NCBI GenBank assembly: GCA_964057225.1
Contig: OZ059898.1
Coordinates: forward strand, 13,516,001 to 13,580,000
Origin: Auanema rhodensis
Lineage: Eukaryota; Animalia; Nematoda
Direction of reading: 5' to 3'
Length of the DNA stretch: 64,000 bases
The notes below the pieces were generated by a model. That model ran no database searches, was not told the origin of the DNA, and saw nothing but the letters and a program-made list of their open reading frames with translations. This document shows positions 1-64,000 of this stretch, in pieces (position 1 is the first letter of the stretch; the number at the start of each line of letters is the position of its first letter). The position numbers and the translations under genes are program-made.

Positions 1-493
1 TATAGTTCCTCAGCTAAAATGTTTATATCAAATTGTTTTCCTGAAGATTTCATCTTACTCACCATGTACTATTCTTTGTTTCATACTATATCTCATGTTA
101 CAACCAGCATTGTAACAGGCGTCAGATTGAAGCCATGCTTGTCAGCATGCAACATCATCACGTACTAGCATTATTCCAGCTAATTTTTCAACTTATTCAA
201 CATTTTTAGAATGCAGTTAGACTTTTAATCAGATGTTGTAAACTAAAGAATAGCTTTTTTTCATTATTCCCAAACATGTTGACATCAACTACTAACGATA
301 TTATCTGATATTTCATATATAGAAGTTTTTTTCGCCCATTTTACATCACAACTCCTTTCTGTCTTCATTCAGCTGCCAAACTAACTTTGATTGTCTCTTC
401 ATTCCAAGGAAATTATTATTAGAAATTGTTTCTTCATCAATTTCTTTTGTTTAAACTTTTTTATTTTTATTTTTCTTTTTTTTTATAGAAATT

Positions 494-1134
494 ATGCAGA
501 AATTTATTGTTTTTTCAACTTTAATTGTTTGTACACTTGGCGCAGTTGCTCAATATCCAGTTAAGGTTTGTTGTCTTTTTCAATATTTCTTTTTCATTTT
601 ATTATTTTTTAAAACTTTTATATTTAATTTAATAATTTTTAAAACTTTTATTTATCTTATTGATCGTCATTATAAACATTTTTATAGGTAGGAGAGAATG
701 TTGTTCTGGATTTAGGTCCACAAATCAAAACATGGCAACGTGAACGTAAAGGAAGTTCTACGGAAACATTAAAGTATTGTCCAACAGCAAAACGAGCTAC
801 AGATAAGAAATGTACACAATTTGTAGATGAGGTACTGAACTTTAGCTTTTAAAATCTTTTTTTTTGTTTAAATTCAAATATTATTTAAATAGAAAGGAAA
901 ACTTACTGGATCAAAAGCTGTTGTTTATTCAAATGGTACATTGATCTTTGACAGCTTTACAAAAGCTGATTCTGGCAGCTATTTTTCTAAGGATGAAAGA
1001 GAACGTGTAAGTTTGATGATATTCTGGAAACTCATTTTTATATTTTTAATTATATATTTTAGGTTCATCAGAACGCTGATGGTTCATACTGGGCTCTTCC
1101 ACGCTCTTTAATCAATGTATTCATTTCTGATTAA
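494..1134 (+). CDS. Small secreted Ig-like protein, 4 exons (494-565, 688-831, 893-1006, 1063-1134)
   Basis: Signal peptide MQKFIVFSTLIVCTLGAVAQ. GT-AG introns join in frame to VGENVVLDLG...W...YC...CTQFVDE-KGKLTGSKAVVYSNGTLIF...DSGSY, which contains Ig-like NGTL and DSGxY motifs. TAA at 1132-1134. Confidence 0.75.
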
Positions 1135-1697
1135 TTCAATTACAAATATATGTATATTTGTATAAATATAAAACAAAATAATAATTTTAACTATATTCAT
1201 ATATTATATATATTAAATTATATTAATATTTTATAATAACGGCCTTCCATTTGAAGAATAAATCATTTAATTTCATTTAATATTTACAAAGATTTACCAT
1301 CTCTACGTGTATTTGGCGTTAACCACACGTCATATCTTCGTCAATTGACTTTAACGTACGTGAGTATATTCACGTGAATTGAATCAAGTTATTTTCAATT
1401 ATTTTGGAAGCTGAAACGGTTGCATTTTCCTAAACGAGCAGAAGAAGCTTAATGTCTTCGAAAATCAAGAGTTAATCACTTACAGGATTATCTATGACTC
1501 AATGAAATAATTGAATTTTAATTGAAAATGCATGTATAACATAGACATTTATGTCAATGAATCTCTTCAACTATTCAGTTTCAGCCAATAAATTTTCATC
1601 AGAGAATCTTCTGTTTCATTACTATTGCATTGAAACATTTTTGGTTATTTTTCTTTTTCTTCTTCAGACAAAACTGATATTTTTTACTTCATGAATT

Positions 1698-2511
1698 ATG
1701 TCATTTAATTCATCTGATGTGCCAAGTTCGCTATATTCATTGGTTGATGAACACGGTGGTGGCATCTTAGCTCCATGGATTAAATATGCCAGATCATCTG
1801 GAGATTATAGTATTTTAGAAGAATATTTAGATACATCTGTATGTTGTTTAGGCTTAAAATTTTAATAAATAATCTTATTTTTATTTTTTTGATAGGTTAA
1901 ATCATATTTATACAATGGTGGTAAAGGAAAGCTTGTATCTATTGCCGAACTTGTTAGTATACGGTAAGTATTTAGAATTCAACTCAAGAAAAATTTATAA
2001 AAAGGTTTTTTAAAGTTGGTTTATGGTGTTTGTTTTAGAAATAAACAAAGAAATGCAATGCTTGGAGCTTTGCGAAGGAAAAAGGGTCGAGGTAAAAGTG
2101 GGCCAAATATCTTGGATGACATAGATCAAGAAATATTTGATTCAAGGGATTTTTTAAAAGGTTTTTCAAAAATAAGTTAGCAGAAGAATACTTTCTATGA
2201 TTATGATTAAGCTTTAAAAATTCTTGATGGAACTCATATACGTGGACATCGGTGTTTCAAATACCGTGAATTGGTTTGGGATATTCAACAACGTGGTAAA
2301 GCTTTTATATTTTTCAAATATCTTATAACTTTTCAAGGAAAAATGGGTGAATGCTTATTACATATCTGTTTACTTCATAATACAGCTGATATGAATGAAT
2401 TAGCTAGACAAATTGTTACAAGATATCCAAAAATGGTTAATGATATCTTCATTTCTGAAGAATATTACGGTGGGTTGAATATTGATTGCTGCCTCCGAGC
2501 TAAAATACTAA

Positions 2512-2569
<58 letters not shown>

Positions 2570-5500
2570 CTCTCTTTCTCTCTCGTTTCATCATTTTCTC
2601 TAGGATTATCACCTTTACATCAAGCTATAGTTAATGAAGATGTAAATATGGTTTACTTCTTATGCAAAAAAGGAGCAGATGTACATCAACGGCAATATCA
2701 GCATCATCTATTGATTTTATCATTTTTAAAATTTTAGATGTTATGGATCTTTCTTCTGTTCAGATGATCAAAAAGCTTCAAGAACAGATTCATTAGAACA
2801 TGAATGGGTTGATTTAACTCCAAATACAAGATATAATGGGTAAGAGTATACATACATATATGAATATACTATACTATACTATCTATATGTTAAATATTCA
2901 GTCAAATGTACTGGGGAGAATATCCTTTATCATTTGCTGCTTGTACTAATCAAATTGATACATTTCGACTATTAAAAGCGTTTAAAGCTGATTTGAATAT
3001 GGCTGATACAAATGGAAATACAGTATTACATTTAGCTGTTATACATGATTTACCAGTTTGTTATTCTATATTTATATTTATTATATAAATTATAATATTT
3101 CAAAGGATATGTTTAAATTGGCTTATGATAATGGTGCAAGTTTATGTGTATCTAATAATCTTAATTTAACTCCTTTAGCATTATCAGCTAGATTAGCTAA
3201 TAAGAGAGTTAGTTTATAAATATTTTTTTTTTATAATTTTTAATTATTATTTCAGATGTTTGATCTAATTTTAGATTTAGAGGCTACATGTGCTTGGAGA
3301 TATCGTGATATTGTTTGTAAAGAATATCCATTAGCTAATATTGATACTATACGTGAGGATGATGGAACTCTTAATCCTAATTCAGTTTTAGCTAATGTCG
3401 TTTATGGGGTATCACATCTACTTTCTCTCTTTTTGTTTTTTCTTTCCATTTTTTTTAAATTTGAAAAATTGAAAATGAACTAACGCTATATCTCATTGGA
3501 ATATACGTACGTGGAATTGTTGTATGATGATGAGCTTTATACATCGAAATCATTTATTTAATTTTGAATATTGTAGACATACGGTTGTATCAGAATTTTT
3601 ATTTAATATTTCAATTATAAGAATTTACAATTAATTATTTAGGATAAGCCTGATCATTTGGATTTTTTTGATGGATTAATGGAAGAAGTACTCGAACGAA
3701 AATGGCAAGCTTTTGGTAAACGAAGGTGATTTCTTGGAAAAATTCAAAATTAATTTAATTTTGTTTTTTAGATTATTTTTATCTTTATTTGGTTATTTAT
3801 ACTTTCTTCTAGTATTTTTTACATCATTTATGACAAGAGATGTAAGAGAATCCGTAAGTTTAACGATTCTTTTTCAATTATATTTCAATTTCAAATTAAT
3901 TTTTTATAATTTACATTACAGTATGAAGAAGAAGAAGATGTAGATATAGATGATGTTGTAAAGAATATGAGTGATATATATAGTGATTTGGTTATAACAA
4001 TTCAAGAATTATCGTTTATTCAACGATATGGTAATGAAGTTCCTCTTCCATCACAATGTCATCTCTGGAATTATTCAAAAGATCGAAAACAGATGGTTTT
4101 TTAACATTTTTTATGAGCATAATCCTAAGCTTTAGGTTCGATTTGCAGCCGAAATATTATCAGTTATTGCTGTTATTATTCGAACAATGAAAGATATTGT
4201 GGATATACAAAGAACTGGTTATTTAAGATGGTGGAATACTGTGGTAATTATTCAAAATAATATAATAAATAAATAAAATATAATTATTTTATATTTAGAA
4301 AGCATTTCCTGAAAAGGTTTTACATAAATTTTCACAAATGCTCATATTCCTTATGATTCCTATAAGAATGATGTGCTATTTCCATGATGTAAGTTATGCT
4401 GGCTTAAGTAGCATTTTTATAAAAAAAATTATAAAATATTCGTTTTAAATGTATAATTAGCATATGTTATAGATTATGCTTGTTATTGAAAATATTATAG
4501 CCGTTTGCGTTGTTCTTATGTCAACTATGCATTTCCTATTTTATTGCCGGTAATTATAATTAATTTATTTTATTTTTATATTATATTATATATAATATAT
4601 ATAATTTTCTTACATATATGTATTTATAAAATAATTTTAAAAATATATTTAGAGGATTAAAGTTTGTCGGACCATTTGTATTAATGGTTTATAAGATTAT
4701 AATTGGAGATATGCTTCGATTTCTATTCATATATTCATTCTTTATGCTGGGTTTTGCACAAGGTTTACTATATTTAATATAAAATAATATAAATATACAA
4801 ATATTTTTAGCATTTTATGTAATATTCTATTCATGTCAAAGAGCAGAATTAGATTTTCAGAAACAAAATAATTATTCATCACAAATGGATTATCCAACAA
4901 AGTTTCAAATTATTATTTTATTATTTTTATAATTTAATTTATAAAATTTTAATTTTTAGATTTGAAAATATTATGTCAACACCATGGGAATCCTTAATGC
5001 GAATGTTTATCATGAGTGTTGGAGAATTTGGAGCATTTTATAAGAATATTAATGATTGTAAACATTCAATTGCTGTACAAGGAAAAGTATTTTTTGACAT
5101 TTAAAATTCTTTAGAAAACCTAAGTTTTCAGATATTTTTTACTTTATATGAATTATTAGTTACTATTATGCTACTTAATCTACTTATTGCTATGATGACA
5201 AGAACATACGAAAAGATTGCTGAAACTGAAAAAGAATGGAAACGTCAAGTTTGTTTATGTTGATATTAAAAAACGAAGTCGAAATCAAGTTGAGATCAAA
5301 GTAAGACAAGTTTTCAATAATACCGCTTTAGCTCATAAAAGTTTCGTTGAGCAGAAAAGAATTATAATTGTTGTTAGCTATTTCATGTATTATGGCTCAT
5401 ACTTTAAACTTATTAAACTTAACCAGAAGAATATTTCGTAAACTTATAAAACTTTTTATTGCAAACTCCATGTCCAGATGATTACAAAGACAAAACCATT

Positions 5501-6084
5501 TACTGATAACTGCTTCTCTCTCAAATAGAAATTATTCTCATTTCGTATAATCAATCCACCTACGTAAAGAAATTCTTTTTCCATGATAAGATACACGGAA
5601 ATGAATTTGGGTTTTACTATTTCATCTTCTTCTTTACCTTTTCACCTGATAAGTAGTACTTATGATAACATATTATATCATATTGATGGCATATAAACAT
5701 GAATCAGCCAAGTTTTAAAGGAAAATAAGAAATTTTGTTTTGAAACAACAATCATTCATTTCAGTGGGCTCAAGTTATAGTCATGCTTGAACAATCTCTA
5801 TCACCTTATGAACGATTAATGGCTATGTTCAGCTATTCACGTCCAATTCGTAGCGATAAACGTCGTCGAGCATTTATAGTTCGTTTGAAACAAGCGGTAT
5901 AATTTTATTTTATAATTTTGTTATTTTTTGCATTTGCCAAGCAAAAGTTGTGAATGCTGGATTACACCCACTTGGCTTATTACAGACAAATGCTGAACCT
6001 ACGGGCCACTTCGAATTCATTGGCAAGAAGCAGAGCATTCGTTTATCTCAGAACAGCCATTTACATGTAGCAGGACTTCGCTAA
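1698..6084 (+). CDS. ocr-3: TRPV cation channel, OCR family (most like OCR-3), multi-exon
   Basis: Ankyrin repeats ([52 protein letters not shown]), [17 protein letters not shown], pore region [22 protein letters not shown] and TRP-box EWKRQWAQ. The family is clear; the paralog assignment is from memory. Confidence 0.85.
2514..2561 (+). repeat. (CT)n microsatellite in a TRPV intron
   Basis: Uninterrupted CT dinucleotide run. Confidence 0.95.
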
Positions 6085-6702
6085 TACATTTATATAAAGC
6101 CATCATTACCGTATTAACTATATTGACTATGCATTATATATAGCTATAAGCTATTATTTTATAATTTTATAATTAAAAACGAATAAAACTCAATCCGCAT
6201 TCCTTACATTCTAAACATAATTTGATAAACACTTTATGTCTTTTAACATCCTTTTCCAGAAAAAAAAAACTTTTTATATTGAAAAGAAGCAATTTTATCA
6301 TTTTTTACAAATATTAATAGACATAAAAAATACAAAAAAAACTTCTTTTGATCTTTAATTATCTGAAAAATTCAAAATACAAAACTGTACAAAGAAAGCC
6401 TGTAATGTGATGAACTGTTCATCAAAGTAATAGAAGCTACCTGAAGTATTGAGAAAAAATGAATTGTGCGAGAGCTACAAAGTATTTCAATTTTTTCTTC
6501 ATCACTTTTACTGATAAATAACTGATATCTTATCATAATTTGTAATTTATTATTTAATTACTGACTTATGATTACATAAACGATTAGTTTTTAAAGATTT
6601 CATTGAAGCAGCATTATCAAGTTGATATTCTTCTATATTTACTACGAACACTGTCATCCTACTTACATTATATTCGTGTATATCTTCTATACAAATATAA
6701 TT

Positions 6703-7335
6703 ATGAATTCAAATATTTTATGTTATATTCTTTTATTTATTATAACAATTAATTATATAACATGTAAACCTCATCATATTGAATCTGTAAGTTAACTATA
6801 CATATATGTATATTAGGTAGTCAAAATGATACGTAGCCTCTCCCCTTTCCAAAAACTTAAAAAAAACATGAAAATGCTAAAATGTTTATTTTTTAAAGTA
6901 ATTTCCTGATTGTTCTACTGAAAAATATCTTAGATATAGATTGACAAAAATTTTTAAAAAATTAATGGGGTGGGGGGCTACGAATCATCTGACCACCTAT
7001 ATATGTAAGTATATAGATTTGTTTTTTTATTTCAACTCTTATAGCATATGCCCATTATGCATAGTAAACAAATGAAAGATTCTGCAGCTTTTCAATTACA
7101 AGATAAAGATATTATTGTTAATCGAAGGTTAGTCAATAGGATAATTAATCAAAATTCAAAAATTATCAATTGTACTGTATTTAATACAGTAATAAATAGC
7201 ATAATAGTATGATGAATATATTACAGTGGAGAACCTTTTCATTTTCAACGACATGTTAGACATTTGAACAATCATCAGAATCATCATCACAGAAAAATAA
7301 TAATTTATCGGAAAAACTCAACATTACTTATTTAA
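6703..7335 (+). CDS. Small secreted His/Arg-rich peptide, 3 exons (6703-6786, 7045-7127, 7227-7335)
   Basis: MNSNILCYILLFIITINYITC signal peptide. Canonical GT-AG introns give ...KPHHIES-HMPIMHSKQMKDSAAFQLQDKDIIVNRS-GEPFHFQRHVRHLNNHQNHHHRKIIIYRKNSTLLI*. AATAAA near 7388. Confidence 0.65.
6814..6999. mobile_element. MITE (~185 bp, TA-flanked, Tc1/mariner-superfamily-like) in intron 1 of the His-rich peptide gene
   Basis: Imperfect ~30-bp terminal inverted repeats: TAGGTAGTCAAAATGATACGTAGCC on the left; the reverse complement of the right end reads TAGGTGGTCAGATGATTCGTAGCC. Confidence 0.7.
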
Positions 7336-7597
7336 TTATTGATTTAAATTATATTCATATTATATATTATAAAATTGATCTCAAATGAATAAAGTTCATA
7401 AATTTGAAAATTAGAACTTAGCGTCAATCACGTGAATTTAGAATATCATTTTAATTTTGAAAAGACGTGAAAACGGTTGTATACTGTTAACTATACAAAC
7501 TATTTTTTTAATTATTCTAATTATAATGAAATGAAAGAAGGTTAGAAATCTTTATTCATATAGATGTTACAAGATGAATATCATTGATTCTTCTTTC

Positions 7598-7948
7598 TTA
7601 CCAACCGTTGGCATCCCAGCACTTCATGGTCTTGTTGAATTCTTTGACAGTCATACAACACCTAGAATGAAATCAAGTTAGAACTTGAAGTCAAAACTTG
7701 AAGCTTTACATGTAGTAGTTGTTGTTACAGTTGTGCATCTGAATATCAAGACATCTCTTATAACACTTGTCAGCACACATGGTTTCTCTCCAGCTGAAAA
7801 GCTCAAAGTAAGGTTAGAAATTCAGAAGACACAACGTTTGGGGGATGGAAGCTTCACAGTTGGATCCAGCAAGAGTTCCGTGACAGTAGTCAACGCAGGA
7901 AGCATAGGCAGCAGCAATGCAGACAGCAAGAACGATGAGGAGTTTCAT
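7598..7948 (-). CDS. 10-Cys secreted peptide, copy A (86 aa, 3 exons)
   Basis: Reverse complement of copy B, with intact ATG, both introns and TAA. Confidence 0.85.
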
Positions 7949-8400
7949 TCTGAAAGTTTGAGTTTCAAGTTAGAAGGTTGGAAAGTTGGAAGCTGAAAAG
8001 GTGAAGGATATGCTGGATGATGATGATGATCTGATGTTTAACTGCTTAAATACATAATTTTAATCTTTTTTGAACTTTTAATAGAAAAAAGAAATTTGTT
8101 TTTCAATAGATCTCATGCTGGCTTGTAAACAGTGGGAGCTCTTTAACGCCTACTTAGTGATACAAGTTTGTATAAAATTCTTTTTGATATCAAAGTTTAA
8201 AATAAAGTTTTATAACCAAATTATAAAACTTTTATTTTATTCTATATAGTATAATATATATTAAAATTTTTATTAAAATTACAATCATGTATATAAGCAG
8301 TTAACAGTTAAACATCAGATCATCATCATCATCCATCATAACCTTCTCCTTTTCAGCTTCCAACTTTCCAACCTTCTAACTTGAAACTCAAACTTTCAGA

Positions 8401-8751
8401 ATGAAACTCCTCATTGTTCTTGCTGTCTGCATTGCTGCTGCCTATGCTTCCTGCGTTGACTACTGTCACGGAACTCTTGCTGGATCCAACTGTGAAGCTT
8501 CCATCCCCCAAACGTTGTGTCTTCTGAATTTCTAACCTTACTTTGAGCTTTTCAGCTGGAGAGAAACCATGTGTGCTGACAAGTGTTATAAGAGATGTCT
8601 TGATATTCAGATGCACAACTGTAACAACAACTACTACATGTAAAGCTTCAAGTTTTGACTTCAAGTTCTAACTTGATTTCATTCTAGGTGTTGTATGACT
8701 GTCAAAGAATTCAACAAGACCATGAAGTGCTGGGATGCCAACGGTTGGTAA
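8401..8751 (+). CDS. 10-Cys secreted peptide, copy B (exons 8401-8513, 8556-8639, 8688-8751)
   Basis: TATATAA near 8290, TTTCAG acceptor directly before the ATG, and 42- and 48-nt GT-AG introns. Product MKLLIVLAVCIAAAYA-SCVDYCHGTLAGSNCEASIPQTWRETMCADKCYKRCLDIQMHNCNNNYYMCCMTVKEFNKTMKCWDANGW*. AATAAA at 8793. Confidence 0.88.
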
Positions 8752-9021
8752 GAAAGAAGAATCAATGATATTCATCTTGTAACATCTATATGAATAAAGA
8801 TTTCTAACCTTCTTTCATTTCATTATAATTAGAATAATTAAAAAAATAGTTTGTATAGTTAACAGTATACAACCGCTTTCACGTCTTTTCAAAATTAAAA
8901 TGATATTCTAAATTCACGTGATTGACGCTAAGTTCTAATTTTCAAATTTATGAACTTTATTCATTTGAGATCAATTTTATAATATATAATATGAATATAA
9001 TTTAAATCAATAATTAAATAA

Positions 9022-10131
9022 AAGTTCCAGGCCCTCCTCCCGCCCCCGCTGTTTCTCTCCGGCTTAAAAAAATGGGGAAAATTCACAAAATTTCTCCGTT
9101 TCCCCCCCCCCCCCCATGTCTCGTCTGAGAGGAATCTTAGGACAAGAGTAACTTTAGCTTAGGATCTTCTGAAATTGAGCCAAAGAAGGGGGTTTTTTAA
9201 AGGGTTGGCGACAGGAGATGAGAAGTGGATTCTCTACTCCAACCAAACCAGGCCAAAGTTTTGGCCCTTTTGTCCATTTTCTGGAATGAAAACGGAGTAC
9301 TCGTGCGAAGGCACAACAAACGCTCCAGGAGCTGGATTGGGAAGTTTTGAAGCATCCCCCTTATTCTCCAGACCTTTGCGCGAACAGTTTACCATCTGTT
9401 TAGGTCCATGGAACATAGTTTGAGAGGGGAAAGCTTCAAAACTATAGGGGAAGTTGAAAATTTTTTTAAAACTTTTTTTGATTCAAAATATAAGTTATTT
9501 TTCAGGAATGGAATTAGAAATCTAGAGAAGAGATGGAAGAAAGTAATAGAAAGGGGGAGGGGAACAATACTTTTGAAAATAAATCTTTTTCGCTTTAAAC
9601 AGATTTTTTATTTTTTTGACATAACACACTATGGCCACGTTTCAATTGACACACCTAATAATAAGTCTTTTTATATCAATAACCTTCTAAAAATGTTGAA
9701 GATTTCAGCGATTTTTCTTTTTTACATCTTCTACAGCGAAATCGAACTCATCCACTCATCATAAATTTTATATTTTCAGCGCAGCACATTTTTTCTTTCG
9801 GTAAAATGTTATAACTTTTCAAAAATTCTATGGACTTGTTCTCAGTTAAGGCAATTTCAATCACTTCCATAAGATTCATTCTTAAAATTATTTCATTTTT
9901 CGAATTAATGACAAAATTTTAAATTAACGGCATTTTTTAAAATTTTTCTACTGCGTGGAGATTTATTTTGAATCCAAATGAAGTGAAAAGACGCCGTTTT
10001 TAAATTAGCGTGCACGTGGAAGAGCAACATCATTTGCATATAGCATACCCTTGCAAGCTAAACGGTGACGGTTATAGCGTAGTCGGTAGTGGTACGGGTA
10101 GGCCAGGAACTTTTGCGTGTGCACACCTAAT
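9022..10131. mobile_element. Degenerate mariner element debris (transposase pseudogene on + strand ~9190-9560, TIR pieces), with a probable Merlin N-terminal fragment on the - strand ~9700-9870
   Basis: Frameshifted motifs TGDEKW, HPPYSPDL and YHLFRSMEHSL...GIRNLEKRWKKVIE. TIR-like AAAGTTCCAGGCC at 9022 and GGCCAGGAACTTTTGCG..CACACCTAAT at 10101-10131. Confidence 0.85.
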
Positions 10132-10628
10132 ATTTATAAATTATTTTTATCATCATCTCATACTTATATCCATATCTGCAACTATATTTATATTTTGAAT
10201 TTTGAATTTCAATTGTTCAAAATACGTTTTTTGTAGAAACATTCATATAGTTTTCTATCTTTTTTCAATTATAATTATTAAAATACAAAATTTAGTTTTT
10301 TTGAATCGATGACATAATATTCATTCATAAATAGATCTTTTTTTGTATCTGTTTTGAAGAAATTTGAAAATTTAAGTTGCGTTATTACAGATCTTTTGAC
10401 GTTTCCGATGAATGCTGGACTAGCCTGTATTCAACTATTTTTTTAAATTTATATTTTCTGAATTCAAATACTATTTTTCAAGTTTTTTTTTAAATATACT
10501 GAAAACTAGTATTTTCTTCTTCTTCACTTTTCTTTTAAAACCAATAGTTGCTACCTGAGAAGTCACAGCGAGCGATAGATCTTTCTACTATATATTATTC
10601 TTTTTTGATTTTTAATATTTCAGTTAAT

Positions 10629-11877
10629 ATGTTAAATTTAATTATTTACTACATATGCATCCCATTAACATTAGGTGGTATATGTATAACATTTTTTTGT
10701 GTTATATTTCATTCTCCAACACAAATGAATAATGAATACAAATTTTTTCTATTTTCACAATGTTTCTGGTAAGTTTTAAGTTTAAAAGTTAAAGTTTCAC
10801 CAAGTTTCTAACTATGTCTTTATAACAAATATATGTTTAAGTGGATTTCTATTCTCGTTCATTGCATCTGGCGCAATACCTACGTTCATAGCACCTTGTC
10901 TCGGTGGATATCCTCGTGGATTTCTGCAATATTCTGGACTTTCTTCATATACCCTATTATCAATACAGATTTTGATCATTCACTGTAAGTATTAGCGACC
11001 ATACGAACTGAAAATAATTCAAATAATAAGATTACGCTGGAATAACCATTCTTATGTTTTATCGTCGATATCAAGCTCTACAAATCAGACCACATAAATA
11101 CTCAAAATATGCAATATATACTATAACATCTATAAAACATTTAGTTATTCCACTTATTTTATTTTTCACTGTCCAGCTAGAAAATATTGATGAAGTTAAG
11201 AGAGATTGTTTAAAGGTTAGATCATATTATAGAAATCTGTGAGCCAAAAAACTAGAACGTAATCAATTTCCAGATATATCCTGGTGATCCTAAAGATATT
11301 TTACAAGAAAAAACAATAGTTATTTTATTTACGAAATCAGGGGTTCCTGTACTAATATTTCTCATACTATGCTTCTTAATTACTATATTATTTTTTATTG
11401 ATATTTGTACATTAGGAGTTCTTACATGGATTAGATTTAATAATATCAAAAGCAGCATTTCTCAACACACTTTAACTTCACATAAAATGTTTATAAAAAT
11501 TAATTTTATTCAGGTTTTCATTATATTAAATAACATTCTTTATAATACAATTAAGGGATTGGTTCTTATCACCGCTACCATGTTGGCTTTTTCCTTCCTG
11601 TGTTTTTCTTTTTTTTTTGTTTCTATTCAAGGTAATCTCGTCATGAGAAATATCATACTTTTCTTTTTATTTCTGCAGAAATTCAAGATTTTTTTTTATC
11701 TACTTTCACACTTTATGCTATATGTGGACCTATGTTAGCATTAAATACAGTACCATCATATCGGAAAGCTATTTTAAATTCATTGAGATTTGATAGGTTA
11801 AATGATAGAATATTCTTATATAATGTATATAATTTAGAAACCCGAAAGAACTAACAACGAAAATAACTTCAACATGA
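10629..11877 (+). CDS. Serpentine 7TM chemoreceptor (Srh/Sri-like, Str superfamily), copy 1
   Basis: Multi-exon hydrophobic protein with CVIFHSPTQMNNEYKFFL, P..P.LGGYPRGFL, YRRYQAL and C-terminal PSYRKAIL motifs. The exons checked join in frame. Confidence 0.75.
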
Positions 11878-12149
11878 AACTTCATAATAACTTCCATTTT
11901 CATATTAAATAATTAATTTACAAAAAATACAACCGCTGTCACGTCTTTTCGAAATTAACATAATACTATAATATCATTTATGTGAATGACGTAAGCATTT
12001 TAAAATAAATAAATCAATAATTTTACAATGAGAGAATTGTTGGGCTCTGCCCCTTCTGCCGAAACGCGCGAAGTTTCACTACCTGGGCTGGAATAAACAT
12101 GTTAATGATCTGAATTTCCTAGTGAGATTTGGCTATGACTTTTCAATTT

Positions 12150-12620
12150 TTCGGATAAACGGTTTATATCGAGCTCGTCGTTGTTGCTAGAAGGAAATAC
12201 AACGGTGGTAAAGTAGTTGGTCGTATTCGGGTATTTGGGGGGATATGTACAGAAACAAAAGCATGTTTTCTTTATACTGTAGAAAATAGGGGGCTCAATG
12301 CTTGAAGACTGCATAAAACATTCAATAGAAGAGGGCAGTACCATCATTTCGTATTGCTGGAAAAGTTATAATAATATATCTAACTTAGACTATACCCACT
12401 TGCCTGTTAACAATAGTAAAAAGTTTGTAGATCCTACGACCGGGGCTAACACTAACATGGTTGAAGGTATGTGGTCTCAGGCAAAAAAAAATTCAAAAAA
12501 TGAATGGGGTACCCAAAGATTTTATTGAGTCTCATCTCTGCAAGTTTATGTATCGCCAGAAAAATAAGAATTGTGACATATTTGATTGTATTTTAAAAGA
12601 CATTGCTTTTTTCTCGAAAA
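12150..12620 (+). mobile_element. Merlin (IS1016/ISXO2-like) DDE transposase fragment, frameshifted
   Basis: RKYNGG..VFGGICTETKACFLYTVENR, IEEGSTIISYCWKSY, THLPVN.SKKFVDPTTGANTNMVEGMW. Confidence 0.8.
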
Positions 12621-12977
12621 ATAACTCTCTCTTCAATTTTCCAAAACGGTTTATGCCAAGCCCATCTACAAGATTTGTTCACAAAAAAGTTCATGCTGTA
12701 GGCACTATATGCCCGGTGAATGTGGATGAGAAGTTTTATTCTGAAAGTTTGTGTTTCAAGTCGGAAGGTTGGAAAGTTGGAAGCTGGAAAGGAGAAGGAT
12801 GCGTCAATCACGTGAATTTAGAATATCATTTTAATTTTGAAGAGACGTGAAAGCGGTTGTATACTGTTAACTATACAAACTATTTTTTAAATTATTTTAA
12901 TTATAATGAAATGAAAGAAGGTTAGAAATCTTTATTCATATAGATGTTACAAGATGAATATCATTGATTCTTCTTTC

Positions 12978-13328
12978 TTACCAACCGTTGGCATCCCAGC
13001 ACTTCATGGTCTTGTTGAATTCTTGGACAGTCATACAGCACCTAGAATGAAATCAAGTTGGAACTTGAAGTAAGAACTTGAAGCTTTACATGTAGTAGTT
13101 GTTGTTACAGTTGTGCATCTGAATATCAAGACATCTCTTATAACACTTGTCAGCACACCAGGTTTCTCTCCAGCTGAAAAGCTCAAAGTAAGGTTAGCAA
13201 CTTAGTAGATACAACGTTTGGGGGATGGAAGCTTCACAGTTGGATCCAGCAAGAGTTCCGTGACAGTAGTCAACACAGGAAGCATAGGCAGCAGCAATGC
13301 AGACAGCAAGAACGATGAGGAGTTTCAT
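12978..13328 (-). CDS. 10-Cys secreted peptide, copy C (W43/Q72 variant)
   Basis: Same 351-nt three-exon structure, intact frame; TATA-like element near 13435 on the - strand. Confidence 0.85.
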
Positions 13329-13728
13329 TCTGAAAGTTTGAGTTTCAAGTTAGAAGGTTGGAAAGTTGGAAGCTGGAAAGGTGAAGGATATGCTGGATGA
13401 TGATGGTAATGATGATCTGTAGCTTATGTGAGGGTTTTTATAGCAAAATATAGAAGATTTCATGCTGTTTTTCATGAAATGAATTACAGAGATGAATTGA
13501 ATACATTTTTTAAACTTTTATTCGTATAAACTATATGTATTTAATATATATTATAATTATATTATATATTTGTATAGTTAACAAACAGCATGAGTTGCAT
13601 CTCCCCGGTTGTAAATTCAGCTATATAAAGCTTTTTTTTAGAGTAGAACATCATCATCATCCAGCATAACCTTCTCCTTTTCAGCTTCCAACTTTCCAAC
13701 CTTCTAACTTGAAACTCAAACTTTCAGA

Positions 13729-14079
13729 ATGAAACTCCTCATCGTTCTTGCTGTCTGCATTGCTGCTGCCTATGCTTCCTGCGTTGACTACTGTCACGGA
13801 ACTCTTGCTGGATCCAACTGTGAAGCTTCCATCCCCCAAACGTCGTGTCTTCTGAATTTCTAACCTTACTTTGAGCTTTTCAGCTGGAGAGAAACCTGGT
13901 GTGCTGACAAGTGTTATAAGAGATGTCTTGATATTCAGATGCACAACTGTAACAACAACTACTACATGTAAGGCTTCAAGTTTTGAATTCAAGTTCCAAC
14001 TTGATTTCATTCTAGGTGTTGTATGACTGTCCAAGAATTCAACAAGACCATGAAGTGCTGGGATGCCAACGGTTGGTAA
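13729..14079 (+). CDS. 10-Cys secreted peptide, copy D (W43/Q72 variant)
   Basis: TATATAAA near 13622, TTTCAG-A-ATG, two GT-AG introns, TAA, downstream AATAAA. Confidence 0.85.
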
Positions 14080-14372
14080 GAAAGAAGAATCAATGCTATT
14101 CATCTTGTAACATCTATATGAATAAAGATTTCTAACCCTCTTTCATTTCATTATAATTAGAATAATTAAAAAAATAGTTTGTATAGTTAACAGTATACAA
14201 CCGCTTTCACGTCTTTTCAAAATTAAAATGATATTCTAAATTCACGTGGTTGACGCTAAGTTCTAATTTTCAAATTCATAAACTTTATTCATTTGAGATC
14301 AATTTTATAATATATAATATATATTTAAAAAATCTATTTTGAACTAGAAATTTTATTGAAAAATGAAATTTT

Positions 14373-15540
14373 ATTAGATGTGCGCAAAAGTTCCAGGCCC
14401 TCCTTCCGCCTCCACGCAATCACCTCATATTTTTAAAACGTTTGTCCAGAAACTTTTAAAAATATTTTCCCTCATTCTCCAGGGTTTTCTGCCAGTTCTC
14501 AAGCAATGTTCGTATTCCTTTTTCGAAAAACACCTTTGGTTTTGATTCAAAAAAGTTTTTCCAGAAGGCGTGGACCTCCTCTTTATTTCTGAATATTTTA
14601 CCCTTCAAAAAATGCTTCATCGATCTGAATAAATGATAATCAGATCGAGCAAGGTCTGGCGAGTACGGTGGATGCTTCAAGAGATATCATCTATTTTCCT
14701 CCACAACTCAACACACGTCTTGAGCCACATGTGGCCGCGCATTGTCATGAAGGAGATGAATTTTTTTGGGTTTTTGAGGGCGTTTCAACAAAACGGCCTC
14801 CTGAAGCCGTTGAATTTGTTCGGCATAAAGCCTACTATTCAACGTCTCTCCCTGACTCAATAATTTATAATGAATTATGCCTCCTTCATCCCAAAAACAA
14901 CATAACATCATCTTTTTAGGGGTCAGATTGTTGGTTTTAGGTGTTGGAGGTAGTGCTTCATCTGGAGATAGATAAAATTTTTTGGGTCTGGATTCTCAAA
15001 ACAGATCCATTTTTTATCGCCAGTGGTTAAACTAGCAAAAACCCTCTTTTTTTAGCCATCTCAAGCAGGTTTTTGGAACAGCTCATTATCGCCGCCTTTT
15101 TAGAAGGGGTGAGAACATGAGCGATTTGAGGGGAACATTTTCCGATCTTACCTGGTTTTTTTCAAGTGTCTACCAACGGTAGCCCTGTGCACACCTAATG
15201 TATCAGCAAAATAATAAGCTTCTCGTTTGGCAACTTTAGCGGCCTTTCTGATTTTGGAAGGTCTCCCAGATCGAAGTTGTTAGATTTAAATCTAGCGTAC
15301 CATGATTCACAGGTACTATAATAAGGTATATCTTGACCATAAATGGATTTGAAAACATTATAAGCTTTTAAGGCATTTAAACCTTGTCTGAAATACAGCT
15401 TCAGACAGTTACGCACGTGTTGCTTGTCAAAAGCCATTTCAGAAAACAAGAGCAAAAACGAAATTAAAAGTGCGCAAAAGTTTTTGGCCATCCGCATTAA
15501 AATTTGAATAAAAATTTGAATATTAAAAATTGCCATAAAC
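14373..15540 (-). mobile_element. Mariner (DD34D-type) transposon, degenerate transposase pseudogene
   Basis: HTH region (WYARFKSNNFDLGDLPKSERP), TGDKKWI, MLCCFWD..GIIHY, LLHDNARPH and HPPYSPDLARSDYHLFRSM, split by frameshifts. TIR ATTAGATGTGCGCAAAAGTTCCAGGCC at 14373. Confidence 0.9.
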
Positions 15541-15854
15541 CAAATTCATAATTATATTCGATAAACTGTTTTTAATTGAAATTATCAAAAAAAATTTCAT
15601 TTTTTATCTTTCAATTTTGCTTTTTCTCGTGTTTTCTGAAATGTGATCTACATGATAACGCCTCTTCTGGACTAAGAGAGAATAGTTAAAGTTTTCTGAA
15701 TAATAATAAGAAGATGAGATGAAAAAGTTGAAAAAGAAAGTGAAAAAAAAGGGTATCCCCCCAGATGTATAGAAGCATACTTAAATATCAAAATATAAAC
15801 ATCGATTTTGAATATAATTATATTTATTCTAATTCAAAGTTATTTTCAGCAAAA

Positions 15855-16180
15855 AAAGCAATGTCTTTTAAAATACAATCGAAAATGTCACAATTCTTAT
15901 TTTTTTGTCTATAAACAAATTCACATAAATAAGATTCAATAAAATGCTCATTGTTTAACTTCCCTACATATGCCCTTAAAAATCCAAATTGGGTTAGTTA
16001 CCCTACCCGTACTATACTTCCTAAGCGCAACCAAAGTTTCATCAATTTCTACAGTTTTTCCGGGTCCTCCAATTTTCTCCTTGTTCATCAAAAGCTTAAA
16101 TGTGCATGCTTACATGAAAAAGGGTGGTAGTAACTACTAAACCAGCCCCTATTTTTATAAGTTTCTGAAAACACGTTTTG
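15855..16180 (-). mobile_element. Internally deleted Merlin-like transposase remnant
   Basis: Reverse strand reads VEIDETLVALRKYSTGRV and FIESYLCEFVYRQKNKNCDIFDCILKDIA, the latter matching the fragment near 12520-12610. Confidence 0.7.
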
Positions 16181-16668
16181 AAATTATGAGGTAAATGCAA
16201 TACTTATACCCATATCTGCAACTATATTTATATTTTGAATTTTGAATTTTAATTGTTCAAAATACGTTTTTTGAAGAAACATTCATATAGTTTTCTATCT
16301 TTTTTCAATTATAATTATTAAAATACAAAATTTATTTTTTTTTGCATCGATGACATAATATTCATTCATAAATAGATCTTTTTTTGTATCTGTTTTGAAG
16401 AAATTCGAAAATTTAAGTTGCGTTTTCACAGATATTTTGACGTTTCCGATGAATGCTGGACTAACCTGTATTCAACTATTTTTTTAAATTTATATTTTCT
16501 GAATTCAAATACTATTTTTCAAGTTTTTTTTAAATATACTGAAAACTAGTATTTTCTTCTTCTTCACTTTTCTTTTAAAACCAATAGTTGCTACCTGAGA
16601 AGTCACAGCGAGCGATAGATCTTTCTACTATATATTATTCTTTTTTGATTTTTAATATTTCAGTTAAT

Positions 16669-17917
16669 ATGTTAAATTTAATTATTTACTACATATGCAT
16701 CCCATTAACATTAGGTGGTATATGTATAACATTTTTTTGTGTTATATTTCATTCTCCAACACAAATGGATAATGAATACAAATGTTTTTTATTTTTACAA
16801 TGTTTCTTGTAAGTTTTAAGTTCAAAAGTTAAAGTTTCACCAAGTTTCTAACTATGTTTTTATAACAAATATATGTTTAAGTGGATTTCTATTTTCGTTG
16901 ATTGCATCTGGTACGATACCTACGTTCATAGCACCTTGTCTCGGTGGATATCCACGTGGATTTCTGCAATATTGTGAACTTTCTACATGTGCTCTATTAT
17001 CAACACAGATTTTGATCATTCACTGTAAGTATTAGTGACCATACGAACTGAAAATAATTCAAATAATAAGTTTACGCAGGAATAACCATTCTTATGTTTC
17101 ATCGTCGATATCAAGCTCTACAAATTAGACCAAATAAATACTCAAAATATGCAATATATACTATAACATCTATAAAACATTTAGTTATTCCACTTATTTT
17201 ATTTTTCACTGTCCAGCTAGAAAATATTGATGAAGTTAAGAGAGATTGTTTAAAGGTTAGATCATATTATAGAAATCTGTGAGCCAAAAAACTAGAACGT
17301 AATCAATTTCCAGATATATCCTGGTGATCCTAAAGATATTTTACAAGAAAAAACATTAGTTATTTTATTTACGAAATCAGGGGTTCCTGTACTAATATTT
17401 ATCATACTATGCTTATTAATTACTGTATTATTTTTAATTGATATTTGTACATTAGGAGTTCTAACATGGATTAGATTTAATAATCTCAAAAGCAGCATGT
17501 CTCAACAAACTTTAGCTTCACATAAAATGTTTATAAAAATTAATTTTATTCAGGTTTTCATTATATTAAATAACATTCTTTATAATACAATTCAGGGATT
17601 GGTTCTTATCACCGCTACCATGTTGGCTTTTTCCTTCCTGTTTTTTTCTTTTTTTTTTGTTTCTATTCAAGGTAATCTCGTCACGAGAAATATCATACTT
17701 TTCTTTTTATTTCTGCAGAAATTCAAGATTTTTTTTTATCTACTTTCACACTTTATGCTATATGTGGACCTATGTTAGCATTATATACAGTACCATCATA
17801 TCGGAAAGCTATTTTAAATTCATTGAGATTTGATAGGTTAAATGATAGAATATTCTTATATAATGTATATAATTTAGAAACCCGAAAGAACTAACAACGA
17901 AAATAACTTCAACATGA
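16669..17917 (+). CDS. Serpentine 7TM chemoreceptor (Srh/Sri-like), copy 2
   Basis: Same exon structure as copy 1, with many amino-acid substitutions and no stop codon seen. Confidence 0.75.
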
Positions 17918-18189
17918 AACTTCATAATAACTTCCATTTTCATATTAAATAATTAATTTACAAAAAATACAACCGCTGTCACGTCTTTTCGAAATTAACA
18001 TAATACTATAATATCATTTATGTGAATGACGTAAGCATTTTAAAATAAATAAATCAATAATTTTACAATGAGAGAATTGTTGGGCTCCGCCCCTTCTGCC
18101 GAAACGCGCGAAGTTTCACTACCTGGGCTGGAATAAACATGTTAATGATCTGAATTTCCTAGTGAGATTTGGCTATGACTTTTCAATTT

Positions 18190-18627
18190 TTCGGATAAAC
18201 GGTTTATATCGAGCTCGTCGTTGTTGCTAGAAGGAAATACAACGGTGGGATATGTACAGAAACAAAAGCATGTTTTCTTTATACTGTAGAAAATAGGGGG
18301 CTCAATGCTTGAAGACTGCATAAAACATTCAATAGAAGAGGGCAGTACCATCATTTCGTATTGCTGGAAAAGTTATAATAATATATCTAACTTAGACTAT
18401 ACCCACTTGCCTGTTAACCATAGTAAAAAGTTTGTAGATTCTACGACCGGGGCTAACACTAACATGGTTGAAGGTATGTGGTCTCAGGCAAAAAAAAATT
18501 CAAAAAATGAATGGGGTACCCAAAGATTTTATTGAGTCTCATCTCTGCAAGTTTATGTATCGCCAGAAAAATAAGAATTGTGACATATTTGATTGTATTT
18601 TAAAAGACATTGCTTTTTTCTCGAAAA
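18190..18627 (+). mobile_element. Merlin transposase fragment, duplicate copy with a 33-bp deletion
   Basis: Near-identical to 12150-12620. Confidence 0.8.
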
Positions 18628-18984
18628 ATAACTCTCTCTTCAATTTTCCAAAACGGTTTATGCCAAGCCCATCTACAAGATTTGTTCACAAAAAAGTTCA
18701 TGCTGTAGGCACTATATGCCCGGTGAATGTGGATGAGAAGTTTCATTCTGAAAGTTTGTGTTTCAAGTCGGAAGGTTGGAAAGTTGGAAGCTGGAAAGGA
18801 GAAGGATGCGTCAATCACGTGAATTTAGAATATCATTTTAATTTTGAAGAGACGTGAAAGCGGTTGTATACTGTTAACTATACAAACTATTTTTTTAATT
18901 ATTTTAATTATAATGAAATGAAAGAAGGTTAGAAATCTTTATTCATATAGATGTTACAAGATGAATATCATTGATTCTTCTTTC

Positions 18985-19335
18985 TTACCAACCGTTGGCA
19001 TCCCAGCACTTCATGGTCTTGTTGAATTCTTGGACAGTCATACAGCACCTAGAATGAAATCAAGTTGGAACTTGAAGTAAGAACTTGAAGCTTTACATGT
19101 AGTAGTTGTTGTTACAGTTGTGCATCTGAATATCAAGACATCTCTTATAACACTTGTCAGCACACCAGGTTTCTCTCCAGCTGAAAAGCTCAAAGTAAGG
19201 TTAGCAACTTAGTAGATACAACGTTTGGGGGATGGAAGCTTCACAGTTGGATCCAGCAAGAGTTCCGTGACAGTAGTCAACGCAGGAAGCATAGGCAGCA
19301 GCAATGCAGACAGCAAGAACGATGAGGAGTTTCAT
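18985..19335 (-). CDS. 10-Cys secreted peptide, copy E
   Basis: Near-identical to copy C, intact. Confidence 0.85.
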
Positions 19336-19735
19336 TCTGAAAGTTTGAGTTTCAAGTTAGAAGGTTGGAAAGTTGGAAGCTGGAAAGGTGAAGGATATGC
19401 TGGATGATGATGGTAATGATGATCTGTAGCTTATGTGAGGGTTTTTATAGCAAAATATAGAAGATTTCATGCTGTTTTTCATGAAATGAATTACAGAGAT
19501 GAATTGAATACATTTTTTAAACTTTTATTCGTATAAACTATATGTATTTAATATATATTATAATTATATTATATATTTGTATAGTTAACAAACAGCATGA
19601 GTTGCATCTCCCCGGTTGTAAATTCAGCTATATAAAGCTTTCTTTTAGAGTAGAACATCATCATTATCCAGCATATCCTTCACCTTTTCAGCTTCCAACT
19701 TTCCAACTTTCTAACTTGAAACTCAAACTTTCAGA

Positions 19736-20086
19736 ATGAAACTCCTCATCGTTCTTGCTGTCTGCATTGCTGCTGCCTATGCTTCCTGCGTTGACTACTG
19801 TCACGGAACTCTTGCTGGATCCAACTGTGAAGCTTCCATCCCCCAAACGTTGTATCTTCTGAATTTCTAACCTTACTTTGAGCTTTTCAGCTGGAGAGAA
19901 ACCTGGTGTGCTGACAAGTGTTATAAGAGATGTCTTGATATTCAGATGCACAACTGTAACAACAACTACTACATGTAAAGCTTCAAGTTCTTACTTCAAG
20001 TTCCAACTTGATTTCATTCTAGGTGCTGTATGACTGTCCAAGAATTCAACAAGACCATGAAGTGCTGGGATGCCAACGGTTGGTAA
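19736..20086 (+). CDS. 10-Cys secreted peptide, copy F
   Basis: Intact three-exon copy with TATA, trans-splice acceptor and AATAAA. Confidence 0.85.
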
Positions 20087-20641
20087 GAAAGAAGAATCAA
20101 TGATATTCATCTTGTAACATCTATATGAATAAAGATTTCTAACCTTCTTTCATTTCATTATAATCAGAATAATTAAGAAAATAGTTTGTATAGTTAACAG
20201 TATACAACCGCTTTCACGTCTTTTCAAAATTAAAATGATATTCTAAATTCACGTGAAATACATATACAGTATCATTTCTAACTTTTATCTGCATCCTATC
20301 ATAATACTTGTATGAAAGAAATAATAATGTTTAATTACACAAAATGGACAATAAGGCTGTATTACAGATATGTTCTACAAAGATATAACATGAAAGAACC
20401 TGTACCAAATATCAAAAAAAATATTAAACTTATGAATCTATGTATATAAGTTTTATATACATACAAATTATATATAAAATATATTATATAGTATTATATT
20501 ATAACAAGAAATGTAATATATTATACTATATATATATGTGCATATAATTAACACTCACACAATGAATAATATACAGAAACAAACAACGATTTTCACGGAA
20601 AATAAAGAATAAAAACGAAGTTTTACAAGTAAACGTTGAAA

Positions 20642-22644
20642 TTACTTTGGTTGATCATCATAATACATTGCATAGTAATCACTATCTATTCTATAGTTTC
20701 GAGTTGTCGTGGTTCTAACCGTAGTTCGAGGAGTTGTAGTCGTTGGCATAGTAGTTGATAATGGTCTTGGAGATGTAGGAATTACAAGCATCTGTAATTT
20801 AGTTGTTTTGAAATGAAAGGTAGATGAAGCTTATTCAGCTCACTTTTGTTGGTAAAGGAAGCCTGGTTGACAATTCTACAAAGCTCTTCTTGAATGTTCC
20901 TACATTCTTGAATATTACTTCGTTAGTTTTAGTTGTGATTCCGGAACTCTGCAATTGGTATCTGGTTCTTAAATCATAACATTGATAACAAACACGAATT
21001 GGAGTAGATGGAGGAGCCACATCAACAGATGTTTCAAATGTTTCACCTTCGTCCGGTTCTCCATCAACGGAAAAAGATATATCTGGTAATCCTGAAATGT
21101 GGTAAGATTATTTCTCATACATTAGATCGAATGCCTCACCTTCAGTTGGAGATGGAAGTGAGGTACTTGTTATAACATTCGGAACAATATTTTCTTCTTT
21201 CGTAACTTCTTCTTCATAATCAGCGCCATGTTTATCAATCTGAGATCATAATAATGATTAAAACTTTAAATTCAATTGCTATACCTCTTCATAATAATCA
21301 CTTGTAGCTGGCTTCTGATCAATGCTAAAATCGATTTCAGGTAATTCAGACGATTTAGGCTTATTCGACGGCTTTCCTTCTTCCAAATCAGTAAAGTCTG
21401 TACCAAAATCACCATCTTCAGGCAATAAACGAGAATTTCGATCCTTCGCTTCAAATATTTGAAAATTCTAACAAGGGTGTCAGTTTATTTGAAAACCTTT
21501 GCTTGATTCATTCTTTGCTGTACCGAGAGCACTGCCAAATATTTCTTCCATGCCACTTCCCCCAGTAAATTGAGAAATCAATTCAGGATTTGAAAGTAAT
21601 TTACCAATTGTTTCCCAACCATTTGGATCTTGAACTAATTGTAAAGCTGTCTGAAATGAGTCATTTTTTATGAAAAAGCATCAAACAATAATATGATCTA
21701 ACCTGGAAATTACTGAAAAATTCTGAACGACGGAACTTATCAATAGCTTTATAGATATCACCACAGCTCAATCGGTTACAGATTCCAAGAAACTATAAAC
21801 CTACTTAGTATATTGAGAAATAAGCATTTTCACACCTCTGGAAGTTCTGGTCCAGGATCGCCAAATTCTCCTTTCGATCCAGATAATAGATTATCGAAAA
21901 TCTTATTAAAGTCAAGATCAAATGGTTTTCCTTCAATATTAATACTATTAAATAACTTCGATAAGTTCAAATTGTTACCATTAATCTTATTTGTTGGATC
22001 ACTCTGAGCGTGATGAACTTGTGCCTTCTTCTGTTGATCCATCATTTGGAAAATTCCAGTTAGTGCTCCTCTTTCTCCAAATAAAGTCTTGGCCCATTCC
22101 TCGTTAACTATTGATTTTTTGGAACCTGAACTTAATACTTTCAGGAACGCTTGCTTTGTTATACCATACCTGGGACCGTTTGAACTGGATCATCCATACT
22201 GAAGGATGATTCGAATTGCTTTTGTTCATAACTCAAAGGAATTGGCATTGCTTGCTGATGAGTTGGAGCCTTCAACAACAAAATTATAAGAATTACTTTG
22301 AGCAGGTAAAACTAACAGCTCTGGCTTGAGGTGTTTGATGAATATCTGACACAATTTTTATCAAATTCATAAATTCCCTAATATAAGACGTTTCAGAAAT
22401 CCTACTCAAAACACCTGCAAATCCAGTTGGCTTCTGAGTTTCTGAAAAAAATCTTTATGAATAAGGCTACAAGGAGATATAGCCGTAAACTGTAAATAAA
22501 CGCTTAAAAAGTACATGACAAACCTGTTTTTTCCACATAATCCTCGGGCTGAGCGAGGCTGAACGCCAATTTAGCTGGCGGTTCCGAGACGGGCAGGCCA
22601 TGAGCCCATATTACTAGACTAAGTATGCCAAATAAGATTTTCAT
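20642..22644 (-). CDS. Secreted nematode-specific protein with a Thr/Pro-rich tail and a Tyr-rich C-terminus, multi-exon
   Basis: Signal peptide MKILFGILSLVIWAHG. Internal CNRLSCGDIYKAIDKFRRSEFFSNFQ-TALQLVQDPNGW. Ends TTTTRNYRIDSDYYAMYYDDQPK*. Confidence 0.75.
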
Positions 22645-24374
22645 CTGAAGGAAAAGTTTACATATATTGATATCATAAAAAAGAAAATTGACAGACTCCT
22701 TGGATAGTTAAGAAAGAGGACCAAGACATGTATACAAACTTAAAAACTTGAAAGTAATAGATTCGGATTGGTAGGAGTTAATGACGATATGCTGACAGTT
22801 CCGTCAAAGAATATTAGAAAAATTGTGAGAAAGTGAAGATAGAATAGAGAAAGTTCATATTTCTATGTCAGATGAGGAGGACAAAGTTGTAAAAATTTGG
22901 GGGAAAGGGAAAGAAGAGAATGGGAACGATATTGGCAGAAGAATATGAACATACCTTGAAGTGATTTGAATGAGAAATGAAGTAAATGATCGTATTAGTC
23001 ATAAAAGGATTTTCTTGTTTAGTTAACAATCATCACAATTGAAAATACAATGAACACGAGAATAGGTTTGATGCTTGAACTGCTTTCGCTTCTCGTTTTT
23101 TTATTTTGAAAAGTCTATGATTAGTAGGCATGTGAGAGTATGAAAGAAAGACAGGAAATATCATTTGAAACTACAGAGAGAACAGAGAAATTCGAACAGA
23201 AACCGTGTAAAAGACATGTTCAAAATCAGATGGCATTACGACAGATAGAATTGGTTGCCAATGACTCACTATGTGCCCAAGGGCATCTGATCTCCTCCTC
23301 GAATAACAGGATGTTAGATGACGATGACGTTGAAGAACACGTTATAGGAAGCTTCTCTTCGTTTTTCTTTCAATTTTCTTCTTTCAGTACTGTAAACTAT
23401 ACATATACACAGATAGATAAGTAGCTGATTAAGACTTTCTTTTAATTAAAGAAAATGAAACGAGAAACCTTTAAGTCCTTTGTGAAAAAATGTTTCAAAT
23501 GTGAAAGTAAAGAGATAAAGAAGCAACATAAGACTATAGCTAAAGATCAAGCTTTCGGAACAAAATTTTATTGTTTTAACTATGCTAATAAAATAATAAA
23601 AATGAATAAAACTTGTATTAAATTGAGTCGAAGCTACAAAAAAAAGCGTGAGAAAAGTTGTTGAAATAATCTATAGAATTTGAAAACTTCACAAAAATAT
23701 TTGACAATACTTAAAGTAAAAGTTAATAAGTAGTAAAAGAATAAAATAATATTATAGAAAATGGAAATGTGAATCGGAATATAGATACAAACAGAGCTAC
23801 TGTCAAGCTGACTAAGATTGCCAAAGACTTGAAGATCAATATCTGGTATGGTTGTCGACGGGGGCCACACTAGCCGGTTCTTTGTGACTAGAGGTCTGAA
23901 GCAGAAGAAGAGATTCAAATAGAGGAAGATTCAGAAGGACGATGCAACAGAGAACGAAATAAATTTAAGAAGAAGAAGGAGGAGAATAAAAAAAATAGTG
24001 GTGGGAGAAGAAGGTGCTAATCACAGGATGGCGCAGAACAAAGTAGAAGATTGGAAGAGAAAGTAAAAACTGAGGATGAAATATTCGATGATAGATCTGT
24101 AGTAGCCTGAGGAACAGTAATAAAGCTAGTAGGATGGACAAGGAGGACTTGCTGAGAAGAAACGATAGTTAAGCCTCAGCAATGAACGAAGAGTGAGAGG
24201 GAAAAGACTGACTAAAATCAGAACAAGTTGTCAAGCCGGATCATTTTGACCAACCGAAGCTGTTTCGGTTCTGTTCACTTGACTGGCATCATTGAGGACT
24301 ATAAGAGAAAAAAAAGAAGAAGATGGAATCTGAAATCAAAATACAGAAATTAATCGAAAAGCCGGAGAATGTAA

Positions 24375-24428
24375 GAGGGAGGGAGAGAGAGAGGGAGGGA
24401 GAGAGAGAGAGGGAGAGAGAGAGAGAGA
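24375..24428 (+). repeat. GA/GGGA purine-rich microsatellite
   Basis: Imperfect (GA)n run. Confidence 0.9.
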
Positions 24429-25604
24429 ATCCTTGATCTTGATGTAACGAATGAAGATTCAATATTTAGAAGGCATAGTTACATATTTCATGTATATGAA
24501 ATTATGTTTATATGGCATAACTATATGTATACACTGGGATAAAAACCGGTTCAAGCTGTATTTATAAGCAGCATAAACTATTTGTTGATGAGACACATCT
24601 TCAAATTTTGAGGAAATTCCAAGATTATTTCAGAAAAAGTCTTATTCTTTCAATAATATCCATATTATAATTTCAAATTTTATTGTTATAACTCAAAGAA
24701 AAGGTTTAAATAATTCATCCTCCCAATCTTTTATTCGTATTTCAAAAGGTTTTTATTATAATACCAATTCTCTAAAATGTTTCACTGTGTTGAATCTGGT
24801 TTGGTCAGTTTCAAAGGTCACTTCAGATGTTACGTTCACGTATTGTTTACGTGAAAGTGCAGGGAAAGTTCACGTAAGCAGCACATGTCACCTTTATATA
24901 TGAATTTCCGAATAAAATCTTAATTTTCATAAAAACTGAATATAAAAGTTTTAAAAACATTTTATAAATTTAAATATTTATTGATTGAATATTTATTTAT
25001 TTTGATTATTTTCAACAAATAAACATCATTTTTAATTTTATAATATAGTTAAGAAATATTGGTTTGGAACACATAAAGAAGAAGATACATTGGAAATCTT
25101 TACAAAGTCGATTAGCAAGCAGTATGTGCATGTCGTTTCGTTACTGCTGCCTCGGAAAGAAACGATAAAACACCATCAGGTGGCTTTTACTTCTTGCCTA
25201 AATATTACTTAAACCTTTATTCCTTTCCATTTCCTTGTTTTTTCTATAAAAATTTATTATAAGTGCCAGATTGGTGTTAAGTTATCGTTTAAAGATTGCC
25301 ATAATGTAGAGAAAAACAAAAAATTGATGCAGATTTGTCATATTTTGTGTCTCGTTACCACCAGCTGCCACCTGCTTACCCCTCGTCAGATCTTCTTTTC
25401 ATCTGCTGTCTTTCAAATTACTCTTATTTCTTCATCCACATTTCACATTTCTTTTCTACTTTTAGTGAAATATTGAGTTTAAGCTAAAGTTAATCTTCAG
25501 TTATAATTGACTCGTCTGCCTATACATAGGTGAGAGACTAAGATCAAAGTCTATCCTCAACACTCACCTACGTTTCTAAAGAATTGTTAAATGATGAATC
25601 AATC

Positions 25605-27917
25605 ATGATCTTATCATGTTTTATAAGTAAGTTACATTAAATTATTTGTGAATTTCTACTAATTAATCATTATTCTGCAAACAATAAGTAATCTTTTTAA
25701 AGTTTTTCTTCCGTTCGTACTATCGGATAGATATGTCAGTCAACTATTAGAGACGTTATTGATGGATTACAACAGAAATGTTCGTCCAGTTAAAAACTCT
25801 TCAGATCCTTTACAAGTAAAATTTGGAGCAAATTTATGCCGCTTAATCGATGTGGTAATTTGAATAAACATTCTTCAATTACTTATATAGAAACTTCAGG
25901 ATGAAGTCAATCAGGTTTTAACTACAAGTTTATGGCTGGAGATGGTACAACTCTACTTATATTAACAACCATATTACTCATATCATCTGTTACAGCAATG
26001 GAAAGATCGAAAGCTTGTATGGAATCCAACTGATTATGGTGGAATTCAAAGTATTCATATACCTTCTGATCAAATTTGGATTCCTGATATTGTCCTGTAC
26101 AATAAGTATGAAAATTGAAATGTTTCCAATTTTTTTCATCATCATTACAGTGCTGATGGAGAACCTCATATCAACCTTGTAAGCTTGGCTCGAGTAGACC
26201 ATCATGGTAATGTTCTGTGGCAGCCCCCATCTATATACAAGAGCGTATGTCATGTAAGTATCTGTAAATTACTGAATGCTTTTGAAATGCAATAAAGCTC
26301 ATTACAGATTGACATTGAGTATTTTCCCTATGATTTGCAAACTTGCGAACTTAAGTTTGGTGGCTGGTCTAATAATGGTAATACTTTGGAAATGGAACAA
26401 ATTCCAGTAAATGTGGACGATAAGCCGATCCCTAGACTAAACTCTCGAGGGCAAGAGCATTTGTTTCTTCAAAATGGGTTAGGTCTTTCTTTTTATCACA
26501 AGTAAGAGAGTATTTGAACATATTTGAAACATTTTATTATTTCAGAAGTGCTGAATGGGATCTTCTTGAAGCTACATCATCTAGATATTCAGAACTATAT
26601 CAAGGATGTTGTGGAGATGATTTATATATTGACATTAGATACAAGATAGTAATCAGACGAAAAGCTATATTCTTTACTGTCATGTTAACTATACCTTGTA
26701 TGCTGATTGGTAAGCTTTATTTTAATTTTTTCAATCTTTACTCTTTACAACTCTCTCTTAAATTCATATCACCAACAAAGTGTGTGATAGGTTCATGCGT
26801 ATACCTTAAGCTTACATCTCAAATTTCCGTTTGTTTCTATCATTATACTGTAACTGAAGTTTTTTGAATAACAATGCTAATAATCTTATTCATATCATAT
26901 TTCAGCCAATGTAACTCCATTTGTGTTCCTTATCCCACCAAATGAACACAAGATTGGTTTTTCCGTTTCCGTGTTTGTCGCATTCACTGTGTTCTACTTG
27001 GTTTTGATTGAACTGATCCCACCAACGTCTCTAGTTATTCCATTAATTGGTATTTCAAATCTTTTTTTCTTTCATTTTCCCCTTATTTTCAGGAAAATAT
27101 CTATTCTTTACTTTATTAACCGTCTCATTAGCTATTATGATTAGTGTTGTCAATATCAATATATATCGAAGGTTTACCTACTTTTCCATATCTTTCTTAT
27201 CCATTTTGCAGACAAGCTTTTGCATCGGAAATGTCTCATTGGCAACGATGTTTGTTCGTTAGAATATTACCTCGATGGCTTTTCCTCAAAGGGTTAAGTA
27301 CCGATCATACTGAAGGAAGCACTGTAGGTAGTACAAGCAGCATCAAAGAATTTCAAAGTATAAATGACGTTCAAGTATAGATGCACATGCTATAAACTAT
27401 ATCGTAGGCTGTCGATTGACTTCATCTAATACAACCAGTTCTCAACGGCCTGAGTCGCCAATCATTCCACCACAACGCTTAAGATTACTTAGTCTGGTTC
27501 AGGTATAAGACTTCATGAATGATGAAAAGACTTTGAATTATTAGATGGATGTAGCCCTGAAGCAACGTAACAAAATTGATAATCTAAGTTTATTCCGCAT
27601 GATCGCAGGTCAGATTAATATAATTGCTGCAAATTTTCATAATCAACAAATGGAAGGCAAAGTACGACAACTATTATTACATTCTTTATCATTTTCATAT
27701 TTAAAAACAAATATTTCAGATAACGGATGAATGGCGTCTTATGTCCTTAGTTGTAGATCGGCTATTTCTCGTCGTTTATTTGATAAGCAATGCTATTATG
27801 AATGTTTATTTTATTTGGAATTCACCTACACTTTTTGATAATCGTCCAGCATTAGGTCAGGAAACACCGTTCAAACCTCTCAGTGGTTCCTCAGCTTACA
27901 TTAACGATGACTTATAA
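25605..27917 (+). CDS. acr-6: Nicotinic acetylcholine receptor alpha subunit, UNC-38 group (ACR-6-like)
   Basis: [13 protein letters not shown], Cys-loop [15 protein letters not shown], loop C vicinal cysteines YQGCCG, M2/M3 region [16 protein letters not shown]4 [14 protein letters not shown]. Paralog assigned from memory. Confidence 0.8.
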
Positions 27918-30225
27918 AATATTATAAATAATAATAATCAATAATTGTTATTTATTTATTATAAAATAATATATTTATTCCTATTTTCTGTTCATTTATT
28001 TCGTTAAAACAAATCACTTCCAAATGGCCATTAATATGCTAATATAGCCAATCAAACGTCAAGATCATTTTTCTAACAAATCACATAAGAATCGGTTGCA
28101 TATTACTAAAAATATTTATAATATTCAATATGAAAGTCTGATAAACTTCAATACATCGTTTTATGTGAAATTTTTAAATTTATTCATTCTTTCAAATAAA
28201 ATGAAATATTATTGTGCAATAAAAAAATATATTTAAAGTTATTTATACAAAACATTTAAAAACAACATCATTAATATCATTACAGTTCAAAATAAAAATT
28301 CCAAGATTGTAGTATTAGTTGTAAAAAATAATTATCTTTCATTTATAATTTATGTTTGCAGTATGGGGAGAGGGGGGGGGGGGGTAAAATTCGTGTTTTT
28401 AACATTTTTCTTAACTATTCGCTTATCTATTATCATGATCATCACTGTCTGTCTCTATATGTCGAGGTCTAATATGTCATTGTTTCAGGTTTTTTATTTA
28501 ATTGTCGTCTATCGCATTTTCATCTTCTTTTTTTGGTCGATACATCGGCAAAAAATTGCTCTTGAAATCATGATTTTTTTCTCTCAAGCACATGTCTTAG
28601 TCCAAATGATTGCACTTCGAAAGCATATAGTATATGATATTGCATTTCTACTTATATAAGTTCTCATATTGCTAAATCCTACATGAGAAATATTTTTAAT
28701 TTCTTTAAGTACAAATTCAACATCATTGATCTCTATCAAACATTTTATTATGAACAAGTATTTTTTTGTAATTATTGTATCAAATACAAATATCTAATAA
28801 TAAATTTTATGAAAATAAAAATATGTATTTTTATTACTTCCTGTTAATATTAAATTATTGAAATCTGAGCTTTGTCATCCATAAAACATACGCCGAGAAC
28901 ATCCAACACTACCCGAGTTTCTAAACTTCTGAAGGCACCTTTAGATTTATATGGGAGACGTCTTTGTCTTATTTTCTTTAATTTGTTATTTCTTAAACTA
29001 CAGAATAATTATTTATAGTCTATCAAGGTCTAGGTGATACAAATTTGATTTGGAAACATTTTTTCAAAAAATCTGATAACTTCTAAAAGATTCAGCCCGA
29101 AATAGCTTAGCTAACTCATTTATCGTTAACAAGGTTAATATAATTTAATTTCTTTATTTTTCTAATACAGAACTATAATTTTTGATTGGCTGGAATGAAA
29201 AATAAATTGGCAATTAGTGAAAAAAATTAATATATTTTATTGTAGAAAATTATGTTGGATATTTGCTTATAACAATAGATTTTTAAGACATTATAATAGT
29301 GAATAGCATTAGTCTCCATCAGATATGAAAGCTTAAAATCTAAAAAAATAAGCTTTGTCTCAATTGTTGTTCTTGATAATCGTATTAACTAACTAATGAA
29401 CTCTGCTTTTGATATGTTTAAAATAATGCAATTTTAAGAACATGTATGTATGTTCATGTACTTTGTTGCTTTGGAATTTTAAAGTTCAACTTTTCCTTCA
29501 TTATTTTAATAAATTATTAGATAGCATATTCATGTCCTTTCTCTCAACATAGTATTGTTTATCGAATTTTTACAAAATTAAAATGAATCGAGAACCAAGT
29601 ATTCGTGAAGTTGTTTCCATAGTTCCAAATTTCAAATCTGAAGGAAGCATCTAAAAGTTAATGAAAAAGTTTCCGACGAACTGCGTTAACGGATTTTTTA
29701 GAGTAATTCAATTTACATTTGCATCACTTTTCGACCTTAAAACGTCTGGGAAAAATTAGCACAACTTGTACACTGATGCACCTTATCTGATGTGTTCTTA
29801 CAATTCTTCTCTATGACACAACGGCAGACTGGCAGGCTTTTGTTTATTTCAATTTCACGTGAAATTTCATTTCATTTATTTTAGTAATGCTAAAATGAAT
29901 GGTTGTTTTATTTTTCCCCATCGTCTTTCACACACCCTCTTGATCGCTCTGTCTGCCTTTCACCCCCCTCTCACCAATTTTTACCCCCCCCCCCCCCCTG
30001 TCTTACTTCATCTATGTGCATTTTGCTCTCTTGGGTCATCAAACAACTACATGTATGTATTTATCGAAATCTTTTCTACCTTCTAATCTTGTTTCAATTT
30101 TATAGCTGTTTCCATTTCAAAAATTGAACATTGGCCGTTACATTAACGATTCAGCCACATAGTTGTGTTATTTTATTGTCTTATCGTGCAACAATTGTCA
30201 CACAAAAACTTGGATATTGTTTCAG

Positions 30226-31776
30226 ATGGAATTGGAATATGTTACTTATGTAGTTTTGGGATTTTTATTAACTTCAACTAATACTTTAATCTTTACAACT
30301 ATTATGATTCATAAAGCTTTGCGCAATCACAAGGTATTATTTCAACTTTTTTTGCATTCCTTTACTCATAGTTTAAAGGAATATGCGCTCATGGGTATGC
30401 TGGTGTTTTTCAATTCCATTTTGGGTATAGGCTTTGTATCAGCTGGTTTGCACAGATTTTTCGAAGATCCTGTGATAACAAATGTTACAAGAACGACGTG
30501 CTTAACGTATACATATATACAAAAATCCGTAGTTTAATCCTGAAGAAATTCGTTTTCAGGTTACCACATGTTTATCTTTTCTCAGGAACACCTTGTACTA
30601 TTAGTTTGCTTCTTCCCTTCATAGCACTGGATCGTCTGGTCGCTGTTATGAAGCCTTTATTCTACTATTCGCTCCATGAACAATATTCATAGTTCGCAAC
30701 ATTCTGACTTATTTTGTTGAAAATAACAAATTCGTTTCAGCCTCATCGTCTTTGTTATGTCCATTCTTCATATATGCTTCTTCTTTTTTGATTTGCATCT
30801 AATTTTATCAAACCCAGGTTAGCAGTTAAACTAGAAAGGTTCAACGTCACTCATGTATTCTCAGAGCTTGTTCCATCTCATTGCGATTACCGTGAACTCT
30901 ATGAGCAATTCTACAAACGGTAACTTTTCTAATAATCCATCTTTCTAAAATCTGAACTAGAACGTAGTCATAACGTATTACTACAGGTTTGAGATATGTG
31001 TCATCGTGTTTGGCCATTTTCTAGCAGTAGTTATCTACATTGCTGTGATTTTTGCTTTTCAAAATCGAACTCGTGTGAAACTGATCAGGTACATTGTCCC
31101 TGTCTACAATTTAGTCAAATCAAGGTTTATATAATTTTAGTGATCATCGATGTCTTGAACTTGTACATAGACGAAGATCTCGTATAATTCAAACCTTCGG
31201 CCTATTCGCTGTCATGACTTTTTGCATCGTCGTCTTACCTTTTGTAATAGTTCTAACTATCGACTGCTTATTAGACTCAACTTCTCCGTATCGGAAAAAC
31301 TTAGATGATATCTATATGATCGGCACAAAGGTGCTTCCAAAAATAAATAGGAAATTCAAGTTTGGATTTCAGGTTGCTCTTCTTAACCCTACACTGAATG
31401 TTGTGATATATGCTTTAAGACATAATGAAATATATATGGGAATGAAGACTATGCTTCGTGGGCAAGCTGTATTCTACTTCTCGTAACATAACATTCAAAT
31501 TTTATCGAATTTTAGATGCCTGACAGCACTGAACAATGGAGAGTTCGAGAAGTATTCCCCTCGCTCAAAGGAAATTCATCGTTTCAGGGAACTCCAAAAC
31601 ATGTGTACTCACTTGCTCATTACCAGGTTTTTCTTATAAAAATGTTTTTGAAATTAGAAATATGACTTTAGATGCTGAAGCAATTAGCCGAAGAAAAGAC
31701 AAGGCGGCAAAGTAGAAACAGTACAGAAAAATCCGATTCATGTCGCGATTCTCAAATATCTCAAACACGAGTATAA
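30226..31776 (+). CDS. Srsx-like / rhodopsin-type 7TM GPCR, multi-exon
   Basis: TM1 with Asn, ALDRLVAVMKPLFYY (DRY-like), LLNPTLNVVIYALRHNEI. Confidence 0.75.
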
Positions 31777-32131
31777 ACCAACGATTCAATGTTTTCTATT
31801 TGATCTCAATTAAACTATAAATAACTTTTACTATTTTCTTATATTAGGCAGTTTGTCAAGAAAACTGCAGAGAAGAGCCAGTGACCGTAAGAAACTTAGG
31901 TTTATGAAATATTTGATTTATTGACAAATGAAAATAAAAATCAACAACTTTTACTGTGACACAAACGCTTACATCACAGTAAAATAACGAATCATAAAAC
32001 AATAAAACAGTAAAGTTAGTAACAACAATCATCTACGACAGTCTTTCTGAGAACTTTTGCTATATCTCAACCAGGTGTCTTACTGTTTAAATATATTTGT
32101 CAATCTAACAAGATAGCTGTCCCGTTTGGAA

Positions 32132-35100
32132 TTATGAATTTCCGAAATTAAAACTTCCGGGAACAACAGCTTCAGCATTGAATGAATAGCCACCTTGCTC
32201 CAAAACTTTCTTAGACTGCTCAGCCTTGACGTGATTTTCACAAGTCTGTAAGCATAAGTTGACTTAGACTGTGTTCGAAAAGTAATAGACACCAACCTTA
32301 TCCAATTCTACAAGCTGTTGCTTCTCATTATCTTCCAGATTATTAACCATCTGCATAAACAAGACTTGTTCGGTAGACTTGAAGTCTTAAAGTCAAAGAA
32401 AATTAAATTTAACTCTGGTTGTAACTTACGTTCCATAGAATTCTTGAAAAGGACAAACACATCTGGGCCATTTTCGTCGTCTATGATACATTGGTATTGC
32501 TCAGTGTCAGTTTCATCATCATCGTCATCATCGTAATCGGAATCATTATCATCGTCACTCTCTCCTCTTCCATCTTTAGCAAGATGATCCAAATATTCAA
32601 GAGTAAGCTCATCAATCTCATCATCATCATCAGAGAGATCGTCGTCAATCTTTCGATGATCCCCTTTATCACTGTCATCGTCGCTATCAGAATCCATGTC
32701 GGCCTTTCTGTTGTCAGCTTGAGTTTTCAATGCGCGTTGAAGTCCACTGAATAGTTTCACACAACATTGAAGAACCTTCTTGGAATCATATGAGAATATG
32801 GCTGGCCTAACAGCTTGCGGGAGATGCATAAGAGTGCACCAAGCGAAAAGAGCCATACGTCTAAACTTTACTTTTTTAGGAAAAAAAATAAGAAAACAAT
32901 CTAACCTGTTATGGAGTCCTGAGAATTTGTCACTGAGCTCAACAAGCTGTTGAGAAATAAAATCAAGAGGATTAGGATGATCAGGAGCTAATTCTTTAAG
33001 CACTTTATAAGCTAATTCAGTATTTGTGTAAAGAGCAGCAACAACAACAAGAACAAGCATATGCTTGAGCTCAGAGAGTCCATCTTCGAAAGGCTTAGTT
33101 AATCTCTCTAGTGCAATAACAATTATGGCTGGATAAGCCTAAAAGAAAGACAATTATTGAAGAAATGAAGAAAACTACACACCTCATGAATCATGCTACT
33201 GCATTGCAAAATAACAATTTCAAGCATTTTGGCGGCGTAAAGTTGATTTTCATCACCTTCATCACCATTTTCTAAAACTAATTTACACATATCAATCACA
33301 GCGTTAAGTCGTTCAGGTCTAGCAAGGAAGCTTTCAGTATCCGTTACAATGTATAGATGAATCACAGGTACCAAATCTAAAAAATAGGACGATATGAACG
33401 AACTTGGTAAAACCAGAATCTTACCAGCAAACTGAAGAAGAACACCTTTGTCTTCCTTGAACATCTGATAAATTTTATCAAAAACGCTCCACATAGGTTC
33501 GCTGACATAAACAGAAATCAGGGATTGAATGAGTAGGAGGACTTCATCATAATAATCTGAAAAAGATTGCAGTGTGTACATAAGGTTTCAAAAATTAAAA
33601 CTTACCAATGTTACCAGTTTCAAAAACATGGACAATGATTTGCAGGACATGAGCTTCGATTTGAACCATAATTTGACGGTGATCACTAACAACCTGAATG
33701 AATGAAATAGTAAGACGTATTATAAACAGAATTAACCTCGAGAATATTGGAGAGAGAACTGATAATGCTCATCAAAGCTGGAGTTCTTTCTTCAGCAAAT
33801 TCACTCTTGATCATTGAAAGGAAAAGAGTGCACTAAAATTGAAACTGGTTAAGAACTCAAAAGGCTATAACAGACCATCTGCTCGGCGACGTTGTTAGCA
33901 ATAGGAATTACTTCGTCCATAAACTCATCCATAAGTTTATCCATAACCGAAACAGTGTCCTCAATCTGTGTATGAGCACACAATTGTAAAACATTTGGAA
34001 TAATATCAGGCACGTAAGGTCGGAATAAATCAGAAACTAAAGAACGAAGTTATTTCAAACTTTTTATAAAATTCATACCGTCTTCTTGATCGTCAAGAAG
34101 AGCTTCAATAGCTAAAGCAGCTTCTACCTTGGCCGGCAATTCTTCTTCTGCAGAACATAGAACATGAACTAATAATTGAATGGCCTTCTTCAGGATCTTT
34201 TTTCCACTGAAAATAGTAGCCGAGAATTGCTTCAAGCACCATGCAGCTCTTGATCGGACGAATCGAGAATTATCAACGAGTCTATTGATAACATGAGCAT
34301 CAAGAAGCTTCTCAACATCTTTTCTGTATTTCTGAAACCCCACATAAAATTTTGCATAAAAATGATCACGAACCTTGCTCTTACACAGTTGTTCAGCTAA
34401 TTCTCCAATCATACGAAGAGCTCCATCAATCTCACGAGGATTTTGAGAAGAAGAAAGAGTCTAAAAGGCAAATTAGCACAGTTATGAAAGAATAAAACGT
34501 ACTCCTATAGCAAAAGCCAAAACTGGCTGAATGATGTCTTTTCTTCTAGCTAAAGCGGCTAACAAGCTTCCGGCTCCGAATCCCGGATTGTGAATATCTT
34601 CGAAGATATCTAAAAACTATCTTCATTATCTCTGAATAGACTATATTCAAACCATATTTGAAACGAATGTATTCCTCAACATCATCTTCCCACATTTCCT
34701 CATCATCATCGCTATGACAAAGCAGAGGGAAGAGAACAGTTGTAATAATCACCTGAAAATCGATATAAAGTACAAACGACGTTTCAAAGTGATCAAACTT
34801 GAGCATGAGGTTTAATAACTTTCCAGCTGAAGGAATGAGAAACAGCTGTGTTCAAAACGCTCAAAGCCAGGAGAGTAACTCTGTCAGTGACAAAAATACC
34901 ACTCCGACGATCATTAAGAATCTTCATCATGACCTCAGAACAAGAGACAGAGAACTTTTGAACGAAATGCTTTCCAAACTCTGCATAACCTTTCTCACTC
35001 TGGCCTGGAGCACTGTATCTGAAAATTAACAAAAGTTTAAAATACATTATGTTGAGCTATAATTACCTTTCGAAAATGCGATCCACAATCTTACCAGCCC

Positions 35101-38100
35101 ACTTCTTGCACTTCCACCAAACTGTCAAACTACGTTCTTCGAAGTCTTCAATAGTGTTGACCTAGAAAGATATGGTATGCTAATCTGGTATGAAATTAAA
35201 CGAATAATACCTCTTCTGAAACAGGACGAAGAAGTACTTCTCTACACAATTCAATCCAGGAATCCATAGATTCAATTGGCACCATTTCAAAATTAAGGTT
35301 GAACTATAACTCAATAATTCAATTCTGAACACAAAATCAAATATACCTGTATAAGAGCAAAGAAAATTTTGAGAAGAAGCTTCTGAAGAGCTACTGATTC
35401 CTCGGAAGAATTAGGAGCCAATTGAATGAACCGTTCATAGAGAATTGGAAGAAGTACTTTCATAGAATCAATCAAAGGTTGACGTTCTGAAACTCTCTTG
35501 TACCTATAAAACAAAGAAAGAAGAAAATGAGATCCGAATGAAGCTTACTCGTATATCTTGGACAACCTATAAATTAGAAGAAGAGCTCCATGAAGAGCAC
35601 CAAAATCAGGAGTTAACAATTTTGTTTGAATCTCCGATAAGAGTCCGGGCCAGTTTCCAGGGAATTCAGTACGCAGCATAAACTGTCCAGCAACACAAAG
35701 TTGGGGTCTTAACAATATATAAATGAATATGTGATATTCATTCACGAATTCTACCGTGTAAAGTCTCCAGATAAACAGATAGCTTCCAAAATATTAAGCT
35801 TCAAGAGACTCTTATCCTCGTCAGGAATGATGAATGAATTATTCTCGTTAGCAGCAATAAAGCCATTTTCTGATTGGTCCTCGTCCTTATCATTCTAAGT
35901 AAAAAAAAAGAAGTCAATAGAGCTGAAAAGGGATTCCAAACCTCCCAGTGCTTGCAAATAGTATTTTTGAAATAAATGACAGCAGCTTGTCGTACTGCAG
36001 TTGATAACGAGCCATCACAAGTGATTTTGAGGAGCTCCGGAGTGAAGCCTGGCAATTGGGCGCACTGAAAATGACAACACATTTACAAAGAACTCCAAGA
36101 AATAATTAAAAAACCCGAATCCCATATTTCAATATTTACGAATAATTTTCCGAAGTACAGAGATGCACAGATTAGCAAACCGGTCTCATATCAAAACTTT
36201 ATGAATTTTGCAGAAAACTACATAAGAGCAAAAAATAATATGCAGATAAAAAGCAAAACGAGATAGAACACCGGCACAATCAAGGGTACAGGAGATAAAG
36301 TAGGGACAACGAGAACAAAAATGCAAATTTAACTTCTATCTTATAAACAGAGAAAACAATAATAACCCGATATAATAATTAACAAGCACACATTTCCGCC
36401 TTTTCGTAATATTTGTTAGCAAGTTTTCCTTTCATAGCTTCCATGGCAACTTCAGCAGCTTCGTTGTAAAGATTATAAGCTCTTTCAAAATCCTGAGTTA
36501 AACCGCAACCTCCCTCCTGATACATTTCAGCCATGCGGGCCAGAATTTCATAGCGAGGACGATACGTTCCTTCTGAGTCATCGTCACTGAATCCTACTGC
36601 CTTTTGATACCAAGTTATAGCATTAGGGAAGCTAGGTTGAGACCCGGCGCCCATTCGCCTTCCAGTTTCAAAAGCTTCAGCAACAAACAACATGGATCCT
36701 CGATCTCCCATTTCGGCGGCCGTTTCCATAAGTTCAAACGCGAATGCTTCTCGATCATAATCTTCATTCTCATCACCATCTTGACCGTCATGACGCCAGT
36801 TTTCATCTTCTCCTATATCTTTTAGTAACTCATGAGGAGTACCATAAATCATCTGAGCAACAGTGATGATGGCTTCAAGTACACCACAGCGTCGAGCAAC
36901 ATCCAAATGATATAGGGCGGATGTGGTGTCGTACTTGATAGATCGGATACTGTCTTTTGAGTTATCACTTTCATCGGTCGGGCAGAGAGCTCTCTTCTTT
37001 TCTTCGTTATCTTCTTCAGGCAAGAAACGTCCTAACTCGTGATATCTAGCCAAATCCAAATGAATCTGCCCAAGAATCAAGGTGTGGTTAGCAATTCTAT
37101 TACATTCTTCCGATAACTGTTGAAGTTCAATAGCGGAAAGAACTCCGGCAGGAACAGATTGTTTCCGATTAACCATCCAAAAGTTTTCTCTCTCAGTCTC
37201 TCTTGTTAGACGAGAACTTCCCATGCTGCTGGTTCCGATTGAGCTTCCCATACTATCATAACGATCACGGGTCTTTCGATCTCGTTCAGTTCTTTGGACT
37301 TGAAGATTGGGAAGAGCTACTTTACGTAGAGGGCGAGGCATTTCTTCAGATACATCCTCATCATCGTTAGTAAATTTCAAAGGCTCAGAATCATCGTCTT
37401 CATCCTCCAAATCATCAACGGCTCGGAATGAGTCGAGGTGTACATCAGCTGTTGCTTCAGATAGGCAATCTTCACAAACGCAATCGTCATCGTGTACAGC
37501 TTTACTGCGATCTGTAGAGCATCTTGAGCTTCGTCTGGAGGTACCACCACTGCTTGATGAATTGCGACTCCTCATAGAGATAGTTCTTACACGAAGACAT
37601 TCCATAGCATCGTCTTGTTCCATTCCTTGCATAATAGCAGAACAAGCAGTACTGCTTGGTTGACGACTAAACATTGTAGCTTGGTTGTGGTTGATAACAT
37701 AAGTAGAGTCTTCAACAGCTTTACGTTCCGTATCAGAAAGATCAAACTCAGTTAAACAGAGTGAATGACAAATGTCATTACACTTGTGAGAATGGAAAAA
37801 CAGTGCCATTCCTCTAGTTCCAAGATTTCCATCACCGTAATCGGTTCCAAGTACAGTATGGATTTGAGGATCAGTATAAAGATCTCCTACTCCTTGAATA
37901 TCAACAACGATCATTTGATGTCCAGAGCGTTCAAAAGTGAAGTGTGAGAAGGCTTGGGGCGTCTTCCGGGCAATATCAGAAACAAAACCAGAATTGGAGT
38001 TATATTTCACGTATTTTCCTTCGATATAATGTTCCAAATGATAGAGGGGTTCTCCAGGTAGATCAATTATCTCTAATACGCACATTTGAACAATGTCGAT

Positions 38101-38839
38101 TTTTTTGGGGGGGCTGTAGCGATTGAATTCTTCTGCCCAAAGCTTAGCATCCATTTGAAGTTTGACATCTTCAAAAAGTACGTTTCTGTCCACTTCTTGT
38201 ATATACTTCTTAGCAACGTAATTTTGAGCAAAACTCCAGTCATTACTAGTGGCCAGGCTGCTTAATTTCTTTAAACGGTAACATTCTCTCATAGCACCAT
38301 GAGCAAAAGCTTCTGGATGTAGACGAACTTCAACAATGTCTTCAGTCCATGTTTTTCGAATTGCAGAATAACGAGAGCGCTTCGCACGAAGAATAGGGTA
38401 AGACTCAATGTGAAAGCTTGACCACGGATCAGTTTTCGTACGATAGGCACGATGAGCGGCTTTACGCCAACGATGCATAAGACTTTTGATTCGAATTTCT
38501 CGTATAGCAGGATCCTCCTCGACTCTGGGCAGCATGCGCACATCATCAGATAGAAGGACAGTCAAATTCCGCCAGTCAGCCCCATCACTCGTTGACGTCG
38601 AGGTGCGAGTTCGCCGAGCTGCTGCTATACCATCTAGCTCCCGATGATTGCAAAGCTGGAAGATAGTCCATGAGCAGGGGATGACTGGCGCTATTAATAT
38701 TTTGGGACAATTTTGAAATTTTTTTCTACTGAAACCCCGAATTAAAACTACTAACCTGGTCAAGAAATTGACTGGCCTCCTTTGTATCATCGGGGCGAGT
38801 AGTGGCCTCAAGAGCTCGGATAAGATTCTCCCTGTCCAT
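32132..38839 (-). CDS. Importin-7 (IPO7/Msk-like karyopherin-beta), multi-exon; first coding exon 38839-38756, second coding exon starts at 36064
   Basis: MDRENLIRALEATTRP...QFLDQ|CAQLPGFTPELLKIT...VRQAAVIYFKN is an IBN_N domain. Also WWKCKKWA, DEEMWEDDVEEYIRFK, FVRSRAAW, an acidic loop, and C-terminal GGYSF..VVPGSFNFG typical of IPO7. Confidence 0.9.
36379..38655 (-). CDS. efk-1: Eukaryotic elongation factor-2 kinase (alpha-kinase), one uninterrupted coding exon nested in an importin-7 intron
   Basis: CaM-binding LMHRWRKAA, GAMRECYR, YVAKKY, LQMDAKLWAEEFNR, YNSNSGFV, PQAFSHFTFERS, DIQGVGDLYTDPQIH, GDGNLG, HSHKCNDIC, C-terminal SEL1-like repeats and GKLANKYY. The 5' boundary is set at an in-frame TTCCAG acceptor (AG at 38657-38656). 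Confidence 0.95.
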   Translation of the reverse strand, partial: LCNHRELDGIAAARRTRTSTSTSDGADWRNLTVLLSDDVRMLPRVEEDPAIREIRIKSLMHRWRKAAHRAYRTKTDPWSSFHIESYPILRAKRSRYSAIRKTWTEDIVEVRLHPEAFAHGAMRECYRLKKLSSLATSNDWSFAQNYVAKKYIQEVDRNVLFEDVKLQMDAKLWAEEFNRYSPPKKIDIVQMCVLEIIDLPGEPLYHLEHYIEGKYVKYNSNSGFVSDIARKTPQAFSHFTFERSGHQMIVVDIQGVGDLYTDPQIHTVLGTDYGDGNLGTRGMALFFHSHKCNDICHSLCLTEFDLSDTERKAVEDSTYVINHNQATMFSRQPSSTACSAIMQGMEQDDAMECLRVRTISMRSRNSSSSGGTSRRSSRCSTDRSKAVHDDDCVCEDCLSEATADVHLDSFRAVDDLEDEDDDSEPLKFTNDDEDVSEEMPRPLRKVALPNLQVQRTERDRKTRDRYDSMGSSIGTSSMGSSRLTRETERENFWMVNRKQSVPAGVLSAIELQQLSEECNRIANHTLILGQIHLDLARYHELGRFLPEEDNEEKKRALCPTDESDNSKDSIRSIKYDTTSALYHLDVARRCGVLEAIITVAQMIYGTPHELLKDIGEDENWRHDGQDGDENEDYDREAFAFELMETAAEMGDRGSMLFVAEAFETGRRMGAGSQPSFPNAITWYQKAVGFSDDDSEGTYRPRYEILARMAEMYQEGGCGLTQDFERAYNLYNEAAEVAMEAMKGKLANKYYEKAEMCAC

Positions 38840-41090
38840 ACCTTGGATAAGAAAATACAGTTATTTAAACAATAAGAATTGAATTACCTGTCCACGGGTT
38901 CTTGAACTATGGTAGAACCAATGAACAAAACGTGGATTTAAGGGATATTATTACCTATAATTGTGGATTAATTAGAAAAACTATTAATATAATGAAAGAA
39001 AGAATATTAAACAGCGATTGATAGCATGGATGAAAGTTAAAATCGATAGCACAATCGTAGAAGAGCGGCACGTTTTTTAATTTTAAACGAGAGGTCGAAA
39101 GTTTACAGCTTGTAAACAACGTGCAGTGTAAAGATTCAATTCACGGAACGAATAAATTTTGAATGCGAATTATTGAAATAGATGTAACGAGAAAAAGAAT
39201 TTTATAGTACAAACCCGGTTTTTCGAGATTGTGTTGACCAAAATAGAAATGGCCAAAAATATTTGTCTTTTTTTTCTTTGAAGGAAATATGAATATAATT
39301 AAAAAATATAAGGAATTCGTTATCACAAGCTTGAGAAATCCAGTTCGATATTTTGTCAATCTTTTATTAAGTGGTCGTAGGACCTTCATAGATTCTCCCT
39401 TGTTTGATGTGATGAGCCATTTTTGACAAATTAGGAAATGCTACCTTGTTATTGTATCTTAGCGAAATTTCTAGAAAAAATGAATAGCTGATCGAAAAAA
39501 CTGAGTCTGGTTTAGAAAATTCGTCACAGTTGTCCGGAAATGACCGTTTGAAATAGATAAATAGATATGACTCAACTTTGGCTCCGACTGAACAAGAAAG
39601 CCAATTCTAATTATTCCCTTTTGTGTTTGCATTTTAAGTGCAGTGAAAGAGGTCTGATGAAATCTTCAGTCTTGTGTTCAAGCAAGGTTTTCGACGACTT
39701 CTCCAAAAAAGATATTTTCGGAGTGTTAAGGTTAGCACTTCTAGCACATGTCCACTTTATTAAATAAAAATATCTGAATGAACTTCGAAGGAAGTTCCGT
39801 TTTAGAAAAACCGATCAATGTTAACATAAAGACTGAAGCTTTTCACAAAAGTTTTCGTGGTACTTCAGTCAAAATTAGCAGACAATAGACATAGCATAAA
39901 CACCGAAAAACTAAATGTCTTAGTATGGTCTTATATAGTATTCGGAGAAAATAGTCGAAGTGAATATAAATGTCAAATTTCACCAATTTCAACAATTAAA
40001 ATAGAAAGGACGTTTGAAGTTTGTTGGCTGATCCACATAAAGCATCAGTTTCACTTCGTTCTCGCGACATAGACTGAACACCCTAGTCAGCCGAATAAGT
40101 ACCGTAATTCCCTTGTTCGATATTATACATATATTAGACAATTACACGTTTCTTTAAAAGTTAATCAATTGATTTACAACTTGATTTACCATGTGTTTTT
40201 TTACTTTTCGAATTTTAAAACTGTAGCGTTTCTAAGCGCTAAGATTAGGTGATTAATTTAATGTCTTCAGTTTTCATAAAGTTTTCTCGGCAGTAATTAT
40301 AATTTAAAATCAATGAAAAACACAAAAGATTAACTAAAAAGTCGCTATTGTTTTCGGTTAAACACATTTATATGTTGTATGGTGTTAAAGTCAGCAGTGC
40401 TAAGAACACAAAGAGTACTCGAGAAAGCGGCTTGAAGTTTTGAATACAATTGGTATTAAGGCTCGACACACAAGTAAGAAATAGTTTATCGGCTGGCTCA
40501 TTTCTTCTCTTGCGTTTTCCATTCATCACTCTCTGTCGTGGTCAATCAGTCGGTGTCAGTAAGCCAGTCATCTTCTAGGCGAAGGATCATACACAGAATC
40601 TGTTGATGTTACACGAGACCATGGGAAAGACAATTCGAGAAAATGAGATTAAAGAAATGGTGAAAGTGAGTGAAAGAGCAACAGAGTTTGACAGAAGAGG
40701 AAAGCCCTGAAGACACTGTTTACAAATGGGCGGAGAAGCAGCTGGAGTAGCACCGGTGTCCTATGGTCATCATCATCATCATCATGGTCGTTTGTTGAAA
40801 AACTGTGACCCCTGAGGGCACATATCTCTCGTCGTTGCTCTCTTATGTCTAGCATGAGCACATATCTAGTTTTTCTTCTTGACATTCTTAGTCACCTGGA
40901 GTTGTCCGCCTCCTAATGACAGACAGTCTGTTGATGGATTCACTATGGAGTGGTCTAGTCTCATACAGAGCACAAAACTCTTCCTCATTATATTTCAGTT
41001 TATACTACTTGTGTTTTTCTTTAACATTTATCTGAACTCTTTTAACACTCTGTAATTTAAATAAACTGATTGATTTCAGAAAAATCAAAG

Positions 41091-44000
41091 ATGCGGTACC
41101 TACCGCTTCTTTTGTCACAGGTATTCAAAGTTCTTCTCCTTTAATATTTGTAGTAAAAGTTTTAGATTTTTCTAATATATTGCGTGTCAGCTAAATTAGA
41201 ATGCGATCCTACCTCGAATACAAAGAAGCCAGATCCCTCCAATCCAGAATCCTATCTGTATTGTAATCTAGAAGGGTATGCACATATAAACACAACTCTA
41301 ATTTTCAACCAATTTTTCAGCTTCTTCACAAAACGAAAATGTGTATTAGGGAAAATTTTTGACAGTGAATCAGGGAATTGTATAGCTCTTCATCAATCTG
41401 ATTCTCCTGACAATGATGAAGAAGATCCGTTATCAAAGCCATTCTATCAAGCTCCAGGTAATACTATTGTGTTTGAACATAAATAAACAATAACTTATGG
41501 TTTAAGATGATCTTTGTGGAGGTGGAATTCCACTTACCATTCTTTCTGCTCCGGTAGTTTGTAACCCAAGCATCAGCAGTTGTCCTGATGGTATGTAGTA
41601 TTTTATGTACTTTCTTGAGAATTCATCAAATTTAAACCTGTTTCTCAAAACATTTGTGAATTTATTTCGTCAATATCTAGTTAGTAAATATAAACAGTTC
41701 TTTTCTATATCAGGATACGTTTGCCGAATGTATGAAAGAACCGGAACATCATACTGTTGTCAAGGATCACCAAGCTCCTCATTAGGATCGTCTTCATCTT
41801 CTAACTCCATGTGCGCCAAAGGGCAGGTCACATATTTTGAGGTAATCAACGTACTTTTCTCAATCACATATCTTTCAAGAAGTTTCCGTTCTTGCACATT
41901 ATTTCATCATTAGACGTTGTTGAGCAACAAAAATATCATCATTATGAGTCTGACAACCATGAAGAAACGTTTTCATTGTTTACTCCAATTATCCTTTAAG
42001 GAAATTTGATCATTCTAGTTTTCATCTGGAAATATGTCTTTCTCCTTAAATCTTAACCTCAACACCGTCTTCTTCGTCTTCTTCTCGATGCTATCTCTCT
42101 TAAATTCTTTGTTTGCTTTTTCTTCTCTGTTGACCGTTCACATGTCCAATACACAACGGAACACAAACATTCAATTCATATAGAAATTGCAGAAAATAAT
42201 TGTTTGACCTTTTTTGGATCATTTAAAAAATATGTCAAACAGCCTGGAGCAAACTAGAATGTATAAATACCGAAATGATTAATATGAGAAACCTTTACAG
42301 CATGAAACCGGAAAGCCAAAATCTTGCGTATTATCTGATGAATCTACCTGTCCAACAGGCTTCACTTGTAATATTATTGGTGGAACAACAACCAGGTGTG
42401 TACTTTGTTCTCTTTAGTCTTCTCTAAATAATCCAAATGAAACTGTCGAAGGTTACTTCACGGCTTGTGCACATTATCACCTTTCTTTCTATTTTAATCT
42501 AAAAACAAACAGTTGTTGAGAAAAAAATATGATAATTTTGTTACATATAAAGCAAAAACAATTTCAATATTTAGATGTTGCGCCAAAGATTCGGGCTGTC
42601 CTTTCAACACAGCACCATTCTTACGCTCTAAGTCGTCCTCCCCTACTGAGTGCTCTCCGTCCAAGAAGAGGTGACAACTTATATTCATCTCAAATTTTCT
42701 AATTCGCATACACTTGTGATTGAATTGAAACTTAAAGCCTCGTTCTGCCTTCATTTGCTTCTTTATTCCAGTTCGTGTCAAAACGGCTTCTCATGCGTTC
42801 GTAGTTCAACTCTCAATAAACATATTTGTTGTTCTAACCCGAATGATCAAGATTCAGATGGTGAGTCATGATTTTTAATCGAATTTTTATTTGATAATCT
42901 GATAATGATGTTACTATCATTTTCTGTGTATCACTGAGTCACATATAACATTTTGAGACAAATAAAACTACTTCACAGACTCCAATGATTTCAGCTGAAT
43001 GTCCAAATGGAGAATCTGCACTACCTGGAATTTGCTCAAAGTCTCAACCATGTCCACTTGGTCATGCTTGTAAGGATGGGAAATGCTGTCCTTCTACAGG
43101 TACATATATCTAGGTTGTTTGTGTTCCTAACTAACTTTTAAAATATTCTCAGAAGCTTGTCCGGCTGGTAGCCCACTAGGAGGTGGACCAAGCAGTTGCA
43201 GTGATACCAATCCATGTCGGGATGGATATGAATGTGTAACCAATGATTCAACACAATATTGTTGTCCATCCAGAGGTAAATTTCAACTTCAAATAAAATA
43301 TATAACTTTATGTCGAGAAAGCAACCGCTTTCACGAACATCACCAGTGCGAATAATAGCGCACAACCGTATTTTCTTACCTTGAATTTTCATTAGAAGCG
43401 GTTGTTTTTTCCATTTAGCAAAAGCCACTAACATGCTACCAATTCAAAAACTTCGTTTTTTATTTGGTTCTGATGTACTATTCCTATTATAGAAAAAGTA
43501 TGTGCATTGCCAAAACACACCGGAGTCGTATGTGCATCTTCTCGTTCCCCTGTTAATCGTTACTATTTCGATATTACAACCGGAGCATGTCGATCGTTCC
43601 GATTCACGTAAGTCTTGAAATCAAAGTAATTAATCTATTGATATATTTTAGACAATGTGGCGGAAATATAAACAATTTCAATAGTCTAGAAGAATGTGAA
43701 GGCTTTTGTGTAGACAGTCAATGCAAGAATGGACAAGCTTATAGAATAGGGGCAATAAATGCGGGGTGTGATGTAACAAGTATAAGCACTTGCCCCAGAC
43801 AGCACGTTTGTGAAAGCCCTCTGTTTGGTACAAATCCAATTTGTTGTCCTAGTGCTGGTATGTTTCTATATATTATTCAAAATTTAGAAACAATTTTTTA
43901 GAGTTAACATGCAATGAAATGGTATCAGCAGGTACACCATGCTTTGGACGTTCAATTACCATTCAGCGCTACTATTTTAATCCTATGACCAGGTACTGAA

Positions 44001-47000
44001 GCATTATAATGTATCTAAAAACTGTTTTATATTAGAAAGTGCCAATCGTTCCAATATTATGGATGCAACGGCAATGGAAATAACTTTGGATCTATGAAAG
44101 AATGCCAAAATCACTGTTTGAATGCTGTAGATAACGGTTTAATTCTTATCGTAAAAATTCTTAGTTTAACCTATTGCTTTAGTATGTGGAGGTGTCGCTC
44201 CTCTCTTTGATCCTAATCAGCAACCACAGCGGTGCTCGGAAGATGTTCCATGTCCCTCTGGCTATGAATGTAACGATGAAGATTATTGCTGCCCAACAGC
44301 TAGTATGTTTGAAGCATATTGCTCATTATGTTCTTTTAACAATATAAATTACTTTAGAAGTGGCTTGTAATGCTGTACTTTCACGTGGAAATGTTTGCTC
44401 TGGAACTTCATCAAGAGCAATGTGGTTCTATGATAACGTACAAAGAAAATGTCAACAGTTCAATTATAATGGTTAATCTGAATGAATTAATATTATTAAC
44501 GTAGTAGTTTTAGGGTGTGGAGGAACTCCAAATCGTTTTGTTTCTGCTAAGGCTTGCAATGAATTTTGTGTCCAAACGAGTAACATGCTTGGTTCATGCC
44601 CACGAGGCATGAACGCTCATTTTGACAAGGGTTCGAGTGTACCAAAGGTCTTACCTCCTTTAATTATGAAAATATATTTTTTATGTATTTTGCAGAGTTG
44701 TACTCTTAATATAATGGGAACTTGTCCTTCATCGGCTTCGTGTGTTCGCTCCACTACTAATCAGCCCATTTGTTGTCAGACTGTCACTTCATGCCCTGAT
44801 AATCGAACTCCATATGTTATTCCAGGTTTTTTTTATTGTTGCATATTTTTAAACAACTCCATGTTTAGGCTCCAAAAGCGTTGTAGCTTGTAATCCAGAT
44901 GGAGATGACTGTCCTGATGATAACATCTGTGTTGAGTCCAGGTATAATCTAGTCGTATCAACATAGTTTCTTAAATATATCTTTCAGCACAGCAGCCGGT
45001 TTTCACATGTGCTGCTCATCATCTTCATCTGCAAATCAGCGTCCACCATCACCACGGGGTGGCAAAACTCGGAAAGAGCCCGAAACATTGGCAGCACTTA
45101 TTCGTGGAATTTCTCCCTGTCCACCTACTCTCCAATCTAATGGTCGCACATGCACTGTAAATGGAATTGGTTCGTTTTTAAAAACTTGTTTCTTTCGTTC
45201 ACGCTTCTTTTTAGGAGAATGTCCAAACAATTATATTTGTTTCCGTTCCCTTGGATATGATGAGGGTACATGTTGTCGGACTCCTCCACCAAAATGTGCC
45301 CTAAAAGGTTTCATCCCCGTATTCATTGAGGGCACACAAGTTCAAGTTTGCCAAACAGACTTGGGTGGTTGCCCTCGTGATTCTCGCTGTATGACTTCTA
45401 ATGTTCCTCAATTGGCTATCTGTTGTAAGAAATATGAACCTCCTTCACGCCCAGATAGACAAGTAAAATCGCTTACCAAATCAACTTTTAATTTTTGCTT
45501 ATTTCTGCAGGGAGGCTACAGTAAACAAATGTGTAAGAATGGTTCTCCACCGTTTATGAATGATGGCATAGCTCAAGAATGTAACTTTGTTCATAATACT
45601 TGTCCTATGGGCTACAAGTGAGACTTATTTGATATAATTTTTCTTATTAAATATTTATTAAAGATGCGAGTTTTCCTCTAGCGGTAGAGCTGTATGCTGT
45701 TCTGATTTGGATGATATTCGCTGTCCTGCCGGCTCTTCAGTATTTGAATACGGAGGACGGCCACTGGCTTGTCCACCTGGCAGTACTAAGTACAATATTA
45801 ACATTAAAATACTGAGTACAATATATTATATTCAGATGTCCAATGGGTTATAGTTGTATGCCAAGCTTGAACCCTCAGCATCACTTGTGTTGTTCTTCAG
45901 CTGGATCTAATGTAAAGACGGTACCTCAATGTACTCGAGGAGTTGCTTATGTTATTCCTGGTGAGCTAAGAATTGTTAAAGAAGTATCACAGTTTACAAA
46001 TTGCACTCTTAAGGAACCAACGATCGACAGTATTGCTCTCCGATTTTGAACAATTGTCCGTCTGGCTATCATTGTCTCGATTCTGATCGTCCTGGACAAT
46101 ACATTTGTTGTACACAGGGTGACTTGAATGATCGCTTCAAGGGATTTTGCCCACCACGACAAATTCCTTATGTTTCTCGAGATGGATATCCCCCCACTTG
46201 TCATATGCAATTGAATCCTTGCCCAACGACGGCTCCTTATGTCTGCATTTATTCCCCTGAAAAACAAGTATGCATTTCCATCAGTTATAAAAGTTTTACT
46301 TTACTTCCTAGGATTCTTTCTGTTGTGCCCCAATTGACACCGCTGTCAGAACTTTTATACCTGACAATGCAGCTGCCCGTCCGATGAAGAAAATTGGTGA
46401 GTCACTATTTTTTATCATAAAATTAAAATAGTATTTTCTATAGCTGCTGGACCTGAAGAAGGAAATTATGGTGGTCAACAACTTCCTACTCAAAGCTTCC
46501 CTGGCTTAAATGGAATGACTCAAACATTCCCTGGTGGACCAATCGGGGGAATGGGACCTGTTGGCGTTCCTGATCCTATTCCAGGTGTCAGCTCTGATAA
46601 GGTTTTTTTTTCCAAAAATTTTAATAATATGAGGTACAATTCAGATTTTACCACCTGGATTTAATACGCAGAATACTCATTTTGGAAATGGTGCAACCCC
46701 GGCACCAACACTTCTTAACACTGGAAATATCAACCAGCCGATAATTGGGAAAAATCAACAGCCAATTATATTTAGCATTCAAGGAGGAGGAGATGCTCTG
46801 ACAGATGCTGATTTTAACAGAGCCAATACTCTGAACAAAGGAAGTAATAACCAAAACTATGGAAATAATCATTTAAGCGGAATAGTTACCCAGGTTTTGA
46901 AAAACATTCAAACAGTTTTAACTTCTTGCAATTTTAGTTTAATAGCCTGAGTACAAGTACTCCAGACTCTGTATTTGCTACTGGATGTCCTCTTGGCTCT

Positions 47001-48154
47001 CGCCCACTCGTTAGGACGGATAGAACGGTTGCTGAATGCGCTGAACAACCATGTCCTGAAGGATTTGCATGCGTCTTTGCTGAAGCTGTATGTAATACAA
47101 CCAAATCTCTTTAATGAAATTTCGATTTAGGAGAACAGATTCCAATGTTGCTCGTCATCATCTATAATGCTTGCCTCTAGTTCTAGTTTACCTAAGACGG
47201 AGACACCATCTGTTAGTACTCAGACTGGTGGCGACAACTCTCAGCTCGAATGTCCACCAGGTTTTTACATGATAGATGGAAAATGTCTTAAAGGTGTGAA
47301 TGAAAAACTTTTTTCCGAGTAATGCTTCAAATTGTAGTTCTTTTCGCGGGTCAAAAGGGCTGCTTAAACGATGCACAATGCTCCGCTAAGGAACAAAACT
47401 CAACTTGTGACAGTGGATATTGTGTTTGTCCAATTGACAAGCCTCTTGTACATGGAGGACGTTGTATTTCTTCATGTCCTGAAGGATTCGCTAATATTGC
47501 TGGACGGTATGATGAAAATAGCTTTATGCCAAAAATATAATATCATTATGTTTATAGATGCTATGATCCAACAACTGTAATTTTCATGGATTCAGTTGAT
47601 GAAAGAGGTAATGGTACGATTGGTGGATATTGTTTGGATACTCTGGTTGAAGAGAAAAGGTTTGTCCAACAACCTGGCGCTCTAGAGAGTTTTTCTAAAT
47701 TTAGATGTGATGTTTCCAATTCTTACTGTAGTGAGAAAACAATTACTTGTCAGTGTAAACCAGGATACGATTTGAAGATGGATTTTGCAAACAAAGACGA
47801 CAAGGTGAGACTAATTTTAGAAATTGTTTTTTCTGGTAATACGGCTCTTGTACAGGGTGTTTGCGAAAAGATGGAATCATCGAAGTACAAAAGTGATCAA
47901 CCACTGGCTACTCCACCTCAAATTGATGAAGAGTTGTACTTTATCGATATTGGTAATTATTTTGATATTTTTCTGACATATATATAGGACCAATCATCCT
48001 GTTTTTACAAAGAAAATAATAGTTCAAAGTATTGAAGATGAGATTTTCAGGATCAGCTCCAGCGCTAGAAGTTGGAAACAGTACAGCAAATGATGATGAA
48101 GATCTTAATAAGTATTTGATACAAACTGATGAATTAATCCCAGTGTTTGCATAA
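41091..48154 (+). CDS. Large secreted Cys-rich matrix protein with Kunitz/BPTI domains and lustrin/WR1-type and EB-like modules
   Basis: Signal peptide; at least three Kunitz motifs (RYYF...C..F...[30 protein letters not shown]); many C-x-CP..CC modules; stop at 48152-48154. Confidence 0.85.
43322..43404. mobile_element. Possible tiny MITE-like element in an intron
   Basis: 9-bp perfect inverted ends CAACCGCTT...AAGCGGTTG. The left end matches the dispersed CAACCGCTTTCACG motif. Confidence 0.35.
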
Positions 48155-48866
48155 GCAAAATCGTTATTTCAAATGTTGAAAACTGATGTATTGTCGTTAT
48201 GTATTTATTCGTTGCTTACGAGTAGATAAGTCATTCTTGTGTCTGTATGAAAAGAGATATCTGTTCTACGTGTCATTACCTATTTATTAAATAACTTATT
48301 CAGAGAATCAATGAATATACTATTATTAATTTCTTTGACACCACATAGAAAGAAGCTTTGTGAACAATCTACCACAGAAAGCCATATATGAAATATAACA
48401 AAGGCAATCACCCATGACTAGCAATGGAAACAAAATAAGTGAAGTGATGTGAATTATTAGTATTTTACAAAAGCATACCATGTAAGAACCAAACATATTG
48501 CATCTACACAGGCTATACGAATCGTGTTTCCGTAACAAGATTAACTTAAGAGGAAAATTGTCAATCATAGGTATATAGATATATATTATACTATATAAAT
48601 TATCAAAATGAGATTCGAGTGTATATCACTATATCAATATAAAATCTATGAATATACGGTCTTTCATGTTAAACAGTACTCATAAAATAAGTAGGAAATT
48701 TAAAATAGATTATATTTTCGTACAAAGTTTGTGAAATTCTTATACTCGTGTGGACATCAAAGCACTTTCGTATTGCAGATGCATTAAACTATGGTTAAGA
48801 GGACTAGAGAAGGTATTTGGCATTTGTTCTTCTCCTTCTTCCAAGGAAAATACTTAAAACACTTTT

Positions 48867-51378
<2,512 letters not shown>

Positions 51379-53334
51379 TCTGTTAAACATTACATTTACA
51401 TAGAAACTTGGAAACAATTTTAAAAAAAACAGTTATAGAAATGTATGACACATATATTATGAGAAGAAAAAAGCGTGAGAGAGAAATACAGGACAAAGAG
51501 TGCTGATCAATAGCATCAAAGAAATCCAAACCAGACGAAAGGGTTGTGGCACATGTCAAGGAGCCTAATGAAGTTTAAGGATATTGGTGATGGAACCAGC
51601 ATATCTCTCAAATCTATTCAATTAGGAGGAAATCGCGCCCAAGAGTCAAGGCAAACCAAAAAGCTGTGAACAGGAAGACGCATGAGAGATGGCAATCATC
51701 AGCGACAGTTGTAAGAGAGGGAGTGATGGGGGCGGGCACCAGAAAAGAACGGGAATCCCCTCTTAAACCGTTACAGCCATGAAAGTTTGCGATAATGAAA
51801 GCAATGGATTTCGGAAAACTATGTGGTTCTGCTAATCTGGGTAAAAAGCTTTTGCAGGACGAACACTCATTCGTTTAAACTGGAATTTCCTTTGTTGCCA
51901 AATATCAGTTTACATCGGAACACTTCAAGACGCTATCAATCAATAAATGCTATGGTTAAGAGGGACACACACGCAGGCTTACACTTAAACACATAGCTGA
52001 GCATCCCATTCGTATCGTTCTTATAAACAACTGTTGCCAGCAGTAGAAATAGATTTATAGGCATACAAAGGAATGTCGGTTAATGTAGTAACGGAGCCCG
52101 GTGGGCTCCTGATAAATTGTTAAATAAAGTTGAGCTATGAACGATAGCAATGGATAAAATCAGAAGAATACCCGCAATATTGAGAAATAAAGGACACTAA
52201 GTGATTATACACGAACAATCGATGACAATTCTTTGCGTGGGCGACGATATCATTGGTCAAATTAGAGGCCGCAATCGAGAATATAAGACGTCACCAAGAC
52301 GTGTTTATCATACTGCCGGAGACAAGGACGTTACCCCTCGTTTCTATATATTCGGATAGATCTGAGAAAAAAAATTATATCGAGTATATCTCTCAATATA
52401 TATATATATATAGTTCACATTAGGAAATATGACGAAAAATTAAATGCTGGGAGTAAGATATATAAAGTAAACAAGAATCAAGTTTGTGAATTTGCAAAGA
52501 CATGAAATAGTTTACAAAAAATGAAAAAAAACTTATAGAAATAAAAGAAGATGAAACTAAAAAAGGAGAAAATTAAATGAATATTGTTGATTTCATAGCA
52601 AAAATAGTTGATAGTCTTGACAAAAACTGAGTAAATGACAAATGTTAGAGAACAGAATGAATCAGGAATTTAAGGAACAATTTGTGTTTACTGAAAACCG
52701 GCCCCGTTTGACAGATAAAGCTAATGATAAGAAAATGATACGAAAGAAATTATAGGGCAGCCTTATGATTCTTCATCGGCATCCATTGAAGGATGTACAT
52801 GAAATGGGCGTGGTTGGGTCAACCAGGAATACTGAGATATCCTATTTTTCGAAAGCATACACTTTCTCCTTTATGATTCTAGTCAATATACAATCTATAA
52901 TACTTTCAACAAATATGAAAGCCATATACCAAATTTTATAAAATATATAAGATCGCAAAGTTAGCAAAACAATGTTATCAAATACTGGTTAGGGATCCTT
53001 TGCGCGGACGCTAATTAATAAAGCGCGCTCTATTGCTAATTTTTTGGTTTGGTTCACTTTATGCCGTTTCGTACGAATCTTCAAAAAGCTTTTGAAATAC
53101 GATATACTGAATCTAATTTTTTTGAGTAGGTTCCTTGAAATATTTAATATTTATTCAAATTTAATTTTTAAAAGTTAATTAAACTGGTTTTCAATGTATT
53201 TTTAATTATTTTGTTATGGATTAATGACTTGTTCCCGCTCACAGTTCGCGTATGTTCATAATATTATGAAAATATGGATATTATCATTTAACTAATTTAT
53301 TTTTTTATTATATATTTTTTCTTTTTAGGTTGTA

Positions 53335-60591
<7,257 letters not shown>

Positions 60592-61169
60592 ATAATCATC
60601 TTCGATATTTTGTTATTTTTGTTTATTAAAAAAAAACTTTCCGTTCTGTTTATGTCGATACGCTGGAGAATTTATTTATTAAAGAGTAATGATCATTCAA
60701 CAAAACGTGTTATGTTAAAGTTGTTTCAAATACGATTTGCTGTGTTGTATAGTTCTGGTTATTGTGCATTTCGTTGTTTCTGTCACTATTTTAATTACTT
60801 GAGAAATGAATATCATTTGTTAATTAGTTTCTTTCTAAAACGTAAAGAGTAACAGTTTACAAATTAATAAATTTTACTGTCTAAAATATAAAACTGGTAG
60901 TTGGCCTTTTGTCACTCTTTGTCATACGTAAAATGGTGATATATAGTTTACTCATTTTTTCCATACTAGCTACTCTTATGTGTCTTGTTGTGTTTTAAAC
61001 AAGCAAATTGAAAGAGTAAATCAGGGTAAAACATTTATTATCCTGACAGTTCGTTGTTTAAAAAATAGCTAAACAACCGTGAACACGTATAACATACAAA
61101 TTGTGTGAAAATCGGGCTAAAATGAGATCGTATGCTACAGAAAAATGTTAGTCTTCGTTGTATACATCT

Positions 61170-64000
<2,831 letters not shown>

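What the first reader, a model, noticed from the sequence alone, without database searches (positions are those of the whole stretch)
36065..38955. Intronless eEF2 kinase nested same-strand inside importin-7, apparently sharing its first coding exon
Seen: importin-7 coding exon 1 (ATG 38839, MDRENLIRALEATTRPDDTKEASQFLDQ) ends at a phase-0 donor (GT at 38755). It has two in-frame acceptors. The proximal one is TTCCAG|CTT at 38655 (100-nt intron), which opens the eEF2K frame. The distal one is TTTTCAG|TGC at 36064 (2691-nt intron), which continues the IBN_N domain. The eEF2K exon runs 2277 nt with no intron, while neighbouring genes have an intron every ~100-250 nt. It has no room for its own promoter. 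Its first internal in-frame ATG (~38535) is preceded by several out-of-frame ATGs, and a CATAAA poly(A)-like signal near 36200 follows the stop. Established: C. elegans unc-17/cha-1 makes two unrelated proteins from one pre-mRNA by a shared first exon and alternative processing; importin-7 imports ribosomal proteins; eEF2K inhibits elongation under stress. Inference: mutually exclusive splicing and polyadenylation chooses between a growth-promoting import factor and a translation brake. The kinase may have arrived as a retrocopy or lost its introns to remain skippable.
Basis: partly seen in the sequence, partly recalled or inferred. Interest (0 to 1): 0.9.

Follow-up and report, generated by a model that had tools for sequence, protein, structure and literature searches.

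The report
Two genes sharing one start exon
In this Auanema-like nematode one promoter and one start-codon exon are spliced either to an intronless eEF2 kinase gene sitting in the first intron or, skipping it, to the rest of importin-7. The layout is conserved in many clade V nematodes, including hookworms and Haemonchus, and usually comes with an RNA hairpin around the kinase's splice acceptor.

Summary

- **Both junctions exist in RNA.** Transcript contigs from four runs of one study carry 38756>38655 (exon 1 to eEF2K) and 38756>36064 (exon 1 to importin-7 exon 2). No contig covers either intron.
- **Shared 5' end.** An SL1 fragment, a 67-nt untranslated exon 0 and a 46-nt intron precede the shared ATG.
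- **Chimeric kinase.** It must start at the importin ATG (28 shared codons). A conserved peptide motif lies upstream of the kinase's first own ATG.
- **Conservation.** I found the same nesting in Auanema JU1783, three unnamed rhabditids, five strongylid loci and Pristionchus. One unnamed rhabditid has the exon1-efk junction in a transcript contig. Diploscapter and C. elegans are not nested, and no Caenorhabditis importin-7 was found.
- **New here.** A stem of 14-19 bp, longer in strongylids, pairs the end of the short intron with the kinase exon and encloses the proximal acceptor. It covaries across seven species. I infer that it masks this acceptor so the donor can wait for importin-7.

The closest known cases are C. 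elegans unc-60 and unc-17/cha-1. I found no paper describing this locus. An unchecked note from this scan reports another shared coding first exon elsewhere in this genome.

The parts
38955..38960 (-). SL1 trans-splice acceptor TTATAG|; the first transcribed exon base is 38954
   Evidence: the loose end at 38956 reads CAAACTTG(G) on the + strand. Its reverse complement CCAAGTTTG plus the genomic AG gives the 3' end of SL1. Compare the SL1 sequence on the C. elegans efk-1 contig.
38888..38954 (-). Exon 0: shared 5' untranslated exon (67 nt, no ATG)
   Evidence: Joint 38838/38885 with cut +3, resolved to GT..AG; sequence.
38842..38887 (-). 46-nt intron in the 5' UTR, ending 2 nt before the ATG
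38756..38841 (-). Shared exon 1: start codon at 38839 plus 28 codons of the importin-7 N-terminus; phase-0 donor
   Evidence: Its homologue begins importin-7 in other nematodes and begins eEF2K gene models in strongylids.
38656..38755 (-). Proximal intron (100 nt), removed in the kinase mRNA
   Evidence: The joint 38655/38756 is present in all four runs. The bin depths are fully accounted for by flanking contigs, so coverage inside the intron is zero.
38727..38738 (-). Invariant intron block GGGGTTTCAGTA; role unknown
   Evidence: Identical in the window, Auanema JU1783 and the SRR31646649 species; a related TTTCAGTA occurs in L009.
38677..38695 (-). 5' arm of the conserved stem (core CGCCAGTCATCCCC), intronic, 21 nt upstream of the proximal AG
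38565..38583 (-). 3' arm of the stem (core GGGGCTGACTGGCG), inside the kinase exon, coding DGADWRN
36379..38655 (-). Single coding exon of eEF2 kinase (efk-1 orthologue), 758 codons plus stop; with exon 1 it gives a 786-aa product
   Evidence: One RNA contig covers it without a gap.
36198..36378 (-). Kinase 3' UTR with variant poly(A) signal CATAAA at 36203-36198; RNA contigs end at 36200-36247
   Evidence: The signal region ATAAAGTTTTGA is conserved in Auanema JU1783.
36065..38755 (-). Distal intron (2691 nt), removed in the importin-7 mRNA; it contains the whole kinase exon and its 3' end
   Evidence: The joint 36064/38756 is present in all four runs.
32138..36064 (-). Importin-7 exons 2 onward (13 RNA-supported exons down to 33734; homology continues to about 32138)

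Best explanation
This is a single transcription unit in an Auanema-like rhabditid.

**Shown**
- The primary transcript is SL1 trans-spliced at 38955/38954.
- A 46-nt intron in the 5' UTR is removed.
- The donor of exon 1 (ATG plus 28 codons of importin-7) is joined to one of two acceptors.
- The proximal acceptor, 100 nt away, gives the eEF2 kinase mRNA, which ends near 36200 after a CATAAA signal.
- The distal acceptor, 2691 nt away, skips the whole kinase exon and its 3' end and gives importin-7.

**Inferred with good support**
- The kinase is translated from the shared ATG and carries the first 28 importin-7 residues. The junction is in frame.
- No ATG precedes the shared one in the mRNA.
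- The conserved motif RRT..TSDGADWRNL lies upstream of the kinase's first own ATG.

**Inferred, about 0.55**
- A conserved RNA stem pairs the last third of the 100-nt intron with the DGADW codons and encloses the proximal acceptor. In strongylids a much longer hairpin contains that acceptor.
- The stem would mask or delay the acceptor. Some transcripts would then keep the exon-1 donor free until the importin-7 acceptor is transcribed about 2.6 kb later.
- The stem would therefore set the kinase-to-importin ratio.

**Also inferred**
- The kinase lacks introns because inner splice sites would interfere with skipping it.
For: **RNA evidence**
- all four runs hold joints 38655/38756 and 36064/38756 with GT..AG ends. 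The kinase contig (2439-2486 nt) carries 30 letters of exon 1 at its 5' end. There is no branch at the acceptor, so no comparable SL-leader form exists.
- twelve further importin-7 introns are skipped, there is an SL1 fragment at 38956, and depth upstream is zero. The bin depths are reproduced exactly by flanking contigs alone. Coverage in 38656-38755 and 36065-36199 is therefore zero.
- a transcript contig from another species (L004) starts with 30 nt coding QKQAGEFLDK, the end of importin exon 1. It is fused in frame to the kinase.

**Conservation of the layout**
- the annotated kinase starts with the importin exon-1 peptide in two Ancylostoma species, Necator, Dictyocaulus, Strongylus, Teladorsagia, Cooperia, Trichostrongylus and Heterorhabditis. 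In Auanema JU1783 the annotated product at this locus is 786 aa, the length of exon 1 plus the kinase exon.
- the order exon 1, kinase, exon 2 holds in nine genomic loci, including P. pacificus. The kinase is one exon in six of them.
- JU1783 has no in-frame ATG until far inside the conserved N-terminus.

**The stem**
- it is the top or only inverted repeat in the region in seven species. P. pacificus has a different perfect 14-bp stem around its in-frame candidate acceptor.
- 86% of cells are paired against 29-50% when slid. The covariation score is 0.34 against 0.04-0.13. None of 500 shuffles reaches the observed value.
- Necator's TGG>CGG change in the 3' arm is matched by A>G in the 5' arm.
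- the minimum-energy and centroid folds of both Auanema species contain the stem.
- strongylid hairpins have z of -3.2 to -5.0.
- the 5' arm is not coding in JU1783 (a stop codon) and is read in another frame in L005.

**Precedent**
- (PMC3875643): in unc-60, repression of the proximal acceptor through elements at the 3' end of intron 1A is the switch.
Against: - The RNA data are assembled contigs from one study, not reads. They cannot phase exon 0 with each 3' half or give isoform ratios, and they drop rare forms such as a minor SL1-kinase mRNA.
- No poly(A) tail was seen. The contigs end at 36200-36247, inside or upstream of CATAAA.
- There is no protein evidence for the chimeric N-terminus.
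- The stem's direction of effect is untested.
- Whole-region fold z-scores in the Auanema group are modest (-0.9 to -1.9).
- The seven aligned species form only two clades, so there are few independent compensatory events.
- One nested species (L009) lacks a comparable stem.
- In strongylids an upstream in-frame acceptor might make the 5' arm coding.
Confidence: 0.8

Rival explanations
1. The kinase is an independent nested gene with its own start (own TSS in the intron, or SL1 at 38655) and is translated from Met 38535. The exon1-kinase junction would be a by-product of a cis donor meeting a trans-splice acceptor.
For: C. elegans efk-1 is an independent SL1 gene with SL1 17 nt before its own ATG. 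Several strongylids and P. pacificus have an in-frame ATG soon after the acceptor. Contigs can hide minor isoforms (caveats).
Against: - In all four runs the kinase contig runs 30 nt into exon 1 with no branch at the acceptor, and the intron has no coverage. A second species shows the same.
- The conserved motif and 40 in-frame codons lie upstream of Met 38535. Indels relative to JU1783 are in frame.
- JU1783 lacks that Met.
- An out-of-frame ATG at 38546 opens an 85-aa ORF.
- Frame compatibility of donor and acceptor is kept in at least five lineages.
Confidence: 0.07
2. The locus is an operon-like polycistron. The kinase mRNA is cleaved near 36200, and the downstream importin-7 exons receive SL2 at the 36064 acceptor, about 135 nt further on.
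For: The spacing of about 135 nt between the kinase 3' end and the next acceptor is typical of nematode operons (sequence; my own knowledge of operon spacing).
Against: The importin-7 contig carries 30 nt of exon 1 across the 2691-nt joint in all four runs. No SL loose end is reported at 36064. Without exon 1 importin-7 would lack its ATG and first helix, and the next Met is about residue 126.
Confidence: 0.03
3. The shared-exon splicing is real, but the stem has no role in splice choice. The 3' arm would be conserved because it codes DGADW. The 5' arm would be a relic of, or part of, an alternative coding exon extension (VASVGTTQSEC in strongylid models). The complementarity would be incidental or serve another purpose, such as editing or Microprocessor-type cleavage.
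For: - Strongylid gene models differ in the acceptor used, and some place the 5' arm in coding sequence.
- L009 lacks the stem.
- Fold z-scores are modest in the Auanema group.
- Only two clades were sampled.
Against: - The 5' arm is non-coding in JU1783 (stop codon) and frame-shifted in L005, yet is nearly invariant. It is better conserved than exon 1.
- Changes at synonymous sites, and even at the Trp codon in Necator, are compensated in the other arm.
- P. pacificus has an unrelated perfect 14-bp stem in the same position relative to its candidate acceptor.
Confidence: 0.15

Closest known systems
C. elegans unc-60 (UNC-60A/UNC-60B ADF/cofilin locus)
   Same: A common first exon carrying the start codon is spliced either to a proximal exon set with its own variant poly(A) signal or to a distal set. 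The proximal 3' end lies about 90 nt before the distal acceptor; here it is about 135 nt. In unc-60 the switch is repression of the proximal acceptor through cis-elements at the 3' end of the short first intron (PMC3875643).
   Different: - unc-60 shares only the ATG, and its two products are paralogues. Here 28 codons are shared by two unrelated proteins.
- The unc-60 regulators are proteins (ASD-2, SUP-12) on CUAAC and UGUGUG elements. Here the conserved element is an intron-exon RNA stem.
- The proximal unc-60 unit has introns. Here it has none.
Cholinergic locus unc-17/cha-1 (VAChT nested in the first intron of ChAT)
   Same: Two unrelated proteins come from one promoter. [quoted passage not shown] In mammals and flies the nested VAChT is intronless (my own knowledge).
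   Different: The shared exon of the cholinergic locus is untranslated, and the two products act in one pathway in the same cells. Here the shared exon is coding, so the kinase gains an importin-derived N-terminus, and the functional link is only conjectural.
C. elegans efk-1 (F42A10.4), the orthologous eEF2 kinase
   Same: It has the same Alpha_kinase plus Sel1 architecture, with 53% identity over 94% of the query.
   Different: C. elegans efk-1 has SL1 directly before its own ATG and an unrelated N-terminus. No Caenorhabditis importin-7 was found.
Structure-controlled splice-site choice (docking/selector pairing in insect Dscam; hairpins that sequester 3' splice sites)
   Same: Conserved, covarying base-pairing next to a competing splice site (resemblance from my own knowledge; not tested).
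   Different: Here a single stem bridges an intron and the following coding exon. It would govern the choice between two whole genes rather than between cassette exons.

Membership tests
eEF2 kinase (alpha-kinase family; efk-1 orthologue) | Complete alpha-kinase catalytic domain | tested here: met
   PF02816, E 2.6e-59, profile positions 1-185 of 185.
eEF2 kinase (alpha-kinase family; efk-1 orthologue) | C-terminal SEL1-type repeats and full-length similarity to named eEF2K proteins | tested here: met
   PF08238 hit. Identity is 88% to Auanema JU1783, 61-66% to strongylid eEF2K, 53% to C. elegans EFK-1 and about 42% to vertebrate eEF2K.
eEF2 kinase (alpha-kinase family; efk-1 orthologue) | Calmodulin-binding segment N-terminal to the kinase domain; phosphorylation of eEF2 | not testable with these tools
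   Needs biochemistry.
Importin-7/8 (RanBP7, Msk) | N-terminal IBN_N domain and roughly 1000-aa HEAT-repeat body orthologous to importin-7 | tested here: met
   Single exons are too short for Pfam. The RNA-spliced 626-aa N-terminal product is open. The window matches Auanema JU1783 importin-7 (PF03810) over residues 9-1022. The exon-1 peptide matches importin-7 N-termini of other nematodes.
Shared-first-exon alternative-processing locus (unc-60 / cholinergic-locus type) | One 5' exon joined alternatively to two separate downstream exon sets | tested here: met
   Both joints are present in four runs, and the kinase junction is also present in a second species.
Shared-first-exon alternative-processing locus (unc-60 / cholinergic-locus type) | The proximal unit ends at its own poly(A) site inside the intron of the distal unit | tested here: inconclusive
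   Kinase contigs end at 36200-36247 next to CATAAA, and 36065-36199 is uncovered. No poly(A) tail was seen.
Shared-first-exon alternative-processing locus (unc-60 / cholinergic-locus type) | Single promoter and 5' end for both mRNAs | tested here: inconclusive
   There is one SL1-exon 0-exon 1 contig and no coverage upstream. Contigs cannot phase 5' and 3' halves, and SL1 hides the TSS.
Shared-first-exon alternative-processing locus (unc-60 / cholinergic-locus type) | Control by repression of the proximal acceptor through cis-elements in the short intron | not testable with these tools
   A candidate element was found: the covarying stem. Its function needs reporters or editing.
Nematode SL2 operon | The downstream gene is trans-spliced (SL2) shortly after the upstream poly(A) site | tested here: not met
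   Exon 2 of importin-7 is joined to exon 1, not to a leader, in all four runs.
Processed retrogene | Intronless copy of an intron-bearing parent, with insertion hallmarks | tested here: inconclusive
   - The kinase is intronless in seven nested species, while un-nested Diploscapter has at least 10 exons.
- P. pacificus keeps two small introns, one a single codon from a Diploscapter intron.
- The tree shows no separate paralogue clade.
- No A-tract follows the 3' UTR.

The most novel reading that the evidence does not exclude
The conserved intron-exon hairpin is a tunable switch, sensitive to elongation rate, helicases, RNA-binding proteins or temperature. It would divide one pre-mRNA between a translation brake (eEF2K) and a ribosomal-protein import receptor (importin-7). 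That would give clade V nematodes, including hookworms and Haemonchus, a hard-wired growth/stress rheostat that C. elegans has lost. The shared 28-residue importin N-terminus would also have a function of its own in the kinase.
Probability: 0.2. Interest if true: 0.85.

Novelty: new variant of a known kind. Interest (0 to 1): 0.72.

Why it matters
- **A rare gene arrangement.** Only a few loci are known where one promoter and first exon serve two different genes by alternative splicing plus polyadenylation. This one differs because the shared exon is coding and gives two unrelated proteins the same start and first 28 residues.
- **Old and widespread.** It occurs from Pristionchus to strongylid parasites. 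The model species C. elegans lacks it, which may be why I found no paper describing it.
- **Testable.** The covarying stem around the proximal acceptor is a concrete hypothesis for how a promoter-proximal acceptor is held back so that a distal gene can be expressed.
- **Explains annotation errors.** Fused kinase-importin models and importin-7 models with bogus first exons occur in Heterorhabditis, Trichostrongylus, Necator, Dictyocaulus and Auanema JU1783.
- **Cis- to trans-splicing.** The comparison with C. elegans, where SL1 sits directly before efk-1's own ATG, is a possible case of a cis-acceptor becoming a trans-splice acceptor once the upstream donor is gone.

Tried and rejected
- **Failed look-up.** The Auanema JU1783 kinase model P0001 was not on record. 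I reached the locus through its importin-7 model instead.
- **Rfam.** A scan of 35900-39200 gave only a sub-threshold SNORD105 hit on the opposite strand (E 0.16), which I treat as noise.
- **Duplex-energy shuffles.** Intron against exon energies (the first attempt timed out) are noisy because long duplexes allow many loops. They give z of -1.3 to -5.2. I rely on the covariation counts instead.
- **RNAalifold.** It recovers the 10-bp core but prefers a local hairpin for the inner part. My 20-pair helix was tested separately.
- **A second long-range pairing.** GTCCCAAA in the intron pairs perfectly over 10 bp with TTTGGGAC about 55 nt before the distal acceptor in JU1783 (I15). In the window only about 6 bp pair, and the block is absent in L005. 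I did not adopt it.
- **Coding through the intron.** In the window the kinase frame stays open through the 100-nt intron and into exon 1. JU1783 has a stop there and L005 a frame shift, so I rejected this.
- **Kinase tree.** It is unresolved within clade V and neither supports nor excludes a retrocopy lineage.
- **Literature.** Searches for efk-1 with importin, eEF2K with importin 7 and nematode, and efk-1 with intronless returned nothing.
- **Other efk copies.** Whether this genome has a second, intron-containing efk could not be checked. Only a note on a vWA-alpha-kinase gene elsewhere turned up.


Full report
**1. The observation**

- An ATG at 38839 opens 28 codons that end at 38756 in phase 0, with GT at 38755.
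- TTCCAG|CTT puts a first exon base at 38655, giving a 100-nt intron.
- TTTTCAG|TGC puts a first exon base at 36064, giving a 2691-nt intron.
- The frame entered at 38655 runs 2277 nt to a stop at 36379. It encodes a complete alpha-kinase domain (E 2.6e-59) and a Sel1 repeat.
- The best match is the eEF2 kinase of Auanema sp. JU1783, at 88% identity. Strongylid, Pristionchus and C. elegans EFK-1 orthologues follow. The window therefore comes from an Auanema-like rhabditid.
- The 28-codon peptide is the usual N-terminus of nematode importin-7.
- The exons from 36064 downward match importin-7 of JU1783 over its whole length, down to about 32138.

**2. RNA evidence**

Four runs of one study hold the stretch. 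Their record does not say RNA, but laying their contigs shows that they are.

- Twelve importin-7 introns of 42-49 nt are skipped with GT..AG ends (resolved).
- Depth upstream of 38956 is zero.
- The bin depths around the two large introns are reproduced exactly by summing the flanking contigs alone. This is my arithmetic on the figures. It means no contig covers 38656-38755 or 36065-36199.

- The kinase contig (2439-2486 nt) covers 38655 down to 36200-36247 without a gap. It carries 30 letters of exon 1 at its 5' end.
- The importin-7 contig carries the same 30 letters across the 2691-nt joint.
- Thirty letters is what a k=31 assembly graph leaves at a fork. So the end of exon 1 has two successors, and the kinase acceptor has one predecessor.
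- A comparable SL-leader form of the kinase mRNA would have broken the contig at the acceptor.

Two features are new.

- A 46-nt intron (38887-38842) ends two bases before the ATG.
- An untranslated exon 0 (38954-38888) is preceded in three of the four runs by loose letters. Their reverse complement, together with the genomic AG, is the 3' end of SL1. Compare the SL1 on the C. elegans efk-1 contig.

**3. Translation**

The evidence points to translation from the shared ATG.

- Exon 0 has no ATG, so the shared ATG is the first in both mRNAs.
- The donor is phase 0 and the proximal acceptor opens the kinase frame, giving a 786-aa product.
- The kinase's first own in-frame ATG (38535) lies 40 codons inside the exon. 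It sits downstream of a motif (RRT..TSDGADWRNL) conserved in all nested species.
- An out-of-frame ATG that opens an 85-aa ORF precedes it.
- In JU1783 that Met is absent, the differences in this segment are in-frame, and the annotated product is also 786 aa.

**4. Conservation of the layout**

The order importin exon 1 (always 28 codons, phase 0), short intron, kinase, importin exon 2 is found in the following loci:

- the window and JU1783 (L008);
- two unnamed rhabditids (L005, L009);
- Dictyocaulus (L010), Haemonchus placei (L011), an unnamed strongylid (L006/L007) and Necator (L003);
- Pristionchus pacificus (L001).

In L006/L007 and Necator only exon 1 and the kinase were seen; importin exon 2 lies beyond the fetched stretch.

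Further support:

- A transcript contig from yet another species (L004) begins with 30 nt coding the end of importin exon 1, fused in frame to the kinase. This is independent RNA evidence.
- Gene models begin the kinase with the importin peptide in two Ancylostoma species, Necator, Dictyocaulus, Strongylus, Teladorsagia, Cooperia and Trichostrongylus.
- In Heterorhabditis and Trichostrongylus the two genes are fused outright.
- Several importin-7 models have lost their true first exon.
- The kinase is a single exon in six of the nested loci. P. pacificus keeps two small introns.

Species that are not nested:

- Diploscapter has at least 10 kinase exons and no importin-7 within 10 kb.
- C. elegans has SL1 17 nt before its own ATG.
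- Two importin-7 searches returned nematodes of several clades, and insects at 35% identity, but no Caenorhabditis. This suggests the host gene was lost there. A word-filtered search is not proof.
- In Mesorhabditis, Steinernema, Toxocara and filariae the two genes sit on contigs of different length. That is indirect evidence only.

**5. A conserved stem around the proximal acceptor**

Aligning the window with JU1783 and L005 shows that the last roughly 37 nt of the short intron are better conserved than exon 1. That segment is complementary to the DGADW codons about 95 nt downstream.

- In the window the arms are 38695-38677 and 38583-38565, with 16 of 19 bases complementary and 93 nt between them. 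The acceptor lies inside the loop.
- The same pair is the top or only inverted repeat in JU1783, L005, Necator and L006. P. pacificus has an unrelated, perfect 14-bp stem flanking its in-frame candidate acceptor TTGCAG|TGC.
- On a seven-species alignment the Auanema acceptor TATCTTCCAG|C aligns with strongylid TATGTTGCAG|C.
- RNAalifold recovers the 10-bp core.
- A 20-pair helix has 86% of cells paired, against 29-50% when the partners are slid. Its covariation score is 0.34 against 0.04-0.13, and none of 500 shuffles reaches it.
- The changes include GCT>GCC matched by A>G, GGG>GGT matched by C>A, and in Necator TGG>CGG (Trp to Arg) matched by A>G.
- The 5' arm is not coding in JU1783 (a stop codon) and is read in another frame in L005. 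Its conservation is therefore at the RNA level.
- The minimum-energy and centroid folds of both Auanema sequences contain the stem.
- In strongylids it extends to a hairpin of about 45 bp that contains the acceptor, with z of -3.2 to -5.0.

Limits of this evidence:

- Only two clades are sampled.
- Whole-region z-scores are modest in the Auanema group.
- One nested species (L009) has no such stem.
- Some strongylid gene models use an upstream in-frame acceptor, which would make the 5' arm coding.

**6. Mechanism**

- *Shown:* one SL1-capped 5' end, and one donor with two acceptors in RNA.
- *Consistent but not directly shown:* a kinase 3' end near 36200, since contigs end there and no poly(A) tail was seen.
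- *Inferred:* the proximal acceptor is 100 nt from the donor and is transcribed about 2.6 kb before the distal one. It has to be held back for importin-7 to be made at all.
- In unc-60 exactly this step is the switch. ASD-2 and SUP-12 bind elements at the 3' end of intron 1A and repress the exon 2A acceptor, and the proximal poly(A) signal is a variant about 90 nt before the distal acceptor (PMC3875643).
- Here the conserved element in the same place is an RNA stem. I propose that it masks or delays the acceptor and so sets the ratio (about 0.55). The opposite sign, or another role such as editing or cleavage, is not excluded.
- The correlation between nesting and loss of introns fits selection against inner splice sites. 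A retrocopy origin is not excluded either. The P. pacificus introns, one of them a single codon from a Diploscapter intron, and the unresolved tree lean slightly against it.

**7. What is not supported**

Nothing here tests whether the choice responds to growth or stress, or whether the 28 importin residues do anything in the kinase. Contig depths cannot rank the isoforms.

**8. Novelty**

- Searches for efk-1 with importin, eEF2K with importin 7, and efk-1 with intronless found no paper.
- The kind of locus is known from unc-60 and unc-17/cha-1.
- The variant is new in three respects: a shared coding exon for two unrelated proteins, wide conservation in clade V but not in C. elegans, and a covarying intron-exon stem at the decision point.

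Noticed in passing
window 38727-38738 (minus): A second invariant block in the 100-nt intron, GGGGTTTCAGTA. It is identical in the window, Auanema JU1783 and the SRR31646649 species, and TTTCAGTA occurs in L009. It looks like a consensus 3' splice site only 27 nt from the donor, perhaps a decoy or U2AF site. Its role is unknown.
   Followed up: partly
window 38706-38713 and about 36113-36122; L008 3517-3526 and 6013-6022: GTCCCAAA in the short intron is complementary to a TTTGGGAC-like block about 55 nt upstream of the distal (importin-7) acceptor. The pairing is a perfect 10 bp in JU1783, about 6 bp in the window, and absent in L005. It could bridge donor and distal acceptor, but it is not robust.
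   Followed up: partly
L003 10148-10161 and 10256-10269 (Necator americanus): The otherwise invariant Trp of the DGADW motif is Arg in Necator (TGG>CGG). The paired base in the intron arm has changed A>G, which keeps a perfect 14-bp stem. RNA pairing seems to have been kept at the cost of a conserved residue.
   Followed up: partly
window 32138-36064 compared with 36379-38655: Between the two Auanema species importin-7 is much more diverged than the nested kinase. Aligned segments are mostly 47-68% identical in amino acids, against 86-88% for the kinase.
   Followed up: no
L002 (C. elegans efk-1 transcript contig), bases 35-76: SL1 is joined 17 nt before the efk-1 ATG, and no Caenorhabditis importin-7 turned up in two searches. 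This fits loss of the host gene and conversion of a cis-acceptor into a trans-splice acceptor.
   Followed up: partly
Database gene models P0008, P0179, P0124, P0126, P0149: Annotation artefacts caused by the nesting. Kinase and importin-7 are fused in Heterorhabditis and Trichostrongylus. Importin-7 models with invented first exons occur in Auanema JU1783, Necator and Dictyocaulus.
   Followed up: yes
window 38656-38811 (minus): In the window the kinase reading frame stays open through the whole 100-nt intron and into exon 1 in another frame, giving an 810-aa mechanical ORF. JU1783 and L005 close or shift it, so this looks coincidental.
   Followed up: yes
If true, this gene arrangement may recur in this genome.
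   Followed up: no
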